Shown here: positions 1 through 64,000 of the stretch, piece by piece
Numbering within the stretch: position 1 is the first letter of the stretch
How the letters are laid out: each line of letters starts with the position of its first letter
Assembly: GCA_038245785.1 (NCBI GenBank)
Contig: JBBRSB010000016.1
Span: 32,609 to 96,608, forward strand
Origin: Gloeobacterales cyanobacterium
GTDB lineage: Bacteria > Cyanobacteriota > Cyanobacteriia > Gloeobacterales > PMM-0068
Length of the DNA stretch: 64,000 nucleotides
Direction: 5' to 3'
The notes under the pieces: generated by a model
What the model saw: the letters and a program-made list of their open reading frames with translations, nothing else
Told to the model about the DNA's origin: nothing
Databases searched by the model: none
Translations under genes and position numbers: made by a program

Positions 1-482
1 AATTTGCCCGTCTACGCAAAAAATTAGTCCATGCTATCGAATATTTCCCCTTAGATGAAATTCACCCGACGGCTATCGCAGCTCTTGAACAGCTACAGAA
101 TGCTGGTGTCATGCTCGGCGTGGTAACTATGCGCCTCGTACGAGAACTAGAGCCTGCCCTAGCCAAATTTGACCTCGAACGCTTTTTCACAGCCGAACAC
201 CGCTACTGCATCTCCAATGAACACGTCAAAGATGATGACATCCGAGATAAAGCGATGCTGCTAGCTCGTGCCCATGCCGCTTTTAAGAACAGTACAGCAG
301 AGACAGACGCTCAATGCTATATGGTTGGAGACACTGAAGCAGATATCTTGGCGGGCCAGAAACTAGGGATTCCTTCCCTCGCCGTTCTCTCTGGTATTCG
401 GGACCAAAACCACCTGAGCAAATTAGCCCCCTGGAAAGTAGTCCAGACCTTGCAGGAAGCGGTTCAAGTCATTTTGGATTAG
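1..482 (+). CDS. HAD-family hydrolase, 5'-truncated by the window edge
   Basis: Frame is open from position 3; C-terminal HAD motif IV (MVGDTEADI..G..LG..S..VLSGIR). Confidence 0.85.
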   Translation, partial: FARLRKKLVHAIEYFPLDEIHPTAIAALEQLQNAGVMLGVVTMRLVRELEPALAKFDLERFFTAEHRYCISNEHVKDDDIRDKAMLLARAHAAFKNSTAETDAQCYMVGDTEADILAGQKLGIPSLAVLSGIRDQNHLSKLAPWKVVQTLQEAVQVILD

Positions 483-563
483 TGACATACCCCCGACAAA
501 TAGGTCCTAATAATCTTGCCGAATACTATATTGTTCGAATCATGAGTTCTAATGCGGCATGGA

Positions 564-1091
564 TTACTTTTCGATTTTGAATAATTCATCACCCTCATCG
601 TAGAAGCGATCCGTTTTTCCGATGTAAGTCATACCCAATTTTTGAGCAACTCTAATCGAGGCCATGTTAGTAGGTGTGATTACAGCATATAGAGCAGGAA
701 GTTTTATATCATTCAATCCGTAATTAATTAGAGCCTGCCCGATCTCTGTAGCATAACCTTTGCCCCAAGATGCTTTTCGAAGATGCCAGCCAATTTCATA
801 GTCATTTATAAGCTGCTCTTCTTTTTTGTCGTAGAGAGGCGCCAGTAAAGCTGCCCCAATCACTTGACCAGAGGCTTTTTCAACGACAGCATACCAAAGG
901 TCATCGTCATCAGCAGATTCGAGATGTTCTTGAAGCTGCTGGCGCGTGGTTTCAATACTTTCATCGGGTTCTATACCAAGAAAGCAGACAACCTCTGGAT
1001 TTCCATAAATCTCAAAGGCCGCCTGAATATCTATATCGAGATTCCAAGAACGTACCAATAAGCGATTGGTTTCAAAAATGATTTCGTTCAT
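564..1091 (-). CDS. GNAT family (RimJ/RimL-like) N-acetyltransferase
   Basis: ETNRLLVR start; EIGWHL..WGKGYATE and N.ASIRVAQKLGM motifs. Confidence 0.9.
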   Translation of the reverse strand: MNEIIFETNRLLVRSWNLDIDIQAAFEIYGNPEVVCFLGIEPDESIETTRQQLQEHLESADDDDLWYAVVEKASGQVIGAALLAPLYDKKEEQLINDYEIGWHLRKASWGKGYATEIGQALINYGLNDIKLPALYAVITPTNMASIRVAQKLGMTYIGKTDRFYDEGDELFKIEK

Positions 1092-1143
1092 CCTATCTCT
1101 TTGCTATCTTCGAAGCCTGGGACACTTTGAAGTCACAACCCAC

Positions 1144-1169
1144 GTTCGGCTGAGCTCACCGTCGAAGCC
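1144..1169. repeat. Short dispersed palindromic repeat
   Basis: gttcggctgagctcaccgtcgaagcc is the exact reverse complement of 31116-31141. Confidence 0.85.
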
Positions 1170-1222
1170 CAGTATACCTACCCTACGGGAAGCTGCGGGG
1201 AGGCAGGGGGGCGAAACTCAGT

Positions 1223-1633
1223 TTAAGGAGTAGCCCGCACAGGCCAATTAATTTGAAAAGGAGCAAAGGTTACCTTGCTGCCCTTCTTCGGCTGACCTAC
1301 TAGGCGTACGGTGTAGGGACCGGGACTGGGAAACATCAGCTTTGCCATCACCCGTTCGTTCCCAGACAGCGTATATTCACCAATCGCTTTCGCTTTTGAA
1401 TTAGGCTTACCAGAATACACTTTGACCGAACAAGAACAGTCTTGAGCTGTAATGCTATTTCCTCCTTTTTTGCGGATCTCGAACCACCCCTCCACGGGCA
1501 CCCCAGCCTTTGGCTGGTCATCAGGCTCAATGTGGAATAAGGCTCCTACATTTTTGTCTTTCTCTAAGTCATGGGCAAAGGCAGGTGTAATGGTTAATGC
1601 AAGTAAACTAAAGAGAGTGAGAGCATACTTCAT
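1223..1633 (-). CDS. Secreted hypothetical protein, possibly metal-binding
   Basis: Likely start MKYALT at 1633; signal peptide ends AFA-H; H..........FHIEPDD motif. Confidence 0.7.
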   Translation of the reverse strand: MKYALTLFSLLALTITPAFAHDLEKDKNVGALFHIEPDDQPKAGVPVEGWFEIRKKGGNSITAQDCSCSVKVYSGKPNSKAKAIGEYTLSGNERVMAKLMFPSPGPYTVRLVGQPKKGSKVTFAPFQINWPVRATP

Positions 1634-1637
1634 AGAT

Positions 1638-2294
1638 TTAAAGTTCATCCTTTTTGTAGTTAGAAGAGCGACTAAAAGACTTAATGGACAAATATTTCGC
1701 CAGAAGAATGAATACAGATAAAGTAAACAAAAGCAAAGCATTGGTGAATTTGAACGTATCCCATCCTGACCCCAAATAGTGGACGCCGAGCCAAATACTA
1801 TGGATTAGGCCCAGAATAGCAGCGGGATAGACCAAGAGATGGAGTTGCTTCCAATATTTCCCCAACCTGCGAATAGAAAACTGGTTACTGGTTAAAACAA
1901 GCGGCACCATTAATCCTAAAGCGACCACTCCCAGCCAAGCACCCACTTGAAAGACTGGCAAAAGAAAACTGATGCCATCCCAGCGGCCTCCCAAAATATG
2001 CTCAACCGAAGTGAGGGTATGCATCAATGCAAAGGCAAAAGTAGTCAGACCTAACCAACGCCGGTCTTGTGTGATGCCAGGTAATATCGGTTCTAGCGGT
2101 CTACTTAATATCAACAAACCGAAGCAGAATAAAGCCCCATGCCCCTGAAGTTCTGAGATTAACTGGCCAGCTTGATGATTTCCCGTTGTCCAATAATCCC
2201 AAACCACTAAGCCAACCCAGGCTAAGCCAATCCCGATAGCCAAAAAGGGCCAGCGTAGGGGCCGGAGGTCGACCGTCGGGATAGGAGCAGTCAC
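1638..2294 (-). CDS. Ferric reductase-like transmembrane protein (MsrQ/YedZ-like)
   Basis: RRWLGL...H, LTSN..SIRRLG..WKQLH.LVY....L..IH heme-ligand pattern. Confidence 0.8.
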   Translation of the reverse strand: MTAPIPTVDLRPLRWPFLAIGIGLAWVGLVVWDYWTTGNHQAGQLISELQGHGALFCFGLLILSRPLEPILPGITQDRRWLGLTTFAFALMHTLTSVEHILGGRWDGISFLLPVFQVGAWLGVVALGLMVPLVLTSNQFSIRRLGKYWKQLHLLVYPAAILGLIHSIWLGVHYLGSGWDTFKFTNALLLFTLSVFILLAKYLSIKSFSRSSNYKKDEL

Positions 2295-2475
2295 ACTGAG
2301 TCTTGCGGTAACATGTGTACGATCATATAAGACACATGGTCGTAGTGCAGGTTGTTCGTGGACGACAAAGACTGTTGGATTACCAAAATTCAGACGCGAG
2401 CGTGGTCTATACCGTTCAATACAATGTCCATAGTTTTTTCAGAATTGAAATAGGGAAATTGGTGGGAAGGATATC

Positions 2476-3669
2476 TTGGCTGACCGAAAGCTTATACTCA
2501 CGTTGAAAGGATGGCTGCTTTACAGCCTCCTGATCCTAGGTTTTGTAGTTTATGGCTTAGGAGAATTCCTTCTTAAGAACAAAGAACCGAACTTCCTTTT
2601 TCATGGACTGGGATCTGCTCAAACGTCTAAACCCGATATTTCAAGCGGTACGCCCTATCTATCGACCCTAAAAGATTTTGCTTTTCCTGTGGCAGTGACT
2701 CAAGACTCAGCCGGAAATCTATGGGTGATTGACCATAGCAACAATCGGATTTTGCGCGTGGAGCGAGACAATCGGGTTTTCTTGGTCGCAGGCAATGGTT
2801 CTAGCAAAGCGAGTGGGGATGGAGGACCTGCCCAAAAAGCAGGGATTTTCCCCTTGGCTCTTGCCCTGGGCCCAGATGACAGTGTCTACATAGCCGATCA
2901 TGAGAATCATCGCATCCGCAAAATTTTTTCTGATGGAACTATTGAAACCTTAGCGGGCACAGGCCAAGCCGGATTTTCCGGAGATGGAGGGCTGGCATGG
3001 AAGGCACAGCTTGATGACCCAACAGGGGTAGCGGTAGACCAGGCCAACAACGTCTACATCGCAGACCACGGAAATCATCGAATCCGGGTTGTTCGTCCTG
3101 CAGGCACGATTGAAACTTTGGCTGGCACGGGGCAGGAAGGATTTTCTGGAGATGGCGGCCCTGCCTTAGAGGCAAAGCTCAGCAGTCCCTGGTCCGTGAC
3201 TCTGGATTGTAAGGGTAGTTTGTTGGTAGCAGATTTAGGCAATAACCGCATACGAGCGATTAATGCAGACCGTTCGATCCAAACGTTAGTAGGCGATGGA
3301 AAGGGTGAATTTAAAGGAGACAGGGGACCAGCCGTAGCAGCTTCTATTAATAGCTCTGTTGCCGTAGCCCCCGATTGCCGTACGCAGTCTCTCTACGTTG
3401 CCGATACGGGCAGTGACCGAATTCGTAGAGTCAACCGAGAAGGAATTATTCAAACGGTAGCGGGGAAAGGTGCTTTTGGTTCGAAGGGAGATGGGGGTAA
3501 AGCTTTGAACGCTGAACTTGGTTCTCCCTACAGCCTTTGGGTAGACACTCAGGGAGGTGTTTACGTTGCAGATGCCAATAACCAACGCATACGCTACCTA
3601 GCTCCTGATCAAAGCATCCGGACTGTCCTCAGCCCTTTAGGTGCGCGACTTCCCGATTTAACACGCTAG
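2476..3669 (+). CDS. NHL-repeat beta-propeller protein with N-terminal membrane anchor
   Basis: Repeated VYIAD..NHRIR...GTIETLAGTG..GFSGDGG units. Confidence 0.9.
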   Translation: MADRKLILTLKGWLLYSLLILGFVVYGLGEFLLKNKEPNFLFHGLGSAQTSKPDISSGTPYLSTLKDFAFPVAVTQDSAGNLWVIDHSNNRILRVERDNRVFLVAGNGSSKASGDGGPAQKAGIFPLALALGPDDSVYIADHENHRIRKIFSDGTIETLAGTGQAGFSGDGGLAWKAQLDDPTGVAVDQANNVYIADHGNHRIRVVRPAGTIETLAGTGQEGFSGDGGPALEAKLSSPWSVTLDCKGSLLVADLGNNRIRAINADRSIQTLVGDGKGEFKGDRGPAVAASINSSVAVAPDCRTQSLYVADTGSDRIRRVNREGIIQTVAGKGAFGSKGDGGKALNAELGSPYSLWVDTQGGVYVADANNQRIRYLAPDQSIRTVLSPLGARLPDLTR

Positions 3670-3732
3670 GAGATTCCGCCGCGCTGCCCTCCTTCTCGTA
3701 TGATCGAGATAGCTCTTGTGATACGCACTCCC

Positions 3733-5400
3733 ATGGTTAGTTTTGATTCTATCCCCAATGCTCTAGAGGACCTCCGCTCTGGAAAAATGGTGGTCGTTGT
3801 TGATGATGAAAACAGAGAAAACGAAGGAGACTTGATTGGGGCTGCACAGTTCGCTACCCCAGAGATCGTTAACTTTATGGCTATCGAAGCCAGAGGTCTG
3901 ATCTGTTTAGCGATGACTGGGGAGCGGCTAGACCAACTGCAATTGCCTTTAATGGTGAGTGCAAATACCGATAAGAACCAGACAGCTTTCACCGTCAGTA
4001 TCGATGCAGGACCAGAACTAGGGGTCAGTACTGGCATTTCAGCTGCCGACCGTTCTAAAACGATTTTGGCAACCATAAACCCGTTAGCGCGGCCTGAGCA
4101 ACTACGTAGACCAGGACATATTTTTCCCCTCAGAGCCCGAGATGGGGGCGTACTCGAACGGGCAGGCCATACCGAAGCAGCCGTGGACATGGCCCGTATG
4201 GCTGGCCTCTACCCAGCAGGGGTGATTTGCGAAATTCAAAATCCAGATGGCACTATGGCTCGATTGCCCGAACTCGTCGAGTATGCCCAGAAGCACAATC
4301 TCAAGATCATTTCCATTGCCGAACTGATTAGCTATCGCCTGCAAACTGAGCGCCTCGTCCATCGAGAGACCAGGGCCAAGCTCCCCACAGAATACGGCCT
4401 GTTTGAAATTTTTGGATACCGCAGCACGCTGGACAACTCGGAGCACGTAGCGATTGTACGGGCTCAAACCGATCCTGAAATCTATGCTCCTTTTGCCGAT
4501 AGCCAAGAATCGACCCTAGTCCGCGTTCACTCAGAATGCCTTACTGGAGACGCTTTTGGTTCTCTTCGCTGTGATTGTCGCAAACAGCTGCAAGCGGCCC
4601 TGAAGATGATTGACCATCTGGGAGAGGGGGTTGTGGTTTACCTGCGGCAGGAAGGCCGAGGTATTGGGCTGGTGAATAAATTAAAAGCCTATGCGCTGCA
4701 GGATATGGGCTTAGACACGGTAGAAGCGAATGAACGGCTAGGTTTTGCTGCTGACCTCAGGAACTACGGCATTGGGGCTCAGATTCTCAACGATTTGGGT
4801 GTTCGCAAAATGAAACTAATTACCAACAATCCTCGAAAGATTGCCGGAGTCTCGGGATACAACTTGGAAATCACAGCCAGAGTTCCTCTAATCGTTGAGG
4901 AAACAGACTTTAATGCCCGCTATCTAAACACCAAAGCCCTTAAATTGGGCCATCTGTTGCCTCAGAGACCTTCTCAGTACGTAACATTGGGTCTACATTT
5001 CGTGGGAGAACAGACCCCTAGTCAGAGAGCTCACCAAGTCTCACAGCTAAGGGCACTGGCTGATACAGACGATCTAACGATCCAAGAAGAAGACCGTCCA
5101 GTTGCCTGTGCGCTGTTTGGAGCAGGGAGTATCATCGTACATGTAGGTTCCTTGCTAAAGACAGAAGAACCTTGGTATCTTGACCCGAAACAAGAAACCT
5201 ACCAAAAACTGGCTAACTTTCTGATACAGGTGAGTCGCTGGGAAAGCCTTACCCGTATGGAGTTTCTGGCTGGAGGAGAGAAAGACCCTTTAGCTCATCT
5301 TAGTCAAAGACTGGACCGCAAAGAGCAACCTTTAAACAGGTTAAAGGATTACCTAAATGAAGCACTCTCCGAACAGGTTGTATACAGTTTTACAATGTAA
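3733..5400 (+). CDS. ribBA: Bifunctional DHBP synthase / GTP cyclohydrolase II with C-terminal extension
   Basis: DDENRENEGDL, RPGHIFPL, RVHSECLTGD..GSLRCDC, QEGRGIGL motifs; start codon uncertain (3700 or 3733). Confidence 0.97.
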   Translation: MVSFDSIPNALEDLRSGKMVVVVDDENRENEGDLIGAAQFATPEIVNFMAIEARGLICLAMTGERLDQLQLPLMVSANTDKNQTAFTVSIDAGPELGVSTGISAADRSKTILATINPLARPEQLRRPGHIFPLRARDGGVLERAGHTEAAVDMARMAGLYPAGVICEIQNPDGTMARLPELVEYAQKHNLKIISIAELISYRLQTERLVHRETRAKLPTEYGLFEIFGYRSTLDNSEHVAIVRAQTDPEIYAPFADSQESTLVRVHSECLTGDAFGSLRCDCRKQLQAALKMIDHLGEGVVVYLRQEGRGIGLVNKLKAYALQDMGLDTVEANERLGFAADLRNYGIGAQILNDLGVRKMKLITNNPRKIAGVSGYNLEITARVPLIVEETDFNARYLNTKALKLGHLLPQRPSQYVTLGLHFVGEQTPSQRAHQVSQLRALADTDDLTIQEEDRPVACALFGAGSIIVHVGSLLKTEEPWYLDPKQETYQKLANFLIQVSRWESLTRMEFLAGGEKDPLAHLSQRLDRKEQPLNRLKDYLNEALSEQVVYSFTM

Positions 5401-5521
5401 CTGTTCCGTATTGATCTCCGCGATATAGATTTCACTGCAAAATTTCCGCGATGGTACGGTAATGTGTTTGAACTTTTTGTAATACATTATCTGAAGTAAC
5501 AGAATCCTCACTGCTAGAGTT

Positions 5522-5965
5522 ATGCATTCACTAAAACTTTACTTAGAAGGGAGCTACAGAGCGATCAGGGTGGTGGGTCCTATCCCTCTCCTTCTCTCTC
5601 TGTCGCTGATCCTGCTGATCAATCTTGTCTGTTGGGCCCTCTGGCAACCCATCTTCATCACAACTTTTGGGCAGCTCCAAGGGTTTTGTTTAACTTGGGT
5701 CCTTTGCGCAGTGCTCTATATCTTTGGAACCCAGATCCGAGAAACGTCTTATCTAATTTGGCAAGGCTGTCTACTGGGAAGTCTTTGGCATTTGATTAAT
5801 GAATCTTGCCAGCCATTTCTGGGTTTCTGGGCTAACTTGTTGGGACTTATAGTTACCGCTGGCTTAGTGTGGTGGTTTTTCCTAAGAGGAAATAATCGTG
5901 GCGATGGAGGTCTCTCTCTTTCCACCCCAACTCCCCAAACACCTAGCCCAGTTTTGGTTCGCTAA
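5522..5965 (+). CDS. Hypothetical membrane protein
   Basis: 147-aa ORF with about 4 hydrophobic segments. Confidence 0.65.
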   Translation: MHSLKLYLEGSYRAIRVVGPIPLLLSLSLILLINLVCWALWQPIFITTFGQLQGFCLTWVLCAVLYIFGTQIRETSYLIWQGCLLGSLWHLINESCQPFLGFWANLLGLIVTAGLVWWFFLRGNNRGDGGLSLSTPTPQTPSPVLVR

Positions 5966-6017
5966 ATATAGCCGTCCTATAAAAATGAACACTTATCGAA
6001 AGAGGTTGTAACCAGCC

Positions 6018-6272
6018 ATGATTAGCCGCGTACTAGACCCACATGATATTCAAACGTATCGTTATAGAGTCAGACTTTTGGGACGGGAGCTGTTAGATGA
6101 AGAAGATCAAATCAAGCGAACAACTATTGCCTTGCTTTTAGCTGACACTGCAGCAACGCTAGCCAAACTAGAAGTCCAAGAAGCACAAAAACTTAGAGAA
6201 GAGTGTATGCCTCCTGACAGTATGGAGCACGCTCACCTTGTGGATGGTTCCTTCGCAACCTCTGAGGCATGA
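6018..6272 (+). CDS. Small hypothetical helical protein
   Basis: 84-aa ORF with AGAGG RBS-like sequence upstream. Confidence 0.6.
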   Translation: MISRVLDPHDIQTYRYRVRLLGRELLDEEDQIKRTTIALLLADTAATLAKLEVQEAQKLREECMPPDSMEHAHLVDGSFATSEA

Positions 6273-6353
6273 GATAAGCTTTGCTTCTCTCCATTACCTA
6301 GAACGTTTTCACTAACGCTCTAGGCCGCAAATTTAAAGTGATCTTGATCTTGC

Positions 6354-6393
6354 AAAATCCAATGGAACTGTGCGGTTCTGTTGGATTTTTTTT
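6354..6393. terminator. Hairpin terminator between convergent genes
   Basis: aaaatccaatggaac...gttctgttggatttt followed by a T run. Confidence 0.6.
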
Positions 6394-6458
6394 ATCGCAC
6401 AAGGAATGATTGCACCTTTTGATTAACCTTAGGTTAATAGCCATTTATTGCAAAGGAT

Positions 6459-9400
6459 TTACTCTGCAGGAGTTAAAACTTGTCCTTGGGACTTCACTAG
6501 GAGACTCTCGGCCTCAGACGGGGGAACTACCAGCCAGAATTGGGGTAAATAGGATTCCCACTGTTCTAGGATCGTCTGGGCTTTTTCGCTATCTGTATAA
6601 CGGCAGTGCCCCTGGATCAGAGACTTCAACTTAGTCTGGCCCTCGAGACTGCTTACCCGTTGAAGTTTCTTGCCATTGTCTGCATTGAACTTCTCTGCAA
6701 ATGTTCCAGACTCATCGAGAACAAAGGCAAGACCTCCGGTCATTCCTGCCCCAAAATTACGGCCCGTTGGTCCTAAGACTACTACATGACCGCCTGTCAT
6801 ATACTCACAGCAATGGTCTCCGGCCCCTTCAACGACAGCATCGGCTAGGGAATTGCGCACCGCAAATCGTTCTCCCGCGCAACCATAGGCGTAGAGCGTT
6901 CCTCCGGTGGCTCCATAGAGGCAGGTATTGCCGATGATTACATTCTCAGAAGGGGTATAGGTTGCCCCTTCAAAAGGACGAATGACAATTTCTCCGCCAT
7001 TCATGCCTTTGCCCACATAATCATTTGCTTCACCGATCAAAACTAAACGCAGTCCTTGAACGCAAAAGGCTCCAAAACTCTGCCCTGCAGAGCCACGGAA
7101 TGTCAGATGAATCAGTCCTTGGAATCGAGCATTACCGTGACGCTCAGCGATGACGCCACTGAGTCTAGCTCCTACCGATCGGTCTGTATTAAGGATGGTA
7201 TAGGTTTTTTCAACGGTGCCGTGTTGCGTAACAGCCTGTTCAATGTCTGAGTCAGCGATCATTTCGTCGTCGAGGACAGGACCATTACTGTGAGCAGAAA
7301 GACTGCGCGTAGATACCCAAGAGCGGTCAGCAGCTGTACCTGCGCCGTCCATGAAGAAAGACAAATCGAGATTTTTGACCTTACTTAAAGTCACTGGACG
7401 TTCTTTGAGTAAGTCCATCCGCCCTAGCACTTCATCTAAAGTCTTGAAGCCAAGGCCAGCCAAAGTTACCCGCACTTCTTGACCAATGTAGGTAAAGAAA
7501 TTCACTACGTGGTCAGGAACTCCAGGGAAACGAACCCTGAGCGCTTCTTTTTGAGAGGTGACGCCTACGGGGCAGTTATTCGTGTGGCAAATGCGGGCCA
7601 TGATGCAGCCTTCTGCCACCATCGCAATCGTGCCAAAGCCATACTCATCCGCGCCAAGCATGGCCGCAAAAACCACATCCCAGCCTGTGCGCAGGCCGCC
7701 ATCGACCCTGAGTTGGACCCTATCGCGTAGACCATTCAAAATCAAAGACTGATGGACTTCTGCTAAGCCCTGCTCCCAGGGAGAACCAGCATGTTTGATC
7801 GAGCTAAGCGGCGAAGCGCCTGTTCCGCCATCGTGCCCAGAGACTTGGATTACATCCGCATTGGCCTTGGCCACGCCTGATGCAATCGTTCCAATTCCGG
7901 TCTCCGCCACCAGCTTCACTGAGACTTTGGCCTGGGGATTGATCTGATGGAGGTCAAAAATCAACTGGGCTAAATCTTCAATCGAATAGATGTCGTGGTG
8001 GGGAGGAGGTGAAATAAGCGAAACGCCAGGCTTAGAACGCCGGAGCGCAGCGATATAGGCTGATACCTTGTGTCCAGGAAGCTGACCGCCTTCCCCAGGC
8101 TTCGCCCCTTGAGCGATCTTAATTTCTAGCTGGTCTGCCAATTTCAGATACTCGGGAGTCACCCCAAAACGCCCAGAGGCGATTTGGCGAATGGCAGAGC
8201 CAGCTCGGTCTCCAGGCTTTAATCCCTTTAGGCCAGGGAAGTGGGGAGAAGTACCATCGGCTTGAATGTCTTGAATTGGCTTATAGCGAAGCGGGTCTTC
8301 GCCGCCTTCGCCTGAATTAGATTTACCGCCAATCCGATTCATGGCGATTGCCAAGACTTCATGAGCTTCCTTAGAAAGCGCACCCAAAGACATCCCGCCC
8401 GTGCAGAAGCGCTGCAGGATAGACTCCACGGATTCCACTTCGTCTAGGGGAATTGCCTCTCGGTCAGACGTTAATTCAAACAGGTCTCGGATCGCGGTAG
8501 GCGGACGATTTCGGACAATAGACAAATACCGCTCATAGAGTTCATGCTCAGATAAGCCAGACTTATCTTCTTTAAGCCCCACCGCTGCGTGTAGAGCCTT
8601 AACCATTTGCGGATTGTTGATATGGTATTCACCATCCGGCTTGTAGGCCAAAAGACCATACTGGACAAGCTTTGTACTTGTTAGCTCTGGATAGGCCTGT
8701 TGGTGAAAGCTAACTACTTCCTGCGCCAAGTCCTCTAGCTCCAGACCCCCAATGCGCGAAGGCGTGGCGTCAAAGGCTCGCTTAATTAAGGTTGGTCCCA
8801 AGCCCAAGGCTTCAAAGATTTGGGCTCCTGAATAGCTAGACAGGAGAGAAATTCCCATCTTCGAGAGAATTTTGAGAATTCCAGCTTCCACAGCCTCGAC
8901 ATACTTTTGTTGCGCTTCGATGACGGTGAGTTTTAACTTTCCCTGGCTCAATTCCATCTGTGTTTTTGGATGGTCATACCAGTGGCGGATCGTCTCGTAG
9001 GTTAAGTAGGGACAGACTGCACTAGCTCCATATCCCAGCAGACAGGCAAAATGATGAGTGCTCCAACAGGCTGCCGTCTCGACAATCAGGCTGGCTTTCA
9101 TTCGTAGGCCGGCCCGAATCAAATGGTGATGGACCGCACCTACGGCGAGCAAGGGCGGAATCGCTGGATGGTCCGCCTCCAATGCCCGGTCACTGAGAAT
9201 AAGTAAAGATTTCCCAGCTTTGACTTGGGTTTCAGCTTCGACACAGAGCTGTTCTAAGGCTTTTTCTAAGCCTTGAGGGCCGTCGCCTAAGTTAAAGACG
9301 ATAGAGAGCACCGCAGCGCCAAAGGGTTCTGGTTGCTGCTTAAGTTCTTCCAATTGGCGCTCACTCAGGACTGGACTCTTAAGATGAATAGTTCGAGCAG

Positions 9401-11075
9401 CTTCAGGCGTTTGACTGAGGAGATTGGCCCGCGCTCCCAAATGCATCTCCAAAGACATGACCAAACCTTCCCGGATTGGGTCAATCGGCGGATTGGTTAC
9501 CTGAGCGAACCGTTGCTGAAAATAGTCGTACAAAGACCGGGGTAAATCGGAGAGAAAGGCAGGGCGGGCATCATTGCCCATGGAAAAGGTTGGCTCCTTT
9601 CCTTCAGCCGCCATCGGATTGATCACTACATCCACGTCTTCAGCGGTGTAGCCAAAAGCGATCTGGCGCGTCAGAAGCGCTGGAGCCTCGAAAGCTTTTT
9701 CCGTTAAGTAACTGGGGCTACTGATATGACGGCGATGCTCGGCAATCCACGCGCCATAGGGTTTTTCCTGAGCGACCCGAGCCTTGATCTCCCAGTTGCG
9801 CAGCACTTCTCCCCGCTCCAAATCTACAGCCAGCATTTGCCCAGGACCCAGACGACCCTTTTCCACGACCCGTTCAATTGGGACATCGACCACGCCAGCC
9901 TCGGAGGAAACGATTACCGTATCGTCGTCCAAAATCATGTAGCGGGCAGGACGCAGGCCATTGCGGTCTAAGAGCGCCCCCACTTGTTTCCCGTTAGAAA
10001 AAGCAATCAGGGCCGGACCATCCCAGGGCTCTTGCAAAGCGCTGTGGTATTCGTAGAAATCTACTACTTCAGGATGGTCTGCCAGTTCTGGCTGGTTCTG
10101 ATAGGCTTCGGGCACCAGCATCATCAGAGCATGGAGCGGAGAACGCCCAGAGTGTACCAAGAGTTCCATCGCATTGTCTAAACTGGCCGAGTCAGAACCT
10201 GTCGGGAATACAACAGGTTTTAGCTCTTCCAAACGGTCTGCCCAATAAGGGTGGCTTAGGTCTGCTTCTCTCGCTCTCATCCAATTACGGTTGCCAATGA
10301 CCGTATTAATTTCTCCGTTGTGACCAAGAATCCGCAGAGGTTGGGCCAAAGGCCAACGAGGGTCCGTATTCGTAGAAAAACGACGGTGATAGACTACAAA
10401 AGAAACTTGATAGTTGGGGTTGGTTAGATCGTCATAGAACATGCCCAAGACTTCAGAACGAACCAAGCCTTTGTAGATGATGGTACGACTCGAAAGGGAA
10501 GCGACGTAGAACTCTTTATACCATTCAGGTTTGTCGATCAAAGACTGCTTCATCCGTTTGCGGACCAAGAATAGTTCTCGTTCCATCTGGTCTTCGGACC
10601 ACTGAGAAGGAGATTCCAAAATCACTTGATAAATATCAGGACAGGTCTTACGCGCCTGCTTGCCAAGGAACTGAGGACGGACAGGCACTTTGCGCCACTG
10701 CACAACCCGAAATCCCGCCTCTGCCAGCACTTGATCACAATGACTTGTACAGTAAGCAACAGCTTCTTTCGACTCTTCAGCCCCTTCTCTCTTCGGCAAA
10801 AAGACCATACCCACCGCTCGATGGGCTGGAGCAGGAAGTACGATTCCTTCGGCTTCTAGTAGTTCCCAGGGAATATTAGAAAGAATTCCTGCCCCATCTC
10901 CCGTATCTCTGTCTCCGCCACAGGCTCCTCGATGTTCCATGCAATCTAAGGCATGCAAGGCCTTCGTCAGCATGTCATGGGTGCGACGGCCTTTGGTATC
11001 TGCCAAAAACCCTACACCGCAGGCGTCATGTTCTTCAGTCAAGAAGGAGTAGTCTTTCATAAGAGAGGGGTACAT
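6459..11075 (-). CDS. glsF: Ferredoxin-dependent glutamate synthase (Fd-GOGAT)
   Basis: CGVGF N-terminus, HRRFSTNT, GKSNSGEGGE, QGAKPGEGGQLPG, CIMARICHTNNC; 1538 aa; no adjacent gltD. Confidence 0.93.
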   Translation of the reverse strand: MYPSLMKDYSFLTEEHDACGVGFLADTKGRRTHDMLTKALHALDCMEHRGACGGDRDTGDGAGILSNIPWELLEAEGIVLPAPAHRAVGMVFLPKREGAEESKEAVAYCTSHCDQVLAEAGFRVVQWRKVPVRPQFLGKQARKTCPDIYQVILESPSQWSEDQMERELFLVRKRMKQSLIDKPEWYKEFYVASLSSRTIIYKGLVRSEVLGMFYDDLTNPNYQVSFVVYHRRFSTNTDPRWPLAQPLRILGHNGEINTVIGNRNWMRAREADLSHPYWADRLEELKPVVFPTGSDSASLDNAMELLVHSGRSPLHALMMLVPEAYQNQPELADHPEVVDFYEYHSALQEPWDGPALIAFSNGKQVGALLDRNGLRPARYMILDDDTVIVSSEAGVVDVPIERVVEKGRLGPGQMLAVDLERGEVLRNWEIKARVAQEKPYGAWIAEHRRHISSPSYLTEKAFEAPALLTRQIAFGYTAEDVDVVINPMAAEGKEPTFSMGNDARPAFLSDLPRSLYDYFQQRFAQVTNPPIDPIREGLVMSLEMHLGARANLLSQTPEAARTIHLKSPVLSERQLEELKQQPEPFGAAVLSIVFNLGDGPQGLEKALEQLCVEAETQVKAGKSLLILSDRALEADHPAIPPLLAVGAVHHHLIRAGLRMKASLIVETAACWSTHHFACLLGYGASAVCPYLTYETIRHWYDHPKTQMELSQGKLKLTVIEAQQKYVEAVEAGILKILSKMGISLLSSYSGAQIFEALGLGPTLIKRAFDATPSRIGGLELEDLAQEVVSFHQQAYPELTSTKLVQYGLLAYKPDGEYHINNPQMVKALHAAVGLKEDKSGLSEHELYERYLSIVRNRPPTAIRDLFELTSDREAIPLDEVESVESILQRFCTGGMSLGALSKEAHEVLAIAMNRIGGKSNSGEGGEDPLRYKPIQDIQADGTSPHFPGLKGLKPGDRAGSAIRQIASGRFGVTPEYLKLADQLEIKIAQGAKPGEGGQLPGHKVSAYIAALRRSKPGVSLISPPPHHDIYSIEDLAQLIFDLHQINPQAKVSVKLVAETGIGTIASGVAKANADVIQVSGHDGGTGASPLSSIKHAGSPWEQGLAEVHQSLILNGLRDRVQLRVDGGLRTGWDVVFAAMLGADEYGFGTIAMVAEGCIMARICHTNNCPVGVTSQKEALRVRFPGVPDHVVNFFTYIGQEVRVTLAGLGFKTLDEVLGRMDLLKERPVTLSKVKNLDLSFFMDGAGTAADRSWVSTRSLSAHSNGPVLDDEMIADSDIEQAVTQHGTVEKTYTILNTDRSVGARLSGVIAERHGNARFQGLIHLTFRGSAGQSFGAFCVQGLRLVLIGEANDYVGKGMNGGEIVIRPFEGATYTPSENVIIGNTCLYGATGGTLYAYGCAGERFAVRNSLADAVVEGAGDHCCEYMTGGHVVVLGPTGRNFGAGMTGGLAFVLDESGTFAEKFNADNGKKLQRVSSLEGQTKLKSLIQGHCRYTDSEKAQTILEQWESYLPQFWLVVPPSEAESLLVKSQGQVLTPAE

Positions 11076-11197
11076 TTAGGTGGCTAGGGTCAACAAACAA
11101 ACTTTGATGGCCGTATTGGTGTGATGCAGCTATGACATTAGCTGCACGCTTATATTCACCATTTTAATCTACAGCTTAAGTTGCTATGCGAAGCTGT

Positions 11198-11887
11198 TTA
11201 TTGCTCAGAATCTAAGGGAACACTTGCCAACCGTAATAGTTCTGCTTCAGCAGCTTGAGCTACGGTCTCAGACGAGTCTTTAGCCAGAAACTTCAAAGGA
11301 GCCAAGGTTTCAGGACTGCCAATACTTCCTAGCGCTTGAGCTACTTTCTGGCGCATCATCCAAGAATCAGAAGCAACGAAGGGCAAAATATAAGCCAAGC
11401 CCCTGATGTCTCCTAGCTCTCCCAACGCACTGACGGCTCCCTCTTTCATCAGACCATCTCCCTGTTTGAGGGCGTCCACAATCATATTGAAAGCACGGTC
11501 GTCTCCAAGATTGCCCAGGGCTACAATTGCACTAAAACGGACAATCCACTCCGTCTCTTCGTAGAAAGCCCGAACCAAAGCGTCATAGGCCCTTACATCT
11601 TCCAGATTGCCTAGAGCGCCAGCGGCATCTGCACGTACTCCGTGGTCTGAGTCTTCCTGCAATACTTTGAGGAGGAGCTCTAGGGATAGGTCACAGGGTT
11701 TTTTGCCCAGTAAAACGCAGGTATAGGCCCGTAGCTGAACAGCAGGGTCTTGAATAATGCTGCGCGCCAAGTCAGCACATAGCTCAGCGGGTTCATCCCG
11801 TAAAGATAGAAGAGCTCTGAGCCGCTCTTGCCGTTCTGGGCTCTGGAGACGAAGCCGAGTAGACTGAACATCAATCACGGGGATCAA
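11198..11887 (-). CDS. nblB: HEAT-repeat PBS lyase-like protein, NblB-like
   Basis: VRADAAGALG.LED.RA...LVRAFYE.TEW.VRFSA.V.LGNL matches my recollection of cyanobacterial NblB. Confidence 0.75.
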   Translation of the reverse strand: MIPVIDVQSTRLRLQSPERQERLRALLSLRDEPAELCADLARSIIQDPAVQLRAYTCVLLGKKPCDLSLELLLKVLQEDSDHGVRADAAGALGNLEDVRAYDALVRAFYEETEWIVRFSAIVALGNLGDDRAFNMIVDALKQGDGLMKEGAVSALGELGDIRGLAYILPFVASDSWMMRQKVAQALGSIGSPETLAPLKFLAKDSSETVAQAAEAELLRLASVPLDSEQ

Positions 11888-11923
11888 GCCTCGTTAATAT
11901 CTGCAATGTTAGTACACAATTTC

Positions 11924-12268
11924 ATGCTGCACATAAGAGATGTTCGTAAGAAAGACTTTATTCAGTATCAAGACCTGATGGATCTCTTGGGATTTGGTCC
12001 CTATGGCGTTTTGGGAGACCTCAAAAAGCGCTATGCCATAGTAGTTTTTGATAGCATAGTCTGCGGACTCGTTCGTTATACGGTTAGTCGCAAAAGCGTT
12101 TTGGTCATTTACGACTTATTGTTTATAGCGGATTATGCAGGCCAAGATTTAGAACCTTTGGTGGTAGAACAGCTGAAAGAACGTCACCGACCGGAAAAAA
12201 CAGTTGTCAAACCTACAAGACCGCGCTGGGATGCCCGTCCTCTAGATGAGTCGGATGAGGAAGAGTAG
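11924..12268 (+). CDS. Hypothetical protein, possibly degenerate GNAT-like
   Basis: ORF; MLHIRDVRKKD start resembles GNAT N-termini; start uncertain. Confidence 0.55.
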   Translation: MLHIRDVRKKDFIQYQDLMDLLGFGPYGVLGDLKKRYAIVVFDSIVCGLVRYTVSRKSVLVIYDLLFIADYAGQDLEPLVVEQLKERHRPEKTVVKPTRPRWDARPLDESDEEE

Positions 12269-12373
12269 AAAGGACGGGTCGCAGAACAGGGATCCATGTG
12301 GCCTGGAAGTGCGCGTGATACAATCCTTATCAATTTAGTCTTCTGCATAAGCAACATAAACGAGCTTTCTTAC

Positions 12374-13438
12374 ATGGTCGATACGGTTGATTCGTTACCC
12401 CCTCTGCACCAAGCCCTGAGACCGATCCGGTTAGGAGTAATTGGCGTAGGCAATATGGGACAGCACCACACCCGGGTGCTTAGTCTTCTCAAAGACGTTG
12501 AGCTTGTGGGCATTGCTGACACCAGCAAAGAACGCGCTATTGATACGGCTGGGAAATATCGCATCAAGTGCTTTGATGATTACCGAGAATTGCTACCCCA
12601 TGTAGATGCTGTATGCATCGCAGTTCCCACTCGCCTTCATTACGACGTCAGTATGGAGTGCATGAAAGCAGGGGTCCATATCCTCATTGAAAAACCGATT
12701 GCAGCCAATATTCAAGAGGCAGAAGCCCTGGTTAAAGAGGCTGTTGAACGGGATCTGATCCTACAGGTAGGCCACATCGAACGCTTCAATCCAGCCTTCC
12801 GCGAACTCTCCAATGTCCTCAAAAGAGAAGAAGTCCTGGCCCTGGAAGCTCACCGCATGAGTCCTTATTCTCAGCGGGCCAATGATGTCAGTGTGGTCTT
12901 TGACTTGATGATCCACGACATTGACCTTGTCCTGGAACTGGTCCCTTCTCAAGTTGTGAAGATGCAGGCTTTTGGCAATCGAGCTTCAGATTCTGGCTAT
13001 CTGGATTTTGTGACTGCCATCTTAGTTTTTGCCAATGGGGTTGTCACGACGCTGACCGCCAGCAAAGTCACCCATCGAAAGATTCGGACCTTAGCGGCCC
13101 ATTGTAAAAACTCTCTCGTAGAAGCAGATTTTTTGAACCATCAAATCCTGATCCACCGTCAAACTACTAGTAACTATATGACAGAGTATGGTCAGGTCCT
13201 TTATCGCCAAGATGGTCTGATTGAGAAAGTCTCGACCACAAATATCGAACCGCTCCATGCCGAATTGGAACATTTCATTCACTGTGTTCGAGGAGGAGAA
13301 CCCCCTTCTGTTGGTGGAGAACAAGCGTTGAAAGCTTTGCGACTGGCTAGCTTGATTGAGCAGATGGCTGTAGATGGCACCCTTCAAAATGCCAACGACG
13401 CTGACAACCCGACGCCAAGGACGGAGGTCCCAGTTTGA
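12374..13438 (+). CDS. Gfo/Idh/MocA family oxidoreductase
   Basis: GVIGVGNMG, EKPIA, GHIERFNP, DLMIHDID motifs. Confidence 0.93.
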   Translation: MVDTVDSLPPLHQALRPIRLGVIGVGNMGQHHTRVLSLLKDVELVGIADTSKERAIDTAGKYRIKCFDDYRELLPHVDAVCIAVPTRLHYDVSMECMKAGVHILIEKPIAANIQEAEALVKEAVERDLILQVGHIERFNPAFRELSNVLKREEVLALEAHRMSPYSQRANDVSVVFDLMIHDIDLVLELVPSQVVKMQAFGNRASDSGYLDFVTAILVFANGVVTTLTASKVTHRKIRTLAAHCKNSLVEADFLNHQILIHRQTTSNYMTEYGQVLYRQDGLIEKVSTTNIEPLHAELEHFIHCVRGGEPPSVGGEQALKALRLASLIEQMAVDGTLQNANDADNPTPRTEVPV

Positions 13439-14544
13439 TTCCCATTTTTGATACCAGTGCCCAAACTGCCAAGCTTCAAGAACAATTCAAGGAAGTGCTG
13501 GCAGATGTCATGCTGGATGGCCGCTATATTCTCGGTCCCAACGTCCAAGCCTTTGAAAAAGAAGTAGCTGCCCTCTGCGATGTGACCTTAGGTCTTGGTG
13601 TCGCCTCCGGAACCGATGCGCTGCATCTTGCGCTCAAGGCTTGCGGTGTCGGCCCTGGTGATGAAGTGATCACGCCTTCATTCACCTTTATTGCAACGGC
13701 AGAAGCGATTGCCTACTGTGGAGCAACTCCTGTCTTTGTGGACATTGATCCGGAAACTTTTAACGTAGATCCTGTGCAGGTAGCACAGAAGATCACGGCT
13801 CGGACCAAGGTGATTATGCCCGTCCACCTGTTTGGTCAAATGGCTGATATGGACGCAATCATGAGCTTGGCTCAGGAGCATGGAATCCAAGTAGTAGAGG
13901 ACTGTGCCCAGGCGATTGGCGCTACTTATAAAGGTCGTCCTTCCGGTTCTTTTGGCGCGGCAGGATGCTTTAGTTTTTATCCGACTAAGAATTTAGGCGC
14001 TTTTGGTGACGGAGGTATGGTCGTCACTGCTGACCCAACCCTGGCTGCTCAGGTTTCTAAACTGCGAGCCCATGGTTCCAATGTCCGTTATTACCATGAT
14101 GAAGTCGGGTTCTGCTCTCGACTCGATGAAGTACAAGCAGCTATTTTACGAGTGAAGCTTCCCCATCTGCAAAGCTGGAATAATCGACGGGCTGAAATTG
14201 CCCAGTTCTACAATGAACGGTTTGAAAATCTACCCGTCCAGACTCCAGTAACTGCCTCAGGCAATAACCATACCTATCATCAATACACGCTCAGAGCGCC
14301 AGACCGGGACCGCTTGGTAAAAGAAATGGAAGCAGCAGGCATCGGGGCGATGATTTACTATCCAGTCCCAATTCATCTGCAAAATGCCTTCCAATCTTTC
14401 GGTTATCAACCAGGAGCTCTTCCCGCTTCTGAAAAAGCGGCAGCGGAAGTTCTATCCCTGCCTATTTTCCCAGAACTCACTGACTCACAAGCTGAACAGG
14501 TAGCGGATACATTGACTGCTATTTTGAACAAAGTTGCCGTTTAA
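13435..14544 (+). CDS. DegT/DnrJ/EryC1/StrS family aminotransferase
   Basis: SGTDAL, EDCAQAIG, FSFYPTKNLGAFGDGG; 4-nt overlap with the upstream gene. Confidence 0.95.
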   Translation: MIPIFDTSAQTAKLQEQFKEVLADVMLDGRYILGPNVQAFEKEVAALCDVTLGLGVASGTDALHLALKACGVGPGDEVITPSFTFIATAEAIAYCGATPVFVDIDPETFNVDPVQVAQKITARTKVIMPVHLFGQMADMDAIMSLAQEHGIQVVEDCAQAIGATYKGRPSGSFGAAGCFSFYPTKNLGAFGDGGMVVTADPTLAAQVSKLRAHGSNVRYYHDEVGFCSRLDEVQAAILRVKLPHLQSWNNRRAEIAQFYNERFENLPVQTPVTASGNNHTYHQYTLRAPDRDRLVKEMEAAGIGAMIYYPVPIHLQNAFQSFGYQPGALPASEKAAAEVLSLPIFPELTDSQAEQVADTLTAILNKVAV

Positions 14545-14549
14545 TGATG

Positions 14550-14595
14550 CCCTCATCCCCTAACCCCTTCTCCCAAGTTTGGGAGAAGGGGAACC
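14550..14595. repeat. REP-like hairpin element
   Basis: Perfect 13-bp arms ccccttctcccaa-gt-ttgggagaagggg (14564-14591) preceded by ccctcatccccta. Confidence 0.65.
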
Positions 14596-14840
14596 GGACT
14601 CTTGCTCTGTTCTCTCGATTTTAGACGAGGGGTTGAGAGAGAGGTTTGTTGAAGTAATTCTTTCTTGAATTTGCATATGCCTGGCAAAGCTCATCAAATT
14701 TAGTCATCTTTTTTTCCGCGATGCTCCCTCTGGGTCAATTATGCCCCACACCTGTAAAGGCTTGATTTTATCGAGGTCAAGACTTGCAATAAAGAAAGTC
14801 TTCGCCCAGGATTAGCAGCCAGTCCAGGGTATTATAGAAT

Positions 14841-14856
14841 ACGTATATGTATACGT
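14841..14856. promoter_or_regulatory. Palindromic operator candidate for the TA operon
   Basis: acgtata-tg-tatacgt, 13 nt upstream of the antitoxin ATG. Confidence 0.55.
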
Positions 14857-14869
14857 CCTAAGTACAGCC

Positions 14870-15094
14870 ATGCACAAAAAAATGACCATCACCCTAGATG
14901 AAGAAGTTTATGATGCACTCCATCGAGTCGTAGGACGAGGGAATATCAGCCAGTTCATCGAGGATTTGGCTCGTCCTCATGTCCTCAAGGAAGATCTAGC
15001 CTCTGCTTATCAAGCAATGGCCGCAGACACTGAGCGGGAACGGGAGGCAATGGAATGGATCGAGGGCACCATCGGGGATGTAGGGGATGCTTAG
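14870..15094 (+). CDS. RHH-type antitoxin
   Basis: [14 protein letters not shown]-terminus; 8-nt overlap with the mazF-like gene. Confidence 0.85.
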
Positions 15095-15413
15095 GGGTGA
15101 GGTTTGGTGGGTTGATTTCGAACCAGCCCTAGGAGGAGAAATTCGTAAGACTCGCCCTGCTGTTATCGTTAGCAATGATGCGGCTAATGCTGCCCTAAAC
15201 CGAGTGCAGGTAATCCCTTTAACCACTAACACTGGAAGACTGTATCCCAGCGAGGCAATCGTGATGGTGGATGGCAAGGAAAGCAAGGCCATGGCCGACC
15301 AGTTGACAACAGCATCCAAAGAACGACTCAAGAATCAGCTTGGGACCCTTTCTTCAAAGGATGTAAAAGCGGTTGAGCGTATTATCAAAATTCAACTGGG
15401 AATGAAGCTTTGA
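15087..15413 (+). CDS. mazF: PemK/MazF family endoribonuclease toxin
   Basis: [22 protein letters not shown]. Confidence 0.93.
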
Positions 15414-15548
15414 TACCCCCTGAAGGCATAGGCTTTCTTTAGACAAAGCCTGCGTACTACCTATAGTGAGCTGTCAGGGGGCAACCCTATATATTACAAC
15501 TTGGCGAATCTTGGAATCCGAAAAATGTGCTATGCAGTTTAACTGGTT

Positions 15549-15968
15549 TTAGTTTTGCTGAGTCGCCACAACCAATTTTTTCAAACCAGCTTGTCGCGCT
15601 GCATCCATAACCCGAACTACATCTTTCTGTTTAGAGTTAGCATCCGCTTGCACTACTAAGACCGTTTGTCCTGTCTCTTTAGCCTGTTTCTCTAGAGCTG
15701 GGAGGAGCGCATCGCCGCTAATCTTGGTTCCATTCAAAGCGTATTGGCCCTTGGCGTCTATGCCGACCGTAATATTTTTCTGCTCCGTCTTGTCTCCCGA
15801 TTTGGAGGTAGGAAGTTCTACCTTTAAGCCCGAATCCTGAATCAACGGTGCGGTGATGAGCAAGATAATAACCAGGACCAGGAAGACGTCCGTGAGCGGT
15901 GTTATGTTGATTTCTGTAAAGCCACCGCGACTCCGAGAACCTCGTCCTCCCCCCATCTTTACTGCCAT
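15549..15968 (-). CDS. exbD: ExbD/TolR family protein
   Basis: EINITPLTDVFLVL; VELP; V.VMDAARQAG. Confidence 0.92.
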   Translation of the reverse strand: MAVKMGGGRGSRSRGGFTEINITPLTDVFLVLVIILLITAPLIQDSGLKVELPTSKSGDKTEQKNITVGIDAKGQYALNGTKISGDALLPALEKQAKETGQTVLVVQADANSKQKDVVRVMDAARQAGLKKLVVATQQN

Positions 15969-15983
15969 GGTCGGAACCTCTTG

Positions 15984-16670
15984 CTAATAGCTTTGATAGG
16001 GTTGGTCGGTGGATGGAGAATAGGCCGATGATTTACCTGCAGGCATCTTGGCGGGCATGCTAGATTCAGAAAAACTGAGGAAGAGGCGCTTTAAGAGCTG
16101 CATATCATCTTCAAATTTGCCCAGAATACTCTGGAAGATGTTGTAGGCCACTACGGCGATGATGGCGATGACCAAACCAGCAGCGGTAGCAATGAGCGCG
16201 AAACCGATCTCAGAGGCCAGTTGATTACTTCTAGCCCCAGCCTGGGCAAAAGTTTGGAAGGAACGAAGAATTCCGACTACCGTTCCCAGTAGTCCCAAGA
16301 AGGGTGTTACCGCTCCAATCGTTCCCAATATAGAAAGGTTCTGCTCTAACTTGCGCAAACCAAGGCTTGTCGCAATGTCAAAAGCTGATTCAAAGCCTCT
16401 GCGGTTTACTTCTAGCAGCCGAATACCTTCTTGCGCTACATCGCCTAGGACGCCGCCCATATTTTCTGCCATGGACTGAGCAGAATTCATATTGCCTGCC
16501 TCAAGTTCCCGTTGGACGCGTTCAACGAATTTGCCAACATCTCGGCGGTTGCGGTTCAGGAACAGCGCTCGCTCGAAAATTACGGCTATCGTCATGACCG
16601 AGGCAGCAATCATCGGCAGGGAGATCCACCAATCATTGAAGAGGAATTTTAGAATGTCTTCGAAAATCAT
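15984..16670 (-). CDS. exbB: MotA/TolQ/ExbB proton channel protein
   Basis: LGTIG...PFLGLLGTV.GI..SF; ALIATAAGL. Confidence 0.92.
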   Translation of the reverse strand: MIFEDILKFLFNDWWISLPMIAASVMTIAVIFERALFLNRNRRDVGKFVERVQRELEAGNMNSAQSMAENMGGVLGDVAQEGIRLLEVNRRGFESAFDIATSLGLRKLEQNLSILGTIGAVTPFLGLLGTVVGILRSFQTFAQAGARSNQLASEIGFALIATAAGLVIAIIAVVAYNIFQSILGKFEDDMQLLKRLFLSFSESSMPAKMPAGKSSAYSPSTDQPYQSY

Positions 16671-16913
16671 TGCAGGCTCATGTAGGGATCGGATTTGATT
16701 AATTGTAGCGAAGTTTTACAAACCATTTCTGGAGAGAGATGCGCTAAATTACTGTACAGCCGTACTTCTCAAAGACAGACCTGCCCCATTACCCAAAAGT
16801 TCCGGGCCAAAAGTCTTCGAGTATGTACTAAGCATAGCCTAGTGTACCCTTCAGGGATCTTAGCCCCTCGCATACCGATATGCTGGGTTTTGTATATCGG
16901 TCTTAACAAGTTT

Positions 16914-18434
16914 GTGGAAAACACTGAGAAAGTATCGTTCATAGGTGCGGGCCCAGGAGGACTGGATTACTGGACCAAGCGAGGTCTAGAACTTTTGCGT
17001 AGTGCGGAAGTGGTCCTTTATGACGACCTTTTAGACATCGAATGGCAGAAGGTCATAGGTCCTAGAGCCATCCTCGTTCCTGTGGGTAAACGAGGAGGAC
17101 AAGAAACCATATCCCAGCAGGAAATCAACCAACTCCTGATTGAGTACGCCCAGAAAGGCTACAAAGTCGTACGGGTGAAGGCCGGTTCCCCTTGGCTGTT
17201 TGGACGCCTAGCCGAAGAATTGGATGCTTTAGTGGACGCAGGATTTTCTTTCGAGGTAGTACCCGGCATCAGTTCTTCGTTGGAAGCGCTTGGGTTTGCG
17301 GGGATTCCGCTGACAACGAAAACAGATAGTCGATGCTTTGGCGTGTTTTCAGGCCATAATCTCGACCTTATTCCCTGGGCAGGAGTAGCTCAACTGGAGA
17401 CTTTGGTCATTCTGATGGGAACCCGCAATCTCCCAGCCATTGCCCAGCGTCTAGTACAGGAGGGAAAATCCACGACTACACCGCTGGCGGCTATCCAATG
17501 GGGCGGTACCCCCAGACAAAAGGTTCAAACTACAACCTTAGAAGCCATCCTCCAAGGGGAGAAAGTCCTCGATTCTCCCGCTACGCTCGTGATTGGTTCG
17601 GTGGTAGAAGCCAGACAGCGGTATCAATGGTTTGATCAAGGACCACTTTTTGGGCAGCAGGTACTGGTAACGAGAGCAGTGACGGGTGAGAAGGATTCCC
17701 TAACACAAGCCCTCCGTTCTTACGGGGCGCTGGTCCTGGAAATGCCTGTTTTAGAAATCACGGCACCTAGCCATTGGGAACCCTTGGATCGGGCGATTCA
17801 GGACCTAAGAAGTTTTCATTGGTTGATGCTGACCTCTGCGCAGGGCGTTCACTATTTCTTTGAGCGTTTACGGGCGGTGGGCTTAGACAGTAGGGCCTTA
17901 GGTGGCGTCAAGATTGCCGTAGTCGGTCAAAAAACGGCAGAAAGCTTACTGCGTCAAGGGATTATTCCTGACTTCATCCCCAGGGCTTTTGTGGCAGATG
18001 CCCTGCTTCAAGAATTCCCCGACCGTGAACAGCTTACAGGCCAAAAAATTCTCTTTCCTCGCGTGGAGTCAGGAGGGCGAGAAGTGCTGACCGAAGGCTT
18101 AAGAGCACTGAGAGCTGATGTGGTAGAAGTTCCGGCCTATCAATCCCGCTGCCCCGACCAAGTCTCTCCAGCAATTATTCAAGCGCTCTCCTTTGGACAA
18201 GTACAAGCGGTAACCTTCACCAGTTCTAAAACCGTCCGTCATTTTTGTACCCTATGCATACAGGCAGGGTTAGATCTCACGCTTATCCTGCAATCCGTAA
18301 CCATCGCTTCCATTGGTCCTCAGACTTCTAAGACCTGCCAGGAACTCCTAGGACGGGTAGATGTGGAAGCAAATCCGTATACGATGCAATCTCTTGCAGA
18401 AGCCCTTGCCAAATTTCAGAGCAAAATAAAGTAA
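16914..18434 (+). CDS. cobA: Uroporphyrinogen-III C-methyltransferase / synthase fusion (CobA-HemD)
   Basis: IGAGPG, VGKRGG, VVPGISS; C-terminal VLVTRA...LTS..GV...FTSSKTV..ASIGPQT; probable GTG start at 16914. Confidence 0.93.
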   Translation: MENTEKVSFIGAGPGGLDYWTKRGLELLRSAEVVLYDDLLDIEWQKVIGPRAILVPVGKRGGQETISQQEINQLLIEYAQKGYKVVRVKAGSPWLFGRLAEELDALVDAGFSFEVVPGISSSLEALGFAGIPLTTKTDSRCFGVFSGHNLDLIPWAGVAQLETLVILMGTRNLPAIAQRLVQEGKSTTTPLAAIQWGGTPRQKVQTTTLEAILQGEKVLDSPATLVIGSVVEARQRYQWFDQGPLFGQQVLVTRAVTGEKDSLTQALRSYGALVLEMPVLEITAPSHWEPLDRAIQDLRSFHWLMLTSAQGVHYFFERLRAVGLDSRALGGVKIAVVGQKTAESLLRQGIIPDFIPRAFVADALLQEFPDREQLTGQKILFPRVESGGREVLTEGLRALRADVVEVPAYQSRCPDQVSPAIIQALSFGQVQAVTFTSSKTVRHFCTLCIQAGLDLTLILQSVTIASIGPQTSKTCQELLGRVDVEANPYTMQSLAEALAKFQSKIK

Positions 18435-18480
18435 TGAGTTGTCCTCCAGCCATGTCACTCAGAGCTCATTTTGCACCGAG

Positions 18481-18503
18481 TTAGCTAGACTGGACTTAGC
18501 TAG
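18481..18503. promoter_or_regulatory. Tandem TTAGCTAG operator candidate
   Basis: TTAGCTAG at 18481 and 18496, just upstream of the antitoxin. Confidence 0.5.
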
Positions 18504-18518
18504 TTTCAGGGTTTATCG

Positions 18519-18758
18519 ATGTATCAAGCAAATATGCATGAGGCCAAGAGCAAGCTTTCCCAATTGGTTGAAATGGTCCTAGCGGGTGAAGAGGTGATTA
18601 TCAACAGAGCGGGGAAGCCTGTAGCCAAGTTGATCGCTTATCAAGAAGAGCAAGAAGATCGAGCTTTGGGGGCATTGAAAGGAAAATTATGGATATCCCC
18701 AGATTTCGATGAGCTCCCCCCAGACCTTGAAGCAGCCTTCTATGGTGAAAATGTATGA
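18519..18758 (+). CDS. Phd/YefM family antitoxin
   Basis: NMHEAKSKLSQLV...GEEVII.RAGKPVAKL. Confidence 0.92.
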   Translation: MYQANMHEAKSKLSQLVEMVLAGEEVIINRAGKPVAKLIAYQEEQEDRALGALKGKLWISPDFDELPPDLEAAFYGENV

Positions 18759-19132
18759 GATTGCTGCTAGATACCCATGTATTGCTGTGGGCTTTAGCAG
18801 ACGATTCTGAGTTATCCGAAAGCATGCGGTCCAGTATTGTCTACAGAAAGAATGAAGTCTTTGTCAGTACTGCTAGCATTTGGGAAATCTCTATCAAAGA
18901 AGCCATAGGGAAGTTAAAAACTGCTGAAAACCTTTTGGAATTTATCGCCCAGGCAAGATTTATAGTCCTGCTGATCATGGCTAACCACGCTCAGTTCGCT
19001 GGTCGTTTGCCCATGCATCATAGAGACCCTTTTGACCGGATGTTGGTAGCCCAAGCCATCCTTGATGGGCTAATACTGGTCACAAAAGATGGACAACTAT
19101 CGGCTTATCAAGTGCCACTCTTCCCTTGGTAA
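18755..19132 (+). CDS. vapC: PIN-domain VapC toxin
   Basis: LLLDTH.LLW, S.ASIWEI.IK, HRDPFDRMLVAQA, LVTKD; ATGA overlap. Confidence 0.93.
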   Translation: MRLLLDTHVLLWALADDSELSESMRSSIVYRKNEVFVSTASIWEISIKEAIGKLKTAENLLEFIAQARFIVLLIMANHAQFAGRLPMHHRDPFDRMLVAQAILDGLILVTKDGQLSAYQVPLFPW

Positions 19133-19221
19133 GACAATCGTGAAGTCTTGATGTAGCAGGGTAAAAAGCGCTGTGGTCCGGGAATTCTGGGGACTGTAAC
19201 GCTTAGTAGAAGAGGCGGACT

Positions 19222-19854
19222 TTGCGTACTCTGTATTGGATTGGTTCAGCCTATATCGCGCTCTGTGCTCTGGTTTTGACTTCTCATGTGCTGACCTCTG
19301 AGACAGATGCTTCCGTAAACACTCCCCCAAGTACCTCTTCAGTGAGCGCGGCTGGAAATTCTCCAGGGGAACGCTGGTTTAACCAAATCAAAGCCCATTG
19401 CAATTCCGTAGAAGTAGCGACGGCGATAGAGTCTTCCCCTTCACCCAAGGACGCTGAGGGGTCTGCGTACAAGGCTGGATGCTATGCCCTGGCTGGAAAA
19501 ACGAAGCTTGCCAAAGCGACTATAGACGGATTATCAACCCGTGACCAAGATTATGCAGCTACCATCGTTTTCAATATTGGTCATCCGGTGGCTGATGCGG
19601 GGGACGATGAGTCAGCTGGCCCGATTATGCGCTTGGTGGTTGGCTATCAGCCCTACAACTTCATGGCTTTGTACCATGCAGGGATGTCGGAGTATGCGAT
19701 TGGCGAAAACGACCGCGCTACGCTCCACCTGAAGCAATTTTTGACAATTTATCAAAGCAATGATGGCTGGCGACAGAATGCCCTATCCGTACTGCAGACG
19801 ATTGAGAGCGGGTGCGGCTGCAAAGCGAAAAATCTCCTTCAGATGGAAGGCTAA
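19222..19854 (+). CDS. Secreted or membrane-anchored TPR-like hypothetical protein
   Basis: N-terminal hydrophobic helix; ALYHAGMSEY..G....A..HL.QFL..Y TPR-like segment. Confidence 0.7.
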   Translation: MRTLYWIGSAYIALCALVLTSHVLTSETDASVNTPPSTSSVSAAGNSPGERWFNQIKAHCNSVEVATAIESSPSPKDAEGSAYKAGCYALAGKTKLAKATIDGLSTRDQDYAATIVFNIGHPVADAGDDESAGPIMRLVVGYQPYNFMALYHAGMSEYAIGENDRATLHLKQFLTIYQSNDGWRQNALSVLQTIESGCGCKAKNLLQMEG

Positions 19855-19857
19855 GCG

Positions 19858-21699
19858 ATGACCTATCTTGCTCTAGGGACCCGAGTTCAAGACCGCTATG
19901 AATTGCTGCGCGAGATTGGTCGCGGAGGCCACTCCATAGTCTATGAAGCTCAAGACCACAAGCTGGAAATGCGGGTAGCGCTCAAGATGATTGTTCCGCC
20001 CCCAGCGGTCGCTCATATCGCCCGTGAACGGATACGTCGGGAAGTGCTAGCCGTCCGGGCCTTAACCCATCCTCATATTGTTCAAGTCTTTGACTTATTG
20101 GAAGAAGACCCCTGGAATTTTATTGTCATGGAGTTGGTTCTTGGGGCAGATCTGCAAGAGACCGTAAAAAAACAGGGTCCCTTGTCCGCAGAATTTGCCA
20201 CTCAGATTGGTCACGACATAGCTCAGGCTCTGGCTCTAGCCCATCGTCGAGGAGTCTTGCATCGCGATGTGAAGCCCTTGAATATTTTGGTCGGAGAAGA
20301 CCGCTTAGCGCGTTTGGCAGACTTTGGTTCTGCCCGTGTCGAAGGTCAAATCACGATGACCCAACTAGGATCTTTTGTTGGGACGCTAGACTACACGGCT
20401 CCAGAAGTACTGATCGGTAAACGAGCGGATGCCCGTTCCGATATTTTTGCACTGGGCATGACCTTGTATTTCATCTTGACGGGGAAATTTCCAGACCGCC
20501 CTTCACCTAATTTCCCTCCAGCCCCGGCTCCCCAAGGCCATCATCCCCGCAGCGAAAGGCTAGAAATTCCTGACTGGTTGGATAGCATCGTAGCCCAAGC
20601 CACCCGTTCCGACCCGTCGATGCGCTTTCCTACCGCGCACAGTATGGCTGAGGCATTGAAACAGCGCACCTTAGCTTCCAGCAAAAAAAGCTTTTCTAAA
20701 GCCCAAGTTTGCCTGGTATGCAGTGCCCCAGATCCGCTGAGTCTTTCGGTTTGTTCCAGCTGTAGAAGTGCGACGACCGAACCTGTGGATACCCTCGTGG
20801 TCTCCTATCCTCCCGCCGGACCAGAGGCCAGACAAGTCTTAGAAGATACGCTCGTTGAACTATTTGAAGTTTCTGTCGTTGAGGTACAGGAAGCCCTAGA
20901 AGGGACTCGTCCCTTACTCTTGGTTCCGTCCAGTAGTGCATCCGCTATCGTGGCACAGCTAGCGACCCATAAGGTCTCTGCCCGCGCTCTCCCTACAAAG
21001 CAAGCCTGGCGTTTGATCCCAGTTCCTTTCTATGGTTTTCTAGCAGGGATGACAGGATTTGGCTGTTTGGTCGGTCTCTGGGCCTTACCTGTGCTGCTGT
21101 GGACCAGTATGGTCTTGGGGAGCGTTCTCTTTTTCGTGGCCTATCAGTCAGCAAGAAAGCCTCTGATAGAGCTGCAAGCGTCACCCACCTCAGAAGATCT
21201 TCCGCCTGCCGTAAAAACGAAAGTGGTGCAAGTGCTTTCGCTACTGCCTTCTGGAACGGCCCGGAGTTTGCTATCGGATGTAGTCTATCTGGGGCAAGAC
21301 CTGCGCAAAACCTTCGCTCAAACCAAATCGATTCCCTCAGATGTCGAACGCTATGCTGGTGAGTTGCTCATTGCTGCCTGCAATTCAGCTTTGGTCCTAG
21401 AGCGACTAGACCGCACCCTCGTCCGTCTAGAAATTCAGCGTCTAGAGTTTTCAGACCTGCCTGCAGAATGGCTTGAAGGATTGAACAAGTGTGAACAAAC
21501 GCGGGACTGTCTGGTGCAAAAACTGTTAGAAACGGTGGCGATGTTGGGGATTGCTCAGAGTCAAGCCGTTCTCGCCCCTCGAGGCGTTGGCCAACAGCTG
21601 GCAGAAATCAATACAGAACTACGTCGTGAACTCCACATCCAAGCTGAAGTGACCCGCGAATTTGAGAAGTTATTCCATCCCCTGCCTCTCAAGGCGTAG
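19858..21699 (+). CDS. Hanks-type Ser/Thr protein kinase with Zn-ribbon, two TM helices and a helical C-terminus
   Basis: IGRGG..VY.A, VALK, HRDVKPLN, DFG, APE; CLVC...CSSC. Confidence 0.92.
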   Translation: MTYLALGTRVQDRYELLREIGRGGHSIVYEAQDHKLEMRVALKMIVPPPAVAHIARERIRREVLAVRALTHPHIVQVFDLLEEDPWNFIVMELVLGADLQETVKKQGPLSAEFATQIGHDIAQALALAHRRGVLHRDVKPLNILVGEDRLARLADFGSARVEGQITMTQLGSFVGTLDYTAPEVLIGKRADARSDIFALGMTLYFILTGKFPDRPSPNFPPAPAPQGHHPRSERLEIPDWLDSIVAQATRSDPSMRFPTAHSMAEALKQRTLASSKKSFSKAQVCLVCSAPDPLSLSVCSSCRSATTEPVDTLVVSYPPAGPEARQVLEDTLVELFEVSVVEVQEALEGTRPLLLVPSSSASAIVAQLATHKVSARALPTKQAWRLIPVPFYGFLAGMTGFGCLVGLWALPVLLWTSMVLGSVLFFVAYQSARKPLIELQASPTSEDLPPAVKTKVVQVLSLLPSGTARSLLSDVVYLGQDLRKTFAQTKSIPSDVERYAGELLIAACNSALVLERLDRTLVRLEIQRLEFSDLPAEWLEGLNKCEQTRDCLVQKLLETVAMLGIAQSQAVLAPRGVGQQLAEINTELRRELHIQAEVTREFEKLFHPLPLKA

Positions 21700-21861
21700 C
21701 TTTGCCTGTTGATCTTGTACTGACTGCCAACATTGCGACGCGCATATTGAGATTGGCTCGGCTTGATGAATATAGCCTTGTGGTTAAGAAGTGTTAGGTA
21801 GAGAAATTTGTCTGTGTAATGACTACTAAAATTATGAGTATTTCAAAGATTGACACATCTA

Positions 21862-22317
21862 ATGAATCCAAAAGACATTCTTTCAAAAGCTGAAATGACA
21901 AAAGAGCGAATGCCTCAAGAGTTGTCAATTTGGGTAGAAGATCGCCATAGTCTGTTCTGGACTTCCAAGGAATCACGAAAATACTGTAGAGAAGGTCGTG
22001 GTCTTTCCAAGAAATTTATTAAATCAGAAGGAGGATTAGAAAACCTTCTCTTACTCATCAAGAAAGCGGCTGAAGGCAAATCTAATAAGCCATATGGGAG
22101 TCAACATATTCTACTTGTTGTGTTCTCGAACTATCTAAGTTTTTTGCTTAAAGAAGAGGATAAATATCCAGAGAATTCAAGTTATATAAAAAGCTTTAAA
22201 GACTCTGTATATAGGGATATAGTGACGTTACCCCTCGATTTTCAGATAGTCTATGTTTTTGATTATTCTAGTAGTATTTTTTTGCCGATTCCAATAGAAA
22301 AGTATAATTTGGGTTAG
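21862..22317 (+). CDS. AT-rich hypothetical protein
   Basis: About 151-aa ORF, visibly more AT-rich than its neighbours. Confidence 0.55.
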   Translation: MNPKDILSKAEMTKERMPQELSIWVEDRHSLFWTSKESRKYCREGRGLSKKFIKSEGGLENLLLLIKKAAEGKSNKPYGSQHILLVVFSNYLSFLLKEEDKYPENSSYIKSFKDSVYRDIVTLPLDFQIVYVFDYSSSIFLPIPIEKYNLG

Positions 22318-22589
22318 TACATCTAACCCACTGCCGATTAAGAAAAATCTTAGGAATGGTTTAGCAGTATCTAGAGACAAAATCAAATGGTTGTCGATGT
22401 CTACAAATCTATCTAAGTTACTGCCCACACAGCGCCATAGCTTGAGAAGGCTCTTGTGGTAAAGATTGCTCGCGTGGCAATATCTGAGCGCTATAGAGCA
22501 GGGACAGAAGTTGACTTCATCGCCTGATCTGGCATGCGGACGCATCTGCTCAACTTGCCATAGCTCCTATAAATATTCTAGGGACTTTT

Positions 22590-22808
22590 TTATGGGTTTT
22601 CTGGATTCGAGGTTGCTTGAGCTACGGCTTCGATTTTTTCTAGGGGCAGATGGAGTGCCTGGGCTATTTGTTCTAGGCTGAGACCCAATTTGAGTAATTC
22701 AGGCACAGTTTCCAGCTTGCCTTCCAATTTGCCTGCCAGCTTGCCTTTACTCTCTATCGACTTATAAAGCCTAGATTGCTCGAACTCACTGTCTGTTATC
22801 GTCAGCAT
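22590..22808 (-). CDS. Putative intragenic small Rpn protein (RpnS-like antitoxin), 72 aa
   Basis: In-frame ATG (Met197) preceded by GAGGAG at 9-nt spacing. Confidence 0.55.
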   Translation of the reverse strand: MLTITDSEFEQSRLYKSIESKGKLAGKLEGKLETVPELLKLGLSLEQIAQALHLPLEKIEAVAQATSNPENP

Positions 22809-23396
22809 TGCCTCTATCTCCTCGTCGCTCATACTAGAGAACTTGTAGGAAACCACTGTCTCAATTAGTTCTATCATATCCCTTCGGATAGGCTCCCTTG
22901 CCTCAGACCGTACTTGTTCCAGAAGTCGTCTTGCTTTTTCTGCTGCTGTGGTTTCCGGTTCTACGACCAGTTTAAGAATACCCAGACTCATGGATGCTCC
23001 TTCTTCATCTACTTCATCCAGATAAATTCGCTCCACCTGATTACAGTTCAACAGGGCTCGATAGTGAGATGAATCATCGGGCTCCACGTTCCTGCCAGGG
23101 AAAATGACTACCGCACGCCAATCACTGGGCTCTGGGTACTGTCTCAAGTACAGAAAAATCTCAGAGAAGAACCGAGCATAAAATTGAGGATCCTCCTGAA
23201 ACTGCACTTCTGCAAAATAAACGGGCTGGGCAGGACGACTCGGCAGAAATATGCCATCGATACGAAAGGCAGTCTGCTTAATTTCCACGGACCGAAATTG
23301 ATAGCCCTCGGCTTGTTCTGGAGACTGACCAATAAGAGAGAAGAAACTGCCTGGCAGGGTCTGAAAAATTCGGTAGAAGAGGCTATCTGTTTTCAC
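22590..23396 (-). CDS. Rpn family (DUF2887-type) PD-(D/E)XK nuclease
   Basis: MKTDSLFY.IFQ, F.SVEIKQ.AFRIDG, F.EVQFQ.D, C-terminal GKLEGKLE..P.LL.LGL. Confidence 0.92.
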   Translation of the reverse strand: MKTDSLFYRIFQTLPGSFFSLIGQSPEQAEGYQFRSVEIKQTAFRIDGIFLPSRPAQPVYFAEVQFQEDPQFYARFFSEIFLYLRQYPEPSDWRAVVIFPGRNVEPDDSSHYRALLNCNQVERIYLDEVDEEGASMSLGILKLVVEPETTAAEKARRLLEQVRSEAREPIRRDMIELIETVVSYKFSSMSDEEIEAMLTITDSEFEQSRLYKSIESKGKLAGKLEGKLETVPELLKLGLSLEQIAQALHLPLEKIEAVAQATSNPENP

Positions 23397-23442
23397 AGCG
23401 CTTAGTTTAGCGCAGACTGGTCATTAGATTTTATAGCCTCCA

Positions 23443-24276
23443 ATGACCCTTTACCTCGTCGCAACACCGATTGGAAACCTAGAAGACATTACCTTGAGAG
23501 CCCTACGGTTGCTCAAAGAAGTGGACTTAATTTTGGCGGAGGATACCCGCCATAGTCGCAAACTGTTAAACCACTTTGCAATTACTACGCCGCTAGAAAG
23601 CTATCACCAGCACAGTGGTCCAAAAAGAGTGCAAGTAATTGTCGAACAGCTGGTGCAGGGCAAGACGATGGCCTTGGTCAGTGATGCTGGAACACCCGCA
23701 GTCAGCGACCCCGGAGTGGAATTAGTCCAAGCTTGCATTGCGCAGAATATCCCTGTAGTGGCACTGCCAGGAGCGAATGCTGTTTTATCTGCGCTGATTA
23801 TTTCGGGCTTGCCTACCGACCGTTTTGTCTTTGAAGGATTTCTGGATGACAGCCAGACTAGATGCAGAGAACAGATTACCGCCTGGAAGACGGAGCCTCG
23901 GACCATCGTTTTCTATGAAGCGCCTCACCGCTTGCGAAAAACCCTGGCAGAACTGCTCACCATGCTTGACCCGCAACGTCCTCTGGTCTGGACCCGTGAA
24001 CTTACCAAAATCCACGAACAGGTAGGGCGTGGCAGTCTGCAAGAAGTCCAGCACTATTTCCAAGAGCACGAACCCAAGGGAGAATTCACCCTTGTCTTAG
24101 CTGGCATTACAGAGCATCAACCGAGAGACCTCAGCGATGAATCTTTAGCGCAAGAGTTAAAACGTCTCCTTAAAGCAGGGCAGTCTCCCTCAGAGGCCGC
24201 ACGACTTTTAGCAGAAGAAACGGGATTGCCACGCCGCCGAATTTATCGTTTATCGCTGGAACTAGGAGACTTTTGA
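23443..24276 (+). CDS. rsmI: 16S rRNA C1402 2'-O-methyltransferase
   Basis: LYLVATPIGNLEDIT.RA, EDTR, SDAGTP.VSDPG, YEAPHR, RELTK.HE. Confidence 0.97.
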   Translation: MTLYLVATPIGNLEDITLRALRLLKEVDLILAEDTRHSRKLLNHFAITTPLESYHQHSGPKRVQVIVEQLVQGKTMALVSDAGTPAVSDPGVELVQACIAQNIPVVALPGANAVLSALIISGLPTDRFVFEGFLDDSQTRCREQITAWKTEPRTIVFYEAPHRLRKTLAELLTMLDPQRPLVWTRELTKIHEQVGRGSLQEVQHYFQEHEPKGEFTLVLAGITEHQPRDLSDESLAQELKRLLKAGQSPSEAARLLAEETGLPRRRIYRLSLELGDF

Positions 24277-25001
24277 GGTTGAGCAATCGCTCTTATTTTC
24301 TGGATGATGTCATGGACTTTAGCTTCGTCCAGCGTCCCTTCATGACGATCCAGCTCTTTGTCTAGATGCGCGATATCAGTGATATACACTCCCCGCAGTT
24401 TCATCGGTTTCACTTCCGCCCGGGTGAAGCAAAGCACAGGATGAACCGTCAAATCCAAAGCCCGCAGCGCATCTGCCAGGGAACGCGTTTGGGCCACAAA
24501 ATCTTTCTTAGGCCAAACCATGCCCATCGGTTGCCGAAAACCAATTCGTCCTTGGGATACCATCATCGTTCCCTGTTGACTCTTGGTTTCTACAATCACG
24601 ATCCCTTTCGGTCCGACCAATAAATGGTCTACGTCGCCGATATCTTTGAGCAAGATGTTGTTAAACAAATGCCAGCCTTCTCTTTCCCGTAACAGCTCTT
24701 TGAGATGAGCTGATACGACTTCCTCGGCCTTGGCTCCCCGCCGCGCATTGTAGACCAGACGGCTCTGTTGATTTAGGCGATAGCCTAAAAAGATCGATAG
24801 CAGGCAGAGGAGGGAAGTAAAAAAGACGTCCCTAAATACCAGAGCCGCTACCATGGCTACAACAGAGAAAAATATCGAAAAGAAACCTAAATTCAGGGCG
24901 GTGAAACGGCGTTTTTTGGCGAGTCCGCGCACGTAAGAACCGGCTGAGTTGCTTTCCAACTCATCGTTATCTTCCATGGGTGTCGATTGGGATGAGCTCA
25001 C
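24243..25001 (-). CDS. Membrane-anchored NERD (nuclease-related) domain protein
   Basis: Two TM helices, then G.KAE..V..L, GDVDHLLVGPKGI.IVETK. Confidence 0.85.
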   Translation of the reverse strand: MSSSQSTPMEDNDELESNSAGSYVRGLAKKRRFTALNLGFFSIFFSVVAMVAALVFRDVFFTSLLCLLSIFLGYRLNQQSRLVYNARRGAKAEEVVSAHLKELLREREGWHLFNNILLKDIGDVDHLLVGPKGIVIVETKSQQGTMMVSQGRIGFRQPMGMVWPKKDFVAQTRSLADALRALDLTVHPVLCFTRAEVKPMKLRGVYITDIAHLDKELDRHEGTLDEAKVHDIIQKIRAIAQPQKSPSSSDKR

Positions 25002-25206
25002 AAGCTACCTTTGCAGTCTCTCAGGGCATAAATACCTATCTAGTAATAGTTTAGCTGCAGGATTGTTCGGCTTGGAAACTCTTAACTTTACTCGCGGAAT
25101 CCCCCATTCTCTAACGCGGTGGGGCAGGTCACGGGAAACCACATAATGACGGCAGTAAACGCTACACGCTAGCATAAAAGAGAACGCCGTTAGTGTAGGA
25201 ACGTCC

Positions 25207-25521
25207 ATGGGATTTTTTGATTCTGACATTGTCCAAAAGGAAGCAGCACAGTTCATGCAGGACTATCAAAATCTGACAGCCTTGGGTGGTAAGTACGGCC
25301 AGTTTGACCGGGCTGGCAAAGAAATGTACATTGCCCAGATGGAAGACCTGCTCAGCCGCTATCGCATCTTCTTGAAACGGATGGAACTGTCCGATGATTT
25401 TATGGCGCAGATGTCCATGAAGCAGATGCATGAACAAATTGGTAATCTCGGGGTAAGCCCAGCCCAAATGTTTGAGCAGATGGAGCGGTCTCTAGCGCGG
25501 ATGAAACAGGAAATTCAATGA
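25207..25521 (+). CDS. DUF1825 family protein
   Basis: MGFFDSDIVQ.EA..., RY.IF.KR.ELSDDF. Confidence 0.85.
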   Translation: MGFFDSDIVQKEAAQFMQDYQNLTALGGKYGQFDRAGKEMYIAQMEDLLSRYRIFLKRMELSDDFMAQMSMKQMHEQIGNLGVSPAQMFEQMERSLARMKQEIQ

Positions 25522-25958
25522 AAAAGGCCCAAGGTCGATCCATGCTATCTCAAACGCATAAGCAGACGGGACTGCGCCAAACCAAAGGCCAGCAGGCAGT
25601 TCTCGATACCTTGGGAAGGAGCGAACATCTGCTCAGCGCTCAGGAAATCTATGTCCAACTCAGAGCGACAGAGTATCCTGTGGGGCTGGCGACGGTCTAT
25701 CGGGCAGTGGAGTCTCTGGTGGAAGAAGGGAAAATCCAGTCCATCAGTTTGGAAGGCCAAGCCTACTACCAAGTTGCTCAAGGCAGGCATAGCCGTCACC
25801 ATTTAGTTTGTCTGGAATGCAAAAAAGTAATCCCGATTGCTGGTTGCCCGGTAGGTGAACTGGAGCGTCAACTCTCCTCCCAGCATGCTTTTGTGATTAA
25901 CTATCACGTGCTGGATTTTTTTGGCACCTGTGCTCAGTGTGATTCCCTTAGTCCTTAA
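25518..25958 (+). CDS. Fur family regulator (Zur-like)
   Basis: GLATVYR, HHLVCLEC, H.LDFFG.CAQC. Confidence 0.9.
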   Translation: MKKAQGRSMLSQTHKQTGLRQTKGQQAVLDTLGRSEHLLSAQEIYVQLRATEYPVGLATVYRAVESLVEEGKIQSISLEGQAYYQVAQGRHSRHHLVCLECKKVIPIAGCPVGELERQLSSQHAFVINYHVLDFFGTCAQCDSLSP

Positions 25959-27088
25959 GACAAATTCTCAGCCCTCACCAGCAGAACAAGATTATCTCGG
26001 TGGACCGCTTCTTCTGCGCCTTCATGGCCCAATATTTCTGGAATACGGTCACTTTTTTGACCAAGTAACTTACGCAAATCACTGCTGCTGTAGTTAACCA
26101 ATCCACGAGCAAATGCTGAACCGTTTAAATCACATAGGTCCACCAGCGATTGAGCTTTAAAATTTCCCTCCATCGCCTTGATCCCTGCAGGCAGAAGTGA
26201 TTTACCCTGGGCTTGAAGCGCTTTTACGGCGCCCTTGTCTAAGAGCAGTTTCCCTTTGGGCACGAGGCCATAGGCTATCCAAAGTTGACGGGAGTTCATC
26301 GGCTCTTTCTGTGGCAGAAATTTAGTTCCGATGGCCTCTCCCGCCAGAATTTTGGGCAGATTTTGGGGAATGGCTCCATCCGTAATCACCATCGTGATTC
26401 CGCCCACCGTAGCGATTCGGGCGGCTTCCAGTTTAGTGAGCATGCCTCCAGTGCCCCAGGCACTCCCTTTCCCGACCGCTACTTGGTCTAGCTCGGCAGA
26501 GACTTTGTCTACTTCTGCGATCAGTTGAGCTTCCGGGTCCAGATGGGGATTGGCGGAATATAATCCGGCTACATCAGTGAATAGAATTAACCAGTTGGCT
26601 TTGACTAGCGTTCCAACCCGTGCTGAAAGAGTATCGTTGTCTCCGAACTTGAGTTCTTCTACCGCGACCGTGTCATTTTCATTGATGACGGGAATGACGC
26701 CGAGGGCAAAAAGTTCATTCAAGGTGCGGTATATATTCAAATAGCGGTCACGGTCTACTAAATCGGCTCTGGTCAGTAGCACTTGGGCAACGGGCTGGTC
26801 AAGAAAGGAAAAAAAACGGTCATAGAGACTCATCAGCAAGCCTTGCCCAACCGCAGCAGTGGCCTGTTTGCCTTCTAACGTAGTCGGACGAGTCTTCATC
26901 CCTAACCGCTTGGCTCCTACGCCCACGGCTCCAGAGCTAACGAGGACTACTTTCCAACCTGAACGTCTAAGCCGGGTGAGCTCTTCGGCCAAACCACCAA
27001 TCACAGACAGCTTCAAGTCTCCCGTGGTCCGGTCTGTCAGACTTGAAGTGCCAATTTTTACGACTACCGTACCGAGTTTTTGGGCCAT
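25955..27088 (-). CDS. proB: Glutamate 5-kinase with PUA domain
   Basis: VVKIGTSSL, AAVGQ, NENDTV..ELKFGDNDTLSA, GTGGM.TKL. Confidence 0.97.
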   Translation of the reverse strand: MAQKLGTVVVKIGTSSLTDRTTGDLKLSVIGGLAEELTRLRRSGWKVVLVSSGAVGVGAKRLGMKTRPTTLEGKQATAAVGQGLLMSLYDRFFSFLDQPVAQVLLTRADLVDRDRYLNIYRTLNELFALGVIPVINENDTVAVEELKFGDNDTLSARVGTLVKANWLILFTDVAGLYSANPHLDPEAQLIAEVDKVSAELDQVAVGKGSAWGTGGMLTKLEAARIATVGGITMVITDGAIPQNLPKILAGEAIGTKFLPQKEPMNSRQLWIAYGLVPKGKLLLDKGAVKALQAQGKSLLPAGIKAMEGNFKAQSLVDLCDLNGSAFARGLVNYSSSDLRKLLGQKSDRIPEILGHEGAEEAVHRDNLVLLVRAENLS

Positions 27089-27166
27089 AGTGCAGGTCAC
27101 AAGGTCAAGAGAGCCTATCTATTATCCTTAGGAGCTGTACCCTGGTGGTAGCACTGAAATTATTGA

Positions 27167-28636
27167 ATGGCCTTACAACAACTCCAACGAAACTGGCGGG
27201 CCGTCGCCAAAAAATTTGAAGCAATTGTCGGTAAAACCGCAGTCGTCTGGGCTCCTGAGGAGTTAGTGGTTTTTGAATGTGACGGTTTGACCAGTTATCG
27301 AGAACGCCCGGAAGTAGTAGTGCTGCCCCAGACCACGGAGCAGTTGGCAGAAGTAATTAAAATCTGCAACCGTGAAGAGATTGCTTTTGTCGCTAGAGGC
27401 TCTGGCACCGGGTTATCTGGAGGTGCCTTGCCCGTTGAGAACTGTGTGCTGATTGTCACAGCCCGGATGCGCAAAATTTTAGAAGTGGATCTGGAAAATC
27501 AGCGAGTTGTCGTTCAGCCAGGAGTGATTAACAGTTGGGTGACCCAAGCCGTCAGCGGTGCAGGGTTTTACTATGCGCCAGACCCTTCCAGCCAAATCAT
27601 CTGCTCTATCGGAGGCAATGTGGCGGAGAACTCAGGGGGGGTTCACTGCCTGAAGTATGGAGTGACCACCAATCACGTTCTTGGTCTAAAGTTAGTCCTG
27701 CCGGATGGCTCCATTGTTGATGTTGGCGGTAAGTTACCCGAGATGCCTGGTTATGATCTAACGGGCATTTTTGTCGGCTCAGAGGGAACCTTAGGCATTG
27801 CCACAGAAATCACGCTCAAGATTCTGAAGGCACCGGAAACGGTTCATGTTCTACTCGCTGACTATGCCACGGTGGAAGAAGCAGGGTCTACGGTCTCTGA
27901 CATCATTAGCGCAGGCGTTATCCCTGGTGGCATGGAAATCATGGATAACTTAAGCATCAACGCCGTAGAAGATGTAGTCGCGACAAACTGCTATCCACGG
28001 GATGCGGGAGCAATTCTACTGATTGAAATTGATGGACTGGCTGTAGAAGTTGAAGCCAGCAGTCAAATTGTTGAAAAACTCTGTCGCAAAAATGGAGCCC
28101 GAAATGTCAAGGTGGCTACCGACCCCGATGAACGCTTAAAAATGTGGAAAGGGCGAAAGGCGGCGTTTGCTGCAATGGGGCAGCGCAGCCCTGATTACTA
28201 TGTGCAAGATGGCGTCATTCCTCGGACAAAGCTAACCTATGTGCTCAAAGAAATTGAAGCTCTAGGGAAGAAGCACGGTTATGAAGTTGCTAACGTTTTC
28301 CATGCTGGTGATGGTAATCTCCATCCTTTGATTCTTTACGATAATGCAGTTCCTGGCGCGCTAGAAGAAGTGGAAGAACTGGGTGGTGAGATTCTGAAAC
28401 TCTGTGTGCGCATTGGCGGCAGTATTTCTGGAGAGCATGGAGTCGGTGCCGAAAAGCGCTGCTACATGCCAGAAATGTTCACGCCAGCAGATCTGGAAAC
28501 GATGCAGTGGGTGCGCAAGGTTTTTGATCCAAAAGGGATAGCCAATCCAACCAAGATTTTTCCGACGCCACGCACCTGTGGAGAAGGGGCACGCCCTATC
28601 CATAACGAGAAGTTCAAATCAGTGGAACGGTATTGA
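27167..28636 (+). CDS. glcD: Glycolate oxidase subunit GlcD
   Basis: RGSGTGLSGGA, PDPSSQ, HCLKYG.T, FHAGDGNLHP, GEHGVG. Confidence 0.93.
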   Translation: MALQQLQRNWRAVAKKFEAIVGKTAVVWAPEELVVFECDGLTSYRERPEVVVLPQTTEQLAEVIKICNREEIAFVARGSGTGLSGGALPVENCVLIVTARMRKILEVDLENQRVVVQPGVINSWVTQAVSGAGFYYAPDPSSQIICSIGGNVAENSGGVHCLKYGVTTNHVLGLKLVLPDGSIVDVGGKLPEMPGYDLTGIFVGSEGTLGIATEITLKILKAPETVHVLLADYATVEEAGSTVSDIISAGVIPGGMEIMDNLSINAVEDVVATNCYPRDAGAILLIEIDGLAVEVEASSQIVEKLCRKNGARNVKVATDPDERLKMWKGRKAAFAAMGQRSPDYYVQDGVIPRTKLTYVLKEIEALGKKHGYEVANVFHAGDGNLHPLILYDNAVPGALEEVEELGGEILKLCVRIGGSISGEHGVGAEKRCYMPEMFTPADLETMQWVRKVFDPKGIANPTKIFPTPRTCGEGARPIHNEKFKSVERY

Positions 28637-28638
28637 GA

Positions 28639-28806
28639 CTGGCTTCGACTCCGCTCAGCCAGCAAAAGCCAGTGAAAAGACATCAAAGAAGCAGACCGTG
28701 AATTTAAGCTCCCTTTGGCTCTTGCTCCCTGAGCGGAGTCGTGTCCGGCACAAAGTACCTGCTGCCGTAGGCAGATTGAACAGGTAGGCGAAGCCGAGAA
28801 GGGAGC
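28639..28806. repeat. REP doublet 1 (inverted pair); second unit carries a 57-bp insert
   Basis: ctggcttcgactccgctcagccagc (28639) and gctccctgagcggagtc[28741-28797]gaagggagc. Confidence 0.85.
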
Positions 28807-28965
28807 GACAAGGCAATACAGGAGATCTTCATGTGGCCGAGGCATCGGCTGATTGGGCAGTAATCGCGATGAGAAAAAGATGCAGCGGTCAGACAGTGGG
28901 TGCAATCTTTAAGATGAATTCAAAAAACCTGAATCCAAAATGAGGGAAATTGCTCCTCTGTTTGA

Positions 28966-30396
28966 TTACTGCTGCGTTAAAGAGACAGTACTTTTTTCCA
29001 GCTGCAGAGCACGAGAGAACTCCGGTGCTTCTGCATAAAAGGGACTTTTGTATTTCAACCGATAGTAAAGCATCGGCACAATACCAATCAGAATTGAACC
29101 CACACTCAAGACGGCAATTGTCCGCTCAAGTTGGGTCAATTGATAAACAAAGAGCATCAACAAAAAGATAGCTGATATCAGCGGCCAAATGCCTTTGAGT
29201 AGCAGGGTCGGCAGGTTTTGCGCCAATTGCTGACGATAATACCAGACACAGGCAAATCCAGTCATCGCGTAGTAGACCGAAACCTGAACGCCAATCGCGC
29301 CGATTAAGCCTGTCATCACTTCACCCACACTAGGACTGGCACTCGATCCAATCAATAGCAGCAGCGCGAGAATGCCAATGACAAAGGTGGCTAACCAGGG
29401 TGTTTGAAAGGTCGGATGCAAGTCCCCAAAGCGTTGGCTAATGACACGATCGCGAGCCATCGAAAACAGCGTACGCGAACATTGTGTTAATTGCGTTTCG
29501 ATCGTCCCCACCGTACTCACCAGCACGGCCAGCACTGCAATGTTTCCCCAGGGATGCGGTAACACCTGATTCCCCAGCACGGCCAGCAAATTTGCTCCAG
29601 CCTTGTCAATTTGTTCGGGGGTCATGCCTATTTGGACGAGGTTCTGAATCATTTGAAACAGGAAAAAAACGCCAATCATGCCCAAAACGCCGCTGTAGCC
29701 AGGAGTTGAGTTCGAGCCTCTAGTCTCTTCAGCCACATTTGAAGAAACATCCCACCCAAAATAATAGAAGGTGGCAATTAACATCCCCGCCATAAAGGTC
29801 TTAAAGTCGCCAAAGCCAGTGGGTGAGAGCCAATTCCAGGAAAATGACTGCACTGGAACCGTAGAAAATTTGACCAGTGCCCCGATCGCCAGGGCCAGCA
29901 AACTAATCACTTCAATCGCTGTCATCAAACGCTGAAATCTAGCTGCAAAACCTACTCCCATTACGGTAATAGTGGCGACGGCAATAAACCATAAACTGCC
30001 TACAAGGGTCGCTAAGACCAAGTTCTCGGACCATTCGGTTGAAAATAACGATAGGGTGGCAACCCCGATCGGCAACGATGCTGCTGCCATAAAGAGGGTG
30101 CTCAAACTTAGGAATGTCCAACCCGACAGAAACCCCAAGGATGGCTTAATCGTGCGACCTACCCAGGCATAGGAAGCGCCTGCGTCCGATCGCCATTGGT
30201 TGAGATACATAAATGCAAAAGAAATGCCGAACATGGGAATAGCCGCATACAGCAATGCCGCTGGGGAAGCCAATCCCACAGCGGCAACGAGGGTAGCAGT
30301 CGTGGCATTGAGTGAATAAGAAGGAGCTGATCCAGCCACCGCCAAAGTAACCGTATCGATCAACCCGAGTGCCTCCTTCTTTAAACCTTTAGACAT
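28966..30396 (-). CDS. APC family amino acid permease
   Basis: About 12 TM segments; GSAPSYS, F.YFGWD...NVAEE, R.LFSMARD. Confidence 0.9.
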   Translation of the reverse strand: MSKGLKKEALGLIDTVTLAVAGSAPSYSLNATTATLVAAVGLASPAALLYAAIPMFGISFAFMYLNQWRSDAGASYAWVGRTIKPSLGFLSGWTFLSLSTLFMAAASLPIGVATLSLFSTEWSENLVLATLVGSLWFIAVATITVMGVGFAARFQRLMTAIEVISLLALAIGALVKFSTVPVQSFSWNWLSPTGFGDFKTFMAGMLIATFYYFGWDVSSNVAEETRGSNSTPGYSGVLGMIGVFFLFQMIQNLVQIGMTPEQIDKAGANLLAVLGNQVLPHPWGNIAVLAVLVSTVGTIETQLTQCSRTLFSMARDRVISQRFGDLHPTFQTPWLATFVIGILALLLLIGSSASPSVGEVMTGLIGAIGVQVSVYYAMTGFACVWYYRQQLAQNLPTLLLKGIWPLISAIFLLMLFVYQLTQLERTIAVLSVGSILIGIVPMLYYRLKYKSPFYAEAPEFSRALQLEKSTVSLTQQ

Positions 30397-30609
30397 TGCC
30401 TTACTCCGTTGTTGTATTTGTTGTGAATAATTTCAACCATGCAATCGCTTACATAATGGACGTGCTCAAGCCTGCCCGAGCCTATGTGAGGCCCGAGTTC
30501 CGATATAGGGCAGGAAGCATTCCCACGTATTTAAGATGAGGGCTATATTCAAATTCAATTAGCTGTTAGCTGTTGTATTCTCAAGCACATAATTGACTTG
30601 AATGTTGTG

Positions 30610-30760
30610 GCTCCCTTCTCGGCTTCGCCTACTGCCTCAATGCTCCTACGGAGCGCAGTACTTTGTGCTGGACACGGCTCCGCTCAGGGAACAATGCAAA
30701 GTCGAAGGGAAGCCAAGTTCTCTGAGCAGAATTAAGTTCCCTGAGCGGAGCCGAAGGGAA
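30610..30760. repeat. REP doublet 2; first unit carries a 57-bp insert
   Basis: gctcccttc[30619-30675]ggctccgctcaggga and ttccctgagcggagccgaagggaa (30737-30760). Confidence 0.85.
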
Positions 30761-30781
30761 GGGAATAATTTTGGAGGAGTG

Positions 30782-31212
30782 ATGCCCTATATGTATATGC
30801 TTGAGTGTGTTGATGACAGCTATTACACGGGCAGCACGACTAATTTAGAATTCGGCTGGAGCAGCACCAAAGTGGTTACGGGGCAAAGCATACGGCGAAG
30901 CGATTACCTGTGAGGTTAGTCTACTGCGAGTTTTTTGAGCACGTGGCGAATGCGTTCTATCGCGAGAAGCAGGTGCAGGGCTGGAGCCGCAAAAAGAAGC
31001 AGGCATTGATTTCGGGAGATACTAATCTATTGCATAAGCTGGCTGCATGTCAGAATAAGAGCCATTATTTGCTCCCTATGCTTCCTTCGGCTCCCTTCGA
31101 CAAGCGTTCGACTGAGGCTTCGACGGTGAGCTCAGCCGAACCGCTCACGCCGAAGTCTCAGGGCAGTGCGCTCAGGGAGCAAAAGCCCAAGCCAACGGAA
31201 GATAAGAGTTGA
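30782..31212 (+). pseudogene. GIY-YIG (UPF0213-like) nuclease with a frameshift
   Basis: MPYMYMLEC.D.SYYTGSTTNLE, then a frame change at ~30852 gives RLEQHQSG.GAKHTAKRLPV.LVY.E...AF.REKQVQGWSRKKK. Confidence 0.85.
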
Positions 31213-31276
31213 TGAATGTTCTTTACACATCTACTTCCATTCATACATCTTGCTGGCTGAGCGAAGTCGAAGCCAG
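31084..31276. repeat. REP doublet 3; first unit carries nested inserts
   Basis: ccttcggct[31093-31167]gcgctcagggagc and ttgctggctgagcgaagtcgaagccag (31250-31276). Confidence 0.8.
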
Positions 31277-31285
31277 GGAGCAAAG

Positions 31286-31930
31286 ATGAATTTGGAAAGT
31301 ATGAATCTAAGATGGGAAAAATTGCTTCTCCAATTTGGAGTAGAGCAACAAATGGCTCAGAGCTTATTTTTAGATTTGAGCAGGTTCTATTCCAGCCCAG
31401 AGCGTCACTACCATACCCTTACCCACATCCAGCACTTTCTCTCTGTAGTGGAAACGCTTACTCCAAAAGCAGAAAACTTGGCAGCTATTGAATTTGCTGC
31501 TTGGTTTCATGATCTTATCTACGATTCCAATGCTAAGGATAATGAGGAAAAAAGTGCTGACTATGCAGAATCTATTTTGAAAAGTCTAGCTATTCCAGGA
31601 GAAGTCATCGCTCAAGTTAAACGATTAATTCTCAGAACCAAGAGTCATCAAATCACTGAAGAAGATGACCTCTACACCAAAATCATGCTGGATGCCGATT
31701 TAGCTATTTTGGGCGTAGAGGATGCCGAGTATAGGAGATATGCCCAGGCTATAAGGTGGGAATATAGCTGGGTAGGAGATGAGGACTATTGGAAGGGAAG
31801 AACGCAATTTCTCCAGAGTCTTCTGGAAAGACCAAAAATATACCAGACAGAAGAGGCTTTTGAGGCCCTGGAAACAAAAGCAAGGAATAATCTTAGGGAA
31901 GAGCTCAATTCTATGCGCCACTTAAGCTAG
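31286..31930 (+). CDS. Predicted metal-dependent HD-superfamily phosphohydrolase
   Basis: Y..PERHYH.L.H, WFHDLIYD, DNEE.SA, LDADLAILG; GGAG RBS. Confidence 0.88.
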   Translation: MNLESMNLRWEKLLLQFGVEQQMAQSLFLDLSRFYSSPERHYHTLTHIQHFLSVVETLTPKAENLAAIEFAAWFHDLIYDSNAKDNEEKSADYAESILKSLAIPGEVIAQVKRLILRTKSHQITEEDDLYTKIMLDADLAILGVEDAEYRRYAQAIRWEYSWVGDEDYWKGRTQFLQSLLERPKIYQTEEAFEALETKARNNLREELNSMRHLS

Positions 31931-31938
31931 GAGGAGAA

Positions 31939-32412
31939 ATGAGTCAAAATACGGTTCTTCATCTTCTAAAGGCGAAGGACATTGAAGCGATGCAGGCGAC
32001 CGTGAAGGTACATGGTCTAAATCCAAAGGCCGTGAGACATACTAAATCGCTTGGTGACCTGCTTGGGATGTCCCATTTAGGAATTCATCTGGTGCGCGTA
32101 GAGTCTGGAAAAGAGACAACCCAGTTCCACTTTCATCATCAGGAAGAAGAATTTTTGTATATTATTTCTGGCCGTGGCCTGGCAGAAATCGGGGATGAAC
32201 AGGTTGAAGTCGGACCTGGGGATTTTATGGGATTTAGTGCTCCATCTCTTCCCCATACGGTGACCAACCCTTTTGCGGAAGATTTGGTCTACCTCATGGG
32301 CGGGGAACGACGTAGCTTTGATATATGTGATTATCCAAGATTACAGAAACGACTTTTTCGAGTTAAAGACAAGCGTCAATTAATAAATTGGGCGGATCTA
32401 CATGAGTTCTAA
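31939..32412 (+). CDS. Cupin domain protein
   Basis: HFHHQEEEFLYI.SG.G, GDF.GF..P..PH. Confidence 0.88.
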   Translation: MSQNTVLHLLKAKDIEAMQATVKVHGLNPKAVRHTKSLGDLLGMSHLGIHLVRVESGKETTQFHFHHQEEEFLYIISGRGLAEIGDEQVEVGPGDFMGFSAPSLPHTVTNPFAEDLVYLMGGERRSFDICDYPRLQKRLFRVKDKRQLINWADLHEF

Positions 32413-32605
32413 GGAAAGTGTCTGGACCAAAAAGCCTTGGTGGTGCCAGCCTTGGTCTATTCTGCTCACCGGATTTAGCTTGTTGACCGGGCTGTATTTC
32501 ATCTTTCAGCTGAACTGGCCTCTCTTTGTTCTCGGCACCCCGATCGTGATGTGGATGGTCTTTTTCGTAGGGATTTATCCCGGTATGGTCGAAGGCCAGA
32601 AATAA
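32402..32605 (+). CDS. Small cyanobacterial membrane protein (DUF6737-like)
   Basis: W..KPWWCQPWSILLTG motif. Confidence 0.75.
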   Translation: MSSKESVWTKKPWWCQPWSILLTGFSLLTGLYFIFQLNWPLFVLGTPIVMWMVFFVGIYPGMVEGQK

Positions 32606-32650
32606 TGCTGGTTGATCAACTTGAGCAATTGCTCACCACGCTTAAGCAAT

Positions 32651-33895
32651 TTAACCCGTAAATTTCTTGAAGATCAGAGAGCCATTGTGTCCGCCGAATC
32701 CAAAAGAATTGGACATCGCGTAGTTGATGGTGCGTGCCTTTGCTACCTTTGACGTGTAGTCCAGGTCGCAAAGTTCGTCAGGAGTTTCCAGATTGATGGT
32801 AGGAGGGACTAGATTGTTCTGCATAGCCAAGATGGATGCTATGGCTTCTATACCGCCCGAAGCTCCCAAGAGATGCCCCGTCATCGACTTGGTAGAGCTG
32901 ATAGATACCTTATGGGCATAGTCTCCTAGGGCCGTCTTGATCGCCAGGGATTCATTGGCATCATTGCCTGGGGTGCTTGTGCCATGGGCATTGAGGTAAT
33001 CTAACCGCTCCGGCGAAATTCCAGCATCTTTCAGGGCCAGACGCATGGCTCGAGCGGCCCCTTCATGACCAGGGACAGGGGCAGTCATGTGATAGGCATC
33101 GCAGGTCAAGGCATAACCCACTAGTTCGGCATAGATTCTCGCCCCTCGTGACTGAGCGTAGGTGAGCTCTTCTAGAAGTAAAATGCCGCAGCCCTCCCCC
33201 AAGACAAACCCATCTCGGTCTTTATCAAAGGGGCGACTGGCGTGTTGCGGATCATCGTTCCTAGTTGAAAGGGCTCGAGCAGCCGCAAAACCAGCAATAC
33301 ACAGTGGGGTAACGACTGATTCCGTCCCTCCACAGATCATCGCTTGAGCGTGTCCCATCTGAATGATCCGGAAGGCATCGCCAATAGCATTGGTTCCTGC
33401 GGTACAGGCCGTCACTGTACAGGAGTTCGGTCCTTTCGCTCCCGTATGAATCGCAGCTTGGCCCGAAGCCATATTCGAGATCATCATCGGCACCATAAAC
33501 GGGGAACAGCGGTCCGGTCCTTTTTCTAAGAGAATGGTTTGCTGTTCTTCCATAATGCGGAGGCCGCCCACGCCGGAGCCAATCAAAATGCCCACCTGCT
33601 CACTATTCAGGTCATTGATCGCAAATTGAGCATCTTCCAAAGCTTGAATAGAAGCCGCCACCCCAAACTGGGTGAAGCGGTCCATGCGTTTGGCTTCTTT
33701 TTTATCAATGAATTTGAGGGGATCAAAACCTTTCACTTCCGCAGCAAAATGCACTTTTTGGTTGGAAGAATCAAACTGGGTAATCGGTCCTACCCCATTC
33801 TTGCCCGTACTCAGGCCAGTCCAAAAGTCTGCCAGGCCATTGCCTATAGGGGTAAAACAAGCCATGCCTGTAACGACAACGCGGCGCTTCTCCAT
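32651..33895 (-). CDS. fabF: 3-oxoacyl-ACP synthase II
   Basis: RRVVVTG, TAC, NAHGTST, STKSMTGHLLG, SNSFGFGGHN. Confidence 0.97.
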   Translation of the reverse strand: MEKRRVVVTGMACFTPIGNGLADFWTGLSTGKNGVGPITQFDSSNQKVHFAAEVKGFDPLKFIDKKEAKRMDRFTQFGVAASIQALEDAQFAINDLNSEQVGILIGSGVGGLRIMEEQQTILLEKGPDRCSPFMVPMMISNMASGQAAIHTGAKGPNSCTVTACTAGTNAIGDAFRIIQMGHAQAMICGGTESVVTPLCIAGFAAARALSTRNDDPQHASRPFDKDRDGFVLGEGCGILLLEELTYAQSRGARIYAELVGYALTCDAYHMTAPVPGHEGAARAMRLALKDAGISPERLDYLNAHGTSTPGNDANESLAIKTALGDYAHKVSISSTKSMTGHLLGASGGIEAIASILAMQNNLVPPTINLETPDELCDLDYTSKVAKARTINYAMSNSFGFGGHNGSLIFKKFTG

Positions 33896-34014
33896 CAAAC
33901 GGATTCTCCTAGATCTAAGCCAAATGTTCCTACTCTTAAGATTAGCAGTCCCTTGTCTTACCTCAAGCGCGTCTGCTTTGCTGATATTAGAATCAGTACA
34001 CTCCGGCACGCACT

Positions 34015-34686
34015 ATGCTCGTACCCATCAATATCCAGAGAATTCTATTTTTTACGGTCTGGCTACTCTTTCTGGGATATACCGTATTCTTTGCTCCACC
34101 GAGTGCTCCGGATACCCCTGAGCTCCTCACAAAACTTATTTTGGCACAAATAGAAGGACTTAACCCTCTGGTGGTCGCCCTATTCAATATCATGGGGGTC
34201 CTGCCGATTTGGTACTGGTTTTTGCTCGTACCTGATAGTCGGGTCCAAAAAATTCCAGTTTGGCCTTTTGCTTTGGGAATGCTGGCGTTTGGGGGATTTG
34301 TTTTGCTGCCTTATTTGGCCCTGCGTAGGCCCTCTTCTGCTCCTCCTCAAGCACCACCGTCACAAAAGCCTTTGTCTTGGATACAGCGAATTTTTGATAA
34401 TCGCTGGTTCGCATTGATTGCGGTTCTAGGAGTATTTGGACTTGGATTCTATGGTTTGCGTCAGGGAAATTGGACAAACTTTGTGGCTCAATTTCAAACG
34501 GTTAGGTTCATCCATGTGATGAGTCTGGATTTTCTATTGCTCTGTACCTGCTTGCCTATCTTAATTCAGCAAGATCTCAGCTACCGGGGACTCACAGAGC
34601 AAGATTTACTATGGAAACTTGCACTAATTCCACTTTTAGGGCCAGCCCTCTATTTAGTACTGCGTCCTCCGCTATCATCGCAATAG
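34015..34686 (+). CDS. DUF2834-like membrane protein
   Basis: LFN.MG..P, WPF....A.G.F.LLPYLALR, FIHVMSLDF. Confidence 0.75.
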   Translation: MLVPINIQRILFFTVWLLFLGYTVFFAPPSAPDTPELLTKLILAQIEGLNPLVVALFNIMGVLPIWYWFLLVPDSRVQKIPVWPFALGMLAFGGFVLLPYLALRRPSSAPPQAPPSQKPLSWIQRIFDNRWFALIAVLGVFGLGFYGLRQGNWTNFVAQFQTVRFIHVMSLDFLLLCTCLPILIQQDLSYRGLTEQDLLWKLALIPLLGPALYLVLRPPLSSQ

Positions 34687-35025
34687 CATCACTAGCCAGA
34701 AGAAGTAGCCGCCGTTTAAGACAACTGTGAGCATGGCTCCAAACATGACACCCGTTTTCTGGCCGATTTTCTGTTGTTCTTGCAACCAAGCGAGAAGGGG
34801 AACAACATAGATAAATTGGGTTAATCCAAGCAGCAACAGCGCAAGTATTGAGAAATAAGTGATAGGCGAGCTAAGCGTGTGTGCCCATCCGCCCCATCTG
34901 GATACGGCATTGCTCCCTAAGATAATAAAAATCCCGCTGATGATAGCTAAGACATGCATTCCCATAGTAAGCAAAACGCCTGAAAAGATCTCCAGGGGAT
35001 CACTTCTACGCAGTGTCGTATTCAT
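34675..35025 (-). CDS. Hypothetical membrane protein
   Basis: Three hydrophobic segments; GLTQF.YV.P. Confidence 0.6.
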   Translation of the reverse strand: MNTTLRRSDPLEIFSGVLLTMGMHVLAIISGIFIILGSNAVSRWGGWAHTLSSPITYFSILALLLLGLTQFIYVVPLLAWLQEQQKIGQKTGVMFGAMLTVVLNGGYFFWLVMLLR

Positions 35026-35230
35026 CGGATTGGTATATCTACAGAGGTAATAAGGTGTCTATAGTGACATCTGAAATCCTAATTAAACGGAAGAGTAACA
35101 AAACTATAAAGTTATACGTTACAGGCTAGCGTTAAAGTGAATGCAGAACATCTATATTTGTACAGCAGTACTTCACTTCAATGAATCTAGAAGAGACTGC
35201 TGCCTGTCTTCTTATGAGGAGTATGAAATT

Positions 35231-36517
35231 ATGAAACTTAAATCGCCTACTCAGCTTGTAGCAGTATGTGCCCTTATGTTGAGCCCCTTAGGGTTTGCTC
35301 CTAATGTCGTTTTTGCTCAAGCGCAACAAGCTCAGCAAGCTCAAAAGGTAGAACGGTCAAAAACGACAGAGTCTGCTCAGACGCCAGAGGTCTCCCCAGT
35401 CACAGAGAGTTCTTATGCCAAAGGACTGGGTCGCTATAGTCAAGGACAGCCCCAAGAAGCACTCAATGAATTCAATCAGGCTTTGAAAGATGATCCAAAA
35501 TCTGCGGTCGCTTATGTAGGCAGAGGACTCACTTATCTTGCCTTGGGCAATAAAGAATCTGCGCTCAAAGATTTTAATCGGGCTTTGATTATTAACCCAA
35601 ATTTAGCAGAAGCCTACGCAAACCGAGGGCTTGTTCATGCTGATATGGGAGACAAGCAAGCTGCCCTTGAAGATTATACCCAATCTCTAAATATCAATCC
35701 AAAATCTGTTTTTGCCTATGCAAATCGGGGTTTGGTCCGTGCCGATTTGAATGACGAGAAAGGAGCGATCGAAGACTATAGTCAGGCGCTGAGCCTGGAT
35801 CCGAAAGATGTTTTTTCTTACCATTATCGAGGTCAGGCTCGGGCTAAGGCAGGAGATCGGAAGGGAGCGCTTGAAGACTACAATCAAGCAATCAGTCTTA
35901 ACTCACAAGATGCTCTTATCTACCAAAGTAGAGCAGAAGCTCATTATGATTTGGGTGATAAAAAAGCAGCGATTGAAGACTATACACAAGCTATTAATAT
36001 TGCACCCAAGTCTGATAACGCCTACGTAAACCGGGCTAATATCTATTTCGAGCTGGGAGACAAAAAGGCGGCCCTTAAGGACTATGATGAAGCTGCTAAA
36101 ATCAATCCTCAATCAGCGATTGCTTACTACAATCGAGCAATAGTGCGGGCTCGTTCAGGAGATAGAAAAGCTGCCATTACAGACTATAATCAAGCCCTGA
36201 CTATTAATCCTAAATATGCAGATGCCTATGTCAGCCGTGGTATTGCACGAGCTGGTCTTGGTGATTTTCGAGGAGCTTTTGATGATTATCAAGTAGCTCT
36301 GAATTTAACTCCCGAGGATGCCACTATTTATGCGAATCGTGGAGATGCTCTGCTTGGTTTAGGAGATAAAAATAAAGCTCTGGAGGACTATCAAAAAGCA
36401 GCTAGTCTTTTTAATTTAAAAGGCGATACTGAGCGTTCTCAAAAATTATTAAGCACCATCCAGAAGCTTCAACCAGCGCCCACTTCAAAAAAAAGCTCTC
36501 CTAAAGTCACACCTTAA
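35231..36517 (+). CDS. Secreted tetratricopeptide-repeat protein
   Basis: Signal peptide; about 10 repeats of AY.NRG.....GD...A.EDY.QA..INP. Confidence 0.92.
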   Translation: MKLKSPTQLVAVCALMLSPLGFAPNVVFAQAQQAQQAQKVERSKTTESAQTPEVSPVTESSYAKGLGRYSQGQPQEALNEFNQALKDDPKSAVAYVGRGLTYLALGNKESALKDFNRALIINPNLAEAYANRGLVHADMGDKQAALEDYTQSLNINPKSVFAYANRGLVRADLNDEKGAIEDYSQALSLDPKDVFSYHYRGQARAKAGDRKGALEDYNQAISLNSQDALIYQSRAEAHYDLGDKKAAIEDYTQAINIAPKSDNAYVNRANIYFELGDKKAALKDYDEAAKINPQSAIAYYNRAIVRARSGDRKAAITDYNQALTINPKYADAYVSRGIARAGLGDFRGAFDDYQVALNLTPEDATIYANRGDALLGLGDKNKALEDYQKAASLFNLKGDTERSQKLLSTIQKLQPAPTSKKSSPKVTP

Positions 36518-36574
36518 GAGAGCTGAGAGAAGAGTAAAGAGAAAAGAAAGATCAAGTGAGGAGAAAACAGGAAC

Positions 36575-37294
36575 CTACTGGATTTGGAAATCTCTATCTA
36601 AGGTGAGTTGGAGATCGGTATTCGCATCCAGAACTACCACTTGGGGGGCTGTAACGTTACCGACGGCAGCACCAGCGGCGGCACCAGCCAATACTTCTTC
36701 TGTAGCAATGGCCCGGTCTCCTGTCAAACCGCCTAGGACCACACCGCCTAGAGCACCGATGGCGGCATCTCCGGCGATGGCTCCTGTACTGGTTTCGCGA
36801 GGGTCTTTCACATCGTTGATCACTTTAGATTGGGCAGAGAGGGCATAGCTACGGCCATTGATAGCGATGCTCCGAGCAAGGAAGCGGGTGCCACCTGGAG
36901 CAGGCTCAAACCGTCCAGCCACAACGCTACCGAAGGGTAATAGGGTTCTCCCTTGGCTATTCTTTACGGGCTGACGTAGCTTGAACTCGAAGTCCCGACG
37001 CTCATTGGGGGCAATGTAGACTTTTTCACCTTCATAGCCAACGATGACAGGGGTTCCGGCTTGGAGGGTTGTGGCTTCAGCACTAAACTGGGGGACTGAG
37101 GCAACAGGGGCAGGAGCGGGAGTAACTGCGGGTCTGGTCATGACTACTTGTTTGCGGATGTAGTAATTATTGCGGGTGATATAGGTTCTGCGATACTTTA
37201 CGCGAGCCTCAGCTGCTGGAGAAAACGCAACAAAGGCAGCAGAGGAGAGCAAGCTCATGACCAACGCAACGTTCAAAAAAGCAGACGATTTCAT
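36575..37294 (-). CDS. Secreted hypothetical protein with TrbI/VirB10-like beta domain and glycine zipper
   Basis: Signal peptide; L.AGT, G..L.P.GS.V.G.F.P, GAAIGALGG...GAAAGA. Confidence 0.7.
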   Translation of the reverse strand: MKSSAFLNVALVMSLLSSAAFVAFSPAAEARVKYRRTYITRNNYYIRKQVVMTRPAVTPAPAPVASVPQFSAEATTLQAGTPVIVGYEGEKVYIAPNERRDFEFKLRQPVKNSQGRTLLPFGSVVAGRFEPAPGGTRFLARSIAINGRSYALSAQSKVINDVKDPRETSTGAIAGDAAIGALGGVVLGGLTGDRAIATEEVLAGAAAGAAVGNVTAPQVVVLDANTDLQLTLDRDFQIQ

Positions 37295-37666
37295 GGTTTC
37301 ATTCCTTCAGAAGTTTGGGCAGAAGCTGTGTGATTAACCTGAGGGCGCAAGCACCCTTTTTTTAGTGCGTCCTGCGCTTTGACTCTTTCAGTTTCTGAGA
37401 TCTGACCAAGGAAACATATTGTCCAAAACGTAAGTTCTTCTTGTTGAACCCGTAGGTTCTTCTACGCTCGAACGAATGTGCGCCTGCGTACTAAAGCCGA
37501 TGGATTTACTTTATAAGTACTCGTCAGAAGCAATGTCCGCTCTGGGAGGGACTGTGGAGAAGAGGGCACTCGCTCACGTTTAGCAAGATTACTCTTCTAA
37601 TCCCTTCTAATGAAGACTGTTTAAGACTGTTCCGGCCAGGTTTGCTTATCAAGCAGGTTGCCGTTC

Positions 37667-37954
37667 TTAGACAGTCACAGATAGTTTTAAGCCTAATTCT
37701 CTTGAGAGTGCGGTGAGCACTAGCAGTCCTGGAGCTTCTCCCTGAGCAAGCAACTGGTAGCAGTTTTGCCAATCAAAATCAGGTTTGGATGAAGCGACCA
37801 TCAGACTTCTACGGGCTTCTGCTACATTCTTTAATGCCAGCAGAATATGCTTAGAGTCGCCATCCTCTAGGACAGCATCTAGATAAGCAGCCGCCTCTGC
37901 CGGATCTTTCAAAGATTCGATCAGATAGGAGTGGTAGCTCTTGTGGGTTGGCAT
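37667..37954 (-). CDS. Addiction module antidote (HigA-like antitoxin)
   Basis: LIESLKDP.EAAAYL..VLE.GD...LLALK.VAEA...LGLKLSV. Confidence 0.85.
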   Translation of the reverse strand: MPTHKSYHSYLIESLKDPAEAAAYLDAVLEDGDSKHILLALKNVAEARRSLMVASSKPDFDWQNCYQLLAQGEAPGLLVLTALSRELGLKLSVTV

Positions 37955-38050
37955 TTTGTCTTTCCTGAAAATCCGTCCAGTACTGCTTTGCTCTGAGAAT
38001 ATCTCGATCTTGGGTGTTTTTATCCCCGCCGCAGAGCAGAAAGATGATGG
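37851..38050 (-). pseudogene. 3' fragment of a RelE-like addiction module killer gene
   Basis: TIIFLLCGGDKNTQDRDI.RAK.YW; overlaps the antidote start. Confidence 0.85.
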
Positions 38051-38209
38051 TTAGACTGCCTAAAGTTATCAAAACTTTTTAGCAACGTATTGTTAAAACC
38101 GAAAGATTTTTCAATGACAGTATATTTTCAACCGTTATAGTTTAGTAAAGCAATCTAACAATAGCCCTGAGCCAGACGGGAGGGCGCTGACATATTACTC
38201 TAAGCTAGA

Positions 38210-38503
38210 ATGGAAAATACCAAAGCCTCTCAGAAAAGCGATATGCCACTCAATGAACTTCTACCCGCCGTTGATCGACTATCTCATCAGGACAAGCTTC
38301 GACTGATCCACTTTCTCCTTCTCGCAGTTGCTAAAGAAGAAGGATGCATTCTAGAGCCTTCTGAAGAAAGTGATTCGGAAAATATACTGCTAGCTCAGAT
38401 GGCGTTGACAGAAGCAGTAGTATGGTCTCCTCAAACAGATCATGTGGCAGTTCAAGCATTAGCAGATCTTTTGGTAGCTGCAAGGGAATCTGCTAATGCT
38501 TGA
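38210..38503 (+). CDS. Small hypothetical protein (candidate antitoxin partner)
   Basis: ELLP.V..LS..DKLRLI.FL; 8-nt overlap with the protease gene. Confidence 0.75.
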   Translation: MENTKASQKSDMPLNELLPAVDRLSHQDKLRLIHFLLLAVAKEEGCILEPSEESDSENILLAQMALTEAVVWSPQTDHVAVQALADLLVAARESANA

Positions 38504-38915
38504 TGGTCAGCGCTACTCGTTCACTGAGCGAACTGATGACCTTGGCCGATCAAGTATCATGCCATTTTTGCCATTGACCCTTACTAACGAAAGCCTTTCT
38601 GTACAAGTGATGGCATTGTTGGATACAGGTGCAAGTGTCAATGTTCTGCCTTACGAGATTGGCATAGAACTAGGGGCGGTCTGGGAAGATCAGACCCTTT
38701 CCATTCCATTGAGCGGGAACTTAGCTCATAGTGAGGCGCGGGGATTAATTCTGTCTGGTACAGTTACTCCGTTTTCGCCTGTTTTGCTTGTATTTGCCTG
38801 GACTCAATCGAAAGATGCGCCTGTAATTCTCGGACATATGAACTTTTTTGCAGAGTTTAACGTGTGTTTTTATCGGCATGAGTTAGCTTTTGAAGTTCGA
38901 CCAAGAGAACAATAA
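38496..38915 (+). CDS. Retropepsin-like aspartyl protease
   Basis: ALLDTGASVNVLP; PVILG..NFF..F.VCF. Confidence 0.85.
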   Translation: MLDGQRYSFTERTDDLGRSSIMPFLPLTLTNESLSVQVMALLDTGASVNVLPYEIGIELGAVWEDQTLSIPLSGNLAHSEARGLILSGTVTPFSPVLLVFAWTQSKDAPVILGHMNFFAEFNVCFYRHELAFEVRPREQ

Positions 38916-38936
38916 AGCGGTGTTGCACAGCCAGCA

Positions 38937-39019
38937 GTCTAACCAGCACATTGCAGCGGACGGAATCAAGATCCCAGTGCGTTACGAAAAATGCTAGCCG
39001 CTGAACGCAGACGTTGGAC
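38937..39019 (+). other. attC recombination site (83 bp)
   Basis: R'' GTCTAAC (38937), L'' TT[G]CAGCGG, L' CCGCTGAA, R' GTTGGAC (39013); one extrahelical base in the L box. Confidence 0.8.
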
Positions 39020-39238
39020 AAAGTAGATTCGATAGCCCGCTCCATAGTCAATTCTGAGTTCCATGACCCGTTCGCCAACAGGCTTAAAGTCTCCCAGATT
39101 GCCTAGCCTAACTCGATCAATTCGTTTCTTAATTCTAGCTCTCGCTTGTCTGTCTCGCAGAGCATCTAACCAACGTTTAAAGGGGCAGTCATCATCTTCC
39201 ACTAGGTATAAGACCACTTCCCGTGGCTGTGCCTCCAT
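39014..39238 (-). pseudogene. 5' fragment of a RelE-like addiction module killer gene
   Basis: PF..WL..LRD..ARARI..RI.R..LGNLGD.KPVG..V.ELRIDYG.GYRIYF; homology ends at the attC R' box. Confidence 0.88.
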
Positions 39239-39289
39239 AAGCCCCTAATCCCTTCTAAATAGGTATTTCTGATTTTGTCACGAGCCTTG

Positions 39290-40195
39290 TTACGCCAGAA
39301 ATACTCTTTCAGCCCAGCGCAAAAGATGCCCATTTACCACTTCCGGCACCTCATCCTGGGGGCAATGCCCGGCATTTGGGAGAGGAATGAATTCTTCGAC
39401 ACAGGGATAGGAAGCATAGGCCCGTCCCAGTTGGATCGGTTCCCAGGGGTCTTTTTCGCCCCACATAAACTGCACAGGACACTCTATCTTCGGCAGTAAG
39501 TCTTCGGCTAGCGGACCGGAGGCGTAGTTAATAAATGCTAGAAACACTTCTAAGGCTCCCTCCTCCGACGCAGGCTCTAAGAGCAGGTTTACCAATTCAT
39601 CGGTGACCGCTTCTGGCTGAGCATAAGCCTGTAGTAGAACATTGCGCAGCGCCCGAGGATTGCGCAGACGGTCAAAAAATAGGCGGCCTAAGGGTGTTTG
39701 AGAAAGCAATTGCTGAACCAGCGGGGTGCCTACCTGTTTGAGCCAAGACTGGGATTGACGCTTTTTTTCATGCAGTAAACGCAAAGAACAATTGAGGAGA
39801 CTCAAGCCACGGACTAAATCTGGGCGGTCTACCGCCGCTTGAAGACAAACAATACAGCCGATCGAATTGCCGACCCAAAGACTGGGAGTGCCAACAATCT
39901 GTTGTGTAAATTCTTCTAATTGGGCAGCCCAGGTATCAAAGGTATAGGAAACTTCTCGTGGTTTGGCCGAAGCACCAAAGCCTAACAAATCTATCGCCCA
40001 AACTTGATGCTGCTGAGATAGCTCAGCAAAGTTTTTCCGCCAGTGGATCGAGGAGGCACCAAAACCATGGACGAGGACTAAGGGAGTACCCTCGTTTCCG
40101 GCCTGACGGTACCCAATGCGATGACCCTTCCATAACCAAGTTTTGAGTGGAGGTAAGAGAGATGGGCGATCGATACCGACCGGGGAAGGTTGCAT
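39290..40195 (-). CDS. Alpha/beta fold hydrolase
   Basis: LVHGFGAS..HWR.N, DLLGFG.S, GNSIG, WG.KDPW, GHCPQDE. Confidence 0.93.
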   Translation of the reverse strand: MQPSPVGIDRPSLLPPLKTWLWKGHRIGYRQAGNEGTPLVLVHGFGASSIHWRKNFAELSQQHQVWAIDLLGFGASAKPREVSYTFDTWAAQLEEFTQQIVGTPSLWVGNSIGCIVCLQAAVDRPDLVRGLSLLNCSLRLLHEKKRQSQSWLKQVGTPLVQQLLSQTPLGRLFFDRLRNPRALRNVLLQAYAQPEAVTDELVNLLLEPASEEGALEVFLAFINYASGPLAEDLLPKIECPVQFMWGEKDPWEPIQLGRAYASYPCVEEFIPLPNAGHCPQDEVPEVVNGHLLRWAERVFLA

Positions 40196-40298
40196 AGCTT
40201 GCTTGATACGCTGTTTTCAAGGCTAACATCAGCCTCGGCTATCCATACACAAAAACCATGACCTTGCAGCCATGGTTGAGTTTTTGTTGGCTAATCCC

Positions 40299-40655
<357 letters not shown>

Positions 40656-40708
40656 CTAATACGTTAAAGACCGTGGCTAACCTATATCACCGGAATGTAC
40701 CAGATTTT

Positions 40709-40722
40709 GTCGCTAAAAGTAC
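40709..40722 (-). promoter_or_regulatory. Imperfect NtcA-like site upstream of glnB
   Basis: GTA-N8-GAC on the minus strand; TAN3T hexamer 24 nt downstream (canonical spacing is about 22). Confidence 0.3.
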
Positions 40723-40826
40723 GCTCATCCTCCGTTTTTTTTAAGACCCATTGGCTTCAATGAACACCACCTATAGCGTTGAAAACAAGCCTACGCTATA
40801 CTCGGGGCCAAATTGGGGATAATTTT

Positions 40827-41744
40827 ATGACCCGTCGTTTTCTCGCAACGTTACTGTTAACCGCCTACGCTTCTGGCTATTCTGCTGAAATAGTCTTAGC
40901 ACAAGACTATACATTCCAGCGTCCTGGAAGCTCAACACCCGCTCCCAGTCAAGCTCCTGCTAAGATACCCAGCGCTAATCCTAATCCGGTACCGCCCCTA
41001 GGTCCAGCTCCTAGCAGCATGCCTAGCCAAGCACCCAGTCAGGCATCCAATCCTACTCCTAGCCCTACGACTCCCCAAGTAGTACCCCCGCCGCCAAATC
41101 TTAATATTCCAACGGCGCAGCAACAATCACCTCTACCTCAGCAACCACAGCAGGCTCCCACGCAGCCTCAAGCTCCTATAGCGGCGGCAGAAGCAGGATA
41201 CTTGCCGATAGGTTCTACCCTTCCTGTGGCCGTGCCCGCAGAAACGGCTTTCAATCCTCTACAAACCATGCCCGTCACCCTTCAGGTTACGGAGAACGTT
41301 GTGGATCAGAATGGTCGGGTAGTAATTCCTCGGGGAAGCACGGTGGATGGAAACTTTGTACCTGTTTTCCGCAACACGGAAAGTCGGGACCGCTCCAGCT
41401 ATAAGACCAACCAACAACAGGTTATGGAAGGGAATCGTTTTGAGGCCAAGACTCTAACCATCGCAGGCCGCAGCTATAGCCTCATCGGGAAGACGCCCTA
41501 TGTGCCAACATCTACAGACTCCAAGCTGGTCGCAGATGACCCAGCGCTTAAAGGGGCTTCCTATGGTTTTGCTGGAGGTGTCGCCTTAGCAATTGTGACA
41601 GGAGGTTTAGCCCTACCGGCACTCTTAGCTGGCACAGGTACAGGAGCAGCCGTAGGCTACGCCCAACAACAACAAACTGTTGTGAAGCTGGTTCCGAGTA
41701 AGCCTTTAACCATGACCTTGGATAGTGCTCTGCAGACTTACTAG
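40827..41744 (+). CDS. Secreted Pro/Gln-rich protein with a C-terminal domain like that of 36575-37294
   Basis: LP.GSTL.V, GRVVIPRGSTV.G.F.P, glycine zipper, LTMTLD. Confidence 0.75.
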   Translation: MTRRFLATLLLTAYASGYSAEIVLAQDYTFQRPGSSTPAPSQAPAKIPSANPNPVPPLGPAPSSMPSQAPSQASNPTPSPTTPQVVPPPPNLNIPTAQQQSPLPQQPQQAPTQPQAPIAAAEAGYLPIGSTLPVAVPAETAFNPLQTMPVTLQVTENVVDQNGRVVIPRGSTVDGNFVPVFRNTESRDRSSYKTNQQQVMEGNRFEAKTLTIAGRSYSLIGKTPYVPTSTDSKLVADDPALKGASYGFAGGVALAIVTGGLALPALLAGTGTGAAVGYAQQQQTVVKLVPSKPLTMTLDSALQTY

Positions 41745-41760
41745 GGTGGTGGAGGTTTCC

Positions 41761-42705
41761 TTAACGACGGTTAGGGCGGCCACTGCCCCAATGCAATTTC
41801 TCTCTCAAGGTCGCGAAGTAGGAGTAATCCTTCTCAAGGATCAGAAACTGAGCTGGTTTTGGAGCTTGTTCTATCGAGACCCATTCGTCGTTCTCTATTG
41901 GGGCGGCCAAAATACCATCAGCCCACAGCTTTACCTCGTGGTCATGGCTGTTACAAACGCGCACTTCAATGTGGTGACTAGCTGGAAGTACGATCGGTCT
42001 GCTCGATAGAGAAAGTGGACAAATCGGCGTAATGGCGACAGCGCCGAGATCAGGAGAGAGAATCGGACCATTGGCAGAAAGGGTATAGGAAGTCGATCCT
42101 GTCGGGGTGCTGATAATAATGCCATCCCCGTAGTACTGGTCAACCACTTCTCCATCGATGGACAACTCCAAAACCACCGTGGGTAAACGGTCCTCAATGG
42201 AGGGTTTCAAGATCATCTCATTAAGACAATGAAAGGGCCCTGCTGTTTCCGTTGCTTTGTGGGTTCCCTTCAAGCAGCTGGCCCGGAGCATACTCCGCTC
42301 GTACAGGTAATAGTCACCTTCCTGCAAGCGTTGAATTAATGCTCCCAGATCTCCCTTCTTTCCCCGATACAGTACCTCAGAGGGCTGGGTCAGAAAACCT
42401 AAATTGCCTCCGATGTTAACAGCGAGGATGGGGACGCCTAGAGGGGATAGATGACGGGCAGCCGCTAAGGTAGACCCATCTCCACCCAGGACTATCGCCA
42501 AATCGATGGACTCTGCACCAAACTCTTCTTGAAATCGCGGATAAGGGTTAATGCCTGGACCGCTGGGACTGCAAAGCACCTGGCAACCCAGTTTTTCCAA
42601 TGCCTTTACCAGCTTGTGAGCGGCCTCTTCACTAGAGGTCTCAGCTTCTTTGTAAGCAACGGTGACCCGCTGGAGGTTCAAGTAACCACATTGCACTTTG
42701 GCCAT
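41761..42705 (-). CDS. nadK: NAD kinase
   Basis: LGGDGS.L, G.LGFL, LNE, GDG...STPTGST.Y.LSANGP; start uncertain. Confidence 0.95.
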   Translation of the reverse strand: MAKVQCGYLNLQRVTVAYKEAETSSEEAAHKLVKALEKLGCQVLCSPSGPGINPYPRFQEEFGAESIDLAIVLGGDGSTLAAARHLSPLGVPILAVNIGGNLGFLTQPSEVLYRGKKGDLGALIQRLQEGDYYLYERSMLRASCLKGTHKATETAGPFHCLNEMILKPSIEDRLPTVVLELSIDGEVVDQYYGDGIIISTPTGSTSYTLSANGPILSPDLGAVAITPICPLSLSSRPIVLPASHHIEVRVCNSHDHEVKLWADGILAAPIENDEWVSIEQAPKPAQFLILEKDYSYFATLREKLHWGSGRPNRR

Positions 42706-42963
42706 AGCTAGAGAACTCGGCAGAGGGCAGGTTCCTCCTTCCGTTAGCTCGTCTGTCAACACGTGCAGTTCACGATCCGTATCCAAAGGGCCTCCCTGCT
42801 TTACAAATGCTATTTCTATTGTGAGTACAGCATAGATGTGAAAAGGCTTACCAAAATCAACTGAGTTATTTAATTGTAAAGAAATATTTCTAAGCTGACG
42901 CTTTAGCGTCACGGAGTATATTCTGGTTACAACATACGGTAAACAGTAAGGCGCACTCAAGGT

Positions 42964-43278
42964 ATGGCAGATAATCACGAAAGCAAGCAAAAAGTTACTC
43001 TGTATCTCCCTCCGGAGCTGCATAGAAAACTAAAGATCCGCTCTGCAGTGGATGACCAGCCGATGTCTGCTTTGGCCGAGGAAGCTTTGTTGTTTTACTT
43101 AGCGCATCCTGATGTCGTAGACGGGAAATTGGGGCAAGCCAATCAGGTTTACGCCTGTCCTCAATGCGATACTGCTTTAATCTTGCGAGACCAGGAGCTT
43201 CGTACCTTGCCGCGCTCCATGCAGGTAAAGGAAGGAGTTCTGGAACCAGAGCAGGAAGAGCAGCTAGTAACCTGTTAA
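42964..43278 (+). CDS. Ribbon-helix-helix-like protein with CxxC motif
   Basis: KQKVTLYL.PELHRKLKIRSA...MS..AE.A; CPQC; terminal LVTC. Confidence 0.8.
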   Translation: MADNHESKQKVTLYLPPELHRKLKIRSAVDDQPMSALAEEALLFYLAHPDVVDGKLGQANQVYACPQCDTALILRDQELRTLPRSMQVKEGVLEPEQEEQLVTC

Positions 43279-43328
43279 ACGTGTTAGTCGATACGCAGCA
43301 TCCTTTGTTAGTTCCTTAGTCCTTATGG

Positions 43329-44846
43329 GTGATTGGTGATATGCACGAACTTGAAGTTCTGATACAAGCACAATATCCTCTGGTCTATCTTGTTTCTTTT
43401 GAAGAGGAACGAGCAGAGGAGATTCTCGCTAGCATCGCGCAGAAGTCCAATCGGCGACTTTTTATCTGGACCATTACCCACGGAATTGTGGAGTATGGTA
43501 AACCTCGTACGCTAACTCAGCACAACACCGTATCCCCTCAGGCGGCTATTGAGTGGGCTGTGCGTCAGAAAGAGGCTGCAATCCTTATCTTCAAGGACTT
43601 ACACGCCTTTATCGAAAATCCTGAGGTTACTCGCTGGCTGCGAGACGCAGTCGCTGGATTCAAGACGCTTCAGAAGACCTTAGTTCTGATGTCTCCTGTT
43701 CAAACCATTCCCGTTGAGCTCGAGAAAGATGTAGTGGTGGTGGAATATCCGCTACCCAACATGCAGCAGATTGATGAGGTGCTCGACGTTCATCTCAAGA
43801 AAAATGGTCGCGGTCGTCGGTTGACGACAGAGAATCGAGAAAAGCTCCTAAAAGCAGCCCTGGGCTTGACCCGTGATGAAGCCGATAAGGTGTACCGCAA
43901 AGCGGAAGTCATGTCTGGCCAGCTTACAGAAGATGAAGTCAATATTGTTCTTTCTGAGAAAAAGCAGATTATTCGGCGCAACGGCATCCTGGAGTATCTA
44001 GAAGTAGAGGATACCCTGGAGTCCGTAGGCGGTTTGGAAGAGTTAAAGCGCTGGTTAACTCAAAGAGCCGATGCTTTTACAGAGCGAGCTAGACAGTATG
44101 GCCTTCCTCAACCTAAGGGAATGCTTATTCTGGGAGTTCCTGGCTGCGGTAAATCGCTGATTGCCAAGACAACGGCCCGTCTTTGGGGATTACCGCTCCT
44201 GCGTTTGGATATCGGTCGGGTCTATGACGGTTCGATGGTAGGTCGTTCTGAAGCCAATTTGCGCAATGCCCTAAGGGTTGCCGAGTCAGTTTCTCCCGCC
44301 GTTCTATTCATTGATGAGGTGGATAAAGCCTTCGCCGGAGCTGGTGGTTCAGCTGACTCCGATGGCGGTACCTCTTCCAGAATTTTTGGTAGCTTCCTGA
44401 CCTGGATGCAGGAAAAGGCTTCCCCTGTATTCGTCATTGCTACGGCAAACGGCATTGACCGTTTACCTTCCGAATTTCTGCGCAAGGGGCGCTTCGACGA
44501 AATCTTCTTTGTCGATCTTCCTAACTACGAGGAGCGCAGGGAGATCTTCCGGATTCACCTTTCCAAGCGTCGCAAAGATATTGCCCGCTTTGATATGGAC
44601 CAGTTTATTTCAACTTGCGATGGATTCTCTGGTGCAGAAATCGAACAGGGAATTGTTGCAGCTATGTATGAAGCATTCGCCCAGAGCCGTGAGTTCACTC
44701 AACTTGATGTACTTGCTGCTCTGAAGTCTACTCAGCCTCTTTCGCGGACCCATCACGAACAGGTGAACAGCCTGCGGGAATGGGCTCGGCAAAGAGCTCG
44801 GCCCGCCGCTTCTACGGTAGCGGAATACCAACGCATGGAGTTCTAA
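43329..44846 (+). CDS. ycf46: Ycf46 family AAA+ ATPase
   Basis: GVPGCGKS, IDEVDK, GRSEANLR, RKGRFDEIFF; degenerate N-terminal AAA domain. Confidence 0.92.
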   Translation: MIGDMHELEVLIQAQYPLVYLVSFEEERAEEILASIAQKSNRRLFIWTITHGIVEYGKPRTLTQHNTVSPQAAIEWAVRQKEAAILIFKDLHAFIENPEVTRWLRDAVAGFKTLQKTLVLMSPVQTIPVELEKDVVVVEYPLPNMQQIDEVLDVHLKKNGRGRRLTTENREKLLKAALGLTRDEADKVYRKAEVMSGQLTEDEVNIVLSEKKQIIRRNGILEYLEVEDTLESVGGLEELKRWLTQRADAFTERARQYGLPQPKGMLILGVPGCGKSLIAKTTARLWGLPLLRLDIGRVYDGSMVGRSEANLRNALRVAESVSPAVLFIDEVDKAFAGAGGSADSDGGTSSRIFGSFLTWMQEKASPVFVIATANGIDRLPSEFLRKGRFDEIFFVDLPNYEERREIFRIHLSKRRKDIARFDMDQFISTCDGFSGAEIEQGIVAAMYEAFAQSREFTQLDVLAALKSTQPLSRTHHEQVNSLREWARQRARPAASTVAEYQRMEF

Positions 44847-44988
44847 CCATGACTTACCCCATTGTTAACCCGGAGGAGGTGGTTCCGCAATGCTGAGGTT
44901 GCTTCATCCGCAGCCCTGGTCATTCTACAATCTCTGGGAATTTTAACCAAAACCAAGACTATCTTTGTATTCTTCAGGAGGAAGTTCC

Positions 44989-45360
44989 ATGTCTCATTTC
45001 AGCACACTCCGTACCAAGATCACAGATGCCGAAATCCTTAAGTCATCTCTGCGTGACATTGGAGTCAGCGTCAAGACCCAAGCTGATGTTCGTGGTTACA
45101 ATGGCCAGCGCGTCCGTGCTGACATCGTAGCTGTTCTTGAGGGCGAGTATGACCTCGGTTGGTCTCGTAACCCTGATGGTTCCTTTGATCTGATTGCAGA
45201 TCTTTGGGGCGTTGCTAAAAAGCACAACCAGACCGAGTTGATCAACTCAATCAATCAGCGCTATGCAGTTACCAAGACCCTCGCTGAAGTAAAGCGTACC
45301 GGTCATACCGTAGTTGCTCAGTCTGTTGGTAGCGATGGGCGTGTCACGGTTCAAAAATAG
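44989..45360 (+). CDS. ycf35: Ycf35 / DUF1257 family protein
   Basis: MSHFSTLRTKITD...VRGY.GQ...G.FDL.ADLW...QRYA; GGAGG RBS. Confidence 0.9.
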   Translation: MSHFSTLRTKITDAEILKSSLRDIGVSVKTQADVRGYNGQRVRADIVAVLEGEYDLGWSRNPDGSFDLIADLWGVAKKHNQTELINSINQRYAVTKTLAEVKRTGHTVVAQSVGSDGRVTVQK

Positions 45361-45420
45361 GCACAGGAAATGTTCTCAGGCACGCAACGCGTGTTCTTAA
45401 ATGCATTTCCCCTAGGCTGC

Positions 45421-45453
45421 AAAAAGTGGGTTACTGATGTAACCCACTTTTTT
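45421..45453. terminator. Bidirectional intrinsic terminator
   Basis: aaaaagtgggttac-tgat-gtaacccacttttt. Confidence 0.85.
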
Positions 45454-45480
45454 TGTGCTCCAATAATTAGATTCGGAACT

Positions 45481-45858
45481 TTAGCGAGCGATAAGTTTGC
45501 CATGTAGCATGTTCATCCCACAGGTAAATTCATATTCTCCGGCTTCTTTTGGAGTTACATCGATAGTCACTGTTTGATCCTGCGGGAGGTGTGTGCGAAT
45601 ACCGAAGTCGGGAAAGATAATCTCTTCACTGCAAGCAGAGGACTCCCGACGGGTAAAGCGCAGATGTACTAGCTGTGCAGCCTTCACAACTATTTCAGCA
45701 GGACGATATCCCCCTTGAACGGTAATATCGATTTCCTGGACCCCTCCGGCTGATGCTTCAGCACTGACGCTTTCGTTTTTCCAAAGCCAGAAATACCAAA
45801 TGATCCAACCGATTAATCCGAAGCCGACCATACTGACTAGGATTTGTGACGTATTCAT
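45481..45858 (-). CDS. Cupredoxin domain protein (CupA-like)
   Basis: TM anchor; GGY.P..I.V, C.EEI.FPDFGI, F.CGMNM..G. Confidence 0.9.
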   Translation of the reverse strand: MNTSQILVSMVGFGLIGWIIWYFWLWKNESVSAEASAGGVQEIDITVQGGYRPAEIVVKAAQLVHLRFTRRESSACSEEIIFPDFGIRTHLPQDQTVTIDVTPKEAGEYEFTCGMNMLHGKLIAR

Positions 45859-45860
45859 GT

Positions 45861-48167
45861 TTAAATCTCCTGAAATTGCTTTGGAGCAAAGAAACGCAAT
45901 CGATTGGCATTGCTTACTACAGTGATGCTCGATAGGGCCATGGCAGCCCCAGCGATGATCGGGGAGAGCAGTATGCCTAGGAACGGATAGAGTACCCCAG
46001 CCGCAATTGGGATGCCTAAAACGTTGTAAATAAATGCACCAAACAAGTTTTGCTTAATGTTATCCAGGGTTGCCTTGGATACTTGAATGGCATAGATAAC
46101 AGAGCGTAAGTTTCCCCCGACTAAAGTGACGTCCGAAGCCTCAATTGCTACGTCAGTTCCAGTTCCAATGGCAAAGCCAACGTCTGCCTGGGCTAAGGCA
46201 GGAGCATCGTTAATACCATCACCAACCATGCCAACTAGCTTTGGAGAACTATCTGCCAGCTTTTCACTTTGTAGCTGTTGAATGTAGCGTGCTTTATCTT
46301 CAGGAAGTACCCCTGCAAATACACGCTCAATGCCCACCTGTTTGGCAATTGCTGAAGCAGTGCGTTCATTATCACCAGTCATCATCACGACTTCAATACC
46401 CATTTGCTGAAAGGCATGAATCGCTTTTTGGGAATCTTCTTTAACCGTATCGGCAACGGCAATGATGCCAGCAGCTTGACCGTCGATAGCAACGAACATG
46501 GGCGTCTTGCCTTCGTCGGCAAGGCGGGTAGCGTCCGCTTGAAATTTATCCAGGCTGATGTTGTTACGCTCCATCAATTTGGCATTGCCCACCAACACAG
46601 ACTGTGTACCTACGCTTGCGCTGACCCCCTGCCCAGGAATTGCTTCAAAAGCCTCGGGATCGTCAACAGCTAATTGCTTGTCCTTAGCACCCTGGACAAT
46701 GGCAGTAGCCAGAGGGTGCTCACTGCGCTTGTCCGCTATAGCAGCTAGGCTTAAGATCTGCTCTGAAGTAAACCCTGAAAGTGGGAACACATCTGTGAGT
46801 TCAGGCTTTCCCTTTGTAATCGTGCCCGTCTTGTCGAGCACAATTGTGGTGAGCTTCGAAGCTGTTTCTAGGGCTTCGGCATTGCGGATCAGTACTCCAT
46901 GCTCAGCAGCCTTACCGATGCCGACAATCAGGCTCATAGGTGTAGCCAGACCCAAGGCGCAGGGACAGGCGATCACTAAGACCGTCACCATGGTGATCAC
47001 CGCTAAGTTGAGCGCTGGACCAAAGTTATACCAGCCCATAAAAGTAAGAATGGCAATGATCATTACTGTTGGCACAAAGTAACCAGCAATGACATCTACT
47101 AAGCGAGCAATCGGCGCTTTAGAATTCTGAGCTTGCTGGACCATGCGTACAATCTGTGCCAGGGCAGTATCCTTACCAACTTTGGTAACGCGGAAAGTGA
47201 AAGCGCCTGTCTTGTTAAGGCTTGCCCCAATTACCCGGTCGCCTGCTTGCTTATCGATGGGCACCGATTCACCTGTGACAACAGACTCATCGAGGGCAGA
47301 TTGCCCATCTAGAATCAGGCCATCCACCGGTACTTTTTCACCAGGGCGCACCAGAACAGTGTCACCAACAATTACTTCTTCGATGGGAAGGTCCAGTTCT
47401 TGACCATCTCGGATGACGTGGGCTGTTTTCGCTTGAAGCTCTAGAAGTTTCCGCACAGCTGCATTCGATTGGCTCCGTGCCCGTGATTCAAGAGCTTGCC
47501 CCAAGAGGATTAGAGCAATAACGATTACCGCTACGTCAAAGAACATTCCCCGGCTATTTTCTGGAAACCATCCTGGGACAACGGCCACTACTGTTGAGTA
47601 GAACCAAGCTGAGCCCGTGCCAAGGGCGACTAGGGTATCCATGTTGGCATTGTGATTGCGGAAACTATTCCAGGCACCTTCAAAAAACTGTTTGCCAGAA
47701 TAAGTCAGGACAGGCAGAGTGATCAGCGCTGAAACGATGCCAATAGCAGAATGCCACTGCATTTTCCATTCATAGAGGGCTGGAACGTAGTCTGGGACCA
47801 TTAGGGCGAGGATCGGTACTGCAACAGCAACAGCAAACCAGAACTTATTCATGGTGGTTTGGTAGGCTACTTCCTCGGCATCTACCTTTGGTTCAACATC
47901 AGTTTTTGATTCGGAAACTGCAGCAGGCTTAAATGGATTCTGAGCATGCTCATGGTCTTCTGGGACTGAACTGTTGGAGGCAGGATAACCTATTTGGGTA
48001 AGCGCTTCTCGAACAAGAGTTTCATTTTTTTCAGTTTCGATAGTGACCAGCTTGCTCGCTGGATCGGCGACAACTTTTGCTTGCGGGTCCAAAGCTTCGA
48101 TGGCTTTAGTAATCGTACCTACGCAGCTGCCGCAGGATATATTTGGGACTATTAGTTCTAACTTCAT
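45861..48167 (-). CDS. copA: Cu(I)-translocating P1B-1 ATPase
   Basis: N-terminal SCGSC HMA domain, [28 protein letters not shown]...P, MALSS. Confidence 0.95.
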
Positions 48168-48258
48168 GGCTATTCTCAACAAGTAGGGGGACAGTATTCT
48201 AAAACTACTTAAAGCTCTGATATTTACTTATTTTTAAGAGGTCTCACGGGCGTGCTTA

Positions 48259-48288
48259 GTGCCGAAGTAGCATCCACTGCTTCGGCAC
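48259..48288. terminator. Stem-loop downstream of the Csp-like gene
   Basis: gtgccgaagtag...ctgcttcggcac. Confidence 0.5.
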
Positions 48289-48309
48289 CAGTTGTTTATT
48301 ACGCGTCAT

Positions 48310-48642
48310 TTATGCAACTCCGCCTACCGTCGCAATTTTACGATAGCTATCCGCTGCGCTCCGGCAAGCAACAGCGCACTTACGACAGTGCTCAGAATCA
48401 TGCTTTTCACACTCAGTAGCACAAGCTTCACAAATTTGAATACAGGTATTCACGAGCTGGGCAATAAATCGAGAACCGCGACTCATAAAAGCTGAAGCAG
48501 TCCAGCAAATGTCGGCACAGTCTCGACAGATTCGCGCGCACTCTGCCATCATTTCATCACCTATACAAGAATCAGCACAATGTTCACATTCGTAAGCACA
48601 GTGCACTGCTACATCAACACTTGACTGAGAAACATGGTGCAT
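48310..48642 (-). CDS. Four-helix-bundle Cys-rich copper storage protein (Csp3/DUF326-like)
   Basis: Repeated CxxxCxxCxxxC; no signal peptide. Confidence 0.9.
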   Translation of the reverse strand: MHHVSQSSVDVAVHCAYECEHCADSCIGDEMMAECARICRDCADICWTASAFMSRGSRFIAQLVNTCIQICEACATECEKHDSEHCRKCAVACRSAADSYRKIATVGGVA

Positions 48643-48871
48643 GATTCAATCTCCTTCGATTAAAGCGTGTGCATATAGGATATGCCTCCTCTTTGACGCG
48701 CGAATCAGTCTTGAGGAGTAGTTTTGCACCCGCTGAAAAATAAAGTGAAAGCTGAGAACACTGATCTGCTATTCCCAGTTTTTTGCCTAACTTTAAATGT
48801 TAACCTCAGATCCTGGCAGAAGAGACACACTCAGATCTTCAAGGGCTTGCGCTCAACTCAACTATTCTGTA

Positions 48872-49309
48872 TCACGCAGGAAAGCCCAGCATTCTCGGCG
48901 CACCTTTGTACTTGAGATTCAACTGCTTAATGCTTGTCTGTATAGGTATGCCCAAGTGCCCATTATGCTTTGCGGTTAAGGCTACATCGACGCAGACATC
49001 ACAACGAGAACCATGGGAGTTGTAGACACCATCGGCAAAAACAAAGCAGTCAAGGTTACTTCTGTGCCCGACTGACTGACCACATCCGCAGTAGCAGGGG
49101 AACTGCTTGAGGAGTTTGGGATTGGTTTTTGCAAAAAGATAAGCCTCTTGGAAGGCAGGAGGTAGGTTCTTCAAGGCTTCTTGACTGAGGGGAGGTTCTG
49201 GATATTTGTCGTACAAACGCTGGGATGGCTGGGCGAATAGTCGCGTACCTAAACCAAAGCTAGAAAGACTTACTATCAATGAACTTGCAAAAAATTGACG
49301 CCTTCGCAT
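48872..49309 (-). CDS. PCYCGC-motif protein with twin-arginine-like leader
   Basis: MRRRQFF; PCYCGC...GH.SNLDCF...HG..C.VC. Confidence 0.85.
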   Translation of the reverse strand: MRRRQFFASSLIVSLSSFGLGTRLFAQPSQRLYDKYPEPPLSQEALKNLPPAFQEAYLFAKTNPKLLKQFPCYCGCGQSVGHRSNLDCFVFADGVYNSHGSRCDVCVDVALTAKHNGHLGIPIQTSIKQLNLKYKGAPRMLGFPA

Positions 49310-49393
49310 TCACAACTCCTATAAACAATAAAACCAATCTCATTAGGGGAAGTTACCACATGGAAATGGTAATTGCTATGGAGTTCCATCTGT

Positions 49394-49442
49394 GTATTTT
49401 AGCACTTGTTTTGCATAGAGTGCAAAACAAGTGCTAAAATAC
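49394..49442. repeat. Perfect 22-bp inverted repeat with a 5-nt spacer
   Basis: gtattttagcacttgttttgca-tagag-tgcaaaacaagtgctaaaatac. Confidence 0.95.
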
Positions 49443-49613
49443 TTTCTGGATCAGAATATCTCGGTATAATTTGGACTGCAGGCAGAATTAACCGCAGAAG
49501 TGTAGGCAAAGGACGTCTGTGGTGGATTTAATCTGCAAATGTATAGAGTTGAATAAATAGTTGGGTGTACAAAACTGATCCCATCAAGTTTATGACTAGA
49601 CAAGGAAATTTTT

Positions 49614-50237
49614 ATGAATACTGATCATAAAATTCATTGGAATAATATCTATTCGACTAAACTTGTTGATGGCGTTTCTTGGTATCAGCAAAAACCAGAA
49701 AAATCACTGCAAATCATTCATCAATTTACGCCTGCAATAAATCATCCGGCAGTGATTGATGTTGGTGGTGGAACATCCACGCTCGTAGATTACCTTTTAG
49801 CTGACGGTTATGATTCGCTTGTGATCCTAGATATTGCAGAATCAGCGCTTGCTCAAACCAAGCAACGACTTGGTGACATAGCAAAAAAAGTGTCCTGGTT
49901 AGTTGCTGACATCACCAATACAGATTTGCCATCAAATACCTATGATCTTTGGCATGATCGTGCCGTATTTCACTTTTTAATCACGCCAGAAGACCAAGTT
50001 AAATATGTACGTTTGGTGGAAAAAACGCTTAAATCTGGCGGTATTCTTGTAATGTCAACATTCGCGCCTGACGGCCCTGAAAAATGCAGCAACTTAAATG
50101 TTAATCGTTATGATTGCGATGAGCTTTGGGAAATCCTGGGGCAAAATTTCAAATTGATACACAGCGACAGAGAACTTCATCAAACGCCATTTCATAGCCA
50201 ACAGGCATTTAGCTACTGTGTGTTTCAAAAACTCTGA
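49614..50237 (+). CDS. Class I SAM-dependent methyltransferase
   Basis: HW..IY, VSWYQ..P, IDVGGG.S.LVD, WHDRAVFHFL, GPEKCS. Confidence 0.9.
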   Translation: MNTDHKIHWNNIYSTKLVDGVSWYQQKPEKSLQIIHQFTPAINHPAVIDVGGGTSTLVDYLLADGYDSLVILDIAESALAQTKQRLGDIAKKVSWLVADITNTDLPSNTYDLWHDRAVFHFLITPEDQVKYVRLVEKTLKSGGILVMSTFAPDGPEKCSNLNVNRYDCDELWEILGQNFKLIHSDRELHQTPFHSQQAFSYCVFQKL

Positions 50238-50448
50238 CTCCCCAAAAGCGCAGACAACTAAACAGAACCGACATGGCTGTGGTGAAATGTAAACCATGCA
50301 GAGACAAAATCTTCATCTTTCAGAAGAGCAAATTTATAAATTAATTTTTTATCTCGCTGGGTAGAGGTAATTCTTTCCATAACTCTCTAGCGTGAACTCC
50401 ATGGGAAAAGATGAGCTTAATTTTTCATTAGCTAACCATTAGGGGTGA

Positions 50449-50964
50449 ATGATGGCTGACATCGGATTATTTTATGGTAGCGAAACAGGGTATACGCAAA
50501 CGGATGCAGAAAAAATTCAGAAGGAATTTGGCGGTGATTCTGTAGTGGAACTGATCGATGTTGCAAAAGCAGAGGAAAGTGACTTTGAGCGCTTTGAACG
50601 CATTATTATTGGTTGCCCTACGTGGAATGTAGGTCAGCTGCAAAGTGATTGGGAAACCTTCTATGATCAATTAGATAATATTGATTTCACAGGCAAAAAG
50701 GTTGCTTATTTTGGCCCCGGAGACCAGGTTGGCTATCCTGATAGTTTTGAAGATGCGCTCGGTATTTTAGAGGAAAAAATTGCTAAGCAGGGGGGACAGA
50801 CCGTAGGATATTGGCCTACTAAAGGCTATGAATTTACCGAATCTAAGGGGGTTAGGGACGGGAAATTTGTCGGTCTTGCTCTTGATGAAGACAATCAGTC
50901 TGAGTTGACTGATGAGCGGATCAAAGCGTGGGTTGCTCAATTGAAGCAAGAATTTGATGGTTAA
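50449..50964 (+). CDS. isiB: Long-chain flavodoxin
   Basis: IGLFYGSETG.T, GCPTWN.G.LQSDW, FG.GDQ.GY, FVGLALDEDNQ. Confidence 0.92.
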   Translation: MMADIGLFYGSETGYTQTDAEKIQKEFGGDSVVELIDVAKAEESDFERFERIIIGCPTWNVGQLQSDWETFYDQLDNIDFTGKKVAYFGPGDQVGYPDSFEDALGILEEKIAKQGGQTVGYWPTKGYEFTESKGVRDGKFVGLALDEDNQSELTDERIKAWVAQLKQEFDG

Positions 50965-52091
50965 GTAAGTTGCTTCCGAAATTGGCTGATGCTAATGCTT
51001 AAGAAAACAGCCGCAAACATAACTAACGCCAGTACATGCGGCCAGAGCATCTCCAGACCAACTCCTTTCAGCAGGATGCTTCGGAGGATCTGCACGAAGT
51101 GTCGGAGTGGATTCAGCCATGACAGGTAGCGAAAGAAGGTCGGCATACTGTCAATGGGGGCGATCGCGCCTGAAAGCTGAATCAGGGGAATGTTGATAAA
51201 AAATGCCGTTAATACAACCTGCTGCTGATTTTGGGCAATCGTTGCCAGCATAATTCCAATTCCAATTCCGACGAATAAGTACAAACCTGAAAGCAATAAG
51301 AGCAAGAGAAAATTGCCCTTGATAGGCACCCCAAACACCAAACGAGCAACCCCCAGTGCCAACAGTACAGTCCCCATCAGCAGTACAAACAGCGGCACAA
51401 TTTTGGCAACCAGGATTTCCCATGTAGCGGCTGGAGTCATCAGCAATTGTTCCAGCGTTCCAGTATCCTTCTCTCGGATCACAGTAAGTGCCGAAACCAG
51501 GGAGCTTACAAGCGTGATCGAGATGCCAATCACCCCCGGTACAAAGAACCAACTGCTGATTAAACCAGGGTTATAGAGGAACGTGTGCACAGGGCGTACT
51601 AACGGTGGCGTTGAATTGGGCAACAGTTGGCGACCATGCTGCTGAATCATGCGAAGCATATAGCCACTGGCAATGCCAGCCGTGTTGGCATCAACTCCAT
51701 CTACCAAAAGTTGTAGATCCGCTGATTTATTCTGAGTCAACTGCTGCTTAAACTGTGGTGGAATCACTAACCCGATCGTCACATTACCGTTTCGCACCTG
51801 CTGACCCAATTCCTCCTGGCTTGATGAGAATTGTTTTGCCACGAATACTTGGTTCTCGGTCAAGGCAGAAACCAGTTCTCGACTTTCAGACCCATGGGCA
51901 TAATCGACGATGCCCAGATCGATTTTGTTGATGTCAGGATTCAGGGCAAAGCCATAGAGCATAATTTGCAAAATTGGCGCGATCGTCAGCAAGACAACAA
52001 TCTCTTTGTTCTGGAGAATCTGCTGAATTTCCTTCATTACCAAAGCCAGGAAGGAACTGGGGATGAGGCGACGGGTAGATTTAAACAGCAT
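50961..52091 (-). CDS. ABC-2 type permease (YbhR-like)
   Basis: KE..Q..., YNP.L.S.WF.VPG, REK..GTLEQL..TP. Confidence 0.9.
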   Translation of the reverse strand: MLFKSTRRLIPSSFLALVMKEIQQILQNKEIVVLLTIAPILQIMLYGFALNPDINKIDLGIVDYAHGSESRELVSALTENQVFVAKQFSSSQEELGQQVRNGNVTIGLVIPPQFKQQLTQNKSADLQLLVDGVDANTAGIASGYMLRMIQQHGRQLLPNSTPPLVRPVHTFLYNPGLISSWFFVPGVIGISITLVSSLVSALTVIREKDTGTLEQLLMTPAATWEILVAKIVPLFVLLMGTVLLALGVARLVFGVPIKGNFLLLLLLSGLYLFVGIGIGIMLATIAQNQQQVVLTAFFINIPLIQLSGAIAPIDSMPTFFRYLSWLNPLRHFVQILRSILLKGVGLEMLWPHVLALVMFAAVFLSISISQFRKQLT

Positions 52092-52166
52092 TGGGAAGAC
52101 GGCCTATAGAGATAGAAATATTCTGGTTATGTTTAAGATGCTTTAAACTTCAAACCTCATCACGCT

Positions 52167-53273
52167 TTAATCCGGTAACTGCATCTTTTGTAATGTCCGA
52201 TTAGCGGTCCAGAAAAAGAGTAGCCCTAAAACAACAATCATCACCATAGGGAACCAAATACCGAGCCATCCAGTGCCACGAACAAAGGCATCACGACTGA
52301 TTTGAATGAAATAACGGGCTGGAACAAGGTCAGCAAGATGCACCAGCGGGAAGGGAATATTTTTGATCGGATAGATGAAACCAGACAGCAACAGTGCGGT
52401 CATAAAGCCAATTAAGGAAATCGCTTGAATCGTAGAAATTAAATCTTTTGCCCGTGAACCGATCATCAGACCGAACATTACGCTGGTTCCCAGGTAAAGG
52501 AGGGTGCCAATCAAAAGCGGCAGCGGGTCTCCAGCAAATCCTAGTTGAAAAATGAGCGAGCCGATGAGCATGAGAACCAGGGCTTCACCAAGACCTATAA
52601 AAAGATAAGCTAGCCCTTTACCGAGTAAGAGTTCGGTAGCAGTCATACTGGAAGCATAGACCTGCACGATATTCCCTTTCTCTTTCTCGCGCACCATGGC
52701 CATCGCAGCCAGGATACCGGGAAATACCCAGAGGAGAAACCCAAATACCCCCGGTACGATGTAGAGGGATTCTTTGCGTCCTGGATTAAACCAAAGACGC
52801 AGATGGGGTTTGAGTGGATTGCTTGTGGTTTCTACCCCAGCATTGGCCAGGAAAAAAGTCGTGGTAGTGTGAATGCTGTTTTGGATGACCCTGGCGTTGT
52901 TGGTATCCGTGCCATCGATCAAAACCTGAACATCACTGCCACGCCCGGATTTAATCTGGCGGCTAAAGTCGGGAGGAATGATCACAACAACCTTAGCAAA
53001 ACCATGATCCAGGGCGTGAATTGCCGGATCGCCACCGGGCCATAACACTGCTGTGAACTGGTTAGTGGCAAAGATGCGCTCAATGTAGCTGCGGCTGAGG
53101 GGAGTGTTGTTCAGATCTTGAACAACCAGAGGAATGTTTTTTGCCTCCAAGCGAATGGCGAAGCCGAGAATCAGCAGCGAGATGAGCGGTAACAGAAATG
53201 CTAGGGCGACTGTGAGGCGATCGCGCTGGAATTGCGCCAATTCTTTGAGACATTGACTCCAAATTCGTTTCAT
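52167..53273 (-). CDS. ABC-2 type permease (YbhS-like)
   Basis: KEL.QF.RD, WFNP..., REKE.G, LLSGFIYPI.N.P. Confidence 0.9.
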   Translation of the reverse strand: MKRIWSQCLKELAQFQRDRLTVALAFLLPLISLLILGFAIRLEAKNIPLVVQDLNNTPLSRSYIERIFATNQFTAVLWPGGDPAIHALDHGFAKVVVIIPPDFSRQIKSGRGSDVQVLIDGTDTNNARVIQNSIHTTTTFFLANAGVETTSNPLKPHLRLWFNPGRKESLYIVPGVFGFLLWVFPGILAAMAMVREKEKGNIVQVYASSMTATELLLGKGLAYLFIGLGEALVLMLIGSLIFQLGFAGDPLPLLIGTLLYLGTSVMFGLMIGSRAKDLISTIQAISLIGFMTALLLSGFIYPIKNIPFPLVHLADLVPARYFIQISRDAFVRGTGWLGIWFPMVMIVVLGLLFFWTANRTLQKMQLPD

Positions 53274-53431
53274 TGAGTAATTCCAAACGATTGAGCCCTG
53301 CTAAGGAAAATGGGCGGAAGCCTCTTTTGTGTGATCGGAAGATTGCAATCTAGTTTCATAGAAGGGTTCCTCAAACAAGAACATCTTTGCGGTATCGCTA
53401 TAGCACCCGTAGTCTGAAAATTGTAAATTCA

Positions 53432-53467
53432 GCCATTGGCTCTGAGTTCAATTTCAGAGCCAATGGC
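53432..53467. terminator. Hairpin with perfect 14-bp arms downstream of copZ copy 1
   Basis: gccattggctctga-N8-tcagagccaatggc. Confidence 0.6.
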
Positions 53468-53475
53468 ACAGTGGG

Positions 53476-53670
53476 TTAACTTGCGGGATAGCCAACATTG
53501 GCAATCGCTGCCCTAATTGCTGTTTCAGAAGCTTGAGTTTCCACTAATACCGTTTTGGTTGTTGGATCACCTTGAACGACGGCATTAGCATCAACTGTCT
53601 TAACTGCCTTGGTGATGGTGTTTACACAACCGCCACAGGTCATTTCGGGAACTTTTAGCTGTAGTTTCAT
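53476..53670 (-). CDS. copZ: Copper chaperone, copy 1
   Basis: MTCGGC HMA motif; C-terminal GY. Confidence 0.9.
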   Translation of the reverse strand: MKLQLKVPEMTCGGCVNTITKAVKTVDANAVVQGDPTTKTVLVETQASETAIRAAIANVGYPAS

Positions 53671-53755
53671 GGTTTCAAATGGTTACTCCTAAGTGGTGTA
53701 TGAACAGAAAAAAATGGGTCGAAGGGTGAGAGAACACTGCTTCCTGATTACTGAA

Positions 53756-55837
53756 TCAAAGCCTCACACGACGCAATAGCATTGCGTTAACTGACACGAT
53801 CACTGTCGAAAGGCTCATAAATATGGCTCCCACTGCAGGAGTCAAAAGAATGCCCAGTGGATAAGCAACTCCAGCCGCCAAGGGAATCCCAATCACGTTA
53901 TACCCGGTTGCCCAGAAGAGATTTTGAATCATCTTGCTATAGGTTGCTTTTGCCAGTTTGAGAGCATAAGTGGCATCTAATGGATTGCTCTTCACTAGGA
54001 CTAGATCTGCAGATTCGATTGCCACATTTGTGCCTGCCCCAATCGCCAGTCCCAGATCAGATTCCGTCAGTGCCGGTGCATCGTTAATCCCGTCTCCGAC
54101 AAACGCAGTTAGTGCCTCCTGTTTGAGCTTGCGAATGATGGCCGCTTTATCTTGAGGCTTCACACGGGCATAATAGCGATCGATTTTCAGGTCATTGGCA
54201 ACGGTTTTGGCAACAGCTTCCGCATCGCCGGTAATCATCACCACCTGCACATTCATTTCCCGCAATTTTTGCACCGCCTCCCGTGCCTGTTCGCGCACCT
54301 GATCCGCCAATCCAAACACGGCTAACACCTGCCGCTCGTCCATCAAGACGATCGCGCTTTCACCGCGAGATTCAGCTTGCTTCAGTCCTTGCTGCAATAC
54401 TTCTGAAAACGGTAGCTCTAGCTCCTGCACCCATTCGGGGCGTCCAACCCGATAGAGTTGCCCGTTGACGGTGCCTTCCACGCCGCTTCCTGGAATTGCT
54501 CGGAAATCAGAACCTTTGGCAAGGGGGATTTGACGACGGTTGGCTTCTTCGACGACTGACTGGGCTAGAGGGTGTTCGGAAAGCGTCTCTAGTGCCGCTG
54601 TGATTGCCAGAGCCTCGGTCTCTTGCATCCCCTCTGTGTAGATTTGCTGCACCCCAAACCGACCTTCTGTCAATGTTCCAGTTTTGTCAAAGGCGATCGT
54701 TTTGATGCTTTTAGCGCGTTCAAACGCTTGGCGATCGCGAACCAAAATGCCATTTTTAGCAGACATGGCAGTCGCATTCACAATCACCAGCGGAATTGCC
54801 AATCCCAGGGCATGGGGGCAGGCAATTACCAACACCGTTACCGCTCGGTTAATGGCAAAAGCCAGATCGGAGCCGACGGCAAGCCAGACGAAAAAGGTGA
54901 GGGAGGCAACCGCGATCGCCATGAGGGTTAACCAGTAAGCCAGTTTATCTGCCAGCGCCTGAAACTGACTCTTGGCGTTTTGTGCTTCCTCGACCAGTCG
55001 CATAATCTGGCTCAGGGTGGTTTGATCACCGGTGCGAGTCACCTGCGCCGTCAGTGCTCCTTCTCCGTTGACTGCCCCCGCGACCACTTCATCGTTCAGT
55101 CGTTTCACAACTGGGCGCGATTCTCCCGTCAGAAATGCCTCGTTGACGCTGGAAGCCCCGTCTATCACGGTGCCATCGAGTGGAACCTGCTCCCCCGGAC
55201 GAATCAGAAACTGATCGCCTTCCTTTAGCTGACTGACCGGCACATCTTCTATCTGGCCATTGGTGAACTTGTGCGCCACAGAAGGAACTAAATCTGCCAG
55301 ATGTTCGAGGGCGCTGCTGGCTCCCTCCACCGAAGCCATCTCTATCCAGTGCCCTAAGAGCATCACGTCAACCAATGTTGACAACTCCCAGTAGAATGGC
55401 ATCCCCGACAATCCGAAAAACACTGCCATACTGTAGAAATAGGCAACACTGATCGCCAGAGCAATTAGGGTCATCATGGCAATCCGACTGTGAAATTCGC
55501 GCCAGGCTCCTACGAGAAAAACCCATCCACCGTAAAAGTAGATGATGGTACTCAAGGCCGGACTGATGAGGTTTGCGCCTGGAATCTGGACTGCCTGGTA
55601 GTTAAACCAACCCTGGATATCAGGTGAAAAGTAGAGAACTGGCAACGTCAATAACAGGCAGATAAAGAAGCGTCGCTTGAAGATCTCTGGGCTATGCCCT
55701 GCATGTTTATCCTGCGGGTGAGGGGCAGATGCAAGTTTTTGCCCAGACTCGGCGTGCCCAACATGTCCTTGCGTTTGGGGTGGGTGTTGATGCTGCTCGT
55801 GATCGAGAGAGGGATGCTGTTTGTGATCGTTCTTCAT
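53756..55837 (-). CDS. copB: Copper-translocating P1B-3 ATPase
   Basis: His-rich N-terminus, CPHALGLA, DKTGT, GYN...P, MSLST. Confidence 0.93.
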   Translation of the reverse strand: MKNDHKQHPSLDHEQHQHPPQTQGHVGHAESGQKLASAPHPQDKHAGHSPEIFKRRFFICLLLTLPVLYFSPDIQGWFNYQAVQIPGANLISPALSTIIYFYGGWVFLVGAWREFHSRIAMMTLIALAISVAYFYSMAVFFGLSGMPFYWELSTLVDVMLLGHWIEMASVEGASSALEHLADLVPSVAHKFTNGQIEDVPVSQLKEGDQFLIRPGEQVPLDGTVIDGASSVNEAFLTGESRPVVKRLNDEVVAGAVNGEGALTAQVTRTGDQTTLSQIMRLVEEAQNAKSQFQALADKLAYWLTLMAIAVASLTFFVWLAVGSDLAFAINRAVTVLVIACPHALGLAIPLVIVNATAMSAKNGILVRDRQAFERAKSIKTIAFDKTGTLTEGRFGVQQIYTEGMQETEALAITAALETLSEHPLAQSVVEEANRRQIPLAKGSDFRAIPGSGVEGTVNGQLYRVGRPEWVQELELPFSEVLQQGLKQAESRGESAIVLMDERQVLAVFGLADQVREQAREAVQKLREMNVQVVMITGDAEAVAKTVANDLKIDRYYARVKPQDKAAIIRKLKQEALTAFVGDGINDAPALTESDLGLAIGAGTNVAIESADLVLVKSNPLDATYALKLAKATYSKMIQNLFWATGYNVIGIPLAAGVAYPLGILLTPAVGAIFMSLSTVIVSVNAMLLRRVRL

Positions 55838-55938
55838 CGCTTAATATTCCTGCTAATGGATTGGAAGCCCTTACAAGGAGAGCGGGTCGGTTCAATCAAC
55901 GGGATGGGTTATCCTTCATCCTTATTCGAGGTGAAATT

Positions 55939-56469
55939 CTATAGAAGTCTTGCGGCTTCCTGATGGGGAGCGGGTTGTTGGCTGATCTTGGCCTGAGACT
56001 GCACCGTTAGCACTGAACAATGAGCACGGTGGACGACATAATCACTAACACTACCCAGAAGCAATTCACTCAAGCCAGAGTGTCCCCGCCGCCCAATCAC
56101 AATCAGATCGGCATCCCAATCACAGGCCACCTCACAAATTGTTCGCCCCAGACTGCCGGGTTTCTGAGTGGATTCAGCCCGGATGCCAGCAGCAGTTGCT
56201 TCAGCGGCATAGGCTTGAACCATGGCCAACCCCTGCTGGACAAATTGCTCCCAGATCCGGCGGCAATGTTCTGCGGTTTCACTATTCGTTCCGGGATAGT
56301 AATAGGTGTTTAATAGTCCAGTGGTATCCGGGCAACCTTCCTCATCGGGTGACAACACGTGTAGCACCATCAGTCTGGCATTGTTGGCTTTTGCCTGGGC
56401 CAGGGCAGCGGTAAAAACGCGCTTCCCCGATTTAGAACAATCGACAGCAACCAGTATTTTTTCAAACAT
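55939..56469 (-). CDS. Universal stress protein
   Basis: KILVAVD, DLIVIG.RG.SGL.ELLLGSVS.YV.H.A.CSVL. Confidence 0.93.
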   Translation of the reverse strand: MFEKILVAVDCSKSGKRVFTAALAQAKANNARLMVLHVLSPDEEGCPDTTGLLNTYYYPGTNSETAEHCRRIWEQFVQQGLAMVQAYAAEATAAGIRAESTQKPGSLGRTICEVACDWDADLIVIGRRGHSGLSELLLGSVSDYVVHRAHCSVLTVQSQAKISQQPAPHQEAARLL

Positions 56470-56524
56470 AGCAACCTCCTGAATTTCAAATTCGATAATG
56501 AATTCAAATGGATTAGGTTAAGGC

Positions 56525-57739
56525 TTAACCGATGAGTTTAGCGACGCGCAGGGCAGAGATAATAGCTCCTTCATGCAATCCATCCCCAAGGTAAGCTCCT
56601 GCGTAGTACGTGTTGTTCTCTCCATTAGTGGCGATCACTTCATCTCGGTATCGAAAAGATTCAGTGTTGTACAACGGAGTGTGATGTTCCTGAATGTGAA
56701 TGATGCTATCTTTGGCAATCAACTCCTCCAGTTGGAACGATAAAAAATGGTGCAGGGGAGACGAGATTCCGCAAATCTGATTCAAGCAACCGTTATATCC
56801 CCAGCGACTGTCTGTCTGGAAGAAATCAAATTCCGATGGTTGCCGGATGCCTTGGTTGTCATACATGGAAGTATCCATATGAACTGTAGTGGTTGCATAA
56901 TTGGCTTTCCATGCTGAGAAGCGTTTGGTTTCAGCATCGGTTGGGTCAGCTAACAGCGCCATCACCTGGTCGGGTGGCGTGGCAAACACGACTTTATCAA
57001 ACTCCTGCATTTCACCGTTCGCTAGCTTGATTTTTACGGCATCTGGACTTCTGGAAATACTGGTGATTTCCATATTTAATACAACTTCTCCCTGAAAGCG
57101 TTCCAGAATTTTTTCAATGTAAGAATATGCACCGCCTTCAACCCTGAGCCAGCCGACTGCGATGTAGTCGCGCAACGTCGGAACTGCCAACTCTGCCGGA
57201 AAATCGTCGATGAGTTCAAACGGCATCGAGTAACTATACATCGTCAGCAACTTGAGCCAGAGGCTGCCAGTCCTATCGTCTTTCAGATAGTGAGACAGCG
57301 GCTGGTCGTATAAATTTTCCATGTCAGCAAATCGCGTTTCCAGCCATAATCCAGCGGAACGGAGATAGAGGCTATCGAATCGAAGATATTCGATTAGGCG
57401 TTGGATACCTATGAAGTTCTTCTTGATCGCGACCTCCGATAAAAAGTATCTGCCCTCTTTGGGAAACAGCTCTGAACCGATATTGACAGGTAATAGTTCC
57501 ACTCCTAGCTCTTGCATGAGAGCAATGAAGTTATGAAATGCAGTCGGAAATTCGAGTACCCCACTCTCCAAAATTTCGTGGCAATCGGATTGGTTGGGCT
57601 TGACGTTTTTGTTGAGTGTGCGAATATGTCCCCCTAACATGGGCTGCCGTTCAAACACAGTGACATGATGCTCTTGTTTGTCAAGCCAGTAAGCTGTAGC
57701 CATACCGCTCGCTCCACCACCGATGACTGCAATTCTCAT
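56525..57739 (-). CDS. FAD-dependent oxidoreductase (amine oxidase-like)
   Basis: IAVIGGGASG, FE....LGGH, GAYLGDGLHEGA. Confidence 0.85.
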   Translation of the reverse strand: MRIAVIGGGASGMATAYWLDKQEHHVTVFERQPMLGGHIRTLNKNVKPNQSDCHEILESGVLEFPTAFHNFIALMQELGVELLPVNIGSELFPKEGRYFLSEVAIKKNFIGIQRLIEYLRFDSLYLRSAGLWLETRFADMENLYDQPLSHYLKDDRTGSLWLKLLTMYSYSMPFELIDDFPAELAVPTLRDYIAVGWLRVEGGAYSYIEKILERFQGEVVLNMEITSISRSPDAVKIKLANGEMQEFDKVVFATPPDQVMALLADPTDAETKRFSAWKANYATTTVHMDTSMYDNQGIRQPSEFDFFQTDSRWGYNGCLNQICGISSPLHHFLSFQLEELIAKDSIIHIQEHHTPLYNTESFRYRDEVIATNGENNTYYAGAYLGDGLHEGAIISALRVAKLIG

Positions 57740-57779
57740 AGTTGACCTCCAAGTTTATAAATAATTAGCGACCGTCTGT

Positions 57780-59318
57780 TTAGCCGTTGTCTAAAATCAT
57801 GTCGCCAGATAAACGTTGATAAAGATGCGCTCCTGTCCAGAATGTGAGAGCAAAGCTCGGATAGCCGGATGAAGCATTGCAGAAATAGAAATGGTTGAGT
57901 GAGGTTTCGTGATTCAACCGCCCTAGACCCATGTTGCGCGGCGTGAGTTTAGAGCCGTAGGAGTTGCCATCTGGGCACCAGCAAAAACGTTCATTGGTGG
58001 TGGGGCTGCCCGTGATATGGAAGACCATATGCTTTCTGAAATCCGGTACATAGTGTTTTTCAACGACATCCAGAATGGAATCCAAGATTTCCTGTTTTTT
58101 CTGGTTGTAGGCTTTGCGATCGCGCGCTTGCAGTTGCTTGAAGTAGTCGTAATTAGCAACGGTAAGGAATTCGACAATTTGACAATCCTCTGGGCAGTCC
58201 CGACTTGCTTCGGTCAATAAAGTGGGCGTTGTAATGGCAAAGCTAGGATTAGAAAAATCATTACGCTCATACATCTGAGCAAAGGCTTCATTCAGATCCT
58301 GATGACCTGTATGGGAGAGATTCCACTTGCCAAATCCATAGTCTCGGAGATCAAGGTCTTTGACAACGCAATAAGCCATGTAGTTGGACGCCGAATATTC
58401 ATAGTTGAGTTTCTGGCGCACGGTTTTGGAGAATTTTTCCTCACCAATCATCTTGGCGGCTTTTTTTGGGTCAATGTTGCAAATCACGGTGTCGCCTGCG
58501 AATTCATGAGTTTGATGGGTGGTTAGATCCATCGCCTCCACTCCCGTGACTGTTCGGTCTGTGACGCTGAAATTCATGACTTCATGGTTGAGCAGTACCT
58601 GCCCTCCGTGTAATTCAATCACTTTGACTAACGAATTGATTACATGCTCAAAATGCTGAGTTGGGTAAAATGCGCCTGCTTGATAGCCTCTAAACAATGC
58701 GACCCAAGCATAGAAAGAGAGCTGATTCGGAGGTAGCAAAAAGTCAGGCCATTGCAGAGCTAAAAGTGTTTGCGCTTCTTGCGGTAGCTGAAACTTATCA
58801 AAGACATCCTGAAGTGTGCTGTTGAGATATTGGACGGCACAAAACGCTTCACCTACATGTTTAAGCAGTTCAATCGGCTTGACTGGAGGAGCGATCTCTT
58901 TCAAGCCTGCGCCAGTCTTTTCGACTTCGTTGACAAATTGGTGAATGCGATCGCCATGCGCGGGAAACAGCGCTGACAATCGCTGGATCAGTTCCTCCGG
59001 TTCTGAAGGAATATCTAAGGCATACCCCGGCATTCGCATATGGTCAAAGCCGTTCGGGTCATACCGCTCAAACGTCACCTCTCGATCCAAGCCCAGCTTT
59101 TTGAGCACCCGATTGACCGTTTGCCCTTCACCGCAGTCCCAGACATAGTGAAATTGGGCATTAAATGTATATTTTTTAGCCATCGTAAATGTATGGCCAA
59201 AGCCTCCTGGATGCTCATGGGCTTCAAGGATTTGCACGGTCTTGCCGGAGCTTGCCATCAACGCACCAAAGACCAGTGCTGATAAACCACTGCCAACAAT
59301 CAGGTAATCCGGTTTCAT
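57780..59318 (-). CDS. Phytoene desaturase-like FAD/NAD(P) oxidoreductase
   Basis: DYLIVGSGL, LEAH..PGG..H.F, SP.TN.RF....G..YG; GGAGGAG RBS before MKPD. Confidence 0.85.
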   Translation of the reverse strand: MKPDYLIVGSGLSALVFGALMASSGKTVQILEAHEHPGGFGHTFTMAKKYTFNAQFHYVWDCGEGQTVNRVLKKLGLDREVTFERYDPNGFDHMRMPGYALDIPSEPEELIQRLSALFPAHGDRIHQFVNEVEKTGAGLKEIAPPVKPIELLKHVGEAFCAVQYLNSTLQDVFDKFQLPQEAQTLLALQWPDFLLPPNQLSFYAWVALFRGYQAGAFYPTQHFEHVINSLVKVIELHGGQVLLNHEVMNFSVTDRTVTGVEAMDLTTHQTHEFAGDTVICNIDPKKAAKMIGEEKFSKTVRQKLNYEYSASNYMAYCVVKDLDLRDYGFGKWNLSHTGHQDLNEAFAQMYERNDFSNPSFAITTPTLLTEASRDCPEDCQIVEFLTVANYDYFKQLQARDRKAYNQKKQEILDSILDVVEKHYVPDFRKHMVFHITGSPTTNERFCWCPDGNSYGSKLTPRNMGLGRLNHETSLNHFYFCNASSGYPSFALTFWTGAHLYQRLSGDMILDNG

Positions 59319-59487
59319 AGAAAGGCTCCTCCAGTGCTTTGAACTCATCTGTAAAACCAATCACAATCAGATCACTCATAATCAATTCCTCGTATTTGAA
59401 TGGTGATTAATAAAGTTCACTCCCCACGCCACAAGCGAAGGTTGAAAAGTCTAAAGGTTGTCTGTTGATCTTGAGCGTCTTACCTTA

Positions 59488-59802
59488 TCAAAGAGCAAGA
59501 CGGTTATAGATCCAGGCGACCAGAGCCGCATATAGCCCTGTTCCCAAAGACCAGGCCAGAAGACCGACAATGAAGTTGCTAGGAGTGACAGGTCGGGCAA
59601 TGTTCGTCAAATCAGCATGAAGGATGTAATTGAAGAAGGCCATCGTTGCCTGCGGTGCTACAGCAAGCGCCAGAACACAAGCAGTGAAGAATACGCCTGA
59701 AATGATTGCTGTAGAAGCAAAGAGCGATCGCGGATTCAACGTCGCAACCACTTGATTGCGATTGGAACGAGGTTGTTCGTTATGGTAAGAACTAGTGGTC
59801 AT
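59488..59802 (-). CDS. Small membrane protein (DUF5676-like)
   Basis: C.L.....P......F..I.H.D; C-terminal YNRL. Confidence 0.7.
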   Translation of the reverse strand: MTTSSYHNEQPRSNRNQVVATLNPRSLFASTAIISGVFFTACVLALAVAPQATMAFFNYILHADLTNIARPVTPSNFIVGLLAWSLGTGLYAALVAWIYNRLAL

Positions 59803-60475
59803 GGAGTGACTCCTTTGAATCGAATGATTTTTTCTGAGTAGTAGGACACCAAGGGAAAAAGGCAGGGGTTTCTGCGGCATAGTGGGCATACTCCTCACCA
59901 AAGTCTGCTAGGGCTTCCCGTTCTTCTTGACGTGCTAGACGTGTATACATAAACACCAGAATTGGAAACATTAACAAGGTCAAAATGGTAGGCCATTGCA
60001 ACAGGAATCCCAGCATGATGATGATGAACGAAACATATTGAGGATGGCGAATGGTGGCATAGGGACCAGACGTCGCCAGAGTATGACTTTGCTGCGCTTT
60101 ATAGAGGACATCCCAGGCAGAAGCAAGGTAGATGAATCCTCCAAAAATCAGGATGTTGCTAAGGATGTGCAGGAAGTTGAAGTGGGGGTTGCCCTGAATG
60201 CCCAACAAGGTCCACCAGAGATGTCCGGCATCGTGAGACAGCAGATCCAGCTGCGGGTACTGCCGTTGTAACCAGCCAGATAACAGATATACGGTAAGCG
60301 GAAAGCCATACATCTCGGTGAATAAGGCGACGATGAAGGCAGAGAATGCTCCAAACGATCGCCAGTCGCGAGGGCTTTTGGGTTTCGTAAAACTAAATGC
60401 AAAAATAATAAACACGAGAGAATTAATAATTACCAGTGTCCATAAACCATAGGCAGGAGGCATATTTGGCATCAC
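59792..60475 (-). CDS. Isoprenylcysteine carboxyl methyltransferase family membrane protein
   Basis: ALF.EMYGFPLT, GPYA.IRHPQY, EE.....FG.EY..Y....PAF. Confidence 0.9.
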   Translation of the reverse strand: MMPNMPPAYGLWTLVIINSLVFIIFAFSFTKPKSPRDWRSFGAFSAFIVALFTEMYGFPLTVYLLSGWLQRQYPQLDLLSHDAGHLWWTLLGIQGNPHFNFLHILSNILIFGGFIYLASAWDVLYKAQQSHTLATSGPYATIRHPQYVSFIIIMLGFLLQWPTILTLLMFPILVFMYTRLARQEEREALADFGEEYAHYAAETPAFFPWCPTTQKKSFDSKESLHDH

Positions 60476-60981
60476 GAAATCTCCTTGTTTTGGAGTGAGT
60501 TGTTATTGCTCCCACTGCCAGATTGGTCTTCTCCACCACCATGTCCGCCATGCATGAAAAGGTGCATGAATGGGCAAAGCAGGAGAAAGGCCCAGGGGAG
60601 CAAGGGAATCACATGTGCTCGGTGTTCAGTAATCAGAAAAAAGGCAATGATTCCCAGGAAAACATAGAGCGTGATTTTAGAAGGGGACTCCCACCAAGCG
60701 TTAGTGGGGTCTTTCGCCATCTTGCCTGGAGCCCTTGCAACAGTGGTTCTACCTCCATGTGCAGGCCTGTCGTGGATGGCCGCCCCATACTCTTGATGTC
60801 CGTCTGTTGCCGTCCCATCTTGATGATTACTAAGCGTAGCTTCTGACTCAAAGGTGCGCTGGCATTGTGAACTGCAAAAGTAGTAAGTCTTCCCACCCCG
60901 CTCCAACTTGATCGCCGTTGCTTTGGATACCGTCATGCCACAGACCGGATCTTGCGCCAAATTGTCTTGTGTAACTGTCAT
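60472..60981 (-). CDS. YHS domain / DUF2933 fusion protein
   Basis: DPVCGM.V...YYFCS..C; EH.AH...LP...LLCP.MHLFMHGGHG. Confidence 0.88.
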   Translation of the reverse strand: MTVTQDNLAQDPVCGMTVSKATAIKLERGGKTYYFCSSQCQRTFESEATLSNHQDGTATDGHQEYGAAIHDRPAHGGRTTVARAPGKMAKDPTNAWWESPSKITLYVFLGIIAFFLITEHRAHVIPLLPWAFLLLCPFMHLFMHGGHGGGEDQSGSGSNNNSLQNKEIS

Positions 60982-61017
60982 GTGTGAGCTCCCGCGATAA
61001 AAACGTTGTAGCGATCA

Positions 61018-61245
61018 CTAACCCTCTTGCATAAGGTCCATCAGAGGCACTCCCCGATTAAGATATTTCTTCATAATCGAAACCACTAAACGCAGATTGG
61101 CCTGCACTAATTTACTTTTGGCTTGTTCTGCGCTTGGTCCTCCCTAGGCAATTTGGTGAGCTAAAACTACTTCCTCTTCTGGTTACAGAAGGGGAATCCT
61201 ATTGATTTCTCTTAAGTAGAGTCTTACCGAGTCTTTCTTTTCCAT
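61018..61245 (-). pseudogene. RpoD/SigA-type sigma factor remnant (regions 1.2-2.2)
   Basis: [68 protein letters not shown]. Confidence 0.88.
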
Positions 61246-61670
61246 GTGCTTCTTCCTCTGCTATCAGCTTTGCCTTTTATTCATCTGCCCCTAGAAGCTA
61301 GGATAAGAACCAAAAATGAGGAACTTGTGAAGTTACTAAAATGCTCTTATTAGCAGTAGGCAGATAAGCTGTATCTCACATTGAGTAGGGAAGAGCCAGC
61401 TAGACAGTTTTTCTTTTGAGTCTGCCCATTCCACTTCTACTTGTAATGATTGATAGGCGAAGGAGAGACTGCAAGAAAAAAGACAAAAATGGAACTATTT
61501 TTAGGTTCCTATATTGTTATAACTATTTCCACATCTACATCTTAGATAGAAGTTTTATTGATGTCCAATATCTTTTAGGATGATGAGCAATACTTTAAAA
61601 GTATTAATCTTTAAAATCTTAATCACTGACAGTTATGATGCTGTAGCATTTCGCGTAACGATTCCTCCAT

Positions 61671-61916
61671 CTAGAGGTCATTTTCATGCGTGATTTGGTG
61701 AGCAATTTCCCGCACAATTTCAAGAAAAATGGGCACCATTGATGATGGGTTTTCTTGCCGCCAAGCGATCGCCAACTCCAGTTTCTTCGGCGGAGGTTGT
61801 AGCACTCGATAGACGACGTGCGATCGCTGTAAATTCTTGACGGAAGCCGGTAAGAGTGCAATCCCCAACCCGGCTGCCACAAACCCCAAGATGCTCTGCA
61901 ACTCCTGGGTTTCTTG
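61671..61916 (-). pseudogene. LysR substrate-binding domain C-terminal remnant
   Basis: ILGFVAAGLGIALLPAS...VVYR.L...ELAIAWR; no HTH domain. Confidence 0.8.
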
Positions 61917-62010
61917 GGTGAGCCTGGGCGCGGTCTACAGTTAGTAATCCTATTAAGGCACCACTTGTTAGTATGCTTAAAAAACTATAGCTGATGGTCT
62001 TTTTATTCAT
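61917..62010 (-). pseudogene. Orphan signal-peptide fragment (possibly CopM-like 5' end)
   Basis: MNKKTISYSFLSILTSGALIGLLTVDRAQAH, running out of frame into LysR DNA. Confidence 0.45.
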
Positions 62011-62138
62011 GGCTTTACCTGCTTAAGAAATATGACTCGGCTTCATTCAATGAGTTGGCAAAAGAATTGACACTGCCGTATGTGTAACTCCTATGGAAAG
62101 TAACACTAAACAGAATCATACTTTAGCTAAGGGATATC

Positions 62139-62663
62139 TTATTTAAGAAATACATAACGATATCCTAGGAAAATTGGATGGCTAAACGTCTCTATTGGAT
62201 CAGAATGCCTTACTGACACTTCAAAAGGGTGGTAGGGATTGTACGACGCTCTGGAAGGATTGGTAAGGTGATCGAAGTACACTTTCATCTCAGTAGCTCC
62301 CGTGATCGGTTTTTCTAAGCTGATCGTGACTTTCTGACCTTCAATCTGAACATTTTGAGGTCGAACTCTATCTCCTCTTTCGCGTTCGCCAAAAGCTAAC
62401 CAGACATTATTGACTTTAGGCGTCTGCATTCCTTCAGGAAACAGGACTTCTACCTGGTTTAAGCCTCTTTCCCCAGGGGACGTTACCACATGCAAATGGT
62501 AATTACTAAGGATGGCCCCTGCACGATATTTTGTGGCAGATAAATTACCTAGTTGCGGGGGAGAAGTAGCAAAGGTTGCTGTACTTATTCCTACCATGAT
62601 AGCTGTAGCTATCACTATTCTTTTGATGAAGTTTGTTGCCGTTTTGAGCATGACATTAACCAA
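62139..62663 (-). CDS. Secreted DUF2808-like protein
   Basis: Signal peptide; Y.L.V....L..V.V..P...V.I....P...TNP...F.V....FLGY. Confidence 0.55.
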   Translation of the reverse strand: MVNVMLKTATNFIKRIVIATAIMVGISTATFATSPPQLGNLSATKYRAGAILSNYHLHVVTSPGERGLNQVEVLFPEGMQTPKVNNVWLAFGERERGDRVRPQNVQIEGQKVTISLEKPITGATEMKVYFDHLTNPSRASYNPYHPFEVSVRHSDPIETFSHPIFLGYRYVFLK

Positions 62664-62674
62664 AATCTTGATTT

Positions 62675-62884
62675 TTATTTCTGAGGTTGTGAAGAATTGC
62701 TTGGTGAACTAACTGGCTGAGGACTAAAACGACTTAACCACCACCCTAGACCTCCTCCTGTAATCAAGGAAAAAGCAATCACGGCAACACAGCAAGCTAC
62801 CATCATTCCCATCATCATATTCATTCCAGACATCCAAGATCCTTGCGGATGCTCTTCCAATTTTCCTGGTTCTTTCCTATTCAT
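62675..62884 (-). CDS. Small Met/Cys-rich membrane protein
   Basis: MSGMNMMMGMMVACC followed by a TM helix; GGAGG RBS. Confidence 0.7.
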   Translation of the reverse strand: MNRKEPGKLEEHPQGSWMSGMNMMMGMMVACCVAVIAFSLITGGGLGWWLSRFSPQPVSSPSNSSQPQK

Positions 62885-62925
62885 TTTTTAATCCTCCATC
62901 TCGATTGATTTGTTTTATGTGCGGG

Positions 62926-63120
62926 TTAACCAGCGAGATAACCCGCCTTGGCGATCGCCTCTTTGATTGCTATTTCGGAAGCTTGAGTTTCCACTAATAC
63001 AATTTTGGTTCTTGGATCACCTTGGACGATGGCATGAGCATCGACTGTCTTAACTGCCTTGGTGATGGTGCTTACACAACCACCACAGGTCATTTCGGGG
63101 ACTTTTAGCTGTAGTTTCAT
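62926..63120 (-). CDS. copZ: Copper chaperone, copy 2
   Basis: MTCGGC; near-identical to 53476-53670. Confidence 0.9.
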   Translation of the reverse strand: MKLQLKVPEMTCGGCVSTITKAVKTVDAHAIVQGDPRTKIVLVETQASEIAIKEAIAKAGYLAG

Positions 63121-63193
63121 GGTTTCAAATGGTTACTCCTAAGTGATCTAAGTACTAGGGACAGAAAAGAAATGGGTCGAAGGGTGGGAGAGT

Positions 63194-63319
63194 AAGGCTT
63201 CCTGGATGCTCATAGGCTTCGAGGATTTACACGGGTTTGCTGGGATTTTCAATCAAAACACCAAATGCTAATGCTGCAATTGGGGCAACAGCGATTTACT
63301 GATAATCCCCGGCCATCAT
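63194..63319 (-). pseudogene. Degenerate 5' fragment paralogous to the oxidoreductase at 57780-59318
   Basis: MMAGDYQ*IAVAPIAALAFGVLIENPSKPV*ILEAYEHPGS versus MKPDYLIVGSGLSALVFGALMASSGKTVQILEAHEHPGG. Confidence 0.75.
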
Positions 63320-63323
63320 CTTT

Positions 63324-64000
63324 TTAAGGTGTTGGAGAAGATTGATACCAAGCCTGATACCACTGTTGCATCTGAGCAATCTCAGCATTCTGGCTATCAA
63401 TAATCGACTGAGCCAACTTACGAATTTCAGGGCGACGGCTGTTGGCAAGGGTCATCGAAGACATCATCACGGCCATCTGGTGGTGAGGAATCATCTGCTG
63501 TATGAATGTTTGATCAAAGTTTGTTGCATTTTGCAAGGCGGAGAGGTCTGTACCCATCTGCCCCATTCCCATCCCCATCCCTGCTGGACCGCCCATCTGT
63601 CCCATTCCCATGCCCGGACCTGAGTGCGGCTGTGCATTATTACCTGGCTGCTGTCGAGCCTGACTACTCCAGCCCCAACCCTTGCCGGGACCCCAGGCCG
63701 GGACCTCTGCTCCGTACCACTGCTTATACCAAGTTTGCATCTGCTGAATCTCTCGTGTTTGGCTGGTTTTAATAGCTTCAGCAAGTTTTTTGATCTCAGG
63801 ATGTTGGGCTCGACTGAGGGCAAGGTCTGCCATGGCCACAGCTCCCTCATGATGAGGAATCATCATCACAATAAAGTGCTGATCGGACTGTCCCATCATT
63901 CCCTGTCGATAGGGAGCAATAGCCACCTTATCTTGAGGAGAATTTGCTTGGGGCTGTGCCTGGATGCTACTCGCTGTGAGGAATTCAGTAGCGATCAGTA
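63324..64000 (-). CDS. copM: DUF305 copper-binding protein (CopM-like), 5'-truncated by the window edge
   Basis: Two D..F...MIPHH..AV.M...HPE/RPE.K.LA..I..SQ..EI.QM..W units; frame open to the window end. Confidence 0.85.
   Translation of the reverse strand, partial: LIATEFLTASSIQAQPQANSPQDKVAIAPYRQGMMGQSDQHFIVMMIPHHEGAVAMADLALSRAQHPEIKKLAEAIKTSQTREIQQMQTWYKQWYGAEVPAWGPGKGWGWSSQARQQPGNNAQPHSGPGMGMGQMGGPAGMGMGMGQMGTDLSALQNATNFDQTFIQQMIPHHQMAVMMSSMTLANSRRPEIRKLAQSIIDSQNAEIAQMQQWYQAWYQSSPTP

Follow-up and report, generated by a model that had tools for sequence, protein, structure and literature searches.

Two very short repeat units nested within REP-like palindromes of a Gloeobacterales cyanobacterium resemble small dispersed repeats

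The window analysed here is a 64,000-nt stretch from a Gloeobacterales cyanobacterium (assembly GCA_038245785.1, contig JBBRSB010000016.1, positions 32,609 to 96,608 of the forward strand), whose genome (G000) comprises 5.0 Mb. A previous sequence-only reading had reported that two REP-like palindromes in this window are interrupted at the same position by a 57-nt insert, at 28741-28797 on the minus strand (copy A) and at 30619-30675 on the plus strand (copy B). Both stretches were confirmed, and each splits its palindrome at the same CCCTT|CG point. Because some copies start with G rather than C, so that the canonical CCCTT|CGAC target is left only when the boundaries are moved by one base, the insert ends are best placed at 28742-28798 and 30618-30674; the 57-nt skip observed in relatives is compatible with either placement. 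Each 57-mer is not a single element but a nest of two units, in which a 36-nt unit (Y36) lies inside a 21-nt unit (X21), which itself lies inside the REP. The features of the locus are as follows:

28639-28665, plus strand: inverted partner REP after glcD; in the relatives of runs X2 and X4, this repeat region holds a lone X21
28716-28741, minus strand: right half of the REP-like unit that hosts copy A (left half at about 28799-28806); the unit is intact in relatives
28742-28798, minus strand: composite copy A, 57 nt, made up of X21 and an inserted Y36 of subtype A; precisely these 57 nt are missing from the orthologous contigs of runs X2 and X4
28742-28750, minus strand: second part of the copy A X21, 9 nt
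28751-28786, minus strand: copy A Y36, subtype A, with a 6-bp stem, a 6-nt bulge containing TCAAT, a 5-bp stem, a TAC loop (GTA on the other strand) and a 5-nt tail
28787-28798, minus strand: first part of the copy A X21, 12 nt, with a 3-bp hairpin whose loop reads GAA on the plus strand
30610-30617, plus strand: left half of the REP that hosts copy B
30618-30674, plus strand: composite copy B, 57 nt, made up of X21 and an inserted Y36 of subtype B
30618-30629, plus strand: first part of the copy B X21, with a GGC-TTC-GCC hairpin
30630-30665, plus strand: copy B Y36, subtype B, 36 nt
30666-30674, plus strand: second part of the copy B X21
30675-30692, plus strand: right half of the REP that hosts copy B (inverted partner at 30736-30753)
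30782-31071, plus strand: small REP-flanked GIY-YIG nuclease gene, UPF0213-like and frameshifted near 30852; a candidate mover

Additional repeats and polymorphisms surround the nuclease gene. The GIY-YIG cassette (30711-31282) looks polymorphic, as it is skipped in one X2 contig and has a frame-restoring base in X4. After the gene, a repeat nest (31083-31180) includes a 26-nt stretch (31116-31141, with an inverted copy at 1144-1169) within a 33-nt-like unit in a REP, and this 33-nt-like unit also interrupts IS200 tnpA genes on contigs C43 and C31. A gene start at about 31277 (31283-31330) has a 75% copy between glcD and a permease gene (28911-28958), which may be a gene remnant.

Four runs were compared over the region, of which X2 and X4, from two other studies, hold orthologous contigs of 424 and 1,592 nt. 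At copy A, these contigs skip 57 nt (28740-28798) within unique flanking sequence and leave the REP intact. Since exactly 57 nt are absent at the orthologous site, the insertion was precise and recent. A lone X21 is present in the repeat region neighbouring copy A in both runs. At site B, the X4 contig holds the start of X21 followed by a REP, and the X2 contig shows a 54-nt skip, with the letters between unread. Further Y36 nests were found at loose contig ends in three runs, each a single-contig observation, and IS200 homologues with and without X21 provide additional empty sites that bracket X21 insertions.

X21 consists of the outer 12 and 9 bases joined without the core. A census pattern for this unit identified 26 empty and 9 filled sites in the genome, and did not capture a truncated copy or three filled copies whose tail differs. 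At all 35 scored sites, a T stands immediately to the left of X21, and insertion occurs without target duplication 3' of this T (R|A on the other strand). The earlier proposal that the element targets REPs stands in part: REPs are favoured (11 of the 35 scored sites read CCCTT|CG), but not exclusively, as X21 is also found at the ends of IS200 elements, within a tnpA gene and in further repeats.

By hand count, Y36 is present in about 17 copies in the genome, of which 8 belong to subtype A, 6 to subtype B, and 3 to a variant of B that is nested in B; a search with model R1 reported 14. Thirteen of the approximately 17 lie at the same point of X21, three are inside another Y36, and one is in a tnpB gene. 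The site within X21, as defined by the empty copies, is fixed at GCC|TG. The GCCTG word occurs 12,444 times in the genome, and by itself this word therefore does not account for the preference of Y36 for X21; either Y36 recognises the site specifically, or it is the composite that is carried on X21 ends. Each Y36 subtype is found in at least two X21 alleles, an observation that speaks for some of the insertions having been independent, or for conversion. The copy in tnpB (subtype B, G000:C2:305835) adds 12 codons in frame near the C-terminus and has no X21 around it. All of the unit lengths seen (15, 21, 36, and 57 nt) are multiples of three, the shortest being a unit that sits in the bulge of two Y36-A copies. 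Overall, the claim of a single mobile element divides: mobility is borne out by the empty orthologous site, but X21 and Y36 each also occur without the other.

Several additional nests and variants were observed. The 15-nt unit occupies one and the same target, CCTGTT|C, in two repeat contexts that are unrelated to each other (G000:C37:14214, C94:635, C32:60208, and C49:15271). A deep nest upstream of an rRNA-like region (G000:C40:1543-1752) contains X21, two Y36-B units, and a 90-nt insert, whose outer stem is as in Y36-A and whose inner stem is different, possibly representing a third subtype. A truncated Y36-B/X21 copy lies just past a tRNA-like 3' end (G000:C8:83417), and an X21 stem variant is located approximately 90 nt from the Y36-B copy in tnpB, in that element's end.

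The two units differ in their distribution. X21 is present in both sister genomes (11 and 19 copies) and absent from 38 other genomes searched, whereas no Y36-filled X21 was found in the two sister genomes, and Y36 occurs in one of 401 cyanobacterial genomes in a phylum-wide search. A model search of other genomes, put forward with the sequence-only reading as a check, was carried out with model R1 over 61 genomes; it returned its 14 matches in the window's genome, and outside it only weak matches (best E 0.034) that lack the full fold. A strict Y36 pattern gave one match in genome contigs and two in metagenome contigs, all without stems and attributable to chance, and a looser pattern in viral contigs gave no match with both stems among 27; these viral, metagenome and species-genome scans need an exact motif match and may omit very near records. 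A BLAST search of plasmids returned five short chance matches only, and no autonomous element with Y36-like ends was found.

The central claim of the earlier reading, that the stems of copies A and B differ in sequence and yet remain paired, was upheld. Of the 11 pairs, six are changed on both sides and none on just one, in comparison to one change among 14 unpaired positions (Fisher p 0.021), and for random re-pairing of the six changed pairs the chance is about (1/3)^6 = 0.0014. However, copies A and B represent two Y36 subfamilies, and the six changed pairs are therefore not six independent observations. Among nine distinct Y36 rows chosen from the copies, 98% of cells are paired and 6 of 11 pairs are changed on both sides, relative to 24-44% in slid controls. 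Control (a) of the covariation tool does not correct for kinship, and the number of independent events behind the covariation is small, comprising the split between A and B and a change of two pairs within B. One-sided stem changes are present in three landed copies (on contigs C72 and C40, and the outer copy on C10). Because landed copies pick up mismatches in this way, selection appears to act when the unit moves and not in place.

The outer tcggc/gc(c/t)gg stem, previously read as preserved by wobble pairing, behaves differently: it shows no covariation, has five broken cells, and is broken in X21 stem variants. In contrast, the 3-bp GGC-TNC-GCC hairpin of X21 is 100% paired in eight rows spanning the alleles, has three stem types, and covaries. 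ViennaRNA applied to X21 alone prefers the outer stem to this small hairpin, and the case for the hairpin is thus made by covariation and not by predicted energy. Accordingly, the notion that a folded single strand of DNA or RNA is under selection is retained for the inner stems, which covary, and not for the outer stem, which is not supported.

With a single exception (AAA), the hairpin loops read C-GNA-G on one strand, with N free. Among the 26 empty X21 copies, the loop is GAA in 10, GGA in 9, and GCA in 7; GTA is found in one contig of run X10 and is also the loop of Y36. According to excerpts of a review, GNA is the only one of the NNN triloops to form a very stable mini-hairpin in DNA, and the stability of a related hairpin is far lower as RNA than as DNA (PMC13037366). 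As the loops follow this DNA motif with a free middle base, the working form is probably single-stranded DNA rather than RNA.

Taken together, the features of the locus very probably represent nested mobile units of the small dispersed repeat (SDR) type. The explanation favoured here, with some reservation as to the whole, is that this is a nest of the SDR kind, in which Y36 and X21 would adopt their folds as single-stranded DNA and travel as very small single-stranded circles, to be cut and rejoined by a borrowed HUH (Y1) transposase acting in trans. Y36 would be excised as a closed 36-nt dumbbell, in which, once the ends are joined, G36 would stack on T1 and pair with C32. In the computed circular fold, this extra C32-G36 pair closes to give a 7-bp stem and a second triloop, which in the nested B variant reads C-GAA-G on the GNA strand. 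Both C32 and G36 are present in 12 of 14 scored copies, with the three bases between them taking three forms. Since the C32-G36 pair is unstacked in the landed form, its retention would be simply explained by a dumbbell circle; conservation of G36 may also be due to plain descent, and the predicted circle is put forward as a possibility that falls somewhat short of an even chance.

Precise joining without duplication, single-stranded hairpins, and a possible circle fit the chemistry of HUH enzymes, which cut and rejoin single-stranded DNA and use single-stranded circles (PMC6006769 and PMC8266576, in excerpt). By analogy, an HUH transposase of the host genome, either the REP-associated enzyme on contig C9 or an IS200 TnpA, is a tentative candidate for the mover. 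The former is an intact, subclass-2.4-like REP transposase (G000:C9:17766-18326) that scores 70.9 bits, below the family cut-off of 80; it has its own, different double-foot REP, which is inserted in frame inside the gene and has 14 exact copies in the genome. IS200 tnpA genes are also present. The E. coli TnpA-REP enzyme cuts C|T (same excerpts), and this rule, with C as the attacking base, holds for the left junction and for the majority of Y36 targets, whereas the right junction (G|T) and the target in tnpB (T|T) depart from it. Y1 transposases occur in all three genomes that carry X21, but 7 of 11 X21-free genomes of the order have them as well; thus, co-occurrence across genomes did not discriminate, and no enzyme was tied to X21 or Y36. 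In addition, a small contig (G000:C219) carries a Y1 transposase whose flanking repeats are unlike the rest of the genome, and may have entered the assembly as foreign DNA. Reverse transcriptases and IS110 recombinases, the latter also present in the genome, are disfavoured as movers by the loop rule and the breakpoints. The most far-reaching form of the proposal is rather unlikely: that Y36 would be a 36-base transposon, a closed single-stranded dumbbell with two triloops that is site-specific for another micro-element, and would reveal a chemistry common to SDRs in which GNA mini-hairpins are inserted 5' of A by a hijacked HUH enzyme.

Alternatively, the same nested units could be moved by the REP-flanked GIY-YIG nuclease, through Ssn-like nicking of single-stranded DNA, together with host ligation or repair. 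The gene lies approximately 100 nt from copy B between REPs, and its cassette is absent from one X2 contig and apparently frame-intact in X4. However, a hydrolytic nuclease alone cannot rejoin DNA. The gene is also frameshifted in the window, its nearest solved relatives are UPF0213 proteins, and the sister genomes, with 11 and 19 copies of X21, lack a close homologue to this query (one weak match is not REP-flanked). Ssn nucleases cut single-stranded DNA beside flanking hairpins, although SsnA lost activity when a stem was changed with pairing kept, unlike the covarying stems described here (PMC11893778, in excerpt), and the pattern for the Ssn motif (SRM) has no match in the window. This nuclease is therefore considered an improbable mover.

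An explanation that dispenses with a dedicated enzyme has a still smaller chance of being correct. Replication template switching and repeat-to-repeat conversion would copy one arm onto the other, giving compensatory changes without selection. The stems of A and B are rotations of one trinucleotide (CTG, TGC, GCT), such that a few slips could link them, and X21 alleles are mixed among the filled copies as conversion would produce. In contrast, insertion is precise, with a constant length and target although the surrounding sequences are unrelated. Moreover, conservation is higher in the unpaired bulge and loops (1 of 14 positions changed) than in the stems (6 of 11 pairs), which arm copying does not predict.

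It is very improbable that the folded form is RNA, whether a small structured RNA or a reverse-transcribed unit. The stems would also be stable as RNA, and there are 11 reverse-transcriptase matches in the genome. Nevertheless, the Rfam search suggested at the outset returned one chance match (E 0.71) and none at gathering score, the copies lie in either orientation relative to neighbouring genes, and the GNA rule, with its free middle base and its register fixed by covariation, is a DNA motif.

Two further readings can be given hardly any weight. The first is that of the sequence-only reading, a single 57-bp, REP-targeting element folding into three stems. In its favour, the orthologous site lacks the full 57 nt, and the composite, which is found at many loci, may often travel as a unit on X21 ends; however, X21 and Y36 both occur alone, the outer stem does not covary, and the same Y36 subtype is found in different X21 alleles. 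As an origin, a 57-bp single element is refuted by the empty X21 copies, although the composite may still travel as such. The second, that Y36 acts as a miniature IS110 donor for a bridge-RNA recombinase, draws on the word CTTGTA, which occurs in the left end of five of seven IS110-family matches in the genome and at the joined ends of most Y36 copies, and on the targeting of REPs by IS110 elements, but IS621-type recombination centres on a CT core flanking the element (PMC11208160, in excerpt for both points), whereas Y36 breaks after CTTG and not in CT, its ends share only one T, and that CT is missing in 4 of 14 copies. The donor idea was rejected on these breakpoints.

The nested units of the favoured explanation can be compared with several known systems. 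They differ from MITEs in that the 57-nt skip is exact, with one ambiguous base, and G-start alleles have no duplication, whereas MITEs have terminal inverted repeats and a target duplication. Unlike REPIN/BIME elements, which are inverted REP doublets, the inserts are single, and inverted pairs occur only among the host REPs. Similar to IS110/IS621, insertion into REPs is scarless and the CTTGTA word is found at the joined ends; however, there is no CT core at both ends and neither a recombinase nor a bridge RNA inside Y36 (excerpts of PMC11208160). In comparison to Ssn nucleases and their NTS/SRM repeats, a small single-domain GIY-YIG gene with flanking hairpin repeats adjoins copy B, but the window contains no SRM pattern, the UPF0213-like protein is broken, and any link would concern the host REP and not the insert (PMC11893778, in excerpt).

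The likeness to GTAG/CGTC REPs and their subclass 2.4 transposases includes small single-stranded DNA hairpins, in-frame insertion into genes, and the presence of a subclass enzyme in the genome. Nevertheless, neither Y36 nor X21 has the unpaired tag at the foot of a 5-13 bp stem that characterises these REPs. Y36 is not a doublet and lacks a 5' GTAG foot (GTAC lies inside the stem); X21 starts with TGTC on one strand, but its stem is 3 bp rather than 8-9 bp; and neither unit flanks a transposase gene (PMC3733652 and PMC6006769, in excerpt, for the REP features). Precise, frame-keeping insertion of 12 codons, as seen in tnpB, is a route by which proteins could gain short peptides. A dumbbell circle for a 36-base unit would provide a testable handle on the movement of ultra-small elements.

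The closest counterparts are the SDRs of the Nostocaceae, which Elhai et al. are said to have described in 2008 as repeats of 21-27 nt, reportedly nested in other repeats and in themselves and with hairpins kept by compensatory changes. X21 and Y36 are likewise very short, dispersed in multiple copies, and precisely inserted with empty sites, and they share the reported nesting in other repeats and in themselves and the retention of hairpins by compensatory changes. In contrast, Y36 is 36 nt and thus outside the reported size range, which X21 falls within at 21 nt; Y36 is further distinguished by a bulged stem of 11 bp and by its predicted closure into a dumbbell, and the host is outside the Nostocaceae. 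By analogy, therefore, X21 works like an SDR in all features tested, and Y36 does likewise except for the reported size. The sequence-only reading had been offered on the understanding that the element matches no described repeat family; this no longer holds at the level of class, where the nest is SDR-like, whereas in sequence the likeness observed extends to the loop and target grammar of the SDR5-like 21-mers described below.

A more specific parallel concerns SDR5, which inserts between bases 3 and 4 of HIP1 (PMC4390886, in excerpt). The excerpted text of PMC5861425 reports no SDR in HIP1-rich genomes outside the Nostocaceae, and the host genome is HIP1-poor (242 HIP1). In the large cyanobacterial genome G064, 21-mers that split HIP1 at G|A gave 168 matches, and the 100 of these that were listed include a recurring SDR5-like family with two C-GNA-G hairpins and swapped compensatory stems. 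X21 shares with these 21-mers the same length, the C-GNA-G hairpin, and the G|A target. A literature search found no report showing how SDR-type units of a few dozen bases move. The nest is a precisely mapped variant of this mechanistically open class, and the locus offers exact boundaries, an orthologous site without the insert, a rule for the target, a DNA fold that is strand-specific and common to SDR5-like units, and a predicted intermediate, with which the question of SDR movement becomes an assay at the scale of oligonucleotides.

What the first reader, a model, noticed from the sequence alone, without database searches (positions are those of the whole stretch)
38048..39019. Solitary attC cassette integrated into a toxin gene with no integron nearby
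Seen: a RelE-like killer gene is split into ...GYRIYFVQ (to 39014) and TIIFLLCGGDK... (from 38050). The insert ends in a canonical-looking attC whose G/TT crossover point coincides with the end of toxin homology. It begins with G/TTAGACTGC, and 38048-38059 is the exact 12-bp reverse complement of 38934-38945 spanning R'', as expected for a circularised cassette. Established: IntI can insert cassettes at secondary GTT-containing sites. Inference: natural off-platform cassette integration in a cyanobacterium. Caveat: simply rejoining the two GTT points leaves the toxin out of frame (about 10 nt short of the homologues I recall), so an extra deletion or a second event is required.
Basis: partly seen in the sequence, partly recalled or inferred. 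Interest (0 to 1): 0.78.

Follow-up and report, generated by a model that had tools for sequence, protein, structure and literature searches.

The report
Stray integron cassette splits toxin gene
A 963-base integron-type gene cassette, carrying a predicted promoter and a candidate anti-phage gene pair, sits inside and breaks a bacterial toxin-antitoxin toxin gene, likely pasted there by the integrase encoded elsewhere in the same genome; this is a clear natural example of a known process.

Summary
A covariance model trained only on outside attC sites finds one significant site in the window, 38937-39019, bottom strand (38.6 bits). The insert (38051-39013) starts at G/TT, ends at the attC G/TT, and splits a RelE/ParE-family toxin. 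No intI or attI lies in the window, but the genome has an intact intI and about 30 other attC sites. The insert is not a simple cassette. It is a gene-less, promoter-like cassette (copies sit at an attI and in an array elsewhere), joined at its R'' to a half-attC leader and an intact two-gene module (PADLOC candidate PDC-M52; retropepsin fold). All 53 and all 24 intact homologues in two overlapping sets show that 10 nt of toxin are lost. Both junctions recur in a related population from another study, so this is no assembly artefact. Best reading: attC x attG insertion (a SALIN) plus a 10-nt loss. How the 10 nt were lost is unresolved. SALINs and gene-splitting single cassettes are published, and this scan noted similar insertions on other DNA (mostly phages). 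New member of a known kind.

The parts
37667..37954 (-). Antitoxin (HI1420-like addiction module antidote), intact
   Evidence: PF21716 E 6e-8; TIGR02684 E 3e-7, below its cut-off
37941..38050 (-). 3' half of RelE/ParE-family toxin; its stop codon is lost in this genome by a change at 37943 that is silent in the overlapping antitoxin
   Evidence: TIGR02683 68-94; stop present in intact homologue L082; runs X2 and X4 carry the other letter at 37943
38050..38051 (+). Left crossover point G/TT (toxin | cassette start)
   Evidence: Toxin homology ends and the repeat family begins here; 10-nt complement of R'' plus flank
38051..38159 (+). Element E: gene-less, AT-rich cassette body ending in an R''-like heptamer (38153-38159); 21 bp shorter than the C38 copy
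   Evidence: Copies on C38 (after an attC), C47 (after an attI-like site), C14 and C120
38114..38141 (+). Predicted sigma-70 promoter (10 of 12, 16-nt spacer) facing the cargo; activity untested
   Evidence: 2 sites found, 2.3 expected by chance, so the scan alone is no evidence; the hexamers recur in E copies
38160..38242 (+). Half-attC-like stretch and leader of the two-gene module; no right arm
   Evidence: 54-67% identical over 24 nt to the same place in 4 other cyanobacteria (46% in a fifth), 38-42% to E's own attC arms
38243..38503 (+). orf1, 86 aa, PADLOC PDC-M52A (an in-frame ATG also lies at 38210)
   Evidence: PDLC04691 E 2.7e-43, 1-86/86
38496..38915 (+). orf2, 139 aa, PADLOC PDC-M52B; retropepsin-like aspartic protease fold with invariant DTG
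   Evidence: PDLC04692 E 2.2e-79; alignment; model pLDDT 92.7; best Foldseek match 5c9f, TM 0.61
38937..39019 (+). attC (top strand +): R'' 38937-38943, L'' from 38950, extrahelical bases 38953 and 38960, L' 39000-39006, R' 39013-39019
39013..39014 (+). Right crossover point G/TT (attC | toxin 5' half)
39014..39238 (-). 5' half of the toxin (75 codons); the frame runs on through attC to a stop at 38966
   Evidence: 84% DNA identity to intact L082

Best explanation
A 963-bp fused integron cassette sits between two G/TT points inside a toxin-antitoxin toxin gene, and was likely inserted as a circle by the genome's own integron integrase, acting in trans on a non-integron GTT site (attC x attG), with 10 bp of toxin lost at or soon after insertion. 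Shown: the attC, the two G/TT junctions, the split gene, the 10-nt gap, an intact intI elsewhere, and no attI or intI in the window. Inferred, in order: (1) the toxin-antitoxin pair entered this locus; (2) gene-less cassette E became joined at its R'' to the PDC-M52 module, giving one unit with one complete attC; (3) IntI excised the unit and recombined the folded attC bottom strand with a GTT in the toxin, most likely the left site; (4) a short deletion beside the hairpin removed 10 bp; (5) the insertion was tolerated because it hit the toxin and spared the antitoxin. The cargo would be expressed from promoters inside the insert, against the direction of the host operon.
For: Covariance-model hit on the correct strand, full length, all pairs standard. 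In the computed circle form the recombinogenic fold has probability 0.25, within the 0.03-0.8 range of 20 control attCs; in the present linear form it is 0.017, below all 20. The cassette-start rule (GTT... complementary to R'' plus flank) gives 10 nt here and at least 10 nt for 12 of the 31 other sites tested in the genome (no shuffle control). Intact intI at C2:301-1266, 480 bits against a cut-off of 265, six catalytic residues present. 33 attC matches in the genome, 30 at E<=0.003, with 150 of 757 candidates scored. No attI-family match in the window (best E 4.7 and 1.2), whereas 7 of 18 attC clusters have one 0.4-1.6 kb upstream. The gene pair has a co-oriented attC 18-50 nt behind orf2 in 11 of 30 homologous loci. 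Contigs of run X2 span the left junction (419 bp, 24 differences, no gap) and of X2 and X3 the right junction (224 bp, 8 differences, no gap); these runs belong to a study other than the likely source. 7 of 24 closer intact toxins have the target triplet at the left site, 0 of 24 at the right site. attC x attG insertion, gene disruption and imprecise excision were shown in E. coli (10.1101/2022.09.11.507474; parts 1 and 3-6 of 6 read).
Against: No empty allele of this strain was found, so the target is inferred from homologues (closest 80% amino-acid identity). A plain attC x attG event is conservative and does not explain the 10-nt loss. The free MFE fold of the linear bottom strand is not the canonical hairpin and is no more stable than shuffles (z +1.08). 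The right-hand R' fits R'' at 6 of 7 positions, which is better than a random deletion end would give and favours the rival two-site route. Whether this intI is expressed, or was the enzyme responsible, is unknown; the contig upstream of it ends in what looks like a transposase gene end (family recalled, not searched).
Confidence: 0.6

Rival explanations
1. Integrase-only, two-site route. The toxin allele had two GTT sites 10 bp apart. A short array went in at the right site, then an attC x attG excision at the left site removed a leading cassette together with the 10 bp. Same class of event (SALIN), different history.
For: Both junctions fall exactly on G/TT; the right R' matches GTTRRRY and R'' at 6 of 7; positions 6-9 right of it match 3 of 4 of the attG CRGM motif of Loot et al. 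(read from the sequence; the motif is for IntI1). A contig of another organism in run X2 carries an intact toxin with both GTT sites 10 nt apart (loose end at 38052). Excision outside the insertion point is published.
Against: 0 of 24 closer toxins have the right-hand triplet, and none of the 53 rows of the wider set has both triplets (11 right, 8 left). It needs a lost cassette for which there is no trace.
Confidence: 0.25
2. Remnant of a local integron or CALIN: the toxin-antitoxin pair and the insert were parts of an array that was rearranged and lost its platform.
For: The toxin family lies next to this gene pair in G019 and near an orf2 homologue in G017; integrase-less arrays are common in this genome; the whole module is absent from this locus in both same-genus genomes.
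Against: No attC or attI flanks the toxin-antitoxin pair. The two halves are collinear with one homologue and the break is inside a codon run, not between cassettes.
Confidence: 0.07
3. Integrase-independent capture: a linear piece of array DNA entered by illegitimate recombination at microhomologies, or the insert is a MITE-like element with 12-bp inverted ends.
For: The 10-nt replacement looks like a double-junction event; a 12-bp inverted repeat exists.
Against: The right inverted copy is not terminal (68 bp of attC follow); there is no target duplication and no transposase-sized ORF in the insert; both ends coincide with integrase crossover points.
Confidence: 0.07
4. Assembly chimera.
For: In run X1 the assembly graph breaks inside the repeated element E.
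Against: X1 contigs overlap across the break with no differences, and both junctions recur in contigs from another study with 4-6% divergence.
Confidence: 0.01

Closest known systems
SALIN / attC x attG insertion (Loot et al., bioRxiv 10.1101/2022.09.11.507474; parts 1 and 3-6 of 6 read, supplements closed)
   Same: Single complete attC behind coding sequence, no integrase or attI nearby, crossover at a G/TT inside a dispensable gene. The paper counts 3400 SALINs in 2469 of 21,105 genomes.
   Different: Natural chromosomal case in a cyanobacterium; 10 bp of target lost; the unit is a fusion that brings its own predicted promoter, where their test cassettes needed a host promoter.
Single dfrA14 cassette splitting strA; aadB cassette in RSF1010/pIE723 (PMC11213556, passages read; aadB via citations)
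   Same: A natural lone cassette with its attC interrupting a gene outside any integron.
   Different: Those are plasmid resistance cassettes; aadB is described as precisely inserted. Here the target is a chromosomal toxin gene, the cargo is a defence candidate, and bases are lost.
Gene-less promoter cassettes of Vibrionaceae superintegrons (10.1101/2023.11.21.568050; abstract and outline only)
   Same: A short ORF-less cassette with a sense-strand promoter-like sequence ahead of other cassettes.
   Different: E is unrelated by origin: its core motif recurs in ordinary intergenic regions of this genome. Here and on C38 it has lost its own attC and acts as the 5' leader of a larger cassette. 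Activity is untested.
Fused cassettes with a truncated first attC, e.g. blaGES-1/aacA4 (PMC4670013, passages read)
   Same: The first attC is reduced to its R'' region and the two units would move as one.
   Different: The stretch behind R'' resembles the downstream module's leader in other genomes, not E's own attC, so the joint looks like an exchange at R'' rather than a simple deletion.
PADLOC phage defence candidate PDC-M52 (PDC class: 10.1101/2024.01.29.577857, passages read; 'M52' does not occur in its main text and its supplements are closed)
   Same: Both genes match the A and B models over their full length.
   Different: The function of the candidate is not shown in anything I could read; a full-text search for 'PDC-M52' found 0 papers.

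Membership tests
attC site | R'' RYYYAAC and R' GTTRRRY cores, 57-141 bp overall (length range recalled) | tested here: met
   83 bp, both cores fit
attC site | L''/L' stem with extrahelical bases and bottom-strand bias | tested here: met
   10 of 10 R and L pairs possible on the bottom strand, with one G-T wobble; same 6/6-spacer subtype as an attC beside the Kovacikia intI
attC site | Covariance-model match | tested here: met
   38.6 bits, rough E 5e-8 with my own 12-sequence model; IntegronFinder's model was not available
attC site | Recombined by IntI as a folded bottom strand | not testable with these tools
   Predicted fold probability 0.017 linear, 0.25 circle
SALIN | One attC, no other complete attC nearby | tested here: met
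   Only significant hit in the window and the only C16 hit in the genome search; a half site without a right arm lies at 38153-38190
SALIN | No integron integrase or attI nearby | tested here: met
   No TIGR02249 match on C16; no attI-family match in the window with two profiles built from this genome
attG insertion | GWT core at the target crossover | tested here: inconclusive
   Both junctions read G/TT, but the empty allele is not in hand; 7 of 24 closer homologues have the triplet at the left site, 0 of 24 at the right
attG insertion | Conservative single-crossover insertion with no target loss | tested here: not met
   10 nt missing; a second event is required
attG insertion | An integrase is available in the cell | tested here: met
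   Full-length intI on C2 with catalytic residues; expression not tested
Gene-less promoter cassette | ORF-less unit that starts at G/TT after attI or attC and has its own attC | tested here: met
   After an attI-like site on C47 and an attC on C38; attC-like body behind the C120 and C14 copies
Gene-less promoter cassette | Promoter activity | not testable with these tools
   Consensus match only; no RNA holder listed
IS / MITE | Terminal inverted repeats at both ends, target duplication, transposase | tested here: not met
   Right repeat is internal, target is deleted not duplicated, no transposase ORF
PDC-M52 | Adjacent A and B genes matching the PADLOC models | tested here: met
PDC-M52 | Anti-phage activity | not testable with these tools
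   Candidate status only

The most novel reading that the evidence does not exclude
Cyanobacterial cassettes are also rebuilt at the R'' end. A gene-less cassette carrying a host-type promoter is spliced, exactly at the AAC of R'', onto other modules; the PDC-M52 module has a conserved half-attC that has been joined to different upstream cassettes in several genera and carries different attC bodies behind its own R''. The products are self-expressing cassettes that one trans-acting IntI can drop anywhere in the chromosome. This would be a visible intermediate of cassette genesis (by top-strand IntI recombination or group IIC-attC intron exchange) coupled to off-platform spread.
Probability: 0.2. 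Interest if true: 0.65.

Novelty: new member of a known kind. Interest (0 to 1): 0.35.

Why it matters
It gives a natural chromosomal case, with both junctions readable, of a route so far shown mainly by E. coli assays and by counts of lone attC sites. It also offers a testable cyanobacterial set in one genome: an intact IntI, attI-like sites, an attC and a genomic target. It suggests that dead or dispensable toxin genes act as safe landing places and that defence candidates can arrive with their own promoter. The process itself is published, so the surprise is modest. The part that could matter more is the exchange at R'', which bears on how cassettes are made, and it rests on few loci.

Tried and rejected
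Unconstrained folding of the attC with flanks gave no canonical hairpin and no excess stability; constrained folding was used instead. My hand-made attC scanner ranked the site 17.5 against a best control score of 17.25, too weak alone, so a covariance model was built. A first alignment of 18 attCs from this genome was not used; the GES attC was dropped from the training set because it misaligned. A closer view of the X2-X4 differences at the junctions was not obtained. No RNA holder listed. PDB sequence searches for orf2 and for the intact toxin found nothing; the protein Atlas gave no answer. dN/dS against distant homologues (0.04-0.25 for all genes) cannot date the toxin's loss. A group II intron like the one at the R'' of L143 was not found in this genome by DNA search, although 8 group II maturase domains are present. 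The 14-bp direct repeat around the module is not a target duplication that I could confirm. Rejected: MITE or IS; assembly chimera; orphan attI as the landing site.

Full report
Observation. The minus strand holds a toxin-first toxin-antitoxin pair. The toxin is in two pieces, 39014-39238 and 37941-38050, matching consecutive parts of TIGR02683 (8-64 and 68-94); the antitoxin 37667-37954 is whole. Between them lie 963 bp, 38051-39013. The 12-bp inverted match is exact and unique in the genome. Its inner 10 bases pair the start of the insert with R'' and its flank, as in a circularised cassette; the outer two involve toxin bases and add nothing.

The attC. I took 12 attCs from outside this genome (9 behind class 1 integron cassettes, 3 beside a Kovacikia integron integrase), gave them the known R/L/extrahelical structure and built a covariance model. 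With filters off it finds 38937-39019 on the bottom strand at 38.6 bits, rough E 5e-8; the other 3 listed matches in 64 kb have E 1.5 or worse. The free fold of the linear site is not the canonical hairpin. The probability of the recombinogenic fold is 0.017 now and 0.25 in the computed circle, against 0.03-0.8 for 20 control sites. The site therefore looks competent for entry and poorer for exit. The same scale has no experimental calibration here.

The genome. An intact integron integrase lies at C2:301-1266 (480 bits, cut-off 265; R, K, H, R, H, Y present; 70.6% identical to a Kovacikia IntI), with a broken copy on C8. The model gives 33 attC matches, 30 at E<=0.003, from 150 of 757 candidates scored. 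They form 18 clusters, 7 of which have an attI-like site 0.4-1.6 kb upstream. I looked for these sites because an earlier scan note on this genome reported dispersed attI copies; my two profiles confirm many such sites (25 and 4 matches, overlapping) and find none in the window. So the landing place is coding sequence, not an orphan attI. For 12 of the 31 other attCs tested, an upstream GTT start matches R'' plus flank over 10 or more bases, as here (no shuffle control; one row at a contig start was invalid and counted as a miss).

The insert is composite. 38051-38159 is a repeat, element E. Its copy on C47 follows an attI-like site, and its copy on C38 follows an attC, both at the same G/TT. 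Copies on C120 and C14 are followed by an attC-like body, inverted on C14. E has no ORF of 40 codons and carries a sigma-70-like pair that recurs among copies; the scan itself finds no more sites than chance. Behind E's R'' comes a stretch that resembles the leader of the two-gene module in other cyanobacteria more than E's own attC. Then follow orf1 and orf2, which match PADLOC candidate PDC-M52A and B over their full length. orf2 has an invariant DTG and a predicted retropepsin fold. In 11 of 30 homologous loci an attC lies 18-50 nt behind orf2, so the pair is a habitual cassette.

The missing bases. All 53 distinct intact toxin segments in one set and all 24 in a closer cyanobacterial set (some loci shared; only segments fitting the motif pattern were counted) have 12 residues between GYR.YF and GGDK. 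The window keeps 26 of these 36 nt, so 10 are lost. The triplet needed for a crossover is at the left position in 7 of 24 closer homologues and at the right in none; in the wider set the counts are 8 and 11 of 53, with none having both, though one contig end in run X2 shows both. This favours insertion at the left site followed by a short deletion next to the hairpin. The good fit of the right R' (6 of 7) keeps the two-site integrase route alive. Precise excision would not restore the toxin frame; the frame after the crossover runs into the antitoxin.

History. Both same-genus genomes have the flanking genes side by side without the toxin-antitoxin pair. Contigs from another study span the left junction (X2; 24 differences in 419 bp) and the right junction (X2 and X3; 8 in 224 bp), with no gaps, so the insertion and the 10-nt loss are shared by a related population and are not an artefact. 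These are separate short contigs and may not come from one cell. That population keeps the toxin's stop codon, which this genome has lost, a sign of decay after the break. A third population (X4) has deleted the toxin region and kept the antitoxin.

Comparison. Loot et al. (10.1101/2022.09.11.507474; parts 1 and 3-6 of 6 read) define SALINs, count 3400, and show IntI-driven insertion at GWT sites, gene disruption and imprecise excision. A lone dfrA14 cassette splitting strA is a natural precedent (PMC11213556, passages). Fused cassettes that move as one unit (PMC4670013, passages), gene-less promoter cassettes (10.1101/2023.11.21.568050, abstract) and integrons in cyanobacteria (PMC4889954, passages) are also described. 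Off-target IntI activity at secondary sites is covered in PMC10127599 (passages); top-strand selectivity in PMC5027507 (abstract only). The locus meets the SALIN definition. It fails one feature of a clean attG insertion, conservation of the target, and so needs a second event. The scan's index lists 26 earlier findings on similar words, the 8 shown mostly in phages; I did not check them. Eight paper searches showed no title or abstract on a cyanobacterial case at this level; the library lacks most subscription papers and bioRxiv supplements, so this is not a claim of absence.

The bolder reading. In 7 of 30 upstream regions (window included) an R''-like heptamer followed by a half-attC motif lies 69-89 nt before orf1; shuffles give 0.8 on average, 4 at most. 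The pattern was drawn after seeing the data, and one hit (L157) looks like chance. What lies left of the heptamer differs: E here, and the ends of unrelated genes elsewhere. The attC body behind orf2 also varies, and in L143 a sequence that I read from recall as a group II intron end sits at that R''. Group IIC-attC introns insert at R'' and were proposed to build cassettes (PMC7923331, passages). On C38, E again leads a longer cassette whose final R'' matches E's start. Against this: GCAG(C/T)CTAAC is a common R'' context in these genomes, so some matches are cheap, and the set is small. I give it 0.2.

Verdict. Real, integrase-type, explained by a known route; new member of a known kind; interest 0.35.

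Noticed in passing
window 37597-37610 and 39245-39258: An exact 14-bp direct repeat brackets the toxin-antitoxin module; these are its only two copies in the genome. It is absent from the empty locus of the two same-genus genomes, and the left copy lies in a segment replaced in runs X2 and X4.
   Followed up: partly
G000 C2:241934, C15:46945, C87:263 and 559, C27:47379, C17:20245, 80572 and 82023, C4:18369, C1:8368: The core of element E (two ACCGAAA-like boxes about 21 bp apart ahead of a promoter-like pair) recurs in many places that look like ordinary intergenic DNA; it may be the site of an unidentified regulator. The window copy has lost one box.
   Followed up: partly
G000 C14:71251-71469: An E copy lies between tandem paralogous genes with its attC-like body inverted relative to the C38 and C120 copies.
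   Followed up: partly
G000 C38:21300-28800: The C38 array is bracketed by pieces duplicated at 91-96% identity, including the 3' end of an ABC permease gene.
   Followed up: no
L143 (G253:C41), behind orf2: A likely group II intron 3' end (recognised from recall) is inserted in reverse at the R'' of this cassette.
   Followed up: partly
L010 (G019:C9): The same gene pair, with an attC cut short by a repeat, is directly followed by a toxin of the same TIGR02683-like family that has an internal stop.
   Followed up: no
G000 C2:1-300: The intact intI starts 300 bp from a contig end that reads like the end of an IS110-type transposase (family recalled), so its own array may lie across the break.
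   Followed up: no
L013 (G001:C98): A same-genus genome holds only the 3' end of orf2 and its R'', with no attC body, at another locus.
   Followed up: no
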